DNA from: Vulcanimicrobiota bacterium
Lineage (GTDB): Bacteria; Vulcanimicrobiota; Xenobia; Xenobiales; JADMJV01
Direction of reading: 5' to 3'
Assembly (NCBI GenBank): GCA_050250895.1
Contig: JBFWNU010000005.1
Coordinates: forward strand, 384,001 to 448,000
DNA length: 64,000 bases
Notes under the pieces: generated by a model
Told to the model about the DNA's origin: nothing
Seen by the model: the letters and a program-made list of their open reading frames with translations, nothing else
The model's database searches: none
In this document: positions 1 to 64,000 of the stretch, one piece after another
Layout of the letters: every line of letters begins with the position of its first letter
Numbering within the stretch: position 1 is the first letter of the stretch
Position numbers and translations under genes: made by a program

Positions 1-1
1 C

Positions 2-475
2 GTGGCCAGCGCAGACGGTATCACCGGACCGGGGGAGTATCAGCAACCGGATGGAGTCTACTGTCTTTCGATTCCCTCTGGTTGGTCGACGACGCCGGGG
101 ACCCCGGCGACCGAGCTGATGATGCGTAAGGACGGCACCGGCCTGCAACCGCGCCTGACGGTGCGCCTGGAGAAGGGCGGCTATACGCCCACGAAGGACT
201 CGGTGGAAAAGGACTTCGAGCAGTTCGAGAAGCTGTTTCCGGATCACCAATTCAAGCTGACCAGCGTGAAGAAGGTCAAGGTGGGCAAGATGGCTGGATT
301 TCGCCTGGTCGGCACCGAGAAGGGGCCGAAGGTGTACACCACCCACGTGATGCAAAAGCTGGCGATGCCCGACGGCCGGGTCCTCAATGCCCACGGGCGG
401 GCCGAGTCCGCGAGCCAGCAGGCGAGTAGCGCCAGCAAAGAATTGCTCGAGATTCTCGATAGCATGAGGCCTTAA
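2..475 (+). CDS. hypothetical protein, probably 5'-truncated by window edge (PsbP/DUF1795-like fold possible)
   Basis: Open frame from window start, typical codon usage, 'YCLSIPSGW' PsbP-like motif; stop 1 nt before the next gene. Confidence 0.55.
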   Translation: MASADGITGPGEYQQPDGVYCLSIPSGWSTTPGTPATELMMRKDGTGLQPRLTVRLEKGGYTPTKDSVEKDFEQFEKLFPDHQFKLTSVKKVKVGKMAGFRLVGTEKGPKVYTTHVMQKLAMPDGRVLNAHGRAESASQQASSASKELLEILDSMRP

Positions 476-476
476 G

Positions 477-974
477 ATGGACTACCGCCAGGCGGAGCCG
501 GTTGCCGGCTCTGAGTTTCACTCCGACCCGAACCAGGGGATTTATCGGGGCGAACTGGGCGAAGCTGTCTACAAGCGGGCCGATTCGATGGTCGTGGTCG
601 AGGACGAGCCGTGCCATCACAACCCCGCCGAGCAAGGCGATCGGGCTGGCCACGGTCGCACCTTGACCCGCTGGGTCTTTTCAGAAGACGGATCTAAGGC
701 CGAGGGGCTGACCCACTCCGGATTCAACCTCCTGGTCGATTTCTATCTGGAACCGGGGGTAGCCGTGGGGCTGCACCCTCACCACGACAAAGAGGAAGTC
801 TACTATGTTCTCGAGGGCGAACTGGACGTGACGACCGAGACCAGCCAGGGGGCGGTATCGGCGCGGCTTGGCCCGGGCGACGCCCATTTCATCCGCCTGG
901 GGCAGTCTCACTATGCCGTGGCCGGGCCGGCGGGGGCCAGAGCCATCGCCGTCTGCTTCAGTAGCGCTCGATGA
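477..974 (+). CDS. cupin domain protein
   Basis: Cupin motifs HPHHDKEEVYYVLEG and PGDAHFIRLGQSH. Confidence 0.85.
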   Translation: MDYRQAEPVAGSEFHSDPNQGIYRGELGEAVYKRADSMVVVEDEPCHHNPAEQGDRAGHGRTLTRWVFSEDGSKAEGLTHSGFNLLVDFYLEPGVAVGLHPHHDKEEVYYVLEGELDVTTETSQGAVSARLGPGDAHFIRLGQSHYAVAGPAGARAIAVCFSSAR

Positions 975-1575
975 CCTCGGTGTAGCGGACCGAGCCGATC
1001 TGGCTAGCGATCTGCCATTCTTCATTAGGGCCCATGGTGATGGTCTGGCGCAGGGGCGAGTCGCCGAGCTTGCCATAGACCTCGACTTGATCACCCTCTT
1101 TCACGACCTTCGCGGCGTAGCGTTGGCCTCCGACCTCGCCACTCATGTAGGCCAGGTGAAAGCCGTCGTTGCTCATGTCAAGAGCCAGCGAGGTCGAGAA
1201 CTCGACACTGCCGGCCTCGCCGTCGACTCCGAAGCCTCGTCCGCCTCCGCGCAGCAGGCTATCGATGGGGCCTCCCGGCGTGTCGCCGACGGTGCGGCGG
1301 CCGCGGGGGGCGGGCACGGCCTCGAGAGTGAAGGGCTGGCCGTTCATCTCGCCGGTGTAGTCGAGCTTGCGGTCGCCGGGCCTTTGCTCGTAGGTCATCA
1401 CCTGGTCGTCGCTAGTCACGGTTACGCGGCCGGCCAGAGGGCCGAGCACCAGGCCCACCCACAGGTCCGCCCCGGGCATGACCATGGCTTCTTCGGGCGT
1501 GTCGATAGACGACAAGTCGAAGGCAGGTTGTGAGAGCGAGCGAGGGCGGACGGTCACTGAACCGATCATAGGCAC
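958..1575 (-). CDS. hypothetical beta-rich protein
   Basis: 205-aa ORF with coding-like composition; convergent with the cupin gene. Confidence 0.6.
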   Translation of the reverse strand: MPMIGSVTVRPRSLSQPAFDLSSIDTPEEAMVMPGADLWVGLVLGPLAGRVTVTSDDQVMTYEQRPGDRKLDYTGEMNGQPFTLEAVPAPRGRRTVGDTPGGPIDSLLRGGGRGFGVDGEAGSVEFSTSLALDMSNDGFHLAYMSGEVGGQRYAAKVVKEGDQVEVYGKLGDSPLRQTITMGPNEEWQIASQIGSVRYTEVIERY

Positions 1576-1635
1576 CTCGAAGCGGAGCTTAGTGGATCAA
1601 CCGAGCCGGGATGTTACCGGCAAGCGAACATCGGG

Positions 1636-3390
1636 TCAGACGCAGGTCGTGACCAGCTTGTCACAGCGAGACCCCAGTTCGACCAGCGAGTAAGGTTTGG
1701 GCAGAAAGTCCGAGCGAGCCGGACGCTCCTGGAGCCGTTCTTCAGTATAGCCCGAGACCAGCAGAATCGGCGTCTGCTCGTCGATTGACCGGATTCGGCC
1801 GGCCAGCTCGTTGCCGTCCATGCGGGGCATGACCACGTCGCTGATGACCAGGTCGAAGGTTCCTGGTCGGAACAGCTGCCAGGCCTCTTCGCCATCGGCC
1901 GCCTCGGTGACCTGGTGCCCGCGCCTGCGTAAGAACTTGCAGAGCACAGCTCGCACCGAGCTTTCGTCTTCGGCCACCAGGATCTTGAGGTCCTGGGTTG
2001 GAGACGGTGGGAGCGAAGGGTCGAGCGCTGGGGCGAACCTGGCCAGCACCAGTGGCAGGCTCACCACGAAGCGCGTCCCCTGGGGGAGGGGCTCGGCCCG
2101 GACGCTCCCGCCCTGCTCGCGGGCCAGGCGGTGTACGATGGTCAAGCCCAGGCCGGTTCCGTCTTCTTTGGTGGTGAAGAACGGCTCGAAGAGGTTTTCC
2201 AGGTCTTCCAGGCCCGAACCCGTGTCGGTGACGGTGACCTGCACTTCCGTGTCGACCTGGGCTAGACCCAACACCAGCCTACCCTGGCCCTGCATGGCCT
2301 GGTCGGCGTTGACAAAGAGGTTCAGCAGAATTTGGTAGACGGCCGAGAGGTTGACGGCCACTCGCGCCTCAGGGCACTGGTTCTCGAGGCAAAACTCGAC
2401 CCCGCCCGAGAGCGAGCGTCGCAGCAGACCGGTCAGTTCGCTCAATAGCTCGTGGGTGGTGAAGACGCGGCGATGGTTGCGGGCTTGCCCGGTCATGTCG
2501 GCCAGGCGCAGGGTGAGTTCGGCCGAGCGGCGGACCGCGTTCTCCATGTCGGTCAAGACTTCGCGATCGTCGCTGGCCAGGGCCGGGTCTTCTTCGATGA
2601 GAGTCAAGTGGCCGCCGATGGCCGTCAGCAGGTTGTTGAACTCGTGGGCGATGCCGGCCGTCAGGCGCCCGAGCGACTCGATGCGATGCTGGTGCCAGAG
2701 GGCCTTTTGCAGGGCAGCCTCGTCCATTTTCATCTGGCGCACCCGTTCGAGGCGATCTTCGAGTTCGAGGGAGCTGTTCTTGACTTCCTCGTCCAGACCG
2801 TCGCGCAGGGTCCGGCTCAACCCCAGTGCCTGGTTGAGCGAATGCTGAACTTTGACCTGATCTTGAAAGGCTCTGAATTGTTCGGCCAGGGCGGCCAGGC
2901 GCTCGGTGTACGAGACCCAGGCTAGCAACACCGCTACCAGCACCACGATCGGGGCTAGCCCCAATTCGCCGGCGTAACTGGCGCAGGCAACCCAGGAACC
3001 CAGCACCAGTGAGCCGTTGGCCAGAAAACAGCGGGTGCGGGTCTCGGTCACGCCCAGGGTCACCAGCAAGAGCAGAAAATAGGCTGTGTGAGACACCTCT
3101 GGCTCGAGCACTTTGCCCATCAGAGTCGCGGCGCTCAGCACGGCATAGCTGAGGAAGGCCAGGGGATTCGCCAATTGCGAGGGCAACCTCGGCAATTGGG
3201 TAAGCTTGAGATAGCCGACGTAGAAGATGGCCAGAAACAGGTCACGCCACAAGAGAGACTCCATGATCTCGGCCGGCGCCTGAAGCGCGTCGCTGATGGT
3301 GATCAGCGCCATCGCCATCAAGACCAGGCGCGAGGTCTCGCAGAGACCGTACAGCTTGAGCCGATTGAGGTGCTCGTCAAATGGAGTCAT
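1636..3390 (-). CDS. membrane hybrid sensor histidine kinase/response regulator
   Basis: TM helices, H-box GIAHEFNNLL, N-box NLFVNA, DTGSG, FEPFFTTK-GTGLGL, C-terminal REC (ILVAEDE...DVVMP...KP); start moved to ATG 3390, overlapping the upstream gene. Confidence 0.92.
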   Translation of the reverse strand: MTPFDEHLNRLKLYGLCETSRLVLMAMALITISDALQAPAEIMESLLWRDLFLAIFYVGYLKLTQLPRLPSQLANPLAFLSYAVLSAATLMGKVLEPEVSHTAYFLLLLVTLGVTETRTRCFLANGSLVLGSWVACASYAGELGLAPIVVLVAVLLAWVSYTERLAALAEQFRAFQDQVKVQHSLNQALGLSRTLRDGLDEEVKNSSLELEDRLERVRQMKMDEAALQKALWHQHRIESLGRLTAGIAHEFNNLLTAIGGHLTLIEEDPALASDDREVLTDMENAVRRSAELTLRLADMTGQARNHRRVFTTHELLSELTGLLRRSLSGGVEFCLENQCPEARVAVNLSAVYQILLNLFVNADQAMQGQGRLVLGLAQVDTEVQVTVTDTGSGLEDLENLFEPFFTTKEDGTGLGLTIVHRLAREQGGSVRAEPLPQGTRFVVSLPLVLARFAPALDPSLPPSPTQDLKILVAEDESSVRAVLCKFLRRRGHQVTEAADGEEAWQLFRPGTFDLVISDVVMPRMDGNELAGRIRSIDEQTPILLVSGYTEERLQERPARSDFLPKPYSLVELGSRCDKLVTTCV

Positions 3391-4783
3391 TGGTGCTCTC
3401 CTCAAACCAGACCTGGAAGGTCGAGCCACCGCCCGGGCAACTGGAGGCCTCGATCTTGCCACCGTGCTGGTCGACGATGCCTCGCACCGCCGACAGACCC
3501 AGGCCCGACGTAATGGCACCCCGCTTGGTCGAGTAAAAGGGCTCGAAGAGCTGGTGGGAGAGTTCCTGGCGAAAGCCGACTCCGCTGTCGGTGAGGCGAA
3601 AAGCGACTCCAACGGCTTGACGGTATACGGTCAGGCTCAACCGGCCGCCATTGGGCATGGCTTCACAGGCGTTGGTCACCAGATGGAGCAAGACCTGTCC
3701 GAACTGCATCCCGTCAACCCGGATCACGGCCTCGGGACATTCCACTTCGAGGTTCGTTTCGATGCGTTCCTGGACGAAGCACATAAGCGTTGGCCAGTGC
3801 TCCTCGAGCAGGTCCGCCACCCGCCAGGGGCGGATCATCAGCTCTTGCTTGCGGCTGAAGGCCACCAGCTTGCGGGTAAGGTCGCTGGTGCGCTCGACCA
3901 GTGGGCGCAGGGCCGTAAGGCACGACGACGAGGCCGGCGAGAGGTTGGGAACTGCTTCGAGCAATTCCAGGCCGCCGCCCACCACGGTTAGCACGTTCTT
4001 GAAGTCGTGCGCCACCGAGCCGGCCAGGTTGCCGAGCGAGTCGATGATCTTGGCGTTCTCGAGTTGTTGGCGCAGTTCGCTCTGCTCTTGAGCGCCGCGT
4101 TCAAGTTCTTGCAGGGCGCTCAGCAGTTGGCTTCGCTTCTGGGCCACCCGGTGGGCCAAAACGCTACGGCTTTGTTCCACCGTAGCAATGGCGGCCTCGA
4201 GTCGCTTGCTCTGCCGGCCGACCTTCTGCGAAAGCCGAAACTGCTCGGCTAAAACGTGGCGTCTTAGCTGCAGAAACATCGCCGCTGCCCCCAGGGCGAT
4301 GACGATGATCGAGCCGTGCTCGAGTAGCTTGGGGTCATTGCGGGCCAGCACGACCAGGCAGGTGCTGGCGGCCGTCAGTCCGGCCAGACTGGCCCAGAAC
4401 CGATCCAGGACCAGGACCCCCACTGCCAGGATCAACACCTCGAAGAGCTCGGTGAAAATCTGGACGCCCCTCAGCCTGTGGCTGAGCAGGATGTTGGCGC
4501 TGCAAACGGCAGTCAGCAACAGTGTCAGAGGATTGGCCCACTCGGCCGAGATCTCCCGTTGGAGCAGGGCCAGGCACAGGGCGACGGTGGCTGCCGTCGA
4601 AAGATAAATCAGATAGACTCCCGGAGCCGGCGCTTGAGCCTCGATCGGCAAGAAAACGAACTCGACCAGAATCATGGCCACCAGAATGCGGCCCATCGAT
4701 TCCCGCACGATTTCGCGGAAGTAGCCCTCGACTTCCGGCGCTTCCGGACGCAACCATTCGGCGATGCCAAAGATATTGGCCAC
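3377..4783 (-). CDS. membrane sensor histidine kinase
   Basis: TM helices, VAHDFKN H-box, DSGVG, FEPFYSTK, GLGLS. Confidence 0.92.
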   Translation of the reverse strand: MANIFGIAEWLRPEAPEVEGYFREIVRESMGRILVAMILVEFVFLPIEAQAPAPGVYLIYLSTAATVALCLALLQREISAEWANPLTLLLTAVCSANILLSHRLRGVQIFTELFEVLILAVGVLVLDRFWASLAGLTAASTCLVVLARNDPKLLEHGSIIVIALGAAAMFLQLRRHVLAEQFRLSQKVGRQSKRLEAAIATVEQSRSVLAHRVAQKRSQLLSALQELERGAQEQSELRQQLENAKIIDSLGNLAGSVAHDFKNVLTVVGGGLELLEAVPNLSPASSSCLTALRPLVERTSDLTRKLVAFSRKQELMIRPWRVADLLEEHWPTLMCFVQERIETNLEVECPEAVIRVDGMQFGQVLLHLVTNACEAMPNGGRLSLTVYRQAVGVAFRLTDSGVGFRQELSHQLFEPFYSTKRGAITSGLGLSAVRGIVDQHGGKIEASSCPGGGSTFQVWFEESTNDSI

Positions 4784-4903
4784 GTTCGTCCCCCTTCACT
4801 CGGGTGATTGCCCCTGGGGGCCGACGACCCTTGCGTCATTCGGAGTTTGGGAGCGAACAGACGTTTCGGAGGGCCGGACCGGTGCGAGATTGAATTTCCT
4901 TCT

Positions 4904-7027
4904 ATGAGTTCTACCTATCGAGTCGGCATCGATGTCGGCGGCACTTTCACCCACGCCGTGGCGATCGACAACGCTACCCTTAAAGTGGTGGCCCACCACG
5001 TCACCCCCACCAGCCATTCGGCTGAAGAAGGGGTGGCTCGCGGCATTCTCGAGGCCTTTGCCAGCCTGCAACAGAAGCTGCCGGAAGGCCATCGCATCGT
5101 ATTTCTGGCCCACAGCACCACCCAGGCCACCAACGCCCTGCTCGAGGGCGATGTGGCCCGAGTGGGCATCGTGGGTCTGGGCAGCGGGCTAGAAGCCGTC
5201 AAGGCCAAAGCCGACATGGCCGTGGGTGACATCGAACTCTCGCCCGGCAAGTTCTTGCACAGCGGCCTCGAGTTTCTGGCTCCAGACGGCAATCTGACTG
5301 CGGCCATCGCTCGCCATAAAGAGGCCGGCGCCGGGGCGCTGGTGGCCGCCGAGGGGTTTTCGGTCGACGATCCCCGGGGTGAGTTGCGGATCATGGAAGC
5401 CTCTCGTCGGGCCGGCTTGCCGGCCTGCGGCACCCACGAGATGTCGGGGCTCTACGGTTTGCGGGTGCGCACTCGCACCGCCGTGCTCAACGCCAGCATC
5501 CTGCCCAAGATGATCCAGACCGCCGAGATGACCAGCGAGGCCCTGCGGCGCAAGGAAGTCGACGCGCCCTTGATGGTCATGCGCAGCGACGGGGGAGTGA
5601 TGAGTCTCGACGAGGTGCGCCGGCGGCCGGTGATGACCTTGCTTTCGGGTCCGGCGGCCGGAGTGGCCGCGGCCCTCATGTTCTTGAAGGCCAGTGATGC
5701 CATCTTTCTCGAGGTGGGCGGCACCAGCACCGATATCTGTCTGGTGAAGGACGGACGAGCCGCCGTCAAGTCGGCCAGTATCGGCGGACACCCCACCTAT
5801 CTCAAGACCCTCGACAGCCGCACCCTGGGCATTGCTGGCGGCTCGATGATCGGGCCCGGCGCTGGCGGGCTCGAGGTTGGTCCTCGCAGCGCCCACCTGG
5901 CCGGTTTTCCCTACGCAGCCTTCGCCGAACCGCTGAGCGGCCCGCTCAAGGTGGTCGAAGTGCGACCGCTGGCCGATGACCCGATCTACTTCGTGGTCGA
6001 AGACGAGAGCGGACGCCGGGTGGCTCCCACCACCACCTGTGCCGCCAACCTGCTGGGCTATATCCAGCCGGGCGACTATGCGGCCGGCAATCTCGAGGGG
6101 GTGCGAGCCGTCTTCGAGGCCCTGGCCACCAAGCTGGGGGGAAGCGCCGACGAGGTGGCCCGCCGGGTGCTTGACCGGGCGGCCGAAAAGGTGTTGCCTA
6201 CGGTCAAGCAACTGATCGACGAATACAAAGTGGGCGATCGCGCGCTCAAGCTGCTGGGGGGCGGGGGAGGGGCCGGCGCCATCGTGGCCTACCTGGCCGA
6301 AAAGATGTCACTGCCCTTCGAGATCGCCGACCGGGCCGAAGTGGTCTCGGCCATCGGGGCGGCCCTGGCCATGGTCAAAGAGACCATCGAGAAGAATATC
6401 GTCAATCCGTCCCAAGAAGACCTGGCCCAGCTGCGGGCGGCGGCCGAGAAGGCGGTGGTGGCCATGGGGGCCGACCCCTCCACCGTTGAGGTCACGGTCG
6501 AGGTCGACAGCCAGAAGAACCTGGTGCGAGCCTCGGCCACCGGCTCGGTCGAGTTCGTGGCTCAAGACCTGCTTGAGTCGGACCCCGGCCCCGAAGAGCG
6601 TTTGGCCACTCTCAAAGAGGCGGCTCCCAAAGAGCAGGCCTACACCCCTCTGGGGCAGACCGATTTCTATTACCTCTATCGCAGCGACCGGGAAGAGCGT
6701 TATCTGTTTAACCTGATGCGTCGCACCAAGAGCACCATCTGGGTGACCGATGGGCGGGGCAACGTGAAATTGCAGGTTCCCGGAGGCAAAGTGCAGCAAA
6801 CGGTGGGCGAGCGCATGCTCGACAGTCTCAAACAGGTGCTGGCTCAGCACACCCAATACGGCGACGCTGGCGCCATCATTCCGGCCGTGCATGTGGTGGC
6901 CGGACGCAAGCTAGCCGACCTCACGGCTCTGACGGCTGCCGAACAGGCGGTGGCCCTGGCTCGCGAAGAACTCAAGACCATCTCGACCGCCGAGCCCATC
7001 TACTTCCTGATTCATCCGCCCAGCTGA
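4904..7027 (+). CDS. hydantoinase/oxoprolinase (HyuA-like) family protein
   Basis: GIDVGGTFT, HSTTQATNALLE, SGPAAG, EVGGTSTD motifs; ATG 4904 preferred. Confidence 0.9.
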   Translation: MSSTYRVGIDVGGTFTHAVAIDNATLKVVAHHVTPTSHSAEEGVARGILEAFASLQQKLPEGHRIVFLAHSTTQATNALLEGDVARVGIVGLGSGLEAVKAKADMAVGDIELSPGKFLHSGLEFLAPDGNLTAAIARHKEAGAGALVAAEGFSVDDPRGELRIMEASRRAGLPACGTHEMSGLYGLRVRTRTAVLNASILPKMIQTAEMTSEALRRKEVDAPLMVMRSDGGVMSLDEVRRRPVMTLLSGPAAGVAAALMFLKASDAIFLEVGGTSTDICLVKDGRAAVKSASIGGHPTYLKTLDSRTLGIAGGSMIGPGAGGLEVGPRSAHLAGFPYAAFAEPLSGPLKVVEVRPLADDPIYFVVEDESGRRVAPTTTCAANLLGYIQPGDYAAGNLEGVRAVFEALATKLGGSADEVARRVLDRAAEKVLPTVKQLIDEYKVGDRALKLLGGGGGAGAIVAYLAEKMSLPFEIADRAEVVSAIGAALAMVKETIEKNIVNPSQEDLAQLRAAAEKAVVAMGADPSTVEVTVEVDSQKNLVRASATGSVEFVAQDLLESDPGPEERLATLKEAAPKEQAYTPLGQTDFYYLYRSDREERYLFNLMRRTKSTIWVTDGRGNVKLQVPGGKVQQTVGERMLDSLKQVLAQHTQYGDAGAIIPAVHVVAGRKLADLTALTAAEQAVALAREELKTISTAEPIYFLIHPPS

Positions 7028-7395
7028 TGAGGGTGGTGGAACGCGCTTTAGCTCGAGTCGAGGGCGGTCCGCTCGAGGCGCTGACCGCGCGGGGGTTCGA
7101 GCTGGTGGAGGCTGACCTGCGCTACGGCCCGGTGGTCTTGCGTGGTCGCATCGACCTCAACAGCAAACGACTGACCTATGACCCCACCGTGCTCGCCGGG
7201 CTGGGCCAGGCCATGCGCTGGAAGGGGCTGGCCGGCGACCCCTTCGAGATCATGCTCGCCCACGAGCTGTTTCACCTGCTCGAGCCCGGTTGCCGCGACG
7301 AAGACCAGGCCCACGAGTTCGCGGGCCGGCTGCTGGGTCTTGATTACCATCCGCGCGAGTTAGACGCGCTGGAACGGGAGTACCGATGCCGTTAA
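7027..7395 (+). CDS. small HExxH (zincin-like) protein
   Basis: AHELFH followed by E..A..FA, as in ImmA/IrrE-type metallopeptidases; translationally coupled to both neighbours. Confidence 0.65.
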   Translation: MRVVERALARVEGGPLEALTARGFELVEADLRYGPVVLRGRIDLNSKRLTYDPTVLAGLGQAMRWKGLAGDPFEIMLAHELFHLLEPGCRDEDQAHEFAGRLLGLDYHPRELDALEREYRCR

Positions 7396-8954
7396 GAATT
7401 TTGCTGTTGATCGCTTTGCTGGGCTCGCTGGCCCAGGCCGATACGCTGCTGGTGCCCATTGACGACCGGCCTGCCAATCTGCTGTTCGTGCGGCAATTGG
7501 CCCGGGTGGGCGGAGAAGAACTGGTGGTGGCTCCTCGGCATTTGCTCGGGCGCTTCTTGCGACCTGGCGCCAGCGACACCCTGGTGGCCTGGCTCGAGGC
7601 CACGGCCCGCTCAGGCGATACGGCCTTCGTGTCGTCCGACATGCTGGCCTATGGTGGGTTGGTGGCTTCGCGCAATCGCGAAACCCCGGCCGAACTGGCC
7701 CTGACCCGCTTGAGCGTGCTCGAGCGGTTGGACGGAGTCGACCTGCAGGTCCTGGCCACTTTGCCCCGCCTGTCCTTGCGCACCTCGGACGGCCAGGCTC
7801 CCTTCGAGCGCAAGCTGGCCGAGTGGGCCACCAAGCCGGGACTCGAGCCCCCGGCCGATGTGCCCGCCGAGATCGTCGCCGAGTATCTGGCCGTGCGCCA
7901 GCGCAACCTTGGAGTTCTGCTGCGCCTGGTCGAGATGGCTCGCCAGGGCAAGCTTGCCCGGCTGGTGATCGGACAAGACGACTCGCACAAGACGGGCTTG
8001 CACCAACAAGAGCAAGAGCAGTTGCTGGCGGCTATCGATGGCGACCCGCGCATCACCTTGATTTCAGGGGTCGACGAGCTGACCATGGATATGCTGGCCG
8101 GGCATTTGCCGGGTAAGCCGGTGCCGGTGCGGGTCGTCTATTCGGATCCCGAAGCGGCCGACAAGGTGCCCCCCATCGAAAGCTTGCCCCTGGGCCAGAT
8201 GGTCGAGCAACACCTGGGGCTGGCCGGGGCCAGACCCGTAGACGACGATTCGGCCGAGGTGGACCTGTTCATCTATGTGCCCTCGGCCAAGCCGTGGAAC
8301 GTGCCGGGGGAAGAGGGCAAGCCCCCGGCCCAGGCCTTTCTCGAGCAGGTCAAGCAGGCCCAACAGGCCGGCCGGCGGGTAGCCGTGGCCGATCTGTCGC
8401 TGGTCAATCGCATGGATCCCTTCCTGGCCGAAGGGGTGCTCGAGGAGCTCGATTTGCCGAGGTTCGCGGGGTTTGCTTCCTGGAACACTCCGGCCAATAC
8501 GGTGGGCACGGTCATCGCCCAACTGGTAGCTCATCGCCGGGCCGAGACCTCGGCCTGGAACGTCTATCGTCGGCTGGAAAGCGAAAAGACCCACCAGGCC
8601 TTTCTCCTGGCGCGGATGATCGACGATTACGGCTATCAGACGCTGGTGCGCGATGCCGTGAAGGGTCAGGTGAACGGATTGCCCTCTGACCCCGACCCGT
8701 TGCTCAATCTTTATGGCCCGGTGGGAGTCGACATTCGTCTCCGTCTCATCGAGTTCGCCCGCCGCCTCTACGACGAGCATTTCAAAGGTCACGAGATCGA
8801 AGTAGCCCCACTGCCCGAAGCCTATCGCTTCGGGCGCATGGAGCTAGAAGTCGTCTTGCCGTGGCCGCGCATCTTCGAGGTCGAGGCGCGTCTAGATGTG
8901 CGCCTCGAGTCGGTTCAACGCAAGTCGACCAGCATCTCTTCAGGGATCCGGTAG
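7386..8954 (+). CDS. DUF4127 family protein with signal peptide
   Basis: PIDDRP, DMLAYGGLVASR, GQDD, GVDE, ASWNTPANTVG, PWPRIFE motifs. Confidence 0.85.
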   Translation: MPLRILLLIALLGSLAQADTLLVPIDDRPANLLFVRQLARVGGEELVVAPRHLLGRFLRPGASDTLVAWLEATARSGDTAFVSSDMLAYGGLVASRNRETPAELALTRLSVLERLDGVDLQVLATLPRLSLRTSDGQAPFERKLAEWATKPGLEPPADVPAEIVAEYLAVRQRNLGVLLRLVEMARQGKLARLVIGQDDSHKTGLHQQEQEQLLAAIDGDPRITLISGVDELTMDMLAGHLPGKPVPVRVVYSDPEAADKVPPIESLPLGQMVEQHLGLAGARPVDDDSAEVDLFIYVPSAKPWNVPGEEGKPPAQAFLEQVKQAQQAGRRVAVADLSLVNRMDPFLAEGVLEELDLPRFAGFASWNTPANTVGTVIAQLVAHRRAETSAWNVYRRLESEKTHQAFLLARMIDDYGYQTLVRDAVKGQVNGLPSDPDPLLNLYGPVGVDIRLRLIEFARRLYDEHFKGHEIEVAPLPEAYRFGRMELEVVLPWPRIFEVEARLDVRLESVQRKSTSISSGIR

Positions 8955-9259
8955 ACCCCCTCGGGACCGAACATGAAGAGCACGTTATCCTGGCGCAAGA
9001 ATCGGTAGGTTCCCTTGAGCTTCACGGTCACAGGGTCGGCGGCCCAGCTGGATTGGCCTTTGAAGGCCTCATTGGGCACTTCCACCAGTTTGCCGTCAGG
9101 CAGTCGGACCACCCGATGAGTCGAGGAGGTGGAGAGCACAATCGCCGGCATGATGATCTGGTCTTTGATATTCAGGTCGGCCGGTCTGGTGGCGTCGGCG
9201 GCCCAACCAGTCGAGAAAAGCGTTGCCGTGAGTGCTAGAATTGCCAGAGTGTGTCGCAT
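8915..9259 (-). CDS. hypothetical secreted protein
   Basis: Signal peptide (ending GWA-A), AGGAGG RBS upstream. Confidence 0.7.
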   Translation of the reverse strand: MRHTLAILALTATLFSTGWAADATRPADLNIKDQIIMPAIVLSTSSTHRVVRLPDGKLVEVPNEAFKGQSSWAADPVTVKLKGTYRFLRQDNVLFMFGPEGVYRIPEEMLVDLR

Positions 9260-9357
9260 GTCGACCTCCTATGGCTCTAGAATAGGCTAGAATCGCCTCC
9301 TTTACGGGCTTCTGCCGCAGCTTCGGGGGGCATCCCCGGGGATAGTTCTGGGGCGGC

Positions 9358-11070
9358 CTAGAGCCCCTGCTGCGTTTCCAACAGGCCGCGAAGATAGGCG
9401 CCCTCGTATTGCCAGAAGTCAGTCCCGATATAGGTGCCATCGTAACGGGCCAGCTCTTGATTGAAGAACTCCGGCAGGCTCATGTCGGCGGGTCGGGCTC
9501 GGTCCATGAGGTTGACGCCCGATTGGTCGGCGGTGGCCAGGGCCGTCCCGCGCAAACTGTCGAAAGGTTCGGCTCCCAGAGCCCCAGACACCTGATTGTA
9601 GGCGTAATCGGCATAGTCGGCTTGATCCAGTAGCGGGCCTGCGGCCATTCCGGCTCCCATCAGGGTCAGGCCCACCGGGTTCGCCCCGATCAAGCCGCCG
9701 GCACCACCCATGATCGGTCCTGGGACGCCTGCCCAATTGCCCTGAGTAGCCTGGTAGACCCCTGAGCCGATGGAGAGATAACCCGACAGTCGGGAGGCGC
9801 CATTGGCGAACTGGCCCAGCCTGGAAAGCTGACCGCCGAAGTTGGCCAGGCTGGCCGTTCCTGAGGCCAGGTCGGCCAGGTTGGAGGCGCCGGCCAGAAC
9901 GTCGGGGGAGCCCTGGCCGTTGCCGGTCTGAAAGGCGTTGTAGGCAAGCGCGGCGGCGTTGGTGAAGCGGCCGCCACCGTAGAGGGCTCCGGGGGCCGAG
10001 GGCAGACTGGCCGGGCTGCTCGGGTCGAGGTTTTGGATAAAGCTGTCGAGCTGGTCTTTGGGAACGCCCAGGGCCTCACCCGCCGCGGCCAGTCGCTGGT
10101 CGGCCCCCTGGGGTCGGCCGGCTCGGTCGATGCCGGCCAGCAATCCCAGGCTGTCGTCGAGTGCGTCCTTGCGCTGGCCGGTGAGGCTAGTGCTCAACTC
10201 CTGGGCCACCTGGGAATAGACGTTGTTGGTGTCCTGGCCCCGACCGAGGGAGGCCAGTCCGTCGACCAGGTCGCCGGCCCACTGCTGGCCGGTGGGAGTG
10301 TAGCCCATGGTCCTGGCCATATCTGAGTAGAAATCGGCCTGGCGGACCGGGTCCCAGTCCTGAAAGTTTTCTTTGAAGACGGGGTCATTCATCTCTTTGA
10401 TCATCTTCTGGGTGGCTGCGTCCATGGGGGCGGCCACCTGCTCGAGCTTCTGGTTGTCCTTGTCGATCAGGTTCTGGCGTTCCTCGGGGCTCATCAGTTG
10501 AGCGGTGGTGCCCTCGAGTTCGGCTTTGGCGGCCGCTTGTGCCTGGACCGCCGCGGCCTGGTCCTCGACTCCGGCCAGAGCCTGGTCAAAGTTGTCGCGA
10601 ATCGACTCGATCTGCTGATTGACCGCCGAGAATTTTTCCAGGTTGGTCGGTCCCATAGAACCTAAACCGTAGTTGTTCGTGTCGATGTCGTGTTGGATGG
10701 TTTGGACCAGCGTTTCTTGCTGTTGGGCCAGGGCATGATAGTCCTCGACTCGTTGGGTGTCTTCGGGGCTGAGCTGGTCGTCTTTGTCGTCCTGGGGAGC
10801 CTCGGGGTCCCTGGGGTCTTCACTCAAGGCGTTGGTGACGGCGTCAGCGTGGCTGCCGGGCTGGTCGGCCTCAGCCTCGGCCGCCCCCGATAGCGAGACC
10901 TGGTCGGTGGGCTCGGACCGGTTCGACTCGTGGCTCTCGCTGGTGCCGGCTTGTCCGGTTTGCCCGGTCTGTTCAGTTTGCCCGGTCTGTCCAGTACCGG
11001 CCGACTGGCTAGTGCGCGTCTCGGTGGATCGTCCAGCACCTGAGCCGCCGCCTACTCCTCCTGCTTCCAT
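9358..11070 (-). CDS. hypothetical protein: disordered N-terminus, coiled coil, C-terminal Gly-rich hydrophobic segment
   Basis: 570-aa ORF, GGGTGGTG RBS-like sequence, GQT repeats, glycine-zipper-like C-terminal region. Confidence 0.75.
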   Translation of the reverse strand: MEAGGVGGGSGAGRSTETRTSQSAGTGQTGQTEQTGQTGQAGTSESHESNRSEPTDQVSLSGAAEAEADQPGSHADAVTNALSEDPRDPEAPQDDKDDQLSPEDTQRVEDYHALAQQQETLVQTIQHDIDTNNYGLGSMGPTNLEKFSAVNQQIESIRDNFDQALAGVEDQAAAVQAQAAAKAELEGTTAQLMSPEERQNLIDKDNQKLEQVAAPMDAATQKMIKEMNDPVFKENFQDWDPVRQADFYSDMARTMGYTPTGQQWAGDLVDGLASLGRGQDTNNVYSQVAQELSTSLTGQRKDALDDSLGLLAGIDRAGRPQGADQRLAAAGEALGVPKDQLDSFIQNLDPSSPASLPSAPGALYGGGRFTNAAALAYNAFQTGNGQGSPDVLAGASNLADLASGTASLANFGGQLSRLGQFANGASRLSGYLSIGSGVYQATQGNWAGVPGPIMGGAGGLIGANPVGLTLMGAGMAAGPLLDQADYADYAYNQVSGALGAEPFDSLRGTALATADQSGVNLMDRARPADMSLPEFFNQELARYDGTYIGTDFWQYEGAYLRGLLETQQGL

Positions 11071-11244
11071 ATCACCACCCTAATGGTCGCACAAGTAGGA
11101 TCTTGTTGAAAATGACCGTGAATTGTAACAAGTTTGTATACAAAATCTGACACGAGTGTTCATAAGCGCGTTCGTTGGGGCGATCGGACGTTGCGGACGG
11201 AAATAGTTTTCCGCCACAGAAGCTGTCACCTGGGACTTACCCGA

Positions 11245-12360
11245 CTACCGTCTACCGTCTCGTCGCCGGGCCACCACCAGCACCACCACATCGTCATCCT
11301 GGAGTTCCAACGGTACCTGAGCCATCAGGACGTCGGCCAGTTCGGTCGGCTCTCCCAGGTCGGTCACCAACTCCAGCAGACGCTCCTCGCTCATGCGGGT
11401 CCCGTCGGGCTGGGGAGCCGTGGTCAGCCCATCGGTGTACCAGACCAACAGCTCACCGACAGCCAGATTCCGCCGTTCGGCCGTGATGGCCAGGTCGGTC
11501 ACGACCCCCAACGGCATCCCCGTGTTGTCCAGGCTCTGGAGCTGGCCCGACTCACCGCGGATCAAGCCGGGGTCATGGCCGGCGTTGGCAAAAATCAACT
11601 CGCCCGAGCCCAGGTCAAGCTCGGCATACAAGCAGGTCACGAACATCATGTTCGGCAGGTGGGGCTCGAGCCGGGCGTTCAGCTCTCGCAATACCTGTTC
11701 GGGGGTTCCGGCTGCGGCTGCGTCGCGCAAAGCCCCGCTGAGCAAAGCCGTCACCAGGGCGGCCGGAGGACCTTTACCCGAGACGTCGGCTATGCACAGG
11801 CGCAGCCTATCGCCCTGCTGCTTGATCTCTACGAAGTCTCCGCCGAGCCCTCGCGCGGTTCGCCGATGAAGAACGATTTCGACCCTTGGGTCGGTGGGCA
11901 GAGGTTGGTCCAAGAGGGCTGCCTGAACTCGCATGGCCGCTTCCAGGTCCAGGTTGATGCGGGCATAGGCGTGGACTAGCTCGGCCTGGCGCTCGGCCAG
12001 TTGCTGGCTGCGTTCTCGACGGGCGGCGGCGCCCACTCCTACCAGTGTCCAGAGGATCGTCCGCAGGCCCTGGTTGATCCATTCGAAATGAGGTAAGAAG
12101 CCGACCGCCAGGTTGTCGGCGAAGAGGGCCGAACCGGCGGCGAACACGGCCGTGGCCGCGGCTGCCACGCTTCCCTCGAACCAACCAACGCACAGGACGA
12201 CCAGGGCGTAGAAGACAGAAAACTGAAGGGTTAGCCCGGTCAAGTAGTCGAGCCCTGCGATGGCCGTAACCATCAGCACGTAACCCAGGCAACGTGCCCA
12301 CTGAGGCAGCGTCGAGAACTTCTGACCCAGGCTCTCGAGGAGCGTGGAAAAACGGCTCAC
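11245..12360 (-). CDS. membrane PP2C/SpoIIE (RsbU-like) Ser/Thr phosphatase
   Basis: GGDF, ADVSGKGPPAAL, NAGH, YTDG, DD motifs; GTG 12360 follows an RBS. Confidence 0.9.
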   Translation of the reverse strand: MSRFSTLLESLGQKFSTLPQWARCLGYVLMVTAIAGLDYLTGLTLQFSVFYALVVLCVGWFEGSVAAAATAVFAAGSALFADNLAVGFLPHFEWINQGLRTILWTLVGVGAAARRERSQQLAERQAELVHAYARINLDLEAAMRVQAALLDQPLPTDPRVEIVLHRRTARGLGGDFVEIKQQGDRLRLCIADVSGKGPPAALVTALLSGALRDAAAAGTPEQVLRELNARLEPHLPNMMFVTCLYAELDLGSGELIFANAGHDPGLIRGESGQLQSLDNTGMPLGVVTDLAITAERRNLAVGELLVWYTDGLTTAPQPDGTRMSEERLLELVTDLGEPTELADVLMAQVPLELQDDDVVVLVVARRRDGRR

Positions 12361-12397
12361 GCACGGTGATTCCTGTCCTTTCCAGGGTGTCCTGCGA

Positions 12398-14971
<2,574 letters not shown>

Positions 14972-15171
14972 CGAGGCACCCCCTCACCAAGTCACTTTGT
15001 GATGACCTCGGGTCGACTCCTTCCCGAACCGCGTCGGCTCTCGAGCAGCACGGTGACCTTTTGGCGCCTAGCCAGCTCTTCCAGCGATCTGGCCGCGGCC
15101 ACCTCGGTGGTCTTACGCAACTAGCGGAGCGAACACAGGATCGAGTCAGCTTTTGTTGAATAAGTCTCAAG

Positions 15172-16317
15172 ATGCTGCGTCGCATTTTGTCTCCGTTGTT
15201 GTCCGCGGGTGGGTTTGCTCTAGCGCTGGTGCTGCTTCGACCGCAGCTGCAGTCGCTGCCGGGCGCACTCACCCAGACCCTGAGCTGGCTGCCCTACGCT
15301 GCCTTTGCCGTCGGCACCGTGCTGGGCTGGTATTTCCGCCGCTCGCGAGTGGCCTATCTGGGCGGGGCTCTCGCTCTGACCCTGTGGTGCCTCGAGCACC
15401 CCAGCCCCGAGCTGACGGCCCTGTTGGCGCTGCTGGTGCCGCTCAACCTGATGTTTCTGGCCTTTTTCGAAGATCGGTCGCTCGACTCGGTGTCGGGGCT
15501 GTTAGGTCTGGCCTGGTTGATGAGCCAGGTGGCTCTCACCCAGTGGCTGATGCAGCCCCTCAACTACGCCATGCTGGGCGCTCACCGGGGCGAGATGGCC
15601 ATCTTCCTGGCGGCCGTATCCACCGCTCTGTTGCTGGTGCGTTATTGGAAGATCCGCAATCCCCTCGAGTGGGGCGTGCTGGCCACCTTCGGAGCCACCA
15701 GCCTGGCGGTGCTGGCTCCTTACAGCTTGTTCGAGCAGAGATTGCTGCTGTCATTCTCGGGGCTGGCCCTGGTGGTCTCGGTGGTGCGCCTGTCGTACGG
15801 CATGGCCTATATCGACGAACTGACCGAACTGCCTGGCCGGCGAGCCCTCAACGAAGAGATGAAAGAGTTAGGTCACCGCTATGTGGTGGCCATGCTCGAC
15901 GTGGACCACTTCAAGCAGTTCAACGACACCCACGGCCACGACGTGGGCGATCAGGTGCTGCGCATGGTAGCCTCTCGCATGAAGCGCGTCGGTGGGGGAG
16001 GGCGCCCCTTCCGCTACGGAGGCGAAGAGTTCACCGTGCTCTTCCCCGGCAAGGATGTCGAGACCACCCTCGAGGCTCTCGAAGCTCTGCGCGAGTCGAT
16101 TGCCAATAGCCCGCTGGTGCTGCGTGGCGACAATCGTCCCCAGAAGAAACCCAAGACTCCGTCCCCCCAGAAGGGGCCGCGCAAGTCGGTTTCGGTCACC
16201 ATCAGTATCGGAGTGGCCGGACCAGGCGCCAAGCAAACGCCCGAGCAGGTCCTCAAAGAAGCTGACAAGGCCCTTTATCGAGCCAAGAAGAAAGGGCGTA
16301 ACTGCGTCTGCCATTAA
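15172..16317 (+). CDS. membrane diguanylate cyclase
   Basis: DELTELP, DVDHFKQFNDTHGHDVGD, RYGGEEF intact. Confidence 0.92.
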   Translation: MLRRILSPLLSAGGFALALVLLRPQLQSLPGALTQTLSWLPYAAFAVGTVLGWYFRRSRVAYLGGALALTLWCLEHPSPELTALLALLVPLNLMFLAFFEDRSLDSVSGLLGLAWLMSQVALTQWLMQPLNYAMLGAHRGEMAIFLAAVSTALLLVRYWKIRNPLEWGVLATFGATSLAVLAPYSLFEQRLLLSFSGLALVVSVVRLSYGMAYIDELTELPGRRALNEEMKELGHRYVVAMLDVDHFKQFNDTHGHDVGDQVLRMVASRMKRVGGGGRPFRYGGEEFTVLFPGKDVETTLEALEALRESIANSPLVLRGDNRPQKKPKTPSPQKGPRKSVSVTISIGVAGPGAKQTPEQVLKEADKALYRAKKKGRNCVCH

Positions 16318-16337
16318 GAGTTCTCGATCCCGGTCTG

Positions 16338-17549
16338 GTGGTCTTGGTGGGCTGTTCGGGGGCGGGCAAATCGACCTTCGCCGCCCGCCATTTTCTGCCC
16401 ACCCAGATCGTCAGTTCGGACACCTGCCGAGCCCTGGTGGGCGACGACCCCAACGATCAGACGGTCACCCCCCAGGCCTTTGCTCTGGTCGACTTTCTCA
16501 TCCACCAGCGCCTCTCGCTCAAGCGCCTGACCGTGGTCGACGCCACCAGCGTCAAGCCCGAAGATCGCAAGCGGCTGCGCCTGCTGGCCAAAGAGCACGA
16601 CCTTCCGGCGGTGGCGATCGTGCTCGATGTCGACCGTGAGACGCTGCGGCGCCGTCGCCTCGAGCGTAGCGACCGCAGCGTTCCCGAGGAGGTGCTGCAG
16701 ACCCAATTTCAGACCTTGCGCGACAGCCTTTCAGGGTTGGCCAGGGAGCGGTTTAAATACACTCACCACCTCCGTCACGGATTTGATCAGGTCGAGATCC
16801 AGCGCGTGCCGCTGCGCTGCGATCGCCGTTACGACCCGGGACCGTTCGACATTATCGGCGATCTTCATGGCTGCTATCCGGAGCTGCTCGAGTTGTTGGG
16901 CAAGCTGGGTTATCAGGGCACCACCCCACCACCGGGGCGCCGGGCCTTGTTTCTGGGGGACCTGACTGACCGCGGGCCAGACTCGCCGGCCTGCCTGCGG
17001 CTGGTGATGGACATGGTCGGCCGCGGCCAGGCACTTTGTGTGCCCGGCAATCACGACGACAAGCTGGTGCGCTGGCTCAAGGGGGCCCAGCTCAAAGTCG
17101 GCCGCGGTCTCGAGACCACCGTGGCTCAACTCGAAGGCCTCGAAGATGACTTTCGCCAACAGCTACTAAGCTTCTATGAAGACCTGCCCACCCATTATGT
17201 GCTCGACGGGGGCAACCTGGTGGTGGCCCACGGAGGCATGCCCGAGCATCTCCAGGGCCGGAGCAGCGGTCGAGTGCGCTCGTTCGCCCTCTATGGGGAC
17301 ACCACGGGCAAGACCGATGCCCAGGGCTTTCCCATCCGCCGCGATTGGGCCCGCGACTACCGCGGGCAGGCGCTGGTGGTCTATGGACACACGCCCATCG
17401 AAGAGGCCCAGTTCATCAACAACACCATCAATATCGATACGGGCGCCGTTTTCGGAGGCCGCCTCACTTGCCTGCGCTACCCTGAACGAGAACTGGTGTC
17501 GGTGCCCGCCCAGCAAACCTACTATGAGCATCCTTTGGCGGAGCGGTAA
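16338..17549 (+). CDS. polynucleotide kinase-phosphatase (Pnkp-like, kinase + metallophosphoesterase, no ligase domain)
   Basis: P-loop GCSGAGKST, SSD, DAT; phosphoesterase motifs GDLHG, GDLTDRG, GNHD, YGHTP, IDTG; true start may be slightly upstream (CTG ~16302). Confidence 0.9.
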   Translation: MVLVGCSGAGKSTFAARHFLPTQIVSSDTCRALVGDDPNDQTVTPQAFALVDFLIHQRLSLKRLTVVDATSVKPEDRKRLRLLAKEHDLPAVAIVLDVDRETLRRRRLERSDRSVPEEVLQTQFQTLRDSLSGLARERFKYTHHLRHGFDQVEIQRVPLRCDRRYDPGPFDIIGDLHGCYPELLELLGKLGYQGTTPPPGRRALFLGDLTDRGPDSPACLRLVMDMVGRGQALCVPGNHDDKLVRWLKGAQLKVGRGLETTVAQLEGLEDDFRQQLLSFYEDLPTHYVLDGGNLVVAHGGMPEHLQGRSSGRVRSFALYGDTTGKTDAQGFPIRRDWARDYRGQALVVYGHTPIEEAQFINNTINIDTGAVFGGRLTCLRYPERELVSVPAQQTYYEHPLAER

Positions 17550-17736
17550 CATCCCCTCCGGTCTGCAGCGACCAAAGCGTGTTGGTAAAGGCTTCTCGGC
17601 AACGGAGGCGAGGTTCACAATGTTAACTGGATTTGAACAAGTTGTTGCCAATGACCGGGCGTTAACATTCTGTTCACACATTGGAGGCCCAAAACCGATT
17701 AGATTCACTCTTGGAAATCATCACGCGGGAGGCGGA

Positions 17737-18096
17737 ATGACCCAATTTGCAACACTGGCCGGCACGAACGCCGCGGTCGATCTTCGGACGCCGCGCTCGA
17801 CTTACGATGCGTTCTGCCGTTCGATTCTCCAGGGCAAGACGGAGCAGCTCTGGAGCGTCGTGCACCCGGAACTTCGGTTCCTGTTGCAGCGCCAGTACTA
17901 TCAGATGGGGGAATTCCGTTTCCTTAGCTCTCTTCGCGACTTGGTGGCTGGTGGGGGACTACGTCTATCCCTGGGCAACCCCGAACCGGTAACCTCCGGG
18001 ACGGTCCGTTGCCCCCTGCTCCGCTCCGGCCACCAAGTCGGTCAAGCCAGATTCTCGTTTAGCGAGAACTCCTGGCTCCTCTTCTCTTTAAACTAG
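17737..18096 (+). CDS. small hypothetical protein (NTF2/DUF4878-like possible)
   Basis: GGAGG RBS before ATG 17737; stop overlaps the start of the NYN gene. Confidence 0.6.
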   Translation: MTQFATLAGTNAAVDLRTPRSTYDAFCRSILQGKTEQLWSVVHPELRFLLQRQYYQMGEFRFLSSLRDLVAGGGLRLSLGNPEPVTSGTVRCPLLRSGHQVGQARFSFSENSWLLFSLN

Positions 18097-18881
18097 TGGC
18101 CGCAGTAATTACCCCCCGCAACGACGAGGCCAACCTGGCCCTCTTTATCGACTTCGACAACCTCGCCATCGGCGTGCGCCAGTCGGGCTATGACAAATTC
18201 GATATCCATCTGTTGATGAAACGCCTCCTCGAGAAGGGGCGTATTTTATTTCGTCGAGCCTACTGCGACTGGTCGAATTTTCCCGAGTACAAGCGCCCTT
18301 TCCATGAGGCAGCCATCGAGATGTTCGACATCCCTCAGCGCAGCATCGGCGGCAAGAACTCGGCCGACATCCGGATGGTGGTGGACGCTCTCGATCTGTG
18401 CTACACCCGGCCCCACATCGACCTTTTCGTCATCGCCTCCGGCGATTCCGACTTCTCGCCGCTGGTCTCGAAGCTGCGCGAGAACAACAAGCGCGTCATC
18501 GGCGTGGGGGTCAAGAACTCGACTTCAGACCTGCTGGTCGACAACTGCGACGAGTTCGTCTTTTACGAAGATCTCATCCGCGGTCGCCGCGTGACCCACC
18601 ACCTCGACAACCTGCCCAAGAAAAAGCAAGAACTCTTCTCGTTACTTGAAGACGCCGTGCAGGCGCTGCAGCGCCAGAACAAAGAGATCCTGTGGAGTTC
18701 GATGGTCAAGCAGATGATGAAACGCTTGCGGCCGACCTTCGACATGGACTACTTCGGCTATCGCACCTTCTCGAAGCTGCTCGAAGACGCCGAGAAGCAC
18801 AAGGTCGTCAACATCGAGCGCGACGAGCGGAGCGGGTCTTACATCATCCTCGACCTGGGAGAATACGCCCCGGGGGCTTGA
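18096..18881 (+). CDS. NYN domain (LabA/DUF88) protein with C-terminal OST-HTH/LOTUS
   Basis: FIDFDN, GKNSADIRMVVD, SGDSDFSPL, CDEF, FGYRTFSKLL. Confidence 0.92.
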   Translation: MAAVITPRNDEANLALFIDFDNLAIGVRQSGYDKFDIHLLMKRLLEKGRILFRRAYCDWSNFPEYKRPFHEAAIEMFDIPQRSIGGKNSADIRMVVDALDLCYTRPHIDLFVIASGDSDFSPLVSKLRENNKRVIGVGVKNSTSDLLVDNCDEFVFYEDLIRGRRVTHHLDNLPKKKQELFSLLEDAVQALQRQNKEILWSSMVKQMMKRLRPTFDMDYFGYRTFSKLLEDAEKHKVVNIERDERSGSYIILDLGEYAPGA

Positions 18882-18902
18882 CCTTGAGAGGTGTGCTCTC
18901 GA

Positions 18903-18935
18903 GGTGAAAACCGCAAAGGCGCTGAGGCGCCGAGG
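18903..18935 (+). repeat. left imperfect inverted repeat flanking the ATPase cassette
   Basis: ggtgaaaaccgcaaaggcgctgaggcgccgagg matches the reverse complement of 21508-21540 at 27/33 positions. Confidence 0.7.
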
Positions 18936-18995
18936 GGTGGGCGTCTGGGTGAACCGCGGGGGTCCGCGGAGTGGTTGAGGTAGCGTCGGCGCCTG

Positions 18996-19898
18996 CTAGT
19001 CGGGGCACTTCCAGCCAGACTCGGTTCGGAGAGAGCCTTTTTTCTTGGTCGGCACGTGATGAAGGTCGCCGGGTGAACCCTCTTCGGGCGGGGCCCCGAA
19101 TTGAACCACATTGATCTGGTCTAGGCCAATTTGCTGGACCAGGTTTGGGTTAATGATAAAGACATCCCAATGGCGAGTCACGCCCGGGGTATTCGGCGGT
19201 GCCCAGAAATTGTTCAGTCGATCGACGAACACAGGCTTGGATTGATGGGTTGTGACGGCTACGGTGTCTCGCTTCCACCACTTCTCGGCCGGGCAAAAGG
19301 GGCATCGCGCGCCATCAGCCGCCCCGGGCAGGCGCCAATCATAGCGGGTCGTCCACGGTTGTTCTAGGTGGCGGCGGTGATACACGCACGCAATCTCGAC
19401 CGGGTTGGGGGTCCTCGGCTGAAGATACAAGCGCCACCGAAGCGGCTCGTCGAGCACCGTGTCTTTCGCTTGATGTCTCTTGAGGTTGCGACCGAGAACA
19501 GGCTTGCAGAGCAGGAACGGGGTCTTATTTGCTCGGATGAGATGCCAGGCGGCGGCCGCCATCCGGTCGGGCCAATCGCTCGAGAGTCCGGCGCTGCCGA
19601 ACATCGACTTGAATCCCCAGGCAAAGTCGGTTGGTGGGGTCGATTCCGGCTCGGACACCGGAGAAAATTTGGCAGGGGTCCCTACTTTCCGAAACTGGCT
19701 CAAGCGAAGGTCAAGTCGCGGGGATTTCTGTTGTAGGGGGCGGATGAGTTCCAGCCAGAGTGGGTTCCAGTAGTCGGGAACCGCCCAAAGCGTAGCCCCG
19801 ACCGCTCGGAGAAACTGCAGAATGAAGTCCAGGTCCTGACACAGGTCATTTTCATCAGGACTCCCCGCGAAGAAGGCGGGATCCAGTATCGCATTCAC
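18996..19898 (-). CDS. hypothetical protein, C-terminal Ntox17-like putative RNase domain; candidate defence effector
   Basis: GTGA overlap with the ATPase stop; C-terminal pattern LP..G..PF.P...W / FVDRLNNFW / HWDV / QIG...INV / GDLHH. Confidence 0.7.
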   Translation of the reverse strand: MNAILDPAFFAGSPDENDLCQDLDFILQFLRAVGATLWAVPDYWNPLWLELIRPLQQKSPRLDLRLSQFRKVGTPAKFSPVSEPESTPPTDFAWGFKSMFGSAGLSSDWPDRMAAAAWHLIRANKTPFLLCKPVLGRNLKRHQAKDTVLDEPLRWRLYLQPRTPNPVEIACVYHRRHLEQPWTTRYDWRLPGAADGARCPFCPAEKWWKRDTVAVTTHQSKPVFVDRLNNFWAPPNTPGVTRHWDVFIINPNLVQQIGLDQINVVQFGAPPEEGSPGDLHHVPTKKKGSLRTESGWKCPD

Positions 19899-21439
19899 AG
19901 ATTGGGTTCGTCCGACGGGTCATGAACAATTCTCAACGAAGAATAGTCGGCCGCTGGTTCCTTCGCAAGACTGGCGTAGTAGATGGCTGAGTCTTCTTCA
20001 CTTCCCTCGTCCATAAAGTCGTCCGGCCAGCACTCCAGGCCGCCAGTTGAGGTTAGACGCGACTCCCGTATGGTCGAGTGACCTTGGCAGTCCTGTTCGA
20101 CTTCGTAAATGACGACATTGTTGATCAACCAGGACTCGATTTCACTCTGGGCCGGAGCTCGCGCGACTAGACCGCGCAATCGGCGCACCAGATGGTCGCT
20201 GTGTGTCTCGACGAGAATTCGCCGATTGCTCCGGGCCAGACCTACTAACCAATTCGCCAAACGGCTCTGCACCTTTGGATGCAGGTGGGCTTCCGGTTCT
20301 TCCAAGGCAATGTGCGACACCTGGTTGCAGGCACTTATGTAATCAGGGAGTGGCAGATTCCCGTGAGCCTCAAACCTGAGCGGATCTGCCAGCAGACCTA
20401 GTTCAACCAACGGCAACAGGTAGGTCAACCCCCGTCCGACATGGGGCAGGCTGGCGTTTCCGAATAATAGACGAAAACCCACCTCCTGTACCTCTTCAAC
20501 GCTCAGATCGACATTGATCGAGAGTTCCTTTAGAACGTCGTTGACAGCCTCTACCAACGAACGCTCGTGAACCAGTTCCGGTGGCTCGGCAGTCGGAAGG
20601 GTATAGTGAACCAGATCGTTCTGGCGTCGATGAAGAAGCTGGGCCGCGAGTTCCCCACTCACGCCAATCTCCTGGGGAGCTACGTTGGATGTCTTGTACA
20701 GGCTCGGAGGGGAAGTTCGAATTGAGCCCAGGTATTGAAAACCCGCCAATAAGCGCTTTAGCGCCTCCAGAGGTTGGCTGAAAAGGAGGTGGAACGCATT
20801 GAAATAGGCTCGTTCGCGATCCCTAGGACCAACCTGGCTACGGTCTATCAATAAATACGGGAGAAAATGGTCGAGTTCGACCTCGAGCTTGGCTGTTTCG
20901 ATGTCGCGATACCAACAGCGCCAGCCAGTTTGGATAGACTCAAAGCGGAAGAGCTCCTCTTTCTCGAGCCCCGAAGACAAGCCGATCTCGGAAATCGACG
21001 TAGTGCCGCGAACCTCTTGGGTGTGGAGTCGCAACTTTGACGTCAAGGGGCTGGGGATGTTGTCGAGCCATTCCAATTTGGAGTGCTTCTTGAGATTCGC
21101 GATATCCGGCTGTCGCAACTCCCCTAGCGCCCGGTCCACATCGATCTCGGCCTCCCAACGAAGAGTCATGCTGGGACCATCCACTACATCCCCTGCTTTG
21201 GGCCACCCGGTTGTGAGTTCCCTTAAGTTGAAGGCGCTCAGATAGTTGCCGTCGAGCTGAATTTGAACTTCGGGACGAGGCTCGCTGAGTGTTTGTTTGA
21301 GCAAAAGGAGACTTTGAATAAGGCTGCTCTTGCCGCTATTGTTTCGTCCTAGTAGAACCGTCAATGGAGCCAGACGCATATGAGCGGGCGCAGCGAAGCT
21401 CTTGAACCTTTCGACCTCTAGAGACAAAATCTGACTCAT
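19895..21439 (-). CDS. ABC-type AAA_21/AAA_15 ATPase with DUF3696-like C-terminus
   Basis: Walker A GRNNSGKS, signature-like VGRG, Walker B LEEPEAHLHP, H-loop ETHSDH, C-terminal WPDDFMD; visibly more AT-rich than flanks. Confidence 0.9.
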   Translation of the reverse strand: MSQILSLEVERFKSFAAPAHMRLAPLTVLLGRNNSGKSSLIQSLLLLKQTLSEPRPEVQIQLDGNYLSAFNLRELTTGWPKAGDVVDGPSMTLRWEAEIDVDRALGELRQPDIANLKKHSKLEWLDNIPSPLTSKLRLHTQEVRGTTSISEIGLSSGLEKEELFRFESIQTGWRCWYRDIETAKLEVELDHFLPYLLIDRSQVGPRDRERAYFNAFHLLFSQPLEALKRLLAGFQYLGSIRTSPPSLYKTSNVAPQEIGVSGELAAQLLHRRQNDLVHYTLPTAEPPELVHERSLVEAVNDVLKELSINVDLSVEEVQEVGFRLLFGNASLPHVGRGLTYLLPLVELGLLADPLRFEAHGNLPLPDYISACNQVSHIALEEPEAHLHPKVQSRLANWLVGLARSNRRILVETHSDHLVRRLRGLVARAPAQSEIESWLINNVVIYEVEQDCQGHSTIRESRLTSTGGLECWPDDFMDEGSEEDSAIYYASLAKEPAADYSSLRIVHDPSDEPNL

Positions 21440-21507
21440 CGACCGTCCGTTCGACGTGTGGCACCACCCCCCTTCGGGCCCGGCTCGGCCGCGGGGCTTA
21501 CCCCAAG

Positions 21508-21540
21508 CCTCTGCGCCTCGGTGTCTTCGCGGTTTGCACC
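21508..21540 (-). repeat. right imperfect inverted repeat flanking the ATPase cassette
   Basis: Reverse complement ggtgcaaaccgcgaagacaccgaggcgcagagg matches 18903-18935. Confidence 0.7.
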
Positions 21541-21552
21541 GTCGGGCTCAGC

Positions 21553-22584
21553 CTACCAGGGCACAGGCTTGGGGCAGATGGAGTCATAGCCCATCTGATG
21601 CCAGTAGGGATAGGTGGGATGGCGGCGGCTGACCTGGTCGAGGCGCTCGAGTTGGTCGCTCGAGAGCTCCCATCCCACCGCCTCCAGGTTGGCCCGCAGC
21701 TGTTTTTCGTTGCGGGCGCCGACGACCAGGTTGGCTACGGTGGGCCGGGTCAAGAGCCAGTTCAGGGCCACCTGGGGCACGGTCTTGCCGGTCTCTTCGG
21801 CCACCTCGAAGAGGACATCCACCACGGAATAGAGGTATTCGTCGTCGACCTGAGGGCCGCCCACGTCGCCGCCGGATTGGATGCGGCCCTTCTCCATGGG
21901 CTGGCCGCGCCGGATCTTGCCGGTGAGACGAGCCCAGCCGAGCGGGCTCCAGACCATCAGGCCCACCCCCTGGTCAAGGCCCAGCGGCATCAGTTCCCAC
22001 TCATAGTCGCGCCCGATCAGCGAGTAATAACCCTGATAGGCGGCAAAGCGCGTCCAACCGTGCCGGTCCGAGGTGGCCAGGGCCTTCATCACTTGCCAGC
22101 CCGAGTAGTTCGAGCAACCGATGTAGCGCACCTTGCCCGCCCTCACCAGGTCGTCCAGAGCGCGCAAGATCTCTTCCACCGGGGTCTTGGTGTCGGGGCC
22201 ATGCAAGAAATAGAGGTCGATATAGTCGGTGCCCAGGCGTTTGAGGCTGGCCTCGCAGGCCCGGACCAGGTGGTAGCGCGACGAGCCCCGTTCATTGGGC
22301 GTGGGGCCCATGGAGAAGGTCGCTTTGGTCGAGATGAGGGCCTTATCGCGCTTGCCCTTGAGGGCTTTCCCCAGGATGGTCTCCGAGTCGCCGTTGGAGT
22401 AGACGTCGGCGGTGTCGAAGAAATTGACTCCCGCCTCCAGGCAGATGTCGACCAGGCGAGTAGCCTCTTTGACCTCGGTCTTGCCCCATCGCTCGAAGAA
22501 CTCGCCGGTGCCACCAAAGGTGCCGGTCCCGAAACTGAGCACGGGCACATGCAGGCCCGATCTACCTAACTGACGGTATTCCAT
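21553..22584 (-). CDS. aldo/keto reductase
   Basis: LGRSGL, FFDTADVYSNG, ISTK, SLKRLGTDYIDLY, GCSN, WSPL. Confidence 0.95.
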   Translation of the reverse strand: MEYRQLGRSGLHVPVLSFGTGTFGGTGEFFERWGKTEVKEATRLVDICLEAGVNFFDTADVYSNGDSETILGKALKGKRDKALISTKATFSMGPTPNERGSSRYHLVRACEASLKRLGTDYIDLYFLHGPDTKTPVEEILRALDDLVRAGKVRYIGCSNYSGWQVMKALATSDRHGWTRFAAYQGYYSLIGRDYEWELMPLGLDQGVGLMVWSPLGWARLTGKIRRGQPMEKGRIQSGGDVGGPQVDDEYLYSVVDVLFEVAEETGKTVPQVALNWLLTRPTVANLVVGARNEKQLRANLEAVGWELSSDQLERLDQVSRRHPTYPYWHQMGYDSICPKPVPW

Positions 22585-22678
22585 AGCGCTTCTCCTTAGA
22601 CCCATCGACTACGTGGCCAGGCCCGCGTGGACCTGTCGCAAGGCAGGATACCCCTCCGCCAACCAGAACGGTCCCGGC

Positions 22679-25102
22679 ATGAAATCGCGAGGCTGGGTGT
22701 TGGTAGGCCTTTTTTTGCTTTCGGCATCGGTCCTCGCCTTTCAGGTGTTGCTGACCCGAATCTTTTCCTTTATCACCTGGTATCATTTCGCCTACATGAT
22801 CGTCAGCATCGCCCTGCTCGGCTACGGTTCGGCGGGCATCGCGGTCACGCTCAAGCTCTCACCTGAAACCTCCGAAGCGCGGCTCGAGCAGATGCGCAAG
22901 TGGGCCCTGACTTACGCCCTGGCGGCTCCCGGAGCGGTGATCCTGATCAGCCGTCTCCACTTCTATCCGCTGGCGCGCGGGCTGGATGCCGGCAATCTAG
23001 CCACCCTGTTGATCTATTACACCTCCATCGCGGGGGTGTTGTTTGCGGCCGGGGTGACCGTGGTCACAGGCTTTAAGCTACTGGCCGAAGAGGTGGGCTT
23101 GCTGTATTTCGCCGACCTCTCGGGAGCGGCCTTTGGGTCTTTGATGGTGTTGGGCATCTTGCCCGTCTTCGGAGGCTTCGGCTCGGCTGCCCTGGTGGGC
23201 TTGCTGGGAACGCTATCGTCCCTGGCCCTGGCGGCCGCCTCTGGCAATCCGCGCCGGGGCTTGCTGGGCGCTCTGGCGGCGGGAGCCTTCTGCGGCTGGA
23301 TCATGGTGGCCCACCCATTCGAGTTTCCGGTGAGCGCCAGCAAGAACATCTTCACCTGGCAGAAGCCCTACGAACGCGAGAGCGCGATCGAATGGACCAG
23401 TTGGAATCCCATCGCCCGGGTCGACGTGACCCGCATGCTCGAGTTGCCCATCTTCACCACCGGGGGGGCCATGGGCGCTCCCTATGTCGAGCAGCGGGCC
23501 TTCTATCACGTGGTGATGCAAGACGGGGCCTCGCCCACGGCTATCACCGTGATGGACCGGCCCATCGAGAAGATGGAGTTTCTCGACGGGTATCTGCAGA
23601 CCTGTACCTACATCCTCAACCCGGGGATCAAGCGCGTCATGGCCATCGGTTCGGGAGGCGGCGTCGACATCCTGATCGGTCTTTTTCACGGGGCCACCGA
23701 ACTGGTGGCCGTCGAGATTAATCCCGATATTGCCAACCTCTTGCGCACCCGCTACCGCGACCAGACGGGAGGGCTGGCCTGGCTTTCGAACGTCCAGATG
23801 GTAGTGGCCGAGGGTCGTCACTATATGGCCCGGCCCCAGGACCCCTATGACCTGATTCAGCTCTCGGCCAGCGACACCAACGCGGCCGCCTCGTCGGGTG
23901 CCTTCACCTTCGCCGAGAGCTATCTCTACACCGTCGAGGCGGCCCATCGGGCTCAGTCGCTGCTGCGCCCGGGCGGGCTGCTCTCGTTTTCTCGCTATGC
24001 CGGCGGGCCGCCCAAGGACTCGCTGCGACTGGTGGCCGTCTTGCGTCAGGCCGGCGAGGAATTGGGCCTGCCCGAGGCCCGAGAGCGCACGGTGGTGCTG
24101 TCTTCAGAAACCTGGATCGAGATCGTGGTCGGTCGCGATCCCTTCTCGACCGAGGCCGTCGAGCGACTCCACGAGTGGGCCGGCCGGATGGGCTTTCAGG
24201 TGATTTATGACCCTTTCCACCCGGGCGACACGCCATATCACGCCTTTCTAAAAGCTTCAGGACCCGAGGTCGAAGCCTTTTACGACAGCTATCCCTTCGA
24301 CGTGCGGCCGCCCACCGACGACCGCCCCTTCCTGATGCAATTCTATAAGTTCTCGAACTTGCCGCAACTGTTCTGGGCCCGCAACTTCCCGCTGGCCTGG
24401 ACGGTTCTGTTGGCCAGCCTGGTGCAGATTGGAGGGCTGTCGATCGCCGGCTTGTTGTGGCCGGTGCTCAAAGACCGTCAGAAGCTGCACACCCCGGTGC
24501 CGCAGATGATCCGCTTTTTCATCTACTTTGCCTGTCTTGGTCTGGCCTTCATCGTGGTCGAGGTGTCGATGATGCAAAAGCTCATCGTCTTTCTGGGCGG
24601 CCCCACCCGCTCGTTCGCCGTGACCTTGTTTTCGCTGTTGCTGGCCTCTGGCGTGGGCAGTTATCTGGCCCGCGACAAGAACCCCGATTTCTTGCTCAAG
24701 GTCGGGCCGGCCCTGCCGGTGGTGCTGGTGGTGCTGGCCGGGGTCATTGGTTACATCACCGAGCCTTTGTTGGCTCAGCCGGATCTGGTGCGCTACGTAT
24801 TGAGTGGACTTTTGCTGGCCATCCCCGGCGTGCTGATGGGCATGCCGTTTCCGCTCGGACTCAAGCTGGTCGAATCGGGCTATCCCGACCTGTTCAGCTG
24901 GGCCTGGGCGGTCAACGCCTTCTGCTCGGTGCTGGGGTCGATCCTGACCATCGCCTTTAGCATGGTGCTGGGCTTCGGCAAAGTGCTGGTGCTGGCTGCC
25001 GGTCTCTACGTGGTGGCGCTGGTGATGCTGCGCCAGTTGCTGCCGGTGGTCGCCTCAGGCGAAGGCGGCCAGCAGGTCGTCGAGGCTACCTTGCCCTCGT
25101 AG
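22679..25102 (+). CDS. membrane protein with central spermidine-synthase-like SAM-dependent domain
   Basis: N- and C-terminal multi-TM blocks (LYFADLSGAAFG, MGMPFP, WAWAVN) around IGSGGG..D / VEINP / EGR / ESYLYT.EA. Confidence 0.85.
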   Translation: MKSRGWVLVGLFLLSASVLAFQVLLTRIFSFITWYHFAYMIVSIALLGYGSAGIAVTLKLSPETSEARLEQMRKWALTYALAAPGAVILISRLHFYPLARGLDAGNLATLLIYYTSIAGVLFAAGVTVVTGFKLLAEEVGLLYFADLSGAAFGSLMVLGILPVFGGFGSAALVGLLGTLSSLALAAASGNPRRGLLGALAAGAFCGWIMVAHPFEFPVSASKNIFTWQKPYERESAIEWTSWNPIARVDVTRMLELPIFTTGGAMGAPYVEQRAFYHVVMQDGASPTAITVMDRPIEKMEFLDGYLQTCTYILNPGIKRVMAIGSGGGVDILIGLFHGATELVAVEINPDIANLLRTRYRDQTGGLAWLSNVQMVVAEGRHYMARPQDPYDLIQLSASDTNAAASSGAFTFAESYLYTVEAAHRAQSLLRPGGLLSFSRYAGGPPKDSLRLVAVLRQAGEELGLPEARERTVVLSSETWIEIVVGRDPFSTEAVERLHEWAGRMGFQVIYDPFHPGDTPYHAFLKASGPEVEAFYDSYPFDVRPPTDDRPFLMQFYKFSNLPQLFWARNFPLAWTVLLASLVQIGGLSIAGLLWPVLKDRQKLHTPVPQMIRFFIYFACLGLAFIVVEVSMMQKLIVFLGGPTRSFAVTLFSLLLASGVGSYLARDKNPDFLLKVGPALPVVLVVLAGVIGYITEPLLAQPDLVRYVLSGLLLAIPGVLMGMPFPLGLKLVESGYPDLFSWAWAVNAFCSVLGSILTIAFSMVLGFGKVLVLAAGLYVVALVMLRQLLPVVASGEGGQQVVEATLPS

Positions 25103-25750
25103 CCCCGGGCGAGTATCGCCCGAGCCGATCCACCAGGCGCCCATCCCGAGTTCTAGAGCCGGCTCCATGTCGTTGCTCCAGTCATCACCCACCATCAGCG
25201 CCGCCTCGGGGGCGCAGTCGATCATCGTCAGAATCTCGCGATAGTAGGCCAGGTGTGGTTTGGTGCTGTGCATATTGTCATAGGTGGTGACCAGGTCGAA
25301 TCGCTCCTGACCGAGGCCGGCCCAGGCCAGGCGATGTTCGATGGCCAGCTGCGGAAAGATGGGGTTGGTGGCCACCACCACCTGCCGGCCGGCGGCCTGG
25401 CAGGCCCTTACCAGAGCGAGAGCGGCGGGACGCGGTTGGGTGTGTTCGCGCAGGCGGGGAAAATCGTTCTGATAGAAGCTGACCAGTTCTCGCTCGAGGG
25501 AGTCGACGCACAGGTCGGTGTTGCGCTCGCGAAAGACGCGCCAGAAGACATCCCGGTTAGTGGTGGCCGGGTCCAGGTCGGTCATGGCCGCCCGGGTGCA
25601 GGCCATCAGTTCGCCCAGAAAACGCTCGGTGGGCATGTGCCGGGCCGCGAAGGTGCCCAGCAGGCCAAAATAGGCGGGCAGAAACCGCTCCATCGAGTTG
25701 CCCAGCAGAGTGTCGTCGAGATCGAGCAGGATGGCGCGATAGTTACGCAT
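25055..25750 (-). CDS. HAD-family hydrolase
   Basis: DLDDTL, ATNP, KP, MVGDDWSND. Confidence 0.92.
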   Translation of the reverse strand: MRNYRAILLDLDDTLLGNSMERFLPAYFGLLGTFAARHMPTERFLGELMACTRAAMTDLDPATTNRDVFWRVFRERNTDLCVDSLERELVSFYQNDFPRLREHTQPRPAALALVRACQAAGRQVVVATNPIFPQLAIEHRLAWAGLGQERFDLVTTYDNMHSTKPHLAYYREILTMIDCAPEAALMVGDDWSNDMEPALELGMGAWWIGSGDTRPGLRGQGSLDDLLAAFA

Positions 25751-26627
25751 GGCCCGGATTCTCCAGGGGCTGAAAGCCGCCTCCGTAGGCCTGATGAGAA
25801 ACTCCGATGGTGAGGAAGGCGGTGGGGTCGACCTGGCTGACGGTGTGCTTGAGATCGTTGACCTGGGGCCGATTGACCGTGCACATCACCATGCCTCGCT
25901 CTTGCTTGCTAAAGCCACCCACCACTCTCCAAAAGCTGGCTCCCCGGCCGAGGTGTTGGATTAGCGCCTCGGTCACTGCTTCAGGCTTGGCGGTGACGAT
26001 GGTGGCCGTGCGCACCGCGCTGGGCCCTTCCAGCACGTAGTCCGAAGCCAGGCCGTTGAGAAACAGCGTCAGCATGGCCACCAGCGCAGCCTCCCATCCC
26101 ATCAGCAGGCCGGCCAGGATGATGATGCCGCCATCAGTGTAAAGATAGATGGAGGAGAGGGGAATACCCCATTTTTGCTGCAAAATCCGGCCCAGCACGC
26201 CGGTTCCGGCCAGTGAGCCGCCCGCCCCAAACACGATGCCCAGACCCACCCCGCCGACGACGCCGGCATAGATCGAACTCAGCAGCAGGTCGTCGCTGAG
26301 CGGAAAGCTCTCTAAATGGCTGGGGGCCCAGGCCAGCATGAAATCGGAGCCAAAAGAGAAGATGGTGACTCCGTAGACGGTCTTGGTGAGAAATTGCCAA
26401 CGGCCCAGATACTTATAGCCGAGGGCCATCAGGGGAATGTTCATGATCCAGATCATCGTGCCGACCGGCCAGTCGACGTAGCGGTGGATCAAGATGGCGA
26501 TACCGCTGACTCCTCCGGCGGCGATGCCGTGGGGCACCTGAAACAGGGCGTAACCCATGGCCGCGATCAGAGAGCCGATGGTGATGACGATGTACAGGCG
26601 CAGTTCGCGCCGCCACGACTCTTTCAT
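25743..26627 (-). CDS. YitT family membrane protein
   Basis: GGVSGIA, NIPL, GGSLAG, C-terminal DUF2179-like DPTAF. Confidence 0.9.
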   Translation of the reverse strand: MKESWRRELRLYIVITIGSLIAAMGYALFQVPHGIAAGGVSGIAILIHRYVDWPVGTMIWIMNIPLMALGYKYLGRWQFLTKTVYGVTIFSFGSDFMLAWAPSHLESFPLSDDLLLSSIYAGVVGGVGLGIVFGAGGSLAGTGVLGRILQQKWGIPLSSIYLYTDGGIIILAGLLMGWEAALVAMLTLFLNGLASDYVLEGPSAVRTATIVTAKPEAVTEALIQHLGRGASFWRVVGGFSKQERGMVMCTVNRPQVNDLKHTVSQVDPTAFLTIGVSHQAYGGGFQPLENPGHA

Positions 26628-26673
26628 ACCACGCCCTTCGCAGATTGCGGGCCGGGGCCTGCTAGCAGCGGCT

Positions 26674-29600
26674 CTACTGCCCGTCTTTCCAGCGTTTGAG
26701 GCGGTCGAGCACGCCCCGGATCTTGTCGATCAGCTCACTGGCAGGGGGGTAGGTTGTGTTGCCAGCGGCCACTCCCCATAGCCCGGTCATGACCAGGGCC
26801 TGCTTCTCTTCCTGCGTCTTCCAGCCGGTGGCCAGCCACAGCTTGTGGCGCTGGTTGAGGGTCAGTTCGGGATAAAGCGGCAACAGGATGGTCAGACGGC
26901 CCTGCTTGACGCGAATCGACGGCGCCAAGAGATCGCGAGCTCGCAGCTTGAGTTCCATAATCGCCAGCAGGTTGACGGCCTCTTCGGGCAACGGTCCGAA
27001 GCGGTCGCGCAGCTCGGCCTCGATATCCTCGAGGTTCTCGAAGCTGATGACGGTGGCGATTTTCTTGTAGAGGGCCACCTTCTGGTGCGAATCGGGCACG
27101 TAGTCTTCGGGCAGACAGGCTGGGATCGGCAGCTCGACCACCACCGGATGGTCGGTTAGCTCCATCTCGGCCTTCTCGCCGCGCAACCCGCGCACGGCAT
27201 CGCGCAACATCTGGCAGTACAGCTCGAAGCCCACGGCCGCGATGCTGCCCGACTGTTCGGCCCCCAAAATGTCGCCGGCGCCGCGGATCTCGAGATCGCG
27301 CAAAGCGATCTGAAAGCCCGCTCCCAGCTGGGTGAAGTCGCGGATGGTCTCCAGGCGCTTTTCGGCCTCGGGAGTCAGCTGGCGCGACGGGGGATAGAGC
27401 AGGTAGCAATAGGCCTGGCGCGACGAGCGGCCCACCCGGCCGCGCATCTGGTAGAGCTGGGCCAATCCGAAATAATGGGCGTTATTGACAATAATGGTGT
27501 TGACGTTGGGCATGTCGAGTCCGCTCTCGATGATGGTGGTGCACACCAGCACGTCATACTCGCCCTCGAGAAACTCCATCATGACCTTCTCGAGAGGTTC
27601 GTCGCCCATCTGGCCATGGGCCACGCCCACCCGAACCGTGGGCAGCATGCGACGGATGTCGGCGGCCACTCGCTCGATGCCGTCGACCCGATTGTGCACG
27701 AAATAGACCTGGCCCTCGCGAGCCAACTCGCGAGTGATAGCCCCCCGGATGATATCGGGGTGCGACTCGAAAAGGTAGGTCTTGATGGGAACGCGGTCCT
27801 CGGGCGGCGTCTCGATGACCGACATGTCGCGGATCGAAACCAGGGCCATGTTGAGGGTTCGGGGGATGGGAGTGGCCGTCAGGGTCAGCACGTCGACATT
27901 GTGACGAAGCGCCTTGATCTTCTCCTTTTGCTTGACCCCGAACCGTTGCTCCTCGTCGATGATGAGCAGTCCCAGCGTCTTGAAGCGGATATCCTTCGAG
28001 AGCAGCCGGTGGGTACCGATGACCACATCGACATCGCCCAGAGCCAGGTCGTCGAGCACCTTCTTGACCTCGGCTTTGGAGCGAAAGCGACTGAGCACCT
28101 CGACCCGCACCGGAAAGGCGGCCAGCCGTTCGGAAAAGGTCTGGTAGTGCTGGTGGGCCAGCACGGTCGTGGGCACCAGCACGGCCACCTGGCGGCCTTC
28201 GCTGGCGGCCTTGAAGGCGGCTCGCACGGCCACTTCGGTCTTGCCATAGCCGACATCGCCGCAGACCAGCCGGTCCATGGGACGAGGCCGCTCCATGTCC
28301 TTTTTGACTTCGTCGATGACCCTGAGCTGGTCAGGGGTCTCCTCCCAGGGGAAGGCCTCTTCCATCTCGGCCTGCCAGGGGGTATCGGGAGGGTAGGCGT
28401 GGCCCTGGGCGGCCTCGCGCTGGGCATACAGGCGCAATAGCTCTTCGGCCATCTTGTCGGCGTCTTTGCGGACCTTGCCGCGGGTGCGAGTCCAGTCGGC
28501 CCCGCCCATCTTGGACAGCTTGGGGACGCGCTCTTCGAGACCTTTGTAACGCTGGATCAGATCGAGTTGCTCGACGGGCACGAAGAGGCTATCGCCTTTG
28601 GCATATTCGATGGTGAGGAAGTCCCGGGCGTTGCCCTGGATATCGAGCGATTTGACGCCCACGTAGCGACCGATGCCGTGCTGGAGGTGCACGACCAGAT
28701 CGCCGGTGTTGAGCTCTTCCAGGCGCAGCAGGCTGGCCCGGTCGGCTTTGCGACGACTGCGCCGGCGTCGGACCGAGCCCATCATCTCGCGGTCGGTTAA
28801 AAGCTCGAGAGCGCCACTGGGCGTGGGCAGGCGGAAACCCTCGCTGAGGGCCGCGTTGACGATGGTCGTCTTGCCGGGCTCGAGTTCGCGGCCCATCCAG
28901 CCTCGCTCTTCCATGAGTTCGGTCAGGCGGGGGGCCTGGCGGCTGACCAGTAGCACCCGCCGTTGTTGGGTAATCCACTCGGGCAGGCGGCCCATCATAC
29001 CCTCGACGCGCTCGGGAAAGACCCGCTGCACCTCGAAAGGAAACTCCAGGCTCTCGGTCGCTTGAGTGGCAGCCCGCTGCTCGGCGTCCTCCCAGCTGGT
29101 GAAGAAGACCTGGCGCATCGGAGTCAGCAGGGCCAAGACGTCGCCCCACTGGCCGCCGCCGCCCTCGTGGGCCCACTCCATGGCGTGCAGGCGGATCTGG
29201 GCCGGTTCTTCCAGGCAGGCGACCGTGCCCCGGGGCAGGTAGTCGGTGAGATGCGAGCCCCCCTCGTCGTGGGTAGCCGGCAGAATGACCACTTCTTCCA
29301 CTTCGCGAATCGAGCGCTGGGTGTCGCGGTCGAACATTCGCAGCGATTCGACCTCATCGCCGAAGAGTTCGACGCGGACCGGTTCGCCGGTAATGGGAAA
29401 AAGATCGATGATGTCGCCGCGCTGGGCGAATTCGCCGCGGCGCTCGACCATCGAGCTACGATGGTAGCCTTCCGAGACCAGCAGTTCCAGCAAGAACTCG
29501 GTGTCGATGGGCTCGCCTTTGCGTAAGACCATGCGGCTCTTCTTGAGACGTTCGGTGGACAGCGTCTTCTGGAGCACGGCTTTGATGGAAGCCACCACCA

Positions 29601-29982
29601 CCTGGGCCCGCCCCTGGGCCACGGCCTCGAGGGTGTCGACCTGCTCGGGGTCGACCACCGCCGCGGCCGTCTCGCCCTGAGGCACCTCGCGCTCAGGAAA
29701 ATGGAGAGTGGTGAGACCGGCGAAGAACTGTAGGTCTTCGGCCAGACGTTCGGCCGAGTCCGAGGTGGGAGTGATCCAGAGCAGGGGAGTGTCGACGGCC
29801 TGCTTGAGGCTGGCGATCACCAGCGGGCGCGCCGAGCGCAGCACGCCAGCGCAGGTGACGGGCTGGCTGGCTCGCACCAGTTCCAGTAGGCGACGGCTGG
29901 GCTCGAGCCCTTCGAAGAGATCGAGCATCGCCCGGGAAATGTGGGTATGTTCAGCCACAACAGCGGTCATGGCTAGCCGCAT
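26674..29982 (-). CDS. mfd: transcription-repair coupling factor
   Basis: UvrB-like module (RGDIIDLF), CarD-like [56 protein letters not shown] domain. Confidence 0.97.
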
Positions 29983-30256
29983 TATGCGCAGGGCCCGCCG
30001 ATCCTGCTAAAACCCACCTAACGCGCGACCAAACCTCGTCTCGCGACGCTATCACGCTCAACTGCTGCGTCGCGGTCACCACGGTGGTGCTTAAATACCT
30101 TCGGCCCGGCTACGCACCAGGCGGGTTAAACCCATCAGTATGGCTCCTCGGGACCGGGCGTATGTTACAAGTTTGCTAAATTGAAGCAATTTTGGAGAGT
30201 CTGGTAGGGGCCTTCTGCAGCGGCACAGAAAATTTTCGAGAAGCAGGGAGGTAGTC

Positions 30257-32392
30257 TTGGATATTCAACGCGCCACAGGGTTTCACGCCGCCGGAGCCGC
30301 CGGACCAGTTCGCCGCGCCAACGGCGGTCAACCACACGTTTCCAATCCCGCCGAAGCCACGGCCCCTCCTCAAGATCAGGCCACCGTTTCGGGGGCTCAG
30401 CCCGGCCAGGTCAAAACCAGCGCCTCTGGAGTCAGCGTCCAGTATCGCACCGATGCGTTAGGCACCGGCTTCCGAGCCGCCCTGCCGGCCGGCGCGCTTC
30501 TGCCTGCCCCCTTGATGCTCGAAGCGGTCGAGGGCCGGGTGCTGGCCCGGGTCGAGGGTAGCGACAAGAACCTCGAGGCCGGCTTCTTGCCTGACGGTCG
30601 CGTCTATGTCAACGCTGACCCCGCCAACGCCAGCGCCCCGCTGGTGCTGTTCAATCCCGACAATCTGGACTACGGGATGATCTCGAAAGAGCAGCAAGGT
30701 CCCCAGGGCACCACCCGCAGCCTTCAGGAATACATCCACGCCGATGGCGGACGAACGATGGTGCAAAAGGACCAAGTGCGGAGCGATGGCACCCGCTCGT
30801 TCAACCAGATCCATCAAGATGTCCAGGGCAACCTTCGTGGCGGCCACGTGGATGTCGACGCCACCGGTAAAGCCAACTGGACCGAGCTGAAAACGTCTGT
30901 CAACGACAGAGGCGGGGTGACCCTCGAGGGGCCGCCGGCTGCGCCCGCGCGCTCGCTCTGGAGCCATCTGGCCGAGGCTTACAAGCAGCCCTTCAACACC
31001 AAGACTCCGCTCTGGGATTGGCAGAAGGAGAAGAAGCTGGCCGGCAAGTCGTCGGTGGTGGCGTCTTTCGGAACCTTCAGCTCGGCTCTGGCCAATGCGG
31101 CCGGCGGGATGGCTCCCGCTTTTTTGGCAGCCCTGATGCCGGCCCCGGCCGCGGCTCCCGCGCCCCAGGCCGCTCCCCCGCCCAGCCCTACGCCCGCTCA
31201 GGGCGTGAACGTGGTTGACGGCGATATCACGCGCACTCCAGCCGAAGGCATTCTCACCGCCGTCAATTCGTTTGGCGACTGGAGTGGAGGAGTCGACCGA
31301 GCCATCGCCCGCACAGCCGGAGGTCAGTATCATCAGCAGTTGGCCGATCTTGGCGAACTCAAAGAGGGCCAGACCTTCGTGGCCGGCAAGACGGCCGACC
31401 ATCCGGGCAGCTTCGAGAAGGTCGTCTTTGCGGTTGACAATCTCAATCAACCGTTGGGCGAAGTGATTTACAACGGTCTCAAAGCGGCCAACGAAGCCGG
31501 TCTGCGCTCGGTCAATCTGCCGGCCATGCGCACCGGAGCCATGGCCGGCGTGCGCGAAAGCGAAGACGAGGCAGTTCAAGCCACGGCGGGCGCTATCCAG
31601 AAGTTCCGCTCGGAGTCGCCCGAGAATCTTCAGGCCATCAATCTGGTGGTCTATAACAATCCCCAGTTGGCGGCCAAGTTCAACCAGGCCCTGACTCAGG
31701 CCCAGGCGCCACCGGCGCCAGAGCCGAGCGTGGGGGCCGCCGCCCTCGAGAAGTTGCAGACCCTGGAAGGCGGCTACACCAAGGCCCACAGCGAGCGGGC
31801 TATCGATCTCTACGCGCTGCCGCTGGCCAAAGCTCTCGGCGTCTCCGCTACGGGTCTGGCCACCTTGCAGGCTTCGAGAGGCGTCTACGACATCGGCAAA
31901 ACGGTGCTACCAGACAACCTCTTCGAGAACCGGCGGCTCGAAAAACACGAGTTCGAGCAGATGAAGGATCACGTTCGCGAAGAGAAGATCGGGGCGATTC
32001 TCGATGACTTGCAGGTCTCGCCCGGAGTCCGCGAAATCGCGCTCAACCACCACGAACGGCCCGACGGCAAAGGCTATCCCAACGGCCTGAGCGGCGAGAA
32101 CATTCCGCCCCTGGCCCGGATCGTGGCGGTGGCCGATGCCTTTGACGCCATGACTTCGCCACGCTTCAACCGTGAGGGCGACCGCGAGGTCGAAGGCCAG
32201 GCCATGAAGCTCGACAAGGCCGTCTCGATCCTGCGCGAGAACGCCGGCACGCAGTTCGATGCCACGGTGGTCAACACGTTCCTCGACCAGGTTCTGCCAA
32301 CCGCTCTCGAAGCCCGGGTCCAAAGTGGCGATCTCAACCCCGAGGCCCTGGCTGCTTTTCAAGCCAAATCTCAGGCCCCGCCTCAGGGCTGA
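30257..32392 (+). CDS. fusion: unknown N-terminal domain + Macro domain + HD-GYP domain (HD replaced by YD)
   Basis: Macro GDIT...AVN...GGVDRAI...PAMRTG; HD-GYP HSER, YDIGK, HHERPDGKGYP, ADAFDAMT. Confidence 0.85.
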   Translation: MDIQRATGFHAAGAAGPVRRANGGQPHVSNPAEATAPPQDQATVSGAQPGQVKTSASGVSVQYRTDALGTGFRAALPAGALLPAPLMLEAVEGRVLARVEGSDKNLEAGFLPDGRVYVNADPANASAPLVLFNPDNLDYGMISKEQQGPQGTTRSLQEYIHADGGRTMVQKDQVRSDGTRSFNQIHQDVQGNLRGGHVDVDATGKANWTELKTSVNDRGGVTLEGPPAAPARSLWSHLAEAYKQPFNTKTPLWDWQKEKKLAGKSSVVASFGTFSSALANAAGGMAPAFLAALMPAPAAAPAPQAAPPPSPTPAQGVNVVDGDITRTPAEGILTAVNSFGDWSGGVDRAIARTAGGQYHQQLADLGELKEGQTFVAGKTADHPGSFEKVVFAVDNLNQPLGEVIYNGLKAANEAGLRSVNLPAMRTGAMAGVRESEDEAVQATAGAIQKFRSESPENLQAINLVVYNNPQLAAKFNQALTQAQAPPAPEPSVGAAALEKLQTLEGGYTKAHSERAIDLYALPLAKALGVSATGLATLQASRGVYDIGKTVLPDNLFENRRLEKHEFEQMKDHVREEKIGAILDDLQVSPGVREIALNHHERPDGKGYPNGLSGENIPPLARIVAVADAFDAMTSPRFNREGDREVEGQAMKLDKAVSILRENAGTQFDATVVNTFLDQVLPTALEARVQSGDLNPEALAAFQAKSQAPPQG

Positions 32393-32469
32393 GTTGACGC
32401 GTCCCCGGCCGGAGGCTGAAGGACCCTGCAGAGGAATGGGCTTCGGCCTGCCAGAACCACAGTTCTGGA

Positions 32470-34320
32470 ATGAGTAAGCCTCAGCTGGATGAGGAGTCGA
32501 ACCGGGGCCTTCGCCTCTTTTTACTCGGGGTTCGATTTGTAGGGCTGCTGGCGGCGTCATTGATGTCTGGGTTTCATCAGGATCCGGTCACTCTGGCCGA
32601 CGACCTGGCGGGCTACGGACTGTACATCACCCTGGGGGTCGGTGCCTATCACCTGATCGCCGGTCTCCTCTCGCTCAAGGTCGAGAAAGCGCTGGCGGCT
32701 TTGTTGATCATGGCCGATGTCGGCATCGGGGTGATGATGACCTATCTCTATGGTCAGCCGTATTTTATCCTGGTTTTCACCCTTCCCGTCATTGAATTGG
32801 CGGCGTTTTTTGGTCACCTGGCGGCATTTTTCGCAGCCTTCCTCGGGCTGATCTTCTATGCCGTCATTTACGCCTTTCCGTTCTTGAACATGCTCGAGAA
32901 CGCGCAGAATCCCCCCTATATCAAGGCCCAGCTCCACCTCTCCGGAGTTCAGGGCGCTCTCTCCGTGCTCTTGATCTGGCTTTACGCCCTGGCCGTGGCC
33001 GAGGTGGGCAAGCGTGAGACCATGGCCACCGAGGCCAAACAACAGCGGGATCTGCTCTATCAAGAGATCCAGTCAAAGACCGCCGAAGTCGGGGAGATCT
33101 ACGGCGAAGTCGGCCAGCGCGAGGCGCGGGTCATCGAGATGGAAGCCGAGATCAAATCGCTGCGAGAAGAACTCGAGGTCTCCTATCGAGACCTGGCCGA
33201 GTCCAAAATGACCCTCAATCGGCACGAGTCGGTCATGGAAGAGACTCAGAACATGCTCGCTGATGAACTCCAGCGCGAGAAAGCGGCCCTCGAACGAACG
33301 GGCTCCCGGCTCAAGCGGACCCTCGAACAGAAGACTCGCCTGCTCGAGATCTTTCAACAGATCGCGGCCAGTCTCTCGATTGACGAGACGCTGCTGGCCC
33401 TGGTCTTTCATCTACAGTCGCTCTTTCCGTCCAAGACCTGCGTCATCTTCGTGTTAGACGAAGTCGATGGGCACCGACAACTGTTTCCTGAGGTGGCTGA
33501 CTCCCCCCATACCGACTATTTCCGCACGCTGGTCTTGCAGGTGGGCGAGGAGGCGCCGGGCTGGGCGGTGGCCAGTGGGCGCAGTCTCAAGATCGACAAC
33601 CAGGTGGCTCTGGTCGAAGGGGTCGAGGTGCGCACCTTGCCCGGCCAGGGAGCCAGCGCTCTGGTGGCCCCGCTCGCCTCGCAGGCCGTTCACGGAGCGA
33701 TCTATCTCGGCCGCGAAGAGCCCGAGGCCTTCTCGCCCGAAGACCTGGCCCTGCTCGACGAGTTCGTGCACATGGCCGGTCTGGCCGTGGGCAACGCCCT
33801 CGAGTTCCGCCAGCGCATCAATCGGGGTCTCAACGACCCGGTCACCCACCTCTACAACGGCCTCTACCTTGAGGAGCGAATGAAAGAGGAGGTGCGCCGC
33901 GGCCGCCGCTACACCTATCCCGTCTCGCTGATTCTGGTCGACATCGACCGCTTCGCAGGCGTGGCCGAGCAATTGGGTCAGGAGTTTGCCGAGGGCGTCC
34001 TGCGCGAGATCGCCGAGGTGCTGCGCGAAGCCACTCGCGAGACCGACGTTCCGGCCCGGGTCGAGGGCGACGACTTCGGTGTGCTGCTGGTCCATTCGGA
34101 CCGTAACAACGCCAAGGTGATTGGCGAGCGCATTCGCTCGGAAGTGGCCGGGCGCGAGTTCGGCGTCGGTCGCAATCGAGTGCGCCTGACCGTCTCGGTG
34201 GGAGTGGCCGGCGTGCCTCATGACGCCACCACCGACGAACACCTGCGCCTGCGCGCCCACGGCGCCCTCGAGCAAGCGCAGGGAATGGGCGGCAACCAGG
34301 TCTCTTTCTACGACGGCTAG
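32470..34320 (+). CDS. TM-coiled-coil-GAF-GGDEF protein with degenerate active site (EGDDF)
   Basis: DPVTHLYN, DIDRF, RETD I-site, RVEGDDF, VSVGVA. Confidence 0.88.
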   Translation: MSKPQLDEESNRGLRLFLLGVRFVGLLAASLMSGFHQDPVTLADDLAGYGLYITLGVGAYHLIAGLLSLKVEKALAALLIMADVGIGVMMTYLYGQPYFILVFTLPVIELAAFFGHLAAFFAAFLGLIFYAVIYAFPFLNMLENAQNPPYIKAQLHLSGVQGALSVLLIWLYALAVAEVGKRETMATEAKQQRDLLYQEIQSKTAEVGEIYGEVGQREARVIEMEAEIKSLREELEVSYRDLAESKMTLNRHESVMEETQNMLADELQREKAALERTGSRLKRTLEQKTRLLEIFQQIAASLSIDETLLALVFHLQSLFPSKTCVIFVLDEVDGHRQLFPEVADSPHTDYFRTLVLQVGEEAPGWAVASGRSLKIDNQVALVEGVEVRTLPGQGASALVAPLASQAVHGAIYLGREEPEAFSPEDLALLDEFVHMAGLAVGNALEFRQRINRGLNDPVTHLYNGLYLEERMKEEVRRGRRYTYPVSLILVDIDRFAGVAEQLGQEFAEGVLREIAEVLREATRETDVPARVEGDDFGVLLVHSDRNNAKVIGERIRSEVAGREFGVGRNRVRLTVSVGVAGVPHDATTDEHLRLRAHGALEQAQGMGGNQVSFYDG

Positions 34321-35540
34321 CCGGGCTTCCGCGCGGAAGTAGCCGGCTCGTCTTCCAGCTGGAAGTAGCCCGGCCGAGTACGGCGCCACCAGGTGCCGAA
34401 TTCGGCGCTACCCAGCGCCGTACTCCAGGCCTAACTCCCACACCTGGCCCACGCCGCGCACGGCGCCGAATCGCCGCCCGGGCTTTGGCCAGCTGAGCCT
34501 GGTTGGCCGGTCTTCCGCGCGGAGCTAGCCGGCTCGTCTTCCAGCTGGAAGTGGCCCGGCCGAGGACGGCGCCACCAGGTGCCGAATTCGGCGCTACCCA
34601 GCGCCGTACTCTAGGCCTAACTCGCCACACCTGGCCCATGCCGCCAAAAGCTGCCGAATCGCCGCCCTTGGCTGGGTGGCCTCGGGCCGCCCCGCCCGTT
34701 CTTCCGCGCGGAGCTAGCCGGCTTGTCTTCCAGCTGGAAGTAGCCCGGCCGAGTACGGCGCCACCAGGTGCCGAATTCGGCGCTACCCAGCGCCGTACTC
34801 CAGGCTAACTCGCCAGACCTGGCCCATGCCGTGCACGGCGCCGAATCGCCGCCCTTGGCTGAGTGGCCTCGGGCTGCCCGGGCTTTGGCCAGCTGAGCCT
34901 GGTTGGCCGTTCTTCCGCGCGGAGCTAGCCGGCTCGTCTTCCAGCTGGAAGTAGCCGGCCGAGTATGGCACCACCAGGTGCCGAATTCGGCGCTACCCAG
35001 CGCCGTACTCTAGGCCTAACTCGCCACACCTGGCCCATGCCGCCAAAAGCTGCCGAATCGCCGCCCGGGCTTTGGCCAGCTGAGCCTGGTTGGCCGGTCT
35101 TCCGCGCGGAGCTAGCCGGCTCGTCTTCCAGTTGGAAGTAGCCCGGCCAAGTACGGCGCCACCAGGTGCCGAATTCGGCGCTACCCAGCGCCGTACTCTA
35201 GGCCTAACTCGCCACACCTGGCCCATGCCGCCAAAAGCTGCCGAATCGCCGCCTTTGGCTGGGTGGCCTCGGGCCGCCCCGCCCGTTCTTCCGCGCGGAG
35301 CTAGCCGGCTTGTCTTCCAGCTGGAAGTAGCCCGGCCGAGGACGGCACCACCAGGTGCCGAATTCGGCGCTACCCAGCGCCGTACTCCAGGCCTAACCCG
35401 CCGGACCTGGCCCATGCCGCGCACGCCGAATCGCCGCCCTTGGCTGGGTGGCCTCGGGCCGCCCCGCCCGCCGTCCGCGGGGAGCTAGCCGGCTTGTCTT
35501 CCAGCTGGAAGTGGCCCGGCCGAGTACGGCGCTGCCCAGC
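34321..35540. repeat. tandem array of ~6.3 palindrome-rich ~187-bp units (REP/BIME-like)
   Basis: Unit starts near 34326, 34512, 34701, 34912, 35099, 35288 and 35473; palindromes CTTCCAGCTGGAAG and GCCGAATTCGGC, inverted repeat GAGTACGGCGC/GCGCCGTACTC. Confidence 0.92.
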
Positions 35541-35631
35541 GCAGGCCAAAGACGCCCAAACGCTGCGTCGTTCGGGTAACGAAGAGTTTACATCCGCTAC
35601 TCCATGATCGCTCCTCAAGTTGCTAAAAACA

Positions 35632-35640
35632 TGTTATAAT
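35632..35640 (+). promoter_or_regulatory. extended -10 promoter (TGnTATAAT)
   Basis: TGTTATAAT about 30 nt upstream of GGAGG-N6-ATG 35672. Confidence 0.6.
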
Positions 35641-35671
35641 TGGGCCTGTTTTAAGAATCTGGAGGCCACCA

Positions 35672-36625
35672 ATGCATATCAATCCACACCTCGGCACAGG
35701 CGCCCCGGTCGCTCGCGCGAACACTCCTTTCATGCCGCCGGCCGCTCCCCCGGCGCCCCCTCAGGCCCAGCAGGGCCCCAGCGACGGGGTCTCGCTGAAC
35801 GCCACCCCCTCCGGAGTCAAGTTTCAGGTCACGCCTTCCGTCAAAGAAGGCCAGCAAGTCTTCGCCCTCACCGTGGCCATTCCGGCCAGCCCGCTGGTAG
35901 CCGGCGGTGCTGTCATCGAGATCGTGCGTAACAGTGCTGGCCAGGTGGTCGAGAGCAAGGCCCAGGTAGGCGCCGAAGAGCGCCAGGTTCACGCGGGCGA
36001 GATGGGCAATGTGTTCGTCTCCACCGGCGACGGTCAGCCCTGGCTCTATCTCAACGACAACGCCCAGGACCCCCAAAACTTCTTGACCTACGGCATGTCC
36101 GACGCTCCCACCCGCACCCCCGACGGGGCTACCGTCCGCGAGCGTCAGGAATACGTCAAAGCCGACGGCACCCGCAACGTGGTTCACCACGAAGTGTCTC
36201 GCCCCGGCGAGCGCACTTTCACCTCGGTCGAATTCAAGCCCGATGGGACCACCTACGCCGCCAAGGTCGAAGACCACGGTGGCAAGCCGGCTGACGAGAT
36301 CGGCATCAACAACATCAGCGGCACCCTCAAGCGCTCCATGAACCTGTTCGGAGGTGGCGGGGGCTGGAAAGAGACCGCCATGAAAGCCACCGTCATCGAC
36401 GGCGGCGCCATTCGACTTACCGGCGATGCCAGTCCGGCTGATGCCAAGAAAGCTGCCCTGCGCAGCGGTCAGGCTCCCGACATGGCGATGATCAGCGGTT
36501 TCGGCACCAGTCTGTGGGGCCGGTTCCAGGGCTCGACCAACGAGATCATCGTGCCCATTTCGGCGCAGGCTCCGGCGGCGGCCAGGCCTCCTCAGATGCC
36601 GTTCATGCCACCCCCTCAGACCTAG
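35672..36625 (+). CDS. hypothetical protein, paralog of the N-terminal domain of 30257-32392
   Basis: Shared YGM...P.G.T...QEY..ADG.R..V...G.R.F motif; GGAGG RBS. Confidence 0.8.
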   Translation: MHINPHLGTGAPVARANTPFMPPAAPPAPPQAQQGPSDGVSLNATPSGVKFQVTPSVKEGQQVFALTVAIPASPLVAGGAVIEIVRNSAGQVVESKAQVGAEERQVHAGEMGNVFVSTGDGQPWLYLNDNAQDPQNFLTYGMSDAPTRTPDGATVRERQEYVKADGTRNVVHHEVSRPGERTFTSVEFKPDGTTYAAKVEDHGGKPADEIGINNISGTLKRSMNLFGGGGGWKETAMKATVIDGGAIRLTGDASPADAKKAALRSGQAPDMAMISGFGTSLWGRFQGSTNEIIVPISAQAPAAARPPQMPFMPPPQT

Positions 36626-36653
36626 GCTGAAGGCCCTGTCCGCTTTTGCGCGA

Positions 36654-37556
36654 ATGGGGCTGGCCATGAAGGCTAGCGAGAAAACCCTACCAACTCCTTT
36701 GGACCCGGTGGTTCCTGATTCACGGGATCCTGGATATGGGTTGGGAGCCAAGATCGGGACAAACCAGCCCGACCTGCGTAAGAATCCGGGATTGTGGCCG
36801 ATGTTCCTGGTTTACGGGCCGGGGCTGATTCGCCGGACTTTGGGTCTGGCGAGTCAGGCTGAGCAGATCGCCGATCTCGGCTGTGGCTGTGGCTGGCTGA
36901 CCCTCGAGATGGCCCGGGCCAACCGGCAAGCTGTCGTGCACGGGGTCGACAAGAACGAAAAGCTGATTCGCTGGGCCGATACCTACTATCAGCGCTTCGC
37001 CGGCAGCGGGCAAATGGGCGAGATCAGCTACACGGCCAGTGACATCTCGCTGTTCGAGCTGACTCCCGGGCGCTATGACATGATCGTGGTCTCGTTCTTG
37101 ATGAGCTGTCTGGAGAACCCCGGAGAGTTGCTCAGTCGCGCCCATCGGGCTCTTAAGCCCGGCGGCACCCTGGTCTACTACGACGCCTGCGAACCCTCCG
37201 CCGTCACCCTCGACCGCCTGGCGCGCTTGCGCCATACCCTGGCCAGAGCTCGGGGCAAGATGAGCGACCCGTGGAGCGAGCGCCGACGCCTGCAGGCGGG
37301 CTTTGCCAAAGACGCGGTGCGCCGCCAGCGCCCCGAGAAGGCGCCCCCCGAGCAGCATCTCTTTCACCGCATCGAGGAGATGTTCGAGGTCACCTACGAA
37401 ACGCGCACCCGAGCTTTCATCGATCTCAGTCTGCCGAGGATCCCCCCGCGGCGGGTAATGCTTTACGTGCCTTTCTACAAGCTCGTCGACGAGCTTTGCA
37501 TGGCCATTGGCTATCTCGAGGGCAGCTGTCGTTACGTCGTAGCCCGCAAACGCTAG
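36654..37556 (+). CDS. class I SAM-dependent methyltransferase
   Basis: DLGCGCG, GVD, YDMIV, LKPGG. Confidence 0.88.
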   Translation: MGLAMKASEKTLPTPLDPVVPDSRDPGYGLGAKIGTNQPDLRKNPGLWPMFLVYGPGLIRRTLGLASQAEQIADLGCGCGWLTLEMARANRQAVVHGVDKNEKLIRWADTYYQRFAGSGQMGEISYTASDISLFELTPGRYDMIVVSFLMSCLENPGELLSRAHRALKPGGTLVYYDACEPSAVTLDRLARLRHTLARARGKMSDPWSERRRLQAGFAKDAVRRQRPEKAPPEQHLFHRIEEMFEVTYETRTRAFIDLSLPRIPPRRVMLYVPFYKLVDELCMAIGYLEGSCRYVVARKR

Positions 37557-37560
37557 GGGC

Positions 37561-38139
37561 CTAGTGGGCGCCCTCGAGGATGATCTCGCTGATACAGGTG
37601 TCGGCGTAGTCGGTGCCGGGATAGGTGTCGACGATGGTCAGGCGGATCTTGTCGGGATAGCCGACTTCGGTCTGGGGCACTCGGATGGATTGGACCGAGG
37701 CCGTGTCTTTGAGGACCACCCGGCCGAGAGATTGGCCATTGAGCGAGAGTTCGAGGGTTTTGACGCGAGAGTTTTTCTTCCACAACTCGGGCGACTTGGC
37801 GTAGCCATTGACCAGACTGACTCCGTTCCAGTTGGAACGTTGCTTCTCGTCGGCGTTGCCCAGGCTCATCTCGAGCCAGGCTCCGGGGCCCCTGGGCACG
37901 GCCCAACAGGTAGAAAAGTCGACATCGGTGGCCTGCTCGGCGCCGTAAGAGAGGGCGCCGGAAGGCGTGAGCTGGCCGCTGGCCCTGGTGGTCCAGGGTA
38001 GGGCGCAGGCCAGCGAGCAGCCTCCGAAATAGCCCAGCGACTCTTCACCGGGAAAGCTCTTTTCCACCACTTCGGTGGTCAGACTGGCCGCTACCGCGGC
38101 CGCGGAAAGCAAGGTGAGAACCAGCAAGCGCAGGCGCAT
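37561..38139 (-). CDS. secreted discoidin/NADase-type glycan-binding domain protein
   Basis: Signal peptide; D....TCW, NGYAKS...W.KNSRVK, YPG..Y.DTCISEI. Confidence 0.7.
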   Translation of the reverse strand: MRLRLLVLTLLSAAAVAASLTTEVVEKSFPGEESLGYFGGCSLACALPWTTRASGQLTPSGALSYGAEQATDVDFSTCWAVPRGPGAWLEMSLGNADEKQRSNWNGVSLVNGYAKSPELWKKNSRVKTLELSLNGQSLGRVVLKDTASVQSIRVPQTEVGYPDKIRLTIVDTYPGTDYADTCISEIILEGAH

Positions 38140-39575
38140 TAGACTTCTCCTTGACCGTTTTGATCGAGCATGCGATTGCGCATCTCGAAGAGCTTGGGGC
38201 TCAGCCCCATCCAGTAGATATGGGGATTGACCCGTCGCTTGTATTCGTCGCGCAACAGGCCAAGACTTTCGACGGTGCGGGCGCGCAGTTGGGTGAGGGC
38301 GGGAAAGTCATAGACCACCTGGCCGTCGCGCAGCACCGGTTCGAGCAGCGGACGCCAGCGGGCCCCCCGGATCTTGCGGTTCATGTTGGCGTAGAGCGGG
38401 TGATAGGTCTTGACCCGCTCGCCGTCGCTCACGGTTTCGTCTTCGAGGGTGAGCATGTCGCCCACTACCTGGCCTTCTTCGTCAAAGGCCCGCCACACCT
38501 GTTTGACCCCCGGCACGGTCGTCTTCTCGGGGTTGGACGAGACTTTGATGCGCGGCTCCATCACCCCGTTGACCTCGGCGGCGGCGAGCTTGTAGACGCC
38601 GCCCAGGGCCGACTGGCCCTTGCTGGTCACCAGGTGGGTGCCGACTCCCCAAATATCGATCTTGGCGCCCTGGGAGATGAGGTTAGCGATGAGGTACTCG
38701 TCGAGATCGTTGGAGGCCACGATGCGCGCATGCTCGAGCCCGGCTTCATCGAGCATGCGGCGAGATTCTTTGCTGAGATAGGCCAGGTCGCCCGAGTCCA
38801 GGCGCACGCCGTCGAAGCGGTGGCCTTTGGCCTCGAGTTCTTTGGCCACGATGATGGCGTTGGGCATACCGCTCTCGAGGGTGTCGTAGGTGTCCACCAG
38901 CAGGGTGCAGCTGTCGGGATAACATTCGGCGTAGGTGCGAAACGCCTCGAGTTCGGTGGGGAAGGACATGATCCAGGAGTGGGCGTGGGTGCCTTTGACG
39001 GGGATGCCGTAGACCTTGCCGGCCAGGGTGTTCGAAGTGGCCGTGCAGCCCCCCAGAAAAGAGGCCCGACTGGCGCTGAGCGCACCGTCGATGCCCTGAG
39101 CCCGGCGCAGTCCGAACTCGAGCACCGAGCCGCCCCTGGAGGCCACGTACATGCGGGCGGCCTTGGTGGCGATCAGGGTCTGGAAGTTGATGATGTTGAG
39201 CAGGGCCGACTCGACCAGCTGGGCCTCCGGAATGGTGGCCTCGACGCGCAGCAAGGGCTCGCCAGGAAAGACCAGGCTGCCCTCGGGCACGGCCCGCACC
39301 GAACCCCGAAAGCGAAAGCCCTTTAGCCATTCGAGAAACTCTTCGCGAAACTGGCCGAGGCTGCGCAGATAGTCGAGCTGGTCGGGTTCGAAGCGCAGGT
39401 TGGTGAGGTAGTCCACGGCCGGCTCTAGCCCGGCGGCGATGCAGAAGCCGCCGTCATGGGGGTTGCGCCGAAAATAGAGTTCAAAGCAGGCGCGCTGGGT
39501 GGACTTGCCAGACTGGTGATAGCCGGCCAGCATGGTGAGCTGGTAGAAGTCGGTGAGAAGACTGAGATTCTCCAT
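38139..39575 (-). CDS. pncB: nicotinate phosphoribosyltransferase
   Basis: LLTDFYQLTM, EFGLRRAQG, GTHAHSW, LVDTYD, RLDSGDL, GGVYKL. Confidence 0.95.
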   Translation of the reverse strand: MENLSLLTDFYQLTMLAGYHQSGKSTQRACFELYFRRNPHDGGFCIAAGLEPAVDYLTNLRFEPDQLDYLRSLGQFREEFLEWLKGFRFRGSVRAVPEGSLVFPGEPLLRVEATIPEAQLVESALLNIINFQTLIATKAARMYVASRGGSVLEFGLRRAQGIDGALSASRASFLGGCTATSNTLAGKVYGIPVKGTHAHSWIMSFPTELEAFRTYAECYPDSCTLLVDTYDTLESGMPNAIIVAKELEAKGHRFDGVRLDSGDLAYLSKESRRMLDEAGLEHARIVASNDLDEYLIANLISQGAKIDIWGVGTHLVTSKGQSALGGVYKLAAAEVNGVMEPRIKVSSNPEKTTVPGVKQVWRAFDEEGQVVGDMLTLEDETVSDGERVKTYHPLYANMNRKIRGARWRPLLEPVLRDGQVVYDFPALTQLRARTVESLGLLRDEYKRRVNPHIYWMGLSPKLFEMRNRMLDQNGQGEV

Positions 39576-39657
39576 TGAGCCACCCTGTTAGGCAATCGCC
39601 TCCAACCTCCTGTTGGGGTTCGAAGGGTCGCCTGGCGGGCTGGTTGAAAGGCCTGCC

Positions 39658-40539
39658 ATGGTTTATGCAATGGAAGAGCTGGCCTGGGGCGAGGTGCGTC
39701 GCCTGGGCCATCGCGGTGCCCTGTTCATGCTGCCGATCGGACCGCTCGAAGACCACGGTCCGCACCTGCCCTGCGGCGTCGACTGGTTCACCGCCCGCGA
39801 GATGACCCGTGAGCTGGCCGAGACCTTGTCTCGAAAGCGCCAGGTCGAGGTGGTGGTGTTGCCTTGCCTGGCCCTGGGAGCGAGTATGCTCTATAGCCTG
39901 GGGTGCGTGCGCATTCCCATGACGACCATGGGCAAAGTGGTGGAGAAGATGGGAATGGAGCTGGCCCGCGAGGGAGTACGCAAGACGGTGGTGGTGACCA
40001 CCCACGGGGCCATCAGCCACCTGGCCGTGCTCGACCGAGCCTGCGCCCGGGTCACCCGCAACTCTCGCATGCAGATGATCAGCCCCTGTCGCGAGATCAT
40101 CATGCACTTTCTTTCGGGCGGGCTTCGCCAAGAGTTAGAAACGGCGCTGGGGCGCAATCTGGGGGAAGAGGCGTGGCAGTCGCTCACCAGCGACTATCAC
40201 GCTGGCGCCTGGGAGACGGGCTTGATGCTTCGCTATCGCCCCGAGCTGGTGGCCGACTTCCATCGCGAGTTGCCGCCCCATCGAGTCGAGGTCGGAGCCC
40301 TCACCGGACTGCGTGGGCTCAACACCCATCGCGGCTATTTTGGGGACCCGGCTCTGGGCAGCAAAGAGTTAGGCGACGTAGCCGCCGAGGTCCTGATCGA
40401 CCGCGGGGTCAAGGTCCTCGAGGAGTTTCTCGACCGTCCCCAGCAACCGTCTTCCAACCGCTGGTGGGCCTGGGCTGCGGCCGCCCTGGTGGGGGTCAGC
40501 CTAGGAGTGGCCTACCAGCGGGGAAAGTCGGATGAGTAA
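39658..40539 (+). CDS. creatininase/mycofactocin MftE-like amidohydrolase with C-terminal TM anchor
   Basis: EDHGPHLPCGVD, THG, DYHAGAWET. Confidence 0.85.
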   Translation: MVYAMEELAWGEVRRLGHRGALFMLPIGPLEDHGPHLPCGVDWFTAREMTRELAETLSRKRQVEVVVLPCLALGASMLYSLGCVRIPMTTMGKVVEKMGMELAREGVRKTVVVTTHGAISHLAVLDRACARVTRNSRMQMISPCREIIMHFLSGGLRQELETALGRNLGEEAWQSLTSDYHAGAWETGLMLRYRPELVADFHRELPPHRVEVGALTGLRGLNTHRGYFGDPALGSKELGDVAAEVLIDRGVKVLEEFLDRPQQPSSNRWWAWAAAALVGVSLGVAYQRGKSDE

Positions 40540-41764
40540 ACCGATCGAGCTGGTGATCTGCGGGGCCGGCAGTCGCGGCCTCGAGATCTACGCCGACTAT
40601 GCTCGTCGCTACCCGGACCGGGCTCGGGTGGTGGCCGTGGCCGAGCCGCAACCCAGCCGGCGCGAGTTGGCCCGCCAACGCCTGGGGCTCTCGCGGGACC
40701 AGCTCTTTGGCGACTGGCGCGAGGTGTTGGCCCAGCCCCGGCTGGGCCAGGCGGCGGTAGTGGCCACTCAGGACCAGCATCACACCGAACCGGCGATCGC
40801 TTTAATGCGAGCGGGCTATGACGTGCTGCTGGAGAAACCGATGGCCACCAACGAAGAGGACTGCCGCCGCATCGTCGAGGCCTCGGAAGCGAGCGGTCAG
40901 TTGCTGGCCGTGTGCCATGTGCTACGCTACTCGCCCTACTTTTGCGAGCTCAAGCGCTTCATCGAGTCGGGGGCGCTGGGAGAGTTGGCCTCGATTCGGC
41001 ACTTCGAGCCGGTCAACTTCTGGCACTTCGCCCACTCGTTCGTGCGCGGCAACTGGCGCCGGTCGGATCAATCCTCGCCTTTCATCCTGGCCAAGTGCTG
41101 CCACGACATGGACATCATGCTGTATCTGCTGGGCCGGTCCTGCACCCGCCTTACCAGCTTTGGCCGCCTGGCCCACTTTCGCAGTCAGTGCCGACCGGCC
41201 GAGGCTACCGACCGCTGCCTGGACTGCCCGGTCAGCCAGTGTCCCTACTCGGCCTCGCGTTTCTATTTCGGCGAACTCGAGCGGGGCAATCTGGGCTGGC
41301 CCCTCGATGTGATTACCGAGGACTTTAGCCATTCGGGGGTCGAGAAGGCTCTGCGCGAGGGCCCTTACGGCCGCTGCGTCTATGACTGCGACAACGACGT
41401 GGTCGATCACCAGGTGGTCTGCCTCGAGTTTGAAGGAGGGGTGACGGCTACCTTCACGGCGGCCGCCTTCACCGACCATCGCGAGCGCGAGACCGAGGTG
41501 ATGGGCAGCCACGGCTGCCTGCGGGGCGACGGTCGCTGGCTGACCTATGACGATTTCACGACGCGCCAGCAAAAGCGCTGGGAAGTCAAGTTCGAGGGGC
41601 ACCACCTGGGAGGCGACGACGCGATGATGAACGAGTTCGTAGCCGCCGTACAAGAAAGAAACCCGTCCAGAATCCGGACGGGTGCACGCGTTTCGCTAGA
41701 ATCTCATTTGCTGGCCTTTGCGGCCGAGCGGTCCCGCCTCAACGGGACGGTCGAGAGATTCTAA
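40532..41764 (+). CDS. Gfo/Idh/MocA family oxidoreductase
   Basis: GAGSRG, EKPMA, HSFVRGNWR, KCCHDMD, GPYGRCVY. Confidence 0.93.
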   Translation: MSKPIELVICGAGSRGLEIYADYARRYPDRARVVAVAEPQPSRRELARQRLGLSRDQLFGDWREVLAQPRLGQAAVVATQDQHHTEPAIALMRAGYDVLLEKPMATNEEDCRRIVEASEASGQLLAVCHVLRYSPYFCELKRFIESGALGELASIRHFEPVNFWHFAHSFVRGNWRRSDQSSPFILAKCCHDMDIMLYLLGRSCTRLTSFGRLAHFRSQCRPAEATDRCLDCPVSQCPYSASRFYFGELERGNLGWPLDVITEDFSHSGVEKALREGPYGRCVYDCDNDVVDHQVVCLEFEGGVTATFTAAAFTDHRERETEVMGSHGCLRGDGRWLTYDDFTTRQQKRWEVKFEGHHLGGDDAMMNEFVAAVQERNPSRIRTGARVSLESHLLAFAAERSRLNGTVERF

Positions 41765-42027
41765 CGAGAAGCCGTCTTGTTGCACTTGGCGCAGTCGGTC
41801 TTGGCGCTGAACCAACCGCAATCGCCGCATTCGGCGTTAGCCTGGCTCTTTTGCTCGGCGCAGCAGCCCTGGTCGGCTTTTTTGGCCTGTTTGTCGGCGC
41901 AGCAAGGCTTTTCGGCAGCCTGCGAGACCTGGGTCTTGTTGGCGCAACAGCTTTCGTTCTTGGCTTGTGACCAGACCGGCGAATAAAGGGCGGCAGCGAT
42001 GAGAGCCGCAGCTAAAATCTTACGCAT
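41761..42027 (-). CDS. small secreted cysteine-rich protein
   Basis: GGAGG RBS, signal peptide, three CCA repeats plus two CxxC. Confidence 0.7.
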   Translation of the reverse strand: MRKILAAALIAAALYSPVWSQAKNESCCANKTQVSQAAEKPCCADKQAKKADQGCCAEQKSQANAECGDCGWFSAKTDCAKCNKTASR

Positions 42028-42122
42028 TTCAATCCTCCTAGAGATATCCTCTCATTCCCACATCGGGGCCTCGAAAACCTGCCAGGCAGGGTGCTGGGGT
42101 CCTAGCGAGAAGCTCCAATCTC

Positions 42123-43859
42123 GTGTCCCCCCAAAAGGTCCTAAGGCTCTGCTTGCTCGGGTTGCTGTTGCTCGGGTCGGCCCAGGCAGAAGAAGGCCTC
42201 TGGCCACCGGGTCTCTTTCCCGAGCCGATGAGCGCCAGCCTGCAACGCCGGGTGATGCAAGCCAGCGTCAGGCTCGGTCACGGGGGGTCGGGAGGACTGG
42301 TCTCGCCCCGCGGCCTGGTCGTGACCAACTATCACCTGGTGCAACCTTATCTCACCCCGCTTTCGGTCGAGCAGCATGGCTTTCTGGCCGGCGCTATCGA
42401 AGAAGAACTGGTCTTGCCCGGCCTGAGCGTGGAGTTGCTCGACTCTTATCAAGACGTCACCGCCGAGGTGAAGGGGGCGGTGGAACAGGGCCGGAGCCTG
42501 GCCGAACTCGAGTCCGGCTACCAGAGCCCCGACCTCAGGTGCCAACTGGTCCCACTGTATGGAGGCGTTTACTACCATCTGTATCGCTATCGGGTCTATT
42601 CCGACGTGCGGTTGGTCATGGTTCCCGAGCAAGAACTCGCTCTTTTCGGGGGGCAGCAGGACAACTTCGTCTTTCCCCGGGCTTGCCTCGACATCGCCTT
42701 CTTGCGGGTCTATGACCAGGGGCAGCCGCTCTCGAACGCCGAGTTCTTTCCCTGGCGGCGCCAGGGGGCCAGGCCCGGCCACTGGCTTTGGGTAGCCGGC
42801 AGCCCGGTCGAGACCTGGCGTGAGTTGACGGTGGCTCATCTTCAGTATTACCGTGAGCGGCGCCTGCCTTTGCGTCAGGCCTGGCTAGAAGGTCAAGCCG
42901 CGGCTCTGGCCGAGTATGCCAGACTCTATCCAGACCGAGCGGCCGCGACGGCCCCCACGGCCGCCCTCATCGACAACTCTCTGGTCGCCGTGCGGGCCAA
43001 GCTGCAGCTTCTTTCTGAACCTGCTCTGATGGCTGACAAAGAGGTGGAGGAGTCGCTGGTTCGCCAGCCCGGTCCCTGGAGTGTGGTGGGCCAGAGTCTG
43101 GAACGGTTCAGCGGCTTTGACCGGGCCTATGAGTTGCTGGTCGAAGGGGCGGCCTTTCCGCGGGCTTTTCTGGAGGCCGATGATCCCGAGTTGCGACGAC
43201 TGCGGCTCGAGGCCAGTTTGGCCTTGATTCCCCGCTTTTTGGGGCCGGACCCGGCCGTCGAGTTGTGCCTGGGAGGCCGCAGTCCCGAACAGTTAGCTGC
43301 CGAGTTGAGCCAGTCGCCGCAAGGCTTGGAAGAGCTGCGCGGACGGTTGGCCGAGCTTCGCCAGCAGCTGAGCGAGCGCTACCGGCGCGAGGTGGGCGAG
43401 CCCCTGCGGCGGGCCTATCTCGAGATTGGGGAGGCCCGCATGGCCGCCCGCATGCGGGCTCCCGACGCCACCGGCACCTTGCGAGTGTCGGTGGGCAAGA
43501 TGTTGTGGGGACATACCACGCTGGGGGACCTCTATCGCAAGCGCCGCCAAGCCCGCGGGGCTTTCCCCTTCGAGCTACCCTCGGGCTGGCTGGAAGCCCC
43601 CGGGCTGCATCTCGATATTCCCCTCAACTTCGTCTGCGGAGCCGATAGCAGCAACGGCAGCTCCGGCAGTCCGGTGCTCGATTCGGAAGGTCGTCTGGTC
43701 GGCATTCACTTTGACCGCGACCGCCCCGGGCTGGCCGGCGACTTTCTCTATGAGCGCGAGCGAGCCCGCAACATCTGCGTTCATCCAGCCGCCGTCATCG
43801 AGGCCCTCGAGGTGATTTACGGCGGCGACAGCCTGGTGCGCGAACTCGAGGGCGTCTAG
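42123..43859 (+). CDS. S46 family peptidase (dipeptidyl-peptidase-like), shortened
   Basis: EEGLW, GSGGLVSPRGLVVTNYH, FGG..DNF.FPR..LD, PDATGTLRVS.G, GSSGSPV. Confidence 0.85.
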   Translation: MSPQKVLRLCLLGLLLLGSAQAEEGLWPPGLFPEPMSASLQRRVMQASVRLGHGGSGGLVSPRGLVVTNYHLVQPYLTPLSVEQHGFLAGAIEEELVLPGLSVELLDSYQDVTAEVKGAVEQGRSLAELESGYQSPDLRCQLVPLYGGVYYHLYRYRVYSDVRLVMVPEQELALFGGQQDNFVFPRACLDIAFLRVYDQGQPLSNAEFFPWRRQGARPGHWLWVAGSPVETWRELTVAHLQYYRERRLPLRQAWLEGQAAALAEYARLYPDRAAATAPTAALIDNSLVAVRAKLQLLSEPALMADKEVEESLVRQPGPWSVVGQSLERFSGFDRAYELLVEGAAFPRAFLEADDPELRRLRLEASLALIPRFLGPDPAVELCLGGRSPEQLAAELSQSPQGLEELRGRLAELRQQLSERYRREVGEPLRRAYLEIGEARMAARMRAPDATGTLRVSVGKMLWGHTTLGDLYRKRRQARGAFPFELPSGWLEAPGLHLDIPLNFVCGADSSNGSSGSPVLDSEGRLVGIHFDRDRPGLAGDFLYERERARNICVHPAAVIEALEVIYGGDSLVRELEGV

Positions 43860-44875
43860 GAAAACTTGGAGAGATAGTTGTAGAAGAAGCTCGAGCCGGT
43901 GTCTTCGATGAGTTCCATGTCGGGTGAGCTGTTGAAGACCTTGTGGGATAGGAAGGTCTTGCCGAGCAGCTTATGGGGCTTTAGCTCGATCTGGGGAGCC
44001 GCCCTCGAGATGGTGGTGTGCACCAGTTCGACGCAGCCGAACGCGCTGTCGTCGGCGAGATTGAAGGTAGCGTCGTAACCCTTGCCCACATGGCGATTGG
44101 CCTCGGCGGCCGCCTTTTCGGCCTGGCCAGGCTGATAGGCGGGTCGAAGGATGCGAGCGTGGTGGTTCTCGGCCAGCAGTTCGTCGACCGGGCGCTTGAG
44201 CACGCCGTCGCCCCACAGAGCCTCGACCACCTGGCCGTCGCCGACATAGAGAGCGGTGTGGCTCCAGCCACCCCCGATGCCCAGCAATACCTCGGGAATC
44301 TCGAGATCCAACCACTTATCATGGTTGGTGATGACGATGTCGCCGGGTTGAAGATTGGCTTTGAAGTGATCGATCTGCTGGGGCGAAAGGGTGGGGTGGG
44401 AAGTATAGCTGACATCGGATAGACGCTTGAACAGCTTGCCATACGAGAAGCCTTTGGTCTCTTGACGTAGCCGGTCTGAAGTGATGTCGATGTTGAGCTT
44501 GTCGAGCACCGTCCCCAGGGTAACGCCGACAAAACCTCCGGCCATCCCGCCGACCACGCGACCCAGCGGCACCACTCCCTCGAACTTGCGGTTGCGAAAT
44601 TCGGTCAGCAGGCCGACGGCCAGACCGGCGGCGCCCCCGATCAGCGTGCCGGCCGGCCCGAGAGTCGAGCCGACGCCGGCTCCGAAGCTAGTGGCCAGGG
44701 TGGGCACGGCCAATCGTCCGGCCAGGGCTCCAAAGCCCGCCAGCACGGTGCCCAGGGCTTTGCTCGAAGGACTAAAGACCCGCTCTTCGAGAGTCGGCTC
44801 GGCGGGCGCAGGCGTAGGAACCTTGCCGGACGCGCTGCGGCTGGGCAAGGCCCCGGGTGAGGGTGAGATTTTCAT
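43856..44875 (-). CDS. permuted papain-like NlpC/P60 (YiiX/YebB) protein with N-terminal glycine zipper
   Basis: LQPGDIV, WSHTALYVG, GKGYD..F, CVELV. Confidence 0.82.
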   Translation of the reverse strand: MKISPSPGALPSRSASGKVPTPAPAEPTLEERVFSPSSKALGTVLAGFGALAGRLAVPTLATSFGAGVGSTLGPAGTLIGGAAGLAVGLLTEFRNRKFEGVVPLGRVVGGMAGGFVGVTLGTVLDKLNIDITSDRLRQETKGFSYGKLFKRLSDVSYTSHPTLSPQQIDHFKANLQPGDIVITNHDKWLDLEIPEVLLGIGGGWSHTALYVGDGQVVEALWGDGVLKRPVDELLAENHHARILRPAYQPGQAEKAAAEANRHVGKGYDATFNLADDSAFGCVELVHTTISRAAPQIELKPHKLLGKTFLSHKVFNSSPDMELIEDTGSSFFYNYLSKFS

Positions 44876-44964
44876 TGGTGCTACCTTTCCACGGTTAATC
44901 TAGCTCGATGGTCTGAAAGAATCGTGACAGGGAGCCTTGCCTGAGTAGCCAATAGAGGAGCCCC

Positions 44965-46320
44965 ATGACGAAGGTTGTTCTGGTGGGCGCCGGCAGCGCC
45001 CAGTTCGGCTATGGAACCCTGGGCGAAATTTTCGCCAGCGAGGCTTTGCGCGACTGCGAGCTGGTCTTGCATGACATCAACGGTCTGGCCCTCGAGCGGG
45101 TGCGCAAGGCGGGTCAGGACTTTATCGAGGCCCACAACCTGCCGTGCCGGCTGACGGCCACCCTCGAGCGGACCGAAGCGCTCCAAGGTGCCGACTTCGT
45201 GGTCATCTCGATCGAAGTGGGGGACCGCTTCGCCCTCTGGGATCAAGATCGCACCATCGCCCAGCAATACGGCATCCGTCAGGTCTTTGGCGAGAACGGC
45301 GGGCCGGGCGGGCTGTTTCACTCGCTGCGTATCATTCCGCCCATTCTGGCCATCTGTGAAGACGTGGCCCGTCTGTGCCCCCAGGCGTACGTCTTCAACT
45401 ATAGCAACCCGATGAGTCGCATTTGCACCACCGTCCATCGGCACCTGCCCGAGGTTCGCCTGGTGGGTTTGTGCCACGAGGTGGCCTCGCTCGAGCGTTA
45501 TATCCCGCCGATGCTGGGAGTGCCTTACGAGCAACTCTCGCTGCGGGCGGCCGGGCTCAATCACTTCAGCTGCCTGCTTACGGCCCGCTATGCCGACGGC
45601 CGCGACGCCTATCCCGACATTCGGGCCAGGGCTCACCAGTTCTTCGCCGAGGTGCCGGGCAGCAGTGACTATTTCCAGCATTACCTCGACACGGGTTACA
45701 CGGTCGACACCGAAGGGGCCCGCAGTCTGGACGAGGCGGTGGTCAAGGCCGCCCGCCAGTGGACCGAGCGCACCCTGTTTCGGTTCGTGCTCGACCATTT
45801 CGATCTGCTGCCCATCACCAGCGACAGCCACTTTGGCGAGTATCTCGGCTGGGCCTGGGAGGTGGTCGACCACCAGGGGATTCTCGACTTCTATCGCTAC
45901 TATCAGCTCTTTCTAGCCCAGGTCGAGCCTAAGATCGAGCTTTCGGTCAAGGAGCGGCTGGTACCCATCATCGAGGGCATCCTCACCAATCAGAGCTTCG
46001 AAGAGCCGGCCGTCAACGTGCCCAATCGGGGTTACCTCAAAGAGCTGCCCGAATGGCTCGCGGTCGAGGTTCCGGCCATCATCGACGCCAGGGGAGTGAC
46101 CGGCGTGAGTCTGGACGAGCTACCCAGGGCCTATGCCGGTTTGCTGCAAAACCAGGTCGCCGTGCACCAGATGACCGCCGAAGCAGTGCTGACCCGCTCA
46201 CGCAAAGCCGCCGTCCAGGCGCTACTGGTCGATCCCGTGGTGGACCGGGCCGTGTGCGCCCGCGAACTGGTCGAGGTGATGTGCAACCTGCAAGGCCCGT
46301 TTCTGGGCTATCTGCAGTAA
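44965..46320 (+). CDS. glycoside hydrolase family 4 (alpha-galactosidase/glucosidase)
   Basis: GAGSAQF, GADFV, GENGGPGG, NYSNP, GLCH, GLNHF. Confidence 0.93.
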   Translation: MTKVVLVGAGSAQFGYGTLGEIFASEALRDCELVLHDINGLALERVRKAGQDFIEAHNLPCRLTATLERTEALQGADFVVISIEVGDRFALWDQDRTIAQQYGIRQVFGENGGPGGLFHSLRIIPPILAICEDVARLCPQAYVFNYSNPMSRICTTVHRHLPEVRLVGLCHEVASLERYIPPMLGVPYEQLSLRAAGLNHFSCLLTARYADGRDAYPDIRARAHQFFAEVPGSSDYFQHYLDTGYTVDTEGARSLDEAVVKAARQWTERTLFRFVLDHFDLLPITSDSHFGEYLGWAWEVVDHQGILDFYRYYQLFLAQVEPKIELSVKERLVPIIEGILTNQSFEEPAVNVPNRGYLKELPEWLAVEVPAIIDARGVTGVSLDELPRAYAGLLQNQVAVHQMTAEAVLTRSRKAAVQALLVDPVVDRAVCARELVEVMCNLQGPFLGYLQ

Positions 46321-46707
46321 CTAACGGTGTTTGCCCTTGCCTTTGGCCTCGACCTTCTGCTTGACTTTGCCCGGGGCCGTGCCGGTCAGTCCGGGTGGAC
46401 CGCCGTGAGGGTGATCGGGGTGGTATTTCACGTGCCAGGCGTAAGGGTCTTCGATGCGGATGACCTGGGGTAGGTATTCGGGAGCCACGATCACCTGGAC
46501 GGGGTTGTCGAGTTGCAGCTGAGAATAGGTGACGCGGGCGCCGCCCATCTCGAAAGTGGCGATGCTCGAGGGTACCAGATAGCTGCCCTGGGGGCCGCTC
46601 ACCATGACGCCTTCAGGGTAGAGGCCGTAGACATTGCCGCTGAAAGGGTCAGCCCCCGCCGCCGCTGCCAGGCCTAGAATGGCCAGACAGGTAAGAATCG
46701 TGCGCAT
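46321..46707 (-). CDS. hypothetical secreted protein with HPxHPHGGPPG motif
   Basis: AAGGAGG RBS, signal peptide; follows pilC. Confidence 0.7.
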   Translation of the reverse strand: MRTILTCLAILGLAAAAGADPFSGNVYGLYPEGVMVSGPQGSYLVPSSIATFEMGGARVTYSQLQLDNPVQVIVAPEYLPQVIRIEDPYAWHVKYHPDHPHGGPPGLTGTAPGKVKQKVEAKGKGKHR

Positions 46708-46717
46708 AAGCTCCTCC

Positions 46718-47941
46718 TTAGAGATTGTTGAGCAGTTGGATCATCGGCAGAAAGGAGGCCACCGTGATGAAACCCACGATCGTGCCCATCACTGCCATGA
46801 TCAAAGGCTCGATCAAAGACGACAGGACCTCGAGTTGGTGGTCCACCTGGGCTTCGTACATGGCCCCCACCTTACCCAGCATCCGGTCGAGGGTACCGGT
46901 TTCTTCGCCCACTTTGACCATTTGTAGGGCCATCGGGTTGAAGGCGTCGTACTTCTGCAGGGCGGTGTAGATGCCTGCGCCGTTGAGCAGTTCCTCGCGG
47001 GCCCACTTGAGCTTGGAAGCAAGCACAGCGTTCGAGGCCACCCGCTGCACCGTGCCCAACACCTCGGCCAACGACACGCCAGCGTCCAGCATCGTCGACA
47101 TGGTGAACAAGACCCGGGCTTGAGCGCTCAGCTCGAGCAAAGGACCAAGGACCGGAATCTTGATGACCCAGTGGTCGATCTGATAGCGCAGGTGAGGAGC
47201 GTTGTCGAGGTTCTGATAGATCTTGTGCAGGGCGAAAAAGCCGAAGGCCATACAGCCGAAGATCGGAACGCCCACTGCCGGCTTGGCCGCCATGGTGGCG
47301 ATCCAGACCAGCAGTCGCGTGGGCCAGGGCAGGGACACCCCCAGGTCGGTAAAGACCGGAACCATCATGGGGATGATGTAGAAGGTGAACAGCAACAGCA
47401 CGCCCACGCAGACCACCGCGATCACGGCCGGATAGGCCATGGTCGACTGGACCTTCTTCTGCATTCGCACCGTCTTCTCGAGCAGGTCGGCCAGTCGCCT
47501 GAGGGTGGAGTCGAGCGTTCCCGAGTCCTCACCGGCCTTCGAGAGCGCCACGAAGACATCGCCGAAGGTCTTGCGATAGGTGTCAAAGGCCTGCGATACC
47601 GAGGCCCCTTCTTCGATTTCGTTGGCGACGTTGTTCATCACCACGTTAAGCCGGACGTCTTCGCCCTGGCTGCAAAAGCGAACAGCTCGATTGACCGAGA
47701 TACCGGCGTTGACCATGGTGGCCATCTGGCGACAATAGACGGCCAGGTTGTCCTTTTTCACTCGCGGGGCGACCTGAAGGCCGAGCCCGGACGCGCCGCG
47801 CTCGCGCTTTTCTTCCACCAACAGCACCCGTTTATGGACCTCCATGAGCCGCTGGGTGACCCACTCGGCGCTCGGCCCGCGCATGCTGCCATGGATGAAT
47901 TCATCCTCGCAGTCGATGGCTTTGAAGACGTACAGTCCCAT
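46718..47941 (-). CDS. pilC: type II secretion/type IV pilus inner-membrane platform protein (GspF/PilC)
   Basis: RQMATMVNAG, AGEDSGTL, AYP, LPWPT, VGEETG.LD, LIEP. Confidence 0.93.
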   Translation of the reverse strand: MGLYVFKAIDCEDEFIHGSMRGPSAEWVTQRLMEVHKRVLLVEEKRERGASGLGLQVAPRVKKDNLAVYCRQMATMVNAGISVNRAVRFCSQGEDVRLNVVMNNVANEIEEGASVSQAFDTYRKTFGDVFVALSKAGEDSGTLDSTLRRLADLLEKTVRMQKKVQSTMAYPAVIAVVCVGVLLLFTFYIIPMMVPVFTDLGVSLPWPTRLLVWIATMAAKPAVGVPIFGCMAFGFFALHKIYQNLDNAPHLRYQIDHWVIKIPVLGPLLELSAQARVLFTMSTMLDAGVSLAEVLGTVQRVASNAVLASKLKWAREELLNGAGIYTALQKYDAFNPMALQMVKVGEETGTLDRMLGKVGAMYEAQVDHQLEVLSSLIEPLIMAVMGTIVGFITVASFLPMIQLLNNL

Positions 47942-47949
47942 TTCCCCTC

Positions 47950-49893
47950 CTAGTAGGCTACCGGCTGTTCCACATAGGCCCTGAGCCGAGGATGGCCAGT
48001 GCCCAACGTGGGCCAATAGGGCAGATCGTTGTTGGGATCCAGCGCCAATTGCCCGAACTGGCTAAGGTTCCACATCTCGGTGTTGAGTTGGCCAGGGGTG
48101 GACTCGACGCCATGCACCAGGCTACCGATCAGGTTGAACGTGCCGCCGTTGGGAATGTCGAGGCCCGGCCCGCCCGGGTTGGTGGGATTGCTCAGCAGCT
48201 TCTTGTCCATGCCGAGTAGGTGCGAATAGACGTAGTAATTGTTGTCGAAGGTGGTGTTGGTGATCGAAAGGGCAAGTTCTCCTTTGTAGGGCGCGCTGCC
48301 GATGCCCGCCACGTTTTGGGGGTCTCCGGCCAGCAGGCCCAGCACGTCGGACTCGTCGGTTTCTACCGGCTGTTGGCCGCGCGCCGTATCACTCTTGAGA
48401 ATCTCGCCCGTGATCGCGATCGAGCCGGCGGCGGCGATGGTCTTACGACCTTTGGCCGTGCCGGAGATGGAGTCGATGTCACCGTTGACGAGGATGGTAA
48501 AGCTCGCGTCGTTGGGGTCCACATTGTGGGTCTGCAGAACGTTGCCGGCCGCGTCGCTGACGACCAGTTTGCCAGAGTTAAAAGTCTGGCCGCCGATCTG
48601 AGTGCCGTTCTCGGTCACCAGCGTGATGCACACCATCGCGCCGTTGCCCCCGTTACCGCCGTTGCCCCCGTTACCGCCGTTGCCCCCGTTACCGCCGTTG
48701 CCTCCGTTACCGCCATTGGCTCCGTTGCCGCCATTGCCTCCACTATTACCATTGCCGCGCGCGGCCAGCAGCATGCGGTTATGGCGGCGCGGAATCAGGT
48801 TGTCCCGGTCGCGAACGTAGAGAGTGTCCTGGCTGGCCAGCACACGAGCTGGACCCACCATCGAGAGGGGGCCGTCCAGGGTCAGTTTGAGGGTCTGGTT
48901 GCCGCCCACAGGTGCGCCGCTGCTGGGATGAACGGGCAGACCAAAAGAGGGCGACGCCGAGTTGGTGTCGGTCACCAGAGGAGTACCATCGGGAGCCGTG
49001 ATCACCAATTTGAAGTCGGTGACCCCGCTGTCGATGAAGATGCCGCCGGTGGTGTTGGTGCCGTTGTCGGGAATCGTAATCGTTCCACTGGGCACGGTGG
49101 CGCCCAGCACGTCGTTTTTGATCTCGGTAAAGACGGCGTCGACATCATCAAGATTCTGCACCGGGTAGTTCGAGACAATCCCGTTGGAGCCGTCACGGTA
49201 GACGCTTTCGTACTGAGACTCGTTGACGGTGGCCGGATTGCCCGCGTAAGGGGCTCCTCCGCCCAGATACTTGTCTCCCTTTGGGCTGCCCGATTCGGCC
49301 TGGGTGGCGTAGACGACACCCTGAAGGGGAGCGTTGGCGGGACTACCGCTGAAGTTGTGGCTGCTGCTGTCCATCTTCCAGATGCCATTGAAATAGACAT
49401 CGCCCGAGATGGGCACATCGAGGGGCCAGGCCGTATTAGGGTTGCCGCTTCCGCCGCCCTGAAATCCCTCGAAGTAGAAGGCATAGTCCAGCAACGCGTT
49501 GGTCATCTCCAGCACGGCCACCACCCGGCGCCGGGCCTGGCCACGCAGCACGCCCTCGGAGGTGATCCGGAAGGTTCCCGAGGCCAGGGGCTCGACTTTG
49601 GTGATCTGCCAGCTCCACTCGTTGTCGAGGGCACCAGATTGGCCCACCAGGCCAGCGGGCGGGTTGCCATCGGCCAGCCATTTCGAGGCTTCCACGATAC
49701 CGGCGTCGGCCGCGTAGGAGCCGCGCGTGGCGATCCCTTCTCGGAGCGCCGAGTGGAGTTCGGTGGGCACTAACTTGATGACCGCCAGGGCCAACAGATT
49801 CAAGACGATCAGAAAAAAGATGGTCAGGATCAACACGCTGCCGCGGCGATTGGGTGTTTCTCGATAGCTTGCCTTCATCATGTTTCCTCGCAT
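47950..49893 (-). CDS. PilX-like minor pilin/adhesin with internal (GGN)n linker
   Basis: RRGSVLIL pilin-like start, YAADAG, ITSEG; GGN repeat. Confidence 0.75.
   Translation of the reverse strand: MRGNMMKASYRETPNRRGSVLILTIFFLIVLNLLALAVIKLVPTELHSALREGIATRGSYAADAGIVEASKWLADGNPPAGLVGQSGALDNEWSWQITKVEPLASGTFRITSEGVLRGQARRRVVAVLEMTNALLDYAFYFEGFQGGGSGNPNTAWPLDVPISGDVYFNGIWKMDSSSHNFSGSPANAPLQGVVYATQAESGSPKGDKYLGGGAPYAGNPATVNESQYESVYRDGSNGIVSNYPVQNLDDVDAVFTEIKNDVLGATVPSGTITIPDNGTNTTGGIFIDSGVTDFKLVITAPDGTPLVTDTNSASPSFGLPVHPSSGAPVGGNQTLKLTLDGPLSMVGPARVLASQDTLYVRDRDNLIPRRHNRMLLAARGNGNSGGNGGNGANGGNGGNGGNGGNGGNGGNGGNGGNGAMVCITLVTENGTQIGGQTFNSGKLVVSDAAGNVLQTHNVDPNDASFTILVNGDIDSISGTAKGRKTIAAAGSIAITGEILKSDTARGQQPVETDESDVLGLLAGDPQNVAGIGSAPYKGELALSITNTTFDNNYYVYSHLLGMDKKLLSNPTNPGGPGLDIPNGGTFNLIGSLVHGVESTPGQLNTEMWNLSQFGQLALDPNNDLPYWPTLGTGHPRLRAYVEQPVAY
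48640..48755. repeat. 9/18-bp coding tandem repeat (Gly-Gly-Asn)n
   Basis: Repeated ccgttgcccccgttaccg. Confidence 0.85.
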
Positions 49894-49895
49894 TC

Positions 49896-50531
49896 TCAGT
49901 TGGAGACCCTCAGCGATTCGTGGGGCACGTGGAGGATAGTCTCGAGGTCGTGCTCGATGTCGCGTTCCTGCCGGTTGGCTCCGCGCGTCTTGCCGCGCAT
50001 CAAGAGCCGGACACGCAGCGCGTTGGTGCTCTCACGAGTGACTTCGAACTCGACCAGGGTCGTCTGTCGGTCGGTGTGAGCCAGGCTGCGCGGAGCTAAG
50101 TTCGGATCGGTGTCCCAATTGCTTCCGTTGGCAATTACCCGCTCCAGCAGCAGGTCCCCGTTGCGCAGGACCACGCGGTAGGTGTGATACGTAATGTCGC
50201 CGAGGCCGGTGGCCGACAGAGCGCTGGTGGTGGGACTGGGATAGGCCGGCTCCAGCCAGTCCTCGGTGGTGGAAACCACCAGTTCGCTGGCGGTGGTGCC
50301 GTTGCTGTCGGGCACGTAGATGGTCTGGCCCGAGCCGGGAAAGGCTGACAGCACCACCGGGGTGAGGCGCTCCATTGCCTGCCGACCTTTGGTCTGGATG
50401 TTCACTCGGGTGCTGCCGTGGTCGTAGCTGGTATAGGACTGGTTGTACACGACCGTCAAAACCAGCCCGATAACCGAAACCAGGGCCATGGTGATCAAGA
50501 GTTCGGGCAAGGTGAATGCTTTTTGTCTCAT
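49896..50531 (-). CDS. type IV prepilin-like protein (PilW-like)
   Basis: KAFTLPELL class III signal. Confidence 0.88.
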   Translation of the reverse strand: MRQKAFTLPELLITMALVSVIGLVLTVVYNQSYTSYDHGSTRVNIQTKGRQAMERLTPVVLSAFPGSGQTIYVPDSNGTTASELVVSTTEDWLEPAYPSPTTSALSATGLGDITYHTYRVVLRNGDLLLERVIANGSNWDTDPNLAPRSLAHTDRQTTLVEFEVTRESTNALRVRLLMRGKTRGANRQERDIEHDLETILHVPHESLRVSN

Positions 50532-50995
50532 GGTGCCCCCTGCAGAGCGATCAGCTCCACATTTCGCTCGCTACCCCGCTCAAACCAATAGACCCGTACG
50601 GTGATGGTGGCGAGATCGTTGTCGGCGTTGTAGCTGATGGAGATGTTGCGGGTAAAGTCGGTCCCGCCGGTCACTTCCGCACCCCCTCCCGACTGAAAGG
50701 GGGCCGCCGCCAGGGGGGTCCGGTCGCTGGGCGAAGCATCCACCAGTCCGGTCACAGGAGTGGTGGAGAAGGGAAAGTTGTTGATCCGGATCTGAGCCAC
50801 CAGTTGACGCGCGTGGTTGTTTGCTTCAGACATGAGGACACCATGCTTGGTAGCCTGGGTGCCATAGATGAAAGTCGAGATCAGCCCGAGGATACCCACC
50901 GAGAGGACGCCGACAGCTACCAGCACCTCCACCAGGGTCATCCCTCGTTGCCTAGATTTGCACAATGATGACTCCCTTCCACACCTCGCTCTCAT
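50528..50995 (-). CDS. type IV prepilin-like protein (PilV-like)
   Basis: RGMTLVEVLVA class III signal; true start may be slightly downstream. Confidence 0.88.
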   Translation of the reverse strand: MRARCGRESSLCKSRQRGMTLVEVLVAVGVLSVGILGLISTFIYGTQATKHGVLMSEANNHARQLVAQIRINNFPFSTTPVTGLVDASPSDRTPLAAAPFQSGGGAEVTGGTDFTRNISISYNADNDLATITVRVYWFERGSERNVELIALQGAP

Positions 50996-51256
50996 TATGT
51001 CACTACGGCGGCCATCGGTAATTATCCGCAGGCATAGCCTGAGTGTATAGAATCCGTGGTCCCAGTAGGGCGGACCGAGCGGGGAACTTCGTGTCTAATG
51101 GCGAAAAATTTAGTAGATCCGAGGGAGGTTTTCGAGAAGAAAAGTAGGACGGATTGACTGCGGCTGAGCGAGCGTTCGTGCGCTACACTGGTTTTATACG
51201 GATGGATATATACCGAGGCATAGAAGTTTTTCAGGAGGTCGCGTTATCTGGTCAGA

Positions 51257-51919
51257 GTGGATACTATGGTAGAGTGTGCCCTAGATAAGCGACCCATCAA
51301 AGTTATGCTCGTAGACGACCATCCGGTGGTGGTGCAAGGTTTGCGAGCTCTGCTGGAGGCGGATTCCGGCTTCGAGATCTGCGCCGAGGCCTATGACGGC
51401 AACCAGGTGCTTGACCTGATCGACTCGAGCCAGCCCGACGTGGTCCTCATGGATATCCGAATGAAGGACATGGGAGGGCTCGAGGCGACCCGGCAGATCA
51501 AGGCCCGTCACCCCGATGTGTCGGTGATCGTTTTGACGGTGTATGACGCCGACATCTATGTCAGCGAGGCGGTTCGGGCCGGAGCGTCGGGCTATCTGCT
51601 CAAGGACAGTTCTCCCGAGTTGCTCATCGGCGGGATTCGCTCGGTCGTTCAGGGCGGAGTCCTTTTTTCGCGCGAACTCGCCTTTAGCGCCCTTCATGCC
51701 CGTTCTGAGACTCCGGGCATTGGCGCGCTGACTCCCCGAGAACTCGACATCCTGACCATGATGGCCCAGGGCAACACCAATCGGGCCATCGCCGAGCAAC
51801 TACATCTAGCCGAGATTACGATCAAGAAACAGGCCCAGAGCCTCATGCGCAAATTGGGAGTCAATGATCGGACCCAAGCTGCCGTGCTGGCCGTACAGTT
51901 AGGACTCATCGACGCTTGA
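51257..51919 (+). CDS. NarL/LuxR family response regulator
   Basis: VDDHPVV, DIRM, GYLLK, LTPRE..IL...AQG.TN..IA. Confidence 0.95.
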   Translation: MDTMVECALDKRPIKVMLVDDHPVVVQGLRALLEADSGFEICAEAYDGNQVLDLIDSSQPDVVLMDIRMKDMGGLEATRQIKARHPDVSVIVLTVYDADIYVSEAVRAGASGYLLKDSSPELLIGGIRSVVQGGVLFSRELAFSALHARSETPGIGALTPRELDILTMMAQGNTNRAIAEQLHLAEITIKKQAQSLMRKLGVNDRTQAAVLAVQLGLIDA

Positions 51920-53505
51920 GGCGTCGCCCGCGAGGTCTCTCGCTGGCCTCGGTGCTGGCCGTGGCCGCGCTGATGCTGTGCCTGGGCTTCACGGTGGTAG
52001 CAGTGGCCTTCAGCCATCTCGGTCTGGGCAACCGAGTCGAGCACCAGGCCAGGGCTCGTAACGTGGCCGAGTCGCTCCTGGCCCAGGCGGTAGAGCGTTT
52101 GATCTTGGCCCAGCAGAACGACCAACCCCTGCCGCCCCGGATGGCTCTCAGCCAGGGCGAGGCCGCGGCGCGATTGTTTTTTGAGCCCGAGCAGACAGAC
52201 ATTCCCGTGTGTACCGATAACCTCGGTAATGACAACGCGGTCGAAGGCACCGCCGGGACGGTAGTGCCAGCCCACACGGCCCACCTGGTGGCCGAAGGTC
52301 GCTCGGGCGGAGTGCGGGTGCTCATGGAGTGTTTGGTGGGCGTGCCTCGCTATCCTTACGGTATCGCCTCCAACGGTCGCCTGGTCTCGCGCGGAAACCT
52401 GGTGGTGGGGGCCGTTGACTCACTCCAGGATGCTCTCGAGGAGAACGGCTTTTCCGAGGCCGATGTGGTGGCCAACGCCAACTCGGCAGACGCGGTCGTG
52501 CTCGAAGGTCAGGCGTTGATCACGGGTAATCTACGCTCGGCCGGGGGCGTGCGCCTCTCGGAGCAGGTGGAGGTTCGCGGCGAGGTGCGCTCGCACGGCG
52601 GTCGGGTCTCGATTCCGAGGCTCGAGGTGGGCGAGTTCGACCCTCTCGCCCGCGGCCAGACCAACGTGCGCGAGTTGGGCGAGGCGTTTGTCGAGAATCC
52701 GGTGCTGGGTGGTTACGTTCGTCGCCAGGGCGACCTGACCGTGCGCGGTGATGCTCGCCTTGACGGAGCGGTGCTCTTTGTTGACGGCGACCTCGATATT
52801 CGTGGAGGCATCGACGGTCGAGGCGCCATCTTCGTGACCGGCACTACCCGCATCGTGGGCAGCGCTAATTTGCGGACCGACAACGCCGCCGCGCTGGTGA
52901 GTGCGGGCGACGTTACGCTGGTGGGCGAGGGTGAGGGTCAGTCCTTCTTCCAGGGCCTGATCTACACCGAGGGGAGCTTGACGGCGTCGAACATTCGCCT
53001 GGTGGGGGTCTTCCTGGCGGCCGGTGAAGAAACTCAGGCGACCATCGGTGTCGAGAACGTGGGCTTGCTCGAACTGCCTGAGTACGCTGACCTTGATTTG
53101 AGCGCCGATGGAAGAATGGCGTTGCATTTCGACTCGAATAGCGGCGAGTTCCGTGGGGTCGAGCCCCAGGGGGAGATCGCCGGGCTTCCCGAGGGCGTCC
53201 TTCGCGTCGAGGTCCGCAAGGTCGGCCATGACTTCGTCGTCAATAATCCGGCCACCGGTTTCCAACTCACGGCCGTCGACCCTGCGGCCGCGGTGGAAGC
53301 TCTCGAGGCCGCCCTGCGCCTCGAGGTGCCGGGCTTTCAAGCACTGCAACACGGTGACGGTCAACAGGTGAGCACGCTGATCTCTAACCACCTCGAGCGA
53401 GCTGCCGGCGGGCCCGACAGCCGGTTGGACTTTCGCCTCAATCTCAACGAATTTCTCCCCTTTTCCGAAAGGGCCCGGGTTCTGCTTTGGCGAGAGATGC
53501 CCTGA
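51916..53505 (+). CDS. PilX-like N-terminus protein with beta-solenoid (bactofilin-like) repeats
   Basis: RGLSLASVL pilin-like start; repeated V.GDL/I.G motifs. Confidence 0.7.
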   Translation: MRRRPRGLSLASVLAVAALMLCLGFTVVAVAFSHLGLGNRVEHQARARNVAESLLAQAVERLILAQQNDQPLPPRMALSQGEAAARLFFEPEQTDIPVCTDNLGNDNAVEGTAGTVVPAHTAHLVAEGRSGGVRVLMECLVGVPRYPYGIASNGRLVSRGNLVVGAVDSLQDALEENGFSEADVVANANSADAVVLEGQALITGNLRSAGGVRLSEQVEVRGEVRSHGGRVSIPRLEVGEFDPLARGQTNVRELGEAFVENPVLGGYVRRQGDLTVRGDARLDGAVLFVDGDLDIRGGIDGRGAIFVTGTTRIVGSANLRTDNAAALVSAGDVTLVGEGEGQSFFQGLIYTEGSLTASNIRLVGVFLAAGEETQATIGVENVGLLELPEYADLDLSADGRMALHFDSNSGEFRGVEPQGEIAGLPEGVLRVEVRKVGHDFVVNNPATGFQLTAVDPAAAVEALEAALRLEVPGFQALQHGDGQQVSTLISNHLERAAGGPDSRLDFRLNLNEFLPFSERARVLLWREMP

Positions 53506-54683
53506 GGCTGCTGGTTCTGCTGGTGGTCCTCGGTCTGTCCGGACCCGGCTGGGCTCGCCAGGTGACCTTTCATACCCAGCCTGAGGGGGCCAGGGTCTAT
53601 CTCGAGAACTCGGGCCAGAGCGGAGGCGACTATCTCGGCCGCTCGGGCCAACCCCTCGAACTCGACCTGGCCAGGTTCGAAGGCCAGACCAGCTTCGATG
53701 TCCGCTTTGAGGCCGAGGGCCTGCCGCCACTCATCGTGACCTTGCGTCCCGAGTTTTTTCTGCAGCACGACCACTATCCTGAACGGGGTGTGGTCTTGTT
53801 AGACGATTCTGGTTGGCCCAAGTGGCCTTGGGGCCTGCTGGTCCTGCTGGCCGTGGCCGCCTGGCGCTGGCGCGGGCGCAAGCTCGAGACCGACCCGTTG
53901 GTAGGCGCCAGCCTGGGACCCTACCGCCTGGGCTCGCGGCTGGGCAGCGGGGGAGGGGGCAACGTCTATCGGGCCGAGGGGCCGGCCGGGCGGGTGGCCG
54001 TCAAGGTGGCTGTGGCTGATCAGCTGGACCCCGGTGCCCGTCAGCGATTCGCCAGGGAGATCGAGAATTTCTCACGCCTGGAGCATCCGGGGATCCTGCG
54101 GCTGCTCGATCGAGGCGAGCAGGGCGAGTTGCTCTATCTGGTGACCGAACTCCAAGAGGCCAACCTGCGGGCCCGCATGGGCGCTCCCATGGCCTACCAG
54201 GAGGCCGTAGCCATCGTCCTGGAGTTGCTCGGGCCGCTCCAAGCTTTGCATCGGGCCGGATTGGTCCACCGTGACCTCAAGCCCGAGAATGTCTTGCTCG
54301 GTCGCGATGGGCTGGTGCTGGCGGATCTGGGTCTGGCGGGCGAGCACCGCACCAGTGGCTTCTCGTCCACTCGGGGCGGGCTGGGAACTCTCGGTTATGC
54401 CGCGCCCGAGCAACTCAGCGGTGAGCAGACCGATGCTCGCACCGATCAGTATTCCCTGGGAGTCGTCTTTTTCGAGCTGTTGACCGGCCGTTTGCCCTTT
54501 CCAACCCGGGGTGCCGAGGCGGTGGTGGCCCACCTCACCAGCGCCCCGCCCAGGCCCAGCGATTTCGCCCAGGGTCTCCCGGAGGGCCTGGACCAGGTGG
54601 TGGTGCGGATGCTCGCTAAGGTGCCGGCCCGCCGGTTTGAGGACCTTAGCCAGGTGGGTCAGGCACTCGAGGCGCTGGCTTGA
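53487..54683 (+). CDS. membrane Hanks-type Ser/Thr protein kinase with extracellular PEGA-like domain
   Basis: TQPEGARVY; GSGGGGNVY, VAVK, HRDLKPEN, DLG, APE, DQYSLG. Confidence 0.9.
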   Translation: MARDALRLLVLLVVLGLSGPGWARQVTFHTQPEGARVYLENSGQSGGDYLGRSGQPLELDLARFEGQTSFDVRFEAEGLPPLIVTLRPEFFLQHDHYPERGVVLLDDSGWPKWPWGLLVLLAVAAWRWRGRKLETDPLVGASLGPYRLGSRLGSGGGGNVYRAEGPAGRVAVKVAVADQLDPGARQRFAREIENFSRLEHPGILRLLDRGEQGELLYLVTELQEANLRARMGAPMAYQEAVAIVLELLGPLQALHRAGLVHRDLKPENVLLGRDGLVLADLGLAGEHRTSGFSSTRGGLGTLGYAAPEQLSGEQTDARTDQYSLGVVFFELLTGRLPFPTRGAEAVVAHLTSAPPRPSDFAQGLPEGLDQVVVRMLAKVPARRFEDLSQVGQALEALA

Positions 54684-56353
54684 GGCCGGCTCTGGTGGCT
54701 CTGGCCGTGCTGCTGGGCAGCAGCGCCTGGCTGGCTCCACTGCCCGACGGCTGGCGCACGGGCATCGGACTGGCCTCGCTGTGGTTGGTTGGGGCTGTAG
54801 CTTTCGCTCAGCAAAGAAGCGGGCCTCGGCCCCCACCCGCCGCTGGCGACGATCCCCAGGTGGCCCGGCTGGCCGAATCCCTGCGCGAGGTCTCCCAAGA
54901 GTGGCAGAGGTCGCGGGCCGAGCTTTCGAGTTCGAAAGATTATACCGAGCGGGTCTTGCGCTCGATCGGCAACATGTTGATCGTCGTGGGCCGCGACGGT
55001 TTGATCCAGTCGGTGAATGCGGCCGTGAGCGAGACCCTCGGCTACCCCGAAGCGGACCTGATCGGCCAGCCCTTGAGCCGGGTGGTGGCCGACTCGTCGC
55101 CCCAACAAGAGCTGCTCTTCACCGGTTCGGTGCGCCACATCGAGGCCGTCTATAAGGCCAGCAGCGGCGAAGAAGTTCCCGTCTTCTTCAGTTGTTCGGT
55201 AGTGCGCGATACCGAGGGAGAGTTAGAGAGCATCGTGACCGTGGCTCAGGACCTTCGCGACCGCAAGCGAGCCGAGGGCGCCCTGGCTGCCAGCGAGCAG
55301 CGGTTGCGGACCATTTTCGCTTCGGCGGCCATCGGCATGGCCCGGCTCGGCTTGGATTTGCGGCTCAGCCACCCCAATCGTGCCCTGCAGAAGATGTTGC
55401 AGCGCAGCGAGGCCAGCCTGGCCAGGGCTTCGCTCGACGAACTGCTGGCGCCGGCCGACCTCGACCGGCACCGCCGGTGTCTTGGCGAGCTTGGCGCGGG
55501 AGAGCGCCAGGTCTACCAGTTGGAGCACCCCTGGCTGCGGGCCGGAGGCGAGTCGTTCTGGGGCAATACCATCGTTTCCCTGGTGAGCGATGAGGGGGGA
55601 CAGCCTCTCTTTACGGTCCTGCTGGTCGAGGACGTCACCCGCCGGCGCGAGGCGGAACAGAGCCTGGCAGCGGCCCGCGAGCAGATCGACGAATACACCA
55701 CCACCCTCCAGGAGAAGGAGTTTCGTCTGCGCGAACTGTTCGAGCGATTGGTTCGTTCCCAGGAAGATGAGCGGCGGCTGGTGGCCAACGACCTGCACGA
55801 CGGAGTTCTGCAGTACGTCATCGCGGCCGAGTTACACCTCAAGGCCTTTCAGAATAGCCAGGGGGGTGAGGCCAACCCGAATCTCGAGAGGGGCATCCAA
55901 CGCCTGCGGGAGGCGGTGGTAGAGGGTCGGCGCTTGATTTTTAATTTGCGTCCCTCGACGCTCGACGATTTCGGCCTGCCAGAGACCCTCCGGCGCCAGT
56001 TGACCGAACTCGAGACCGACACCGGTTGTCGCTGTACCTTCGAGTGTGAGCTTGGCGACGAGGCTCTGCCTGGCCCGACCGAAACGACAGCTTATCGCAT
56101 CGTGCAAGAGTCGCTCAACAACATCGCCAAGCATGCCGAAGCCGATGAAGTCGAGGTCAGTCTGCGCCGGGGCCAGGACCGTCTCCAGTTGCTGGTCCGC
56201 GATAGTGGTATCGGCTTTGATCCCTCGGCCGAGCGCGTCGGGGTAGGGCTGCGCGCCATGCAAGAACGGGCCCACCTCATGGGCGGCTGGCTGGAGATCA
56301 ACAGTCGACCCGGTGGTCCCACCGAGATTCGGGCCGAGTTGCCGTGCGGCTAG
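54680..56353 (+). CDS. PAS-PAS HisKA_3 (NarX-type) sensor kinase
   Basis: ERRLVANDLHDGVLQ, LRP, QESLNNIAKHA, DSGIGF. Confidence 0.92.
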   Translation: MRPALVALAVLLGSSAWLAPLPDGWRTGIGLASLWLVGAVAFAQQRSGPRPPPAAGDDPQVARLAESLREVSQEWQRSRAELSSSKDYTERVLRSIGNMLIVVGRDGLIQSVNAAVSETLGYPEADLIGQPLSRVVADSSPQQELLFTGSVRHIEAVYKASSGEEVPVFFSCSVVRDTEGELESIVTVAQDLRDRKRAEGALAASEQRLRTIFASAAIGMARLGLDLRLSHPNRALQKMLQRSEASLARASLDELLAPADLDRHRRCLGELGAGERQVYQLEHPWLRAGGESFWGNTIVSLVSDEGGQPLFTVLLVEDVTRRREAEQSLAAAREQIDEYTTTLQEKEFRLRELFERLVRSQEDERRLVANDLHDGVLQYVIAAELHLKAFQNSQGGEANPNLERGIQRLREAVVEGRRLIFNLRPSTLDDFGLPETLRRQLTELETDTGCRCTFECELGDEALPGPTETTAYRIVQESLNNIAKHAEADEVEVSLRRGQDRLQLLVRDSGIGFDPSAERVGVGLRAMQERAHLMGGWLEINSRPGGPTEIRAELPCG

Positions 56354-56372
56354 ATAACGAACATTCGGACGC

Positions 56373-56401
56373 TTGCGCCCTCTGGGGGTGGGTGCTATAA
56401 T
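56373..56401 (+). promoter_or_regulatory. sigma70-type promoter of the rpsF operon
   Basis: TTGCGC-N17-TATAAT with extended TG. Confidence 0.75.
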
Positions 56402-56404
56402 ACG

Positions 56405-56490
56405 CCGAGCCTGCGGCCTCTGGCCGCAGAAACCCTTTCACTCTCGGGCTTCGTGCTTGAGAGTCATCAGTCCAAGGGAGGGACATAAAC
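56405..56490 (+). promoter_or_regulatory. structured rpsF 5' leader (candidate S6:S18 autoregulatory leader)
   Basis: Hairpins ctgcggcc/ggccgcag and actctc/gagagt; CCCTT can pair with AAGGG overlapping the RBS. Confidence 0.45.
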
Positions 56491-56491
56491 C

Positions 56492-56782
56492 ATGGCTTTG
56501 CGGAATTACGAAGTCACGTATATCCTGGATCCGACGCTGGGCGACGACGCTGTCGAAGGCCTCAAAGAGAAGTTTTCTCAGAACGTCAGCTCGGCCGGCG
56601 GCGAGATTCAAGACATCAAATCCTGGGGGAAGCGCCGTCTGGCTTACGAGCTCAACGGCCGCCTCGAGGGAATTTATGTGACGATGCGGTTCGACTCCGA
56701 CACGGGTACGGCCGCCGAACTCCGGCGCATCATGGGCCTCAGCGATGAGGTCATGCGCAGCATGTTCGTGCGGACCAACTAG
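56492..56782 (+). CDS. rpsF: 30S ribosomal protein S6
   Basis: RNYEVTYILDP, WGKRRLAY. Confidence 0.97.
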   Translation: MALRNYEVTYILDPTLGDDAVEGLKEKFSQNVSSAGGEIQDIKSWGKRRLAYELNGRLEGIYVTMRFDSDTGTAAELRRIMGLSDEVMRSMFVRTN

Positions 56783-56818
56783 TCGAGTCTATCGCCATCG
56801 TCTGAAAGGTGGTCTCCA

Positions 56819-57289
56819 TTGGCGAGCCTAAATCGAATCATCTTGATCGGCCGGGTGGCCAAAGTCCCCGAGCTGCGTTACACACCGAGCGGTGCGGCCG
56901 TGGCCAACTTCAGGTTGGCTGTCGACCGCAAGTTCAGCAAAAACAACGAGACGGATTTCATCCCGATCGTCGCCTGGCGGCGTCTGGCCGAGATTTGCAA
57001 CGAGTACCTCACTAAGGGTAAGCTCGTCGCCATCGAGGGCAGCCTGCAGGTGCGCACCTACGAGGACAAGGACGGCCAGAAACGCACGGCTTTCGACGTG
57101 GTCGCCGACGAGATGCAGATGCTCGACCGTGGCGCCGGTGGTGGTGGGGCGGGTGGCTCTGGAGAGCAACGCCAGCCCAACTACGACCGCGAACCGGTCG
57201 GGGCGCCAAGTGGGGGTGGAGGCTACGGCCAAGGTGGGGGCTACCCACCGATGGACGATGGTCTCGGCATCGACGACATCCCGTTCTAA
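56819..57289 (+). CDS. ssb: single-stranded DNA-binding protein
   Basis: LNRIILIGR, ELRYTPSG, C-terminal DDIPF. Confidence 0.97.
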   Translation: MASLNRIILIGRVAKVPELRYTPSGAAVANFRLAVDRKFSKNNETDFIPIVAWRRLAEICNEYLTKGKLVAIEGSLQVRTYEDKDGQKRTAFDVVADEMQMLDRGAGGGGAGGSGEQRQPNYDREPVGAPSGGGGYGQGGGYPPMDDGLGIDDIPF

Positions 57290-57312
57290 CCAACCGGGTC
57301 CATTCGGAGCCC

Positions 57313-57340
57313 AGGAAGGCGCCCCCGGGGGCGCCTTCCT
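57313..57340. other. perfect 28-bp palindrome between ssb and rplI
   Basis: aggaaggcgccccc|gggggcgccttcct. Confidence 0.85.
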
Positions 57341-57356
57341 TCGCTAGGAGACAAAG

Positions 57357-57809
57357 ATGAAAGTAATTTTGCTTCAAGACGTGAAGAAGCTCGGGGCCCG
57401 CGGTGACATCGTCGAGGTGGCCGATGGCTACGGCCAGAACTTCCTCTTTCCCCGACGTCTGGCAGCGCCAGCCACCGAGGGGGCGGTCAAGGCCCGCAAG
57501 AGCGAGATCGCGGCCGCCTCGGCCCGCGACCAGCGCGAGCGGGACGCCGCCAAGGATTGGGCCACCAAACTCGAGGCCAAGCCTCTCAACCTGAGTGTCA
57601 AAGCTGGTGAGGGCGGCAAGTTGTTCGGTTCGATCACCACCAAAGAGATTGCCGCCGGCATCAAGAAACAGCACGGCTATGTAGTGGACAAGAAGAAAAT
57701 CCATCTGCCCAAGCCGATCAAGAGTCTCGGGACCCATCAGGTGACCATCAAGCTCTATCCCAAGGTCACCGCCACGGTTACGGTCGAGTTGGCTCCCGAC
57801 GCATCATGA
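57357..57809 (+). CDS. rplI: 50S ribosomal protein L9
   Basis: MKVILLQDV..LG..G..V.V.DGY..NFL.P, GKLFGSIT, IKSLG. Confidence 0.97.
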   Translation: MKVILLQDVKKLGARGDIVEVADGYGQNFLFPRRLAAPATEGAVKARKSEIAAASARDQRERDAAKDWATKLEAKPLNLSVKAGEGGKLFGSITTKEIAAGIKKQHGYVVDKKKIHLPKPIKSLGTHQVTIKLYPKVTATVTVELAPDAS

Positions 57810-59707
57810 GTCGACGAAGCCGCTCGGGACCGAAGGTCGACTACGACCGTCAAATCACGATCCTGTTCAGCTTCTTGTCGAACCTGTACGGTCCCGACAA
57901 GTTGGTGCTCAAGGCTGGCAAGCTTGACGCCCTCAAGCTGATGCGCTCGGACAACGTGGGGGAACGGCTGCTGGCTTTGCAGCGGCTCGTCTTTGAAGAT
58001 CCGACCTTGTGCGATCTGCCTCTGTTGGAAGATTATCCCACCATCCTCAACCGGCTCGAAGAAGAGATCGCCGACGTAGTGGCCATGCGGACCGTCGAAG
58101 AGAGCCTCGATCGCAAGATCGCCAACAAAATGCAGGAGCGACACTTCGAGTATCTTCAAGAGCTGCGGCGTGAGGCGCTCAAAGAAGAGCACGGCCCCGA
58201 GAACTCGGCCACGCTCAAGCGCCTGGCCGAGCTCGAGGACCTCGAGGAGCGGGGGCTGGATGCGTCAGCTCTGGCCCTGATGCGGCCCCAGAACCTGTCC
58301 GAGGTCGTCGGTCAAGAAGAGGCCGTAGAGAGTCTGCTCACCAAGATCGGCACGCCCTATCCTCAGCACGTCATCCTGTATGGACCCCCCGGAGTGGGCA
58401 AGACCACCGTGGCTCGACTGGTCCTAAACGAAGTCAAGACCTACGCTTTCACGCCGTTCAAGCCCAGCGCACCCTTCGTCGAGGTCGACGCCACCACCGT
58501 CCGCTGGGACCCGCGCGAGATCACCAATCCCTTACTGGGCTCGGTTCACGACCCCATCTATCAGGGCTCGCGTCGCGATCTGGGCGAAGAGGGCATTCCC
58601 GAGCCCAAGCTCGGTCTGGTTACCAAGGCCCACGGTGGAGTGCTCTTCATCGACGAGATCGGAGAGCTTGACCCGATCTTGCAGAATAAACTCCTGAAAG
58701 TCCTCGAAGACAAGCGCATTCTATTCGAATCCTCGTATTTCGACGAAGACGACCCGCGCGTTCCCCAGTACATCCGGCGTCTTTTCACCGAGGGTGCTCC
58801 GGCCGACTTTATCTTGATCGGAGCCACCACCCGCGAGCCCGACGAGATCACGCCCGCCATCCGGTCGCGTTGCGCCGAGGTGTTCTTCAAGCCGCTGACC
58901 CCTTCCCAGACGCGCGATATCGTCAAAAACGCGGCTGCCCGGCTGGGCATCACCGTGCGCGCCGATGTGGCCGAGCTGATCAGCCAGTTCACCTCGGAAG
59001 GCCGCAAGGCCGTGCGGGTGTTGGCCGATGCCTACGGCCACGCCTACCTCCGTCGGGGCCGCGAGGCCGACAACGGGCGACTGGTGCTGACCAAGAAGGA
59101 CGTCTATGGCGTCATTCGCAATGACCGGCTGACCCGCAGTATCCAGGTGCACGCGAGCGTCGAAGGCGAGGTGGGTTGCGTCTTTGGCCTGGGTGTGCGC
59201 GGCTTCCTGGGATCGTGTCTCGAGATCGAGGCGGCCGCCTACAAGGCCCGCCACGACGGCAAGGGTAGCCTGCGCTTCAACGAGGCCGCCGGCCAAATGG
59301 CGAAGGACTCGGTCTTCAACGGAGCCAGCGTCATCCGCAAGCTGCTCGACAAAGATCTGGCCGACTACGATGTCCACGTCAACGTCATCGGCGGCGGCAA
59401 GGTCGACGGCCCCTCGGCCGGTCTGGCGGTGGTCACCGCGCTGGCCAGCGCCCTCGAAGGCCTGCCCGTGCCCCAGGACGTGGCCATGACCGGCGAGGTG
59501 TCGATTCAGGCCAAGGTCAAGCCCGTGGGCGGCGTGGCCGAAAAGCTTCACGGAGCCGTCCAGGCCCGCATGCGGGCGGCGCTGATTCCGGCCGACAACC
59601 TCGAAGAGGTGGCCGACCGCTTCTCGGACATCGAGATCGTGCCCGTTTCCCGGGTCGTCGATGCTTTCAAATTCCTCTGGCCCGACCGAGATTGGAGTGT
59701 TCGTTGA
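57806..59707 (+). CDS. lonC: Lon family ATP-dependent protease (LonC type)
   Basis: GPPGVGKT, RWDPREITNPLLGSVHDPIYQG, FIDEIGE, DGPSAG catalytic Ser, VGGV..K. Confidence 0.9.
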   Translation: MSRRSRSGPKVDYDRQITILFSFLSNLYGPDKLVLKAGKLDALKLMRSDNVGERLLALQRLVFEDPTLCDLPLLEDYPTILNRLEEEIADVVAMRTVEESLDRKIANKMQERHFEYLQELRREALKEEHGPENSATLKRLAELEDLEERGLDASALALMRPQNLSEVVGQEEAVESLLTKIGTPYPQHVILYGPPGVGKTTVARLVLNEVKTYAFTPFKPSAPFVEVDATTVRWDPREITNPLLGSVHDPIYQGSRRDLGEEGIPEPKLGLVTKAHGGVLFIDEIGELDPILQNKLLKVLEDKRILFESSYFDEDDPRVPQYIRRLFTEGAPADFILIGATTREPDEITPAIRSRCAEVFFKPLTPSQTRDIVKNAAARLGITVRADVAELISQFTSEGRKAVRVLADAYGHAYLRRGREADNGRLVLTKKDVYGVIRNDRLTRSIQVHASVEGEVGCVFGLGVRGFLGSCLEIEAAAYKARHDGKGSLRFNEAAGQMAKDSVFNGASVIRKLLDKDLADYDVHVNVIGGGKVDGPSAGLAVVTALASALEGLPVPQDVAMTGEVSIQAKVKPVGGVAEKLHGAVQARMRAALIPADNLEEVADRFSDIEIVPVSRVVDAFKFLWPDRDWSVR

Positions 59708-61143
59708 GCAAAACCTCTCAGGAGTTCGCATCGCTTCACATACCACCCCACAATATCGAAGCCGAACAGGCCTGCCTGGGAGCTTGCCTTATCGACCCCG
59801 AGGCCCTCGACCGTATCTCTGAGGTGCTCAGCGGTCCCGACGACTTTTATCGCGAGTCGCATCAAGATATTTATCGCGCCCTGGTGGCGCTGGCCGAAAA
59901 GAACCAGAACGTCGACCTCATCACCGCCTGCAATCAGCTGCGCGACATGGAAAAGCTCGAGTCGTGCGGTGGCCCCGCCTATCTCGACTCGTTGGTCAGC
60001 ATGGTCCAGAGTTCGGCCCACGTCACGGCCTATGCCACCATCGTGGCCGAGCGGGCCACCGAGCGCCGCTTGCAGCAAGCCGGTACGGCCATCACCCGCA
60101 TTGCCCTCGACGGCGATCTCACCCCGGCCACCAAAGTCGACCAGGCCGAGGAGCTGGTCTTCGCCGTGGCCGACCGGCGGCGCAACCAACAACTCGAGCA
60201 GATCAAGCCGGTGCTCGAGGCTACCTTCGAAGAACTTTACGAGCGCTACCAGAACCAGACCCGCGTCACCGGCGTTTCGACCGGATTTCGCGATCTTGAC
60301 GAGCTGACCGCCGGTCTGCAGAAATCCAACCTGATCATTGTGGCGGCCCGTCCGGCCATGGGTAAGACCGCTTTCTGTCTGTCGCTAGCTCAGAACGTGG
60401 TGCTCAACAAAGATGACCCCCGGGTGGTGGCCGTTTTCTCGCTCGAGATGTCGACCTCGGAACTTTGCCAGCGCGTGCTGTGCTCGGTGGCCCAGGTGAA
60501 CGCCATGGATGTGCGCCGGGGCAATCTGCGTGACAACGAGTGGCAACGCATCACCCGAGCCATGAATCTGCTCACCGATGCCCCCCTCTTCATTGACGAC
60601 ACGGCTGGCATCACGCCGCTGGAGATGAAAGCCAAGTGCCGCCGCCTGCAAAAGCGCCACGGTCTGGACCTGATCATCATCGACTATCTTCAGCTGATGC
60701 GGGGTAGCGGCAAGATCGAGAATCGCGTCCAGGAGATTTCGGCCATCTCGCGTCAATTGAAGATGCTGGCGAAAGAACTCAACATCCCCGTGATCGCACT
60801 GTCTCAGGTCGGCCGCGGGGTCGAGGCTCGCCAGGACAAGCGCCCCTCGCTGTCTGACCTGCGTGAGTCCGGCGCTATCGAGCAAGACGCGGACGTGGTG
60901 ACCTTCATCTATCGCGATGAGTATTACAACCCTCACACCGAAGACGTGGGTGTGGCCGAGGTCATCATCGCCAAGCAGCGCAACGGCCCGGTCGACACCA
61001 TCAAGCTTTCGTTCGTGAAGCGCTTCGCCGCTTTTCGCAACCTCGAGAGTGCCCTCGAAGCGCCACCCCCCAGCCCCTTCGTCAAGCCCCCAGGCGACGA
61101 CGCCTTTGTCGAACTCGAGGACATGCCCGAGATTCCGCTCTAA
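59692..61143 (+). CDS. dnaB: replicative DNA helicase
   Basis: PPHNIEAEQ, ARPAMGKT, SLEM, IDYLQL, LSDLRESGAIEQDAD, KQRNG. Confidence 0.97.
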   Translation: MECSLSKTSQEFASLHIPPHNIEAEQACLGACLIDPEALDRISEVLSGPDDFYRESHQDIYRALVALAEKNQNVDLITACNQLRDMEKLESCGGPAYLDSLVSMVQSSAHVTAYATIVAERATERRLQQAGTAITRIALDGDLTPATKVDQAEELVFAVADRRRNQQLEQIKPVLEATFEELYERYQNQTRVTGVSTGFRDLDELTAGLQKSNLIIVAARPAMGKTAFCLSLAQNVVLNKDDPRVVAVFSLEMSTSELCQRVLCSVAQVNAMDVRRGNLRDNEWQRITRAMNLLTDAPLFIDDTAGITPLEMKAKCRRLQKRHGLDLIIIDYLQLMRGSGKIENRVQEISAISRQLKMLAKELNIPVIALSQVGRGVEARQDKRPSLSDLRESGAIEQDADVVTFIYRDEYYNPHTEDVGVAEVIIAKQRNGPVDTIKLSFVKRFAAFRNLESALEAPPPSPFVKPPGDDAFVELEDMPEIPL

Positions 61144-61296
61144 GCCGCGACGACTTTGTCGTCGAGTGGGGAGCGCTCGCTTTGCTCGCGAGAGAGGAGC
61201 GCCGGCTGCGCCGTCGAGGGGGGAGCCGGGCTTCGCCCGGGGAGGGGAGCGCTAACTTCGCTTGCGCTCGTTAGCGAGATTTTGAGGGACTCGACG

Positions 61297-61744
61297 CTGC
61301 GCGTCGTAACACTGGGCGGCTTGGCCGCTGAGCCTTCGCGGCGGGACTCGGGGGCGGCTTGGCCGCTGAGCCTTCGCGGCGGGACTCGGGGGCGGCTTGG
61401 CCGCTGAGCCTTCGCGGCGGGACTCGGGGGCGGCTTGGCCGCTGAGCCTTCGCGGCGGAACTCGGGGGCGGCTTGGCCGCTGAGCCTTCGCGGCGGAACT
61501 CGGGGGCGGCTTGGCCGCTGAGCCTTCGCGGCGGGACTTGGGGGCGGCTTGGCCGCTGAGCCTTCGCGGCGGGACTCGGGGGCGGCTTGGCCGCTGAGCC
61601 TTCGCGGCGGGACTCGGGGGCGGCTTGGCCGCTGAGCCTGCGCGGCGGGACTCGGGGCGGCTTGGCCGCTGAGCCTTCGCGGCGGGACTCGGGGGCGGCT
61701 TGGCCGCGAGCCTGCGCGTCGTAACACTGGGCGGCTTGGCCGCT
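61297..61744. repeat. 38-bp tandem repeat (~11 copies) bounded by 33-bp direct repeats
   Basis: ttggccgctgagccttcgcggcgggactcgggggcggc at 61321, 61359, 61397 ... 61700; ctgcgcgtcgtaacactgggcggcttggccgct at 61297 and 61712. Confidence 0.93.
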
Positions 61745-61927
61745 CGCTTGGCCACTGCCGGCGAGACTTGGCGAGAGTTTGGAATTCTCCCGGGCCAGTT
61801 CACAGAATCGTTACATCGCTTTACATAGAGGTAAAAAACCGACCGACTTCTTTACATCCCGACCCTGCCCTGGTCGCTGTTGCGAATCCATAATATTTGC
61901 AAGTACCAACCGAAAGGGGACAATCAA

Positions 61928-62296
61928 ATGGCACTACCTCTCATTGGCGGTGCGATCATCGGGACCATTCTGGGAGCTATCCTCGGCAACCGGTCCAATC
62001 GCTGCCAACAGCAATGTCAGAACCACGGCAACTTTCCTCACTGCGGCGGAAACCGCGGGGGGTGCTGCAATAACGACTTCCGCAAAGGCTGCGTCGACGG
62101 CCGGCAAGAACGCGAGATCCAGAGTCTTCGCAACGAAGTGCGCCAGCTCAAGCAGATGCTCGGCTTCGGCGGCGGCTGCGGTGATCCGTACAGCCAGGGC
62201 TTTCAGCAGGGCTTCGGCGGCTGCTGCGGAGGCGGCGTGGGATGCGGTAGCTTCCTCAACGTTCGCTTCGCTGTGGCCGGGCTTCCGCCGTTCTAG
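61928..62296 (+). CDS. small Gly/Cys-rich protein with N-terminal glycine-zipper helix
   Basis: AAAGGGGA RBS, ATG 61928, IGGAIIGTILGAILG, own terminator. Confidence 0.75.
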   Translation: MALPLIGGAIIGTILGAILGNRSNRCQQQCQNHGNFPHCGGNRGGCCNNDFRKGCVDGRQEREIQSLRNEVRQLKQMLGFGGGCGDPYSQGFQQGFGGCCGGGVGCGSFLNVRFAVAGLPPF

Positions 62297-62313
62297 GCGA
62301 GCAGGACTGCAAG

Positions 62314-62346
62314 AAAGAGGCCGGCTGCGGTCGGCCTTTTTTTATT
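62314..62346 (+). terminator. rho-independent terminator
   Basis: aggccggc-tgcg-gtcggcct stem followed by a T-tract. Confidence 0.85.
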
Positions 62347-62397
62347 CCCGAAGGAAGACCGCGATGGCTCAAGGAAATTCCGCATCAGGAGGCGAGC

Positions 62398-63429
62398 ATG
62401 ATCCCAGAGGGCATGGATACGGGTAGCGTTCTCGACGCTTTGATGTCGTCGGACTTTGCCGAGGATGAAGGTTGGGCCGACGAGGTCGAAAAGAACAAAA
62501 GTCAGCTAGTCGAGATTCCTGAGCCAGACGAAGACGGCGACTTTGACACCCCAGCCGCCCGTGCCATTCATGGGGTGCTTGACATGTTCGCCGAAGAGAA
62601 GGTGGAGCAAGAACAGGTTCTCGACCTGTTCAACCAGGTCGAGGCGGCTCTGCGAACCCAGATTTCATTCATCGAGCACCTGGTGGCCGAGGGCGAGGCG
62701 GATCCGACCAACCCCGTGCATCAGTGGATCGACAAGGGCTTTCGCAAACAGCTCGAGGCGCTCGACTACATGCGAGGCTTCTTCGATGATGACGATGACG
62801 AACGTATCGAAGACGGGGCGGCCATGTTTCAAGAGGGCACCAATCAGATGATGATGGGCTACGCTGAATTTCAGCGGATGCGGCTCGAGGCGATGCAGTT
62901 CCAGTGCCCCCATTGCGGTGCCAAGAACTTGAAAGGTTCGCCCAAGTGCGGCAATTGCGCCCAAAAGCTGCCCCACGAGGTGATCGAGACCGAGTTGCTG
63001 GCGACGGTGGGTGACGGCGGGGCAAGACAAGAAGCCACGACCCCGAATCTCGATGCCGTCAGGCAGGCGCTCGACAACTGGCGCGGCGGCCACCTTACCG
63101 GAGAAGAGCTCCGCAACGAGTTTGATCAGGTGAGTGCCCGCTTTGAAGCCCACAAAGCCGACCTGGCTCGCGAAAAGGCGGGGTTGTCCGAACTCAGCGA
63201 GCAAGAGCGCCAGATCATGACGACTCTGCTGGCCAACATGGAGCAGGCGCTCGATGACAGTCTCGAAGCCATGGATATGATGACCATGTTCTTCGCCACG
63301 GAAGACCCGTCGCATCTCGACCGGGGATTTGACCGCCTCAGCGAGGCGACGGGTCGGGTGATCGAAGCCTACGAGGGCTTCCAGAAAGTCACCCGCAAAG
63401 CCGAACAGGATACCGGACGGAAGTTCTAG
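62398..63429 (+). CDS. acidic helical protein with internal duplication around a zinc ribbon
   Basis: GGAGG RBS; CPHC...CGNC; two LEA.D.M..FF...G.....E.T......Y..FQ repeats. Confidence 0.8.
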   Translation: MIPEGMDTGSVLDALMSSDFAEDEGWADEVEKNKSQLVEIPEPDEDGDFDTPAARAIHGVLDMFAEEKVEQEQVLDLFNQVEAALRTQISFIEHLVAEGEADPTNPVHQWIDKGFRKQLEALDYMRGFFDDDDDERIEDGAAMFQEGTNQMMMGYAEFQRMRLEAMQFQCPHCGAKNLKGSPKCGNCAQKLPHEVIETELLATVGDGGARQEATTPNLDAVRQALDNWRGGHLTGEELRNEFDQVSARFEAHKADLAREKAGLSELSEQERQIMTTLLANMEQALDDSLEAMDMMTMFFATEDPSHLDRGFDRLSEATGRVIEAYEGFQKVTRKAEQDTGRKF

Positions 63430-63860
63430 TCTTTGACGTCGACAGTGCGGCCGTTGATGTTGAGCTTGTAGTTCGGAGCCGGTGAAGTCTTGGTTTGTTT
63501 GAGTTTGCCGAAGGTCACCTCGGCTGGCTTATACATCTGAAACTCTTGTCCGAGGCGAACTCGGTCGCGCTCGTTGAAGACGCCGTTAACGGTGTAGCCG
63601 TAATAGATGCTATCGTTCACGCTGCGGCGGAACCACTGGGCTTCGGTCGAATCCATGAAGGTGAATTCGGCGCCCTCGACATCCTCTTTTTCTTTTTCTT
63701 CCTGGGTTTGCTCACGGTTCTTGTCGCGTTTTCTTGATTGGGCCAAAGACGGAGTCAAGGTCGTCCCCACCAATACGACGCTCAAGATACCCATACACAA
63801 ACAGCGCACAACGTTCATGGCAAAATCCTCCGCTGGCTTCTTCTCTTCGGGGAGGGTCAC
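63426..63860 (-). CDS. hypothetical exported protein
   Basis: AAAGGAG RBS, hydrophobic signal-like segment ending SLA-Q. Confidence 0.65.
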   Translation of the reverse strand: MTLPEEKKPAEDFAMNVVRCLCMGILSVVLVGTTLTPSLAQSRKRDKNREQTQEEKEKEDVEGAEFTFMDSTEAQWFRRSVNDSIYYGYTVNGVFNERDRVRLGQEFQMYKPAEVTFGKLKQTKTSPAPNYKLNINGRTVDVKD

Positions 63861-64000
63861 TCCTTTCGTTGTGTCTTTAAGCTTTGCGCGTGGTTGAGCA
63901 ATTGGGCCAAGGTTTGACCTTGCTCGACGGCATCGGCCAGAGCGTTGTGAGGATTTGGGTTCTTGCCGGCCTCGATACCGGCTTTCTTCATCTGGTTTCG

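Follow-up and report, generated by a model that had tools for sequence, protein, structure and literature searches.

We describe a pair of genes that is probably a horizontally acquired conflict module of the Menshen/HEC-03 kind, made up of two genes and lacking the gene for the DNA-sensing protein NsnA. The pair lies in a 64,000-nucleotide stretch of DNA that was analyzed as a whole (the window). Judged from the sequence, it is a conserved and translationally coupled combination of an ABC ATPase and an effector, the two being inherited together. The initial annotation of this DNA had proposed a two-gene operon with a GTGA overlap, and this is what is read on the minus strand (Table 1). The junction there is ...CTGTGAATG..., in which the GTG start of the partner and the TGA stop of the ATPase share 4 bases. 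The same 4-base overlap is present in 21 of the 28 complete pairs, the remaining starts being estimates from HMM envelopes. The public gene call for the partner (P0003) is 220 aa long, its start being a GTG inside the gene; homologues align from residue 1-3, so the true product is the 300-aa form.

Table 1. Features of the ATPase and effector genes, in window positions.
Feature	Position	Strand	Basis or remark
ABC ATPase gene, 514 aa	19895..21439	-	ORF; predicted NsnB/HEC-03 type with DUF3696-like C-terminal tail
Walker A, GRNNSGKS, residues 31-38	21326..21349	-	G31, N33, G36, K37 and S38 invariant (13 homologues)
Insert-1, enlarged and variable, about residues 96-235	20735..21154	-	Unmatched in the alignment to NsnB
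Walker B region, residues 376-388 (LEEPEAHLHP at 379-388)	20276..20314	-	Read in sequence
H-loop ETHSDH, residues 411-416	20192..20209	-	Invariant in 13 homologues
DUF3696-like tail with WPxxF.DE, residues 452-478	20006..20086	-	Aligns with NsnB and HEC-03 ATPase tails
GTGA stop/start overlap	19895..19898	-	Read in sequence; predicted translational coupling
Effector (partner) gene, 300 aa	18996..19898	-	ORF with GTG start; NsnC-like two-domain plan
N-terminal PIN-like domain, residues 1 to about 175	19374..19898	-	AlphaFold2 model; low-confidence loop 81-90
C-terminal Ntox17-like toxin domain, residues 187-300	18999..19340	-	hhalign against Ntox17
HWD motif (H243, W244, D245)	19164..19172	-	Aligns with Ntox17 ExD
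HH pair (H280, H281)	19056..19061	-	H281 at the position of the C-terminal His conserved in Ntox17

The larger gene can be assigned to the NsnB/HEC-03-type ABC ATPases, with intact predicted nucleotide-binding motifs and a DUF3696-like tail. All of the ATPase motifs quoted in the initial annotation are present and most are invariant in 13 homologues, including E380, E381, E383, H385, L386, H387 and P388 in the Walker B region and W471, P472, F475, M476, D477 and E478 in the tail motif WPDDFMDE (471-478). Its typing as an AAA_21/DUF3696 protein stands as regards the tail and AAA_21 (Pfam 6e-17, with AAA_15 at 1.5e-19), but the DUF3696 model itself gives 17.4 bits, under its 22-bit cut-off. The strongest PADLOC match is to NsnB (2.1e-56, profile positions 3-336 of 345), followed by PDC-M55A (8.5e-34). 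With hhalign the ATPase reaches 99.5% over 340 columns against a genuine NsnB, one that adjoins a genuine NsnC, with the WPxxF tail aligned, and 99.8% against the HEC-03 ATPase of the same genome. The models of AriA, GajA and PtuA match it weakly. PARIS (AriA-AriB), Septu (PtuA-PtuB) and Gabija (GajA) do share a principle with the pair, namely that an ABC ATPase oligomer retains or controls a nuclease-type effector (PMC12065111), but they differ in ATPase subfamily, effector fold (Toprim, HNH) and assembly; the resemblance is one of mechanism and not of membership.

The closest comparison is with Menshen (NsnA-NsnB-NsnC). In both, an NsnB-like ATPase with an aligned DUF3696-type C-terminal tail is followed directly by an overlapping effector gene, and the effector has about 300 residues with a PIN-like N-domain and a C-terminal toxin module, as described for NsnC (PMC12065111). 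The plan of an inactive PIN domain joined to a C-terminal toxin is the published architecture of Menshen NsnC (PMC12065111). Two further likenesses are a faster-evolving N-domain (family mean identity 24.6%, compared to 41.1% in the C-domain) and frequent siting near genes of the restriction-modification type. One difference is upstream, where the NsnA gene (ParB-DUF262 and ParBDB) is absent and an aldo-keto reductase gene stands in its place on the same strand. No DUF262/NsnA gene was found among the 102 flanking ORFs of 14 genome loci (E<=1e-5), and in the host genome the PADLOC NsnA model gave one weak match (2e-10), on another contig. A second difference is the larger Insert-1 of the ATPase, with about 140 additional residues. 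At around residues 96-190 the sequences share a mean pairwise identity of 29%, versus 56-68% in the core, in a comparison of 28 sequences with approximate positions. We regard Insert-1 as a candidate trigger-sensing surface. Finally, the effector is unmatched by the PADLOC NsnC models, a weak criterion given that NsnC is highly polymorphic, and hhalign of the effector against one NsnC gave 0.0-0.1%. Partners of more distant sensor-less ATPases do match PADLOC NsnC models (9.2e-10 and 5.5e-4).

HEC-03, as described by Payne et al. (bioRxiv 10.1101/2024.01.29.577857), is likewise a two-gene combination of an ATPase and a PIN-fold protein with no separate sensor, is often embedded in other defence systems, and was shown to protect against phage with both genes required. 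The ATPases are related as noted above, but ours matches the HEC-03 ATPase model (HEC-03B) in part, at 3.3e-31 in 3 stretches, whereas the genuine HEC-03 ATPase on contig 4 of the same genome matches at 3.8e-137 over its full length and is 27% identical to ours. In HEC-03 the partner consists of a PIN domain alone, at about 160 aa, and is called VapC-like (bioRxiv 10.1101/2024.01.29.577857); ours has 300 aa with an added toxin domain and shows no sequence match to it, the effector N-domain reaching 0.9% in hhalign against two HEC-03 PIN proteins.

At E<=1e-3 the effector family comprises 112 cluster representatives out of 1.84 billion (clusters at 50% identity). The AlphaFold2 model of the effector is confident (pLDDT 94.8, pTM 0.91) and bears out the earlier suggestion of a PIN-like start; as modeled, the N-domain is PIN-like without the full acidic catalytic set. 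The window's partner has no match in Pfam, NCBIfam or PADLOC (the latter at E<=0.1), and the family members P0004, P0012 and P0101 have none in PADLOC at E<=0.001. Foldseek of the whole model against the PDB had no match at E<=0.001 (best 1w8i, E 0.25), and searching PDB sequences with the family profile yielded no meaningful match. The ESM Atlas search for homologue P0004, whose Atlas model has a pLDDT of 0.36, returned noise with scores of at most 0.79. The partner was also unmatched in PHROGs, tblastn against plasmid and phage collections found nothing, and a pattern scan of viral contigs found no relative. The view that the pair is of an unnamed type holds for the partner, which no PADLOC, Pfam or NCBIfam model describes, but not for the ATPase, which is of the NsnB/HEC-03 type, nor for the domain plan, which is that of NsnC.

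The C-domain of the effector appears from profile comparison to be a divergent homologue of Ntox17 (Pfam PF15524), the toxin domain found at the C-terminus of the polymorphic toxins CDI, Rhs and MafB; in the effector the invariant Glu of Ntox17 is swapped for an invariant His. This is what had been read from the motifs alone. The partner motifs quoted then are all present and conserved, and the Ntox17 motif order given there agrees with the 90%-consensus of 91 real Ntox17 domains. Aligned with these 91 domains by hhalign, the C-domain reaches 95.1% (E 3.2e-8, 73 columns), while 20 column shuffles reached at most 1.9%, the reversed alignment 0.3% and the N-domain 0.2%; the global alignment gave 89.9% over 91 columns. 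With the Pfam model, 6 of 74 family members match at E<=1 and 4 of 73 at E<=0.03. One member (P0101) passes the curated cut-off of 25 bits with 25.7 bits; the window's protein has no match at E<=1, so this gathering threshold is not reached. The conserved blocks are co-linear (LP..G, P, D..GN.W, xWDV, N, G..xH), though the effector domain has an insertion of about 9 residues ahead of the final His. It also differs from the polymorphic toxins in its setting: the protein is cytoplasmic, fused to a PIN-like domain, free of the secretion or repeat regions of Rhs, CDI and MafB, and paired with an ATPase. No immunity-protein family was found among the flanking ORFs (E<=1e-5 or 1e-8).

Residues R185, L190, W207, W232, H243, D245, N263 and H281 are invariant in the 74 family members, and D226 is another invariant polar residue. 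In the HWD motif, H and D are found in 74/74 and W in 73/74, compared with E, W and D in 91/91 Ntox17 domains. In the HH pair, H281 is conserved in 74/74 and H280 in 70/74, and the tail His of Ntox17 in 87/91 (global hhalign). Thus the D and the tail His of the Ntox17 ExD and H pattern are retained and the Glu is His243 in every member. A second ATPase clade has partners with a shorter Ntox17 domain that likewise has HWD, the one in L103 matching Pfam at 28.5 bits. The change from Glu to His at the presumed active site is, by alignment, strict in two separate ATPase-linked families. None of 401 genomes from the window's own phylum was found to have Ntox17, and of 400 from a second class 2 had it. 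P0107, P0117 and P0122 at first suggested a mobile C-terminal module that stands alone, but this reading was rejected, as their sequences look like deletion chimeras of neighboring genes.

The initial annotation named the effector an RNase or tRNase, which is at most a putative activity: no Ntox17 assay or solved structure was found in the literature, Ntox17 has no solved relative by sequence in the PDB, and the Foldseek matches of the C-domain to the PDB are weak (best E 1.5). In most NsnC effectors the toxin is a BECR-fold RNase, with a core built from a helix and a four-stranded antiparallel sheet. The cytotoxic domain of colicin E3 and the CdiA-CT of Enterobacter cloacae have 16S rRNA nuclease activity; scores against them were far too low for a shared fold, and Foldseek finds nothing, which leaves them as no more than a lead. 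The lack of a published assay and the weak fold matches would also suit a defence or conflict system whose effector is no RNase and is directed instead at DNA, a nucleotide or cofactor, a protein or the membrane. So would the brief description of Ntox17 in Zhang et al. 2012, where it is listed merely as 'mostly beta; ExD, H' (PMC3482391), and the grouping of 'NTox_17' with predicted pore-forming effectors in one review (PMC12288458). We consider this unlikely. The domain is soluble, mostly beta and about 115 residues long, its invariant His, Asp, Asn and Arg resemble a catalytic site more than a pore former, and it is fused to a PIN-like domain for which Li et al. predict RNA binding (PMC12065111).

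The linkage of the two genes is strong, as the earlier expectation of co-occurring homologous pairs required. The ATPase is directly upstream of the partner in 13 of 14 genome loci, the 14th being cut by a contig end, and among 37 metagenome loci with a close ATPase the partner is directly downstream in 33; of the four exceptions, three are truncated at the end of a contig and the last is an orphan. ATPase and partner distances are correlated (Mantel r 0.888, a value reached by 0 of 2000 permutations), a correlation of a kind expected for any two linked genes. An 'alternative partner' of 240 aa in L057 was rejected, as its ORF seems to be spurious.

The pair was most likely acquired horizontally, as suggested by a GC3 deficit, its absence from relatives and the grouping of its ATPase with those of Myxococcota. 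GC3 is 0.614 in the ATPase and 0.684 in the partner, versus 0.78-0.84 in all nine neighboring genes, and this is a cleaner compositional signal than sliding GC. The operon had been described as more AT-rich than its flanks. This is true of the ATPase, where sliding GC is 0.54-0.58 versus 0.61-0.67 on the right side, and of GC3, but less so of the partner, with a GC of 0.595; moreover, GC is already lower from near 17250 on, a point within a conserved core gene. The partner is found in 0 of 40 relatives, including those of the same genus. In the ATPase tree the window's sequence groups with loci from Myxococcota MAGs (SH-aLRT 96); this was a quick search that retains one distant ATPase and has five rows labeled with the focal partner whose partner is cut or partial, and it is used solely for the nearest neighbors of the window's ATPase. 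The family is patchily spread over Myxococcota, Pseudomonadota, Cyanobacteriota and Verrucomicrobiota. No flanking direct repeats marking an insertion were found at the locus, and the operon region has no Rfam match, no tRNA and no meaningful tandem repeat, and hence nothing that points to an RNA antitoxin or to integration at a tRNA gene. Promoter and terminator scans yielded no informative signal. A sequencing-run search listed no RNA run and one DNA run, with a 0.05 share of words.

The neighborhoods of related loci bear on how the pair is used. Restriction-modification, MmeI-type methylase and helicase, integrase, or Fic/NERD genes are present at 7 of 14 genome loci and at 6 of 29 metagenome loci, the latter including a P2-like prophage where the pair is next to the CI repressor. 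About half of the related loci have no recognizable defence neighbor. At three loci (L009, L014 and L038) the pair has an MmeI/Eco57I-type methylase on one side and a helicase of some 1160 aa on the other, and at L006 a helicase and an MZB-domain gene follow it closely downstream. Such positions could mean that the pair is not autonomous but an accessory effector arm of adjoining methylase/helicase (DISARM-like, MmeI-type) or restriction systems, which would do the sensing that falls to NsnA in Menshen; in the same vein, 27.9% of Menshen operons adjoin BREX or restriction-modification genes according to Li et al. (PMC12065111). We find this quite improbable, as the neighbors vary between loci, the window's copy has ordinary genes around it and no defence island, many other copies also lack such neighbors, and Payne et al. 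show that embedded systems, HEC-03 included, work alone once cloned (bioRxiv 10.1101/2024.01.29.577857).

Another use suggested by the neighborhoods is that of an addiction cassette, similar to a toxin-antitoxin system, which stabilizes islands or prophages with the ATPase as a proteinaceous antitoxin and no sensing of phage. The tight coupling of the two genes and the siting of related pairs beside integrases, a prophage repressor and an IS element would fit this, as would the Pfam description of AAA_21 as a 'putative AbiEii toxin, Type IV TA system' domain. Several copies are also decayed, with partners frameshifted or split in L014, L037, L052, L056 and L062 and a truncated ATPase in L073. 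However, an ATPase of 514 aa with a hypervariable insert far exceeds the needs of an antitoxin, and the closest characterized relatives, Menshen and HEC-03, are validated against phage (PMC12065111; bioRxiv 10.1101/2024.01.29.577857). Moreover, in L072 and L073 an intact effector stands beside an ATPase reduced to its last 111 residues, which makes a strict antitoxin unlikely unless the tail alone neutralizes. Taken with these points, an addiction cassette is unlikely.

For the preferred reading, a conflict module of the Menshen/HEC-03 kind, a mechanism can be proposed by analogy. On the pattern of the published NsnB4-NsnC2 model, and of Septu and PARIS, ATPase dimers would bind the effector, their C-terminal tails engaging its PIN-like domain, and so keep the toxin domain inactive. 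Since there is no separate sensor, detection of a phage cue would fall to the ATPase, Insert-1 being the likeliest sensing surface, and ATP binding or hydrolysis would then free or activate the effector. The His/Asp/His toxin domain might attack an essential nucleic acid, RNA being the most plausible target and ribosomal RNA a possible one, and this attack would halt growth and abort the infection. A more specific version is that the pair is an autonomous two-gene immune system, in which Insert-1 replaces NsnA as the sensor and the effector domain is a catalytic variant of Ntox17, with His in place of Glu, whose fold is without a solved relative. We offer this version tentatively, as a possibility well short of an even chance. 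If it is true, identifying the target of the effector would provide a first biochemical activity for Ntox17 as an entire family, and the toxins of interbacterial warfare and ATPase-gated phage defence would draw on one common toxin pool.

Sensor-less pairs of the NsnB-NsnC type fall outside the published Menshen survey because that survey was anchored on NsnA; the survey of Li et al. (NAR 2025, PMC12065111) was seeded on this gene, placing such pairs beyond its scope, and its main text and legends name Ntox18 and Ntox21 and not Ntox17. The pair suggests that the ATPase-effector core can exist without a dedicated sensor and can recruit a toxin domain that is elsewhere seen in CDI, Rhs and MafB toxins. 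Being small and easily cloned, it could be used to probe both how a lone ABC ATPase senses infection and what Ntox17 does. A functional link between the pair and the adjoining Pnkp-like and NYN genes was rejected, as neither family recurs beside the pair at 14 genome loci and 29 metagenome loci with scanned flanks; the neighboring NYN gene is a conserved core gene, with 86% identity within the same genus.

Read on the minus strand, the GTG start of the partner gene and the TGA stop of the ATPase gene overlap as GTGA, as the initial annotation had it, and every motif quoted there was found in the two proteins. The description of the pair as AT-rich was also correct in substance, both sliding GC (down to 0.54-0.58 over the ATPase gene) and GC3 (ATPase 0.614, partner 0.684, versus 0.78-0.835 across all nine neighbouring genes) being lower. 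The wider low-GC stretch takes in a native core gene too, thus it is GC3 and not raw GC that marks the pair as foreign. The adjoining NYN gene, a conserved core gene with 71-86% identity in five relatives, has a raw GC of 0.579 and a GC3 of 0.82.

Coordinates of the focal pair, its neighbours and the related loci discussed in the text
Feature	Location	Strand	Remarks
ABC ATPase ORF	window 19895..21439	-	514 aa
Partner (effector) ORF	window 18996..19898	-	300 aa, GTG start
Polynucleotide kinase-phosphatase	window 16338-17549	+	bacterial Pnkp model 1.8e-170, positions 11-423 of 851
NYN + OST-HTH (LabA-like) gene	window 18096-18881	+	convergent with effector gene
Genuine HEC-03 pair	window's genome (G000) contig 4, L026:4524-6355	-	PADLOC
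Second-family member	L065:2245-3105
Second-family member	L069:5888-6763
Second-family member	L102:1198-2073
Second-family member	L103:854-1723
Pair inside prophage	L047:1891-8515
AAA_21 ATPase + DUF3226 pair	L036:2732-4695
AAA_21 ATPase + DUF3226 pair	L038:3002-4992
Effector after truncated ATPase	L072:105-1357
Effector after truncated ATPase	L073:4977-6229

Searches of Pfam, NCBIfam, PADLOC and PHROGs assigned the partner sequence to no family. Its own family is modest: one collection contains 10 of its clusters at 90% identity, and a search of 1.84 billion proteins gave 112 representatives at 50% identity (E<=1e-3), almost all close to 300 aa long. The AlphaFold2 prediction for the full-length protein has high confidence (pLDDT 94.8, pTM 0.91) and is weak only in the 81-90 loop. 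VapBC, VapC, PIN or PilT-N titles stand on 13 of the best 20 structure-comparison rows, which agrees with the PIN-like N-terminus proposed from the sequence; the best Foldseek row is 1w8i (E 0.25), an entry that likewise leads the other structure comparison. The only conserved acidic residues of the PIN-like domain are D6 and E151. This domain diverges faster than the C-domain (24.6% versus 41.1% mean identity), and the residues invariant in 74 aligned members (R185, L190, W207, W232, H243, D245, N263 and H281) lie exclusively in the C-terminal third. In the public annotation the partner (P0003) starts at an internal GTG at residue 81 and, at 220 aa, is 80 residues short, losing half of the PIN-like domain.

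The C-terminus had been likened to the toxin domain Ntox17 with His in place of Glu, and profile comparison upholds this. Against 91 real Ntox17 domains the C-terminal profile reaches 95.1% probability (E 3.2e-8), whereas the controls stayed at 0.2% (N-terminal half), 0.3% (reversed alignment) and at most 1.9% (20 column shuffles). The global alignment of 91 columns places H281 on the conserved terminal His of Ntox17, past a 9-residue insertion. The sole systematic difference is found at the ExD motif, where all 91 Ntox17 domains have Glu and all 74 members of the focal family have His. Pfam Ntox17 matches in single members (6/74 at E<=1, 4/73 at E<=0.03) are always co-linear, and a single member, at 25.7 bits (E 1.4e-5), scores above the curated threshold. 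Modelled alone (pLDDT 89.3), the C-domain gave no clear solved relative in structure comparison. Among the papers covered, we found none describing the 'HWD' partner family or Ntox17 assays.

The two genes are closely linked. Among 14 genome loci, spanning Myxococcota, Beta- and Gammaproteobacteria, Magnetococcales, Cyanobacteriota and Limisphaerales, the ATPase gene is directly upstream in 13 and a contig end cuts the 14th. Metagenomes searched with the ATPase yielded 37 loci that carry a close ATPase, and the partner follows in 33 of these; the contig stops at the ATPase in three others, leaving one orphan ATPase (L057). The 4-base overlap recurs in 21 of the 28 complete pairs, and ATPase and partner distances are correlated (Mantel r 0.888, 0/2000 permutations), which means co-inheritance and no more. 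Decayed-looking partners occur in two of the 14 genome loci, frameshifted in L014 and truncated in L015. At L072 and L073 an intact effector follows only the last ~111 ATPase codons; either the toxin gene survives there without the full ATPase or the tail alone is enough. An IS605-type HTH ORF lies just upstream of the truncated ATPase of L073. Three predicted proteins (P0107, P0117 and P0122) join fragments of an Eco57I-type methylase or of the ATPase straight to the effector's last 45-70 residues, and appear to be deletion chimeras from decayed loci rather than natural fusions.

Pfam identifies AAA_15 and AAA_21 in the focal ATPase, with a sub-threshold match to DUF3696. Its top PADLOC model is Menshen NsnB (2.1e-56, positions 3-336 of 345), followed by PDC-M55A and the HEC-03 ATPase. 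Profile A3, built from 13 orthologues, aligned with an NsnB of another genome, encoded next to a genuine NsnC (99.5% probability, 340 columns), and with a genuine HEC-03 ATPase (99.8%), and both alignments cover the WPxxF tail. The initial annotation was correct on the parts and wrong on the isolation of the pair, whose ATPase is of the NsnB/HEC-03 type. According to Li et al. (PMC12065111), Menshen consists of NsnA (a ParB-DUF262 sensor), NsnB (an ABC ATPase with a DUF3696 tail) and NsnC, an inactive PIN with one of 15 effector domains; in their model the NsnB tails clamp the PIN-like domain, and their survey was seeded on NsnA. The focal pair differs in lacking an accompanying NsnA, with none among 102 flanking ORFs of the 14 genome loci and a lone, weak NsnA-like match on a different contig of the window's genome. 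Compared with NsnB, the focal ATPase also carries some 140 added residues (roughly 96-235), and part of this stretch is its least conserved region (29% mean identity versus 56-68% in the core, positions approximate). HEC-03, an ABC ATPase and a PIN protein, protects against phages and requires both genes, as shown by Payne et al. (bioRxiv 10.1101/2024.01.29.577857). In the window's genome the 450-aa HEC-03 ATPase matches PADLOC HEC-03B at 3.8e-137 and DUF3696 significantly, and the 161-aa PIN protein, whose gene overlaps it, matches HEC-03A at 1.5e-27; the focal ATPase is merely 27% identical to this ATPase. We consider it fairly probable that the focal pair is an ATPase-gated toxin module for defence against phages or mobile elements, whose homology, architecture, linkage and mobility are established; that the two proteins form a complex, what triggers it, how the toxin domain acts chemically and the protection conferred are all predicted.

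In nearly all of the 43 loci with a more distant ATPase, an ORF of 270-360 aa overlaps the ATPase gene on its downstream side. At least six families are represented among these ORFs, some of which match PADLOC NsnC models, and DUF262 was found in none of 27 upstream ORFs scanned, thus sensor-less pairs of the NsnB-NsnC type form a broad, effector-swapping group. The focal family is the 'HWD-Ntox17' member of this group. A second family, of ~290 aa, is encoded downstream of NsnB-like ATPases that are more distant (26-31% identity); its C-terminus is a shorter Ntox17 domain in which HWD likewise replaces EWD, and its L103 copy is above the Pfam Ntox17 cut-off (28.5 bits). At L063, L074, L084 and L091 an abutting upstream gene of ~515-535 aa encodes a GHKL-type HATPase_c_3 domain; this could be a variant of three genes whose first component differs. 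A QueC-like gene lies upstream of the pair at L085, L090 and L093.

The pair is mobile. The partner is absent from all 40 relatives searched, the same genus among them. In a same-genus genome the NYN gene is conserved at 86% identity and synteny stops there, the pair and the aldo-keto reductase being absent within about 6 kb, and in a quick tree the window's ATPase clusters with loci from Myxococcota MAGs. The Pnkp-like gene sits between the GGDEF and NYN genes, and the limits of its model match indicate that the ligase part is lacking. In the same-genus genome GGDEF and NYN adjoin each other without it, which makes this RNA-repair-type gene accessory as well, and at other loci it is not a neighbour of the focal pair. 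Co-occurrence in defence islands, proposed as a check in the initial annotation, is seen for part of the loci: defence or mobility genes neighbour the pair in 7/14 genome loci (an MmeI/Eco57I-type methylase with large helicase, PLD or MZB genes; XhoI R-M with Fic and NERD; type I R-M; an integrase) and in 6 of the 29 metagenome loci scanned. The genes around the window's copy are ordinary ones. At L047, one of these six metagenome loci, the pair lies inside a P2-like (Peduoviridae-type) prophage and directly adjoins the CI repressor gene; integrase and repressor genes are adjacent in a reference phage. At L036 and L038 a different AAA_21 ATPase and DUF3226 pair is immediately upstream of the focal pair, and at L038 both ATPase pairs are downstream of an MmeI-type methylase.
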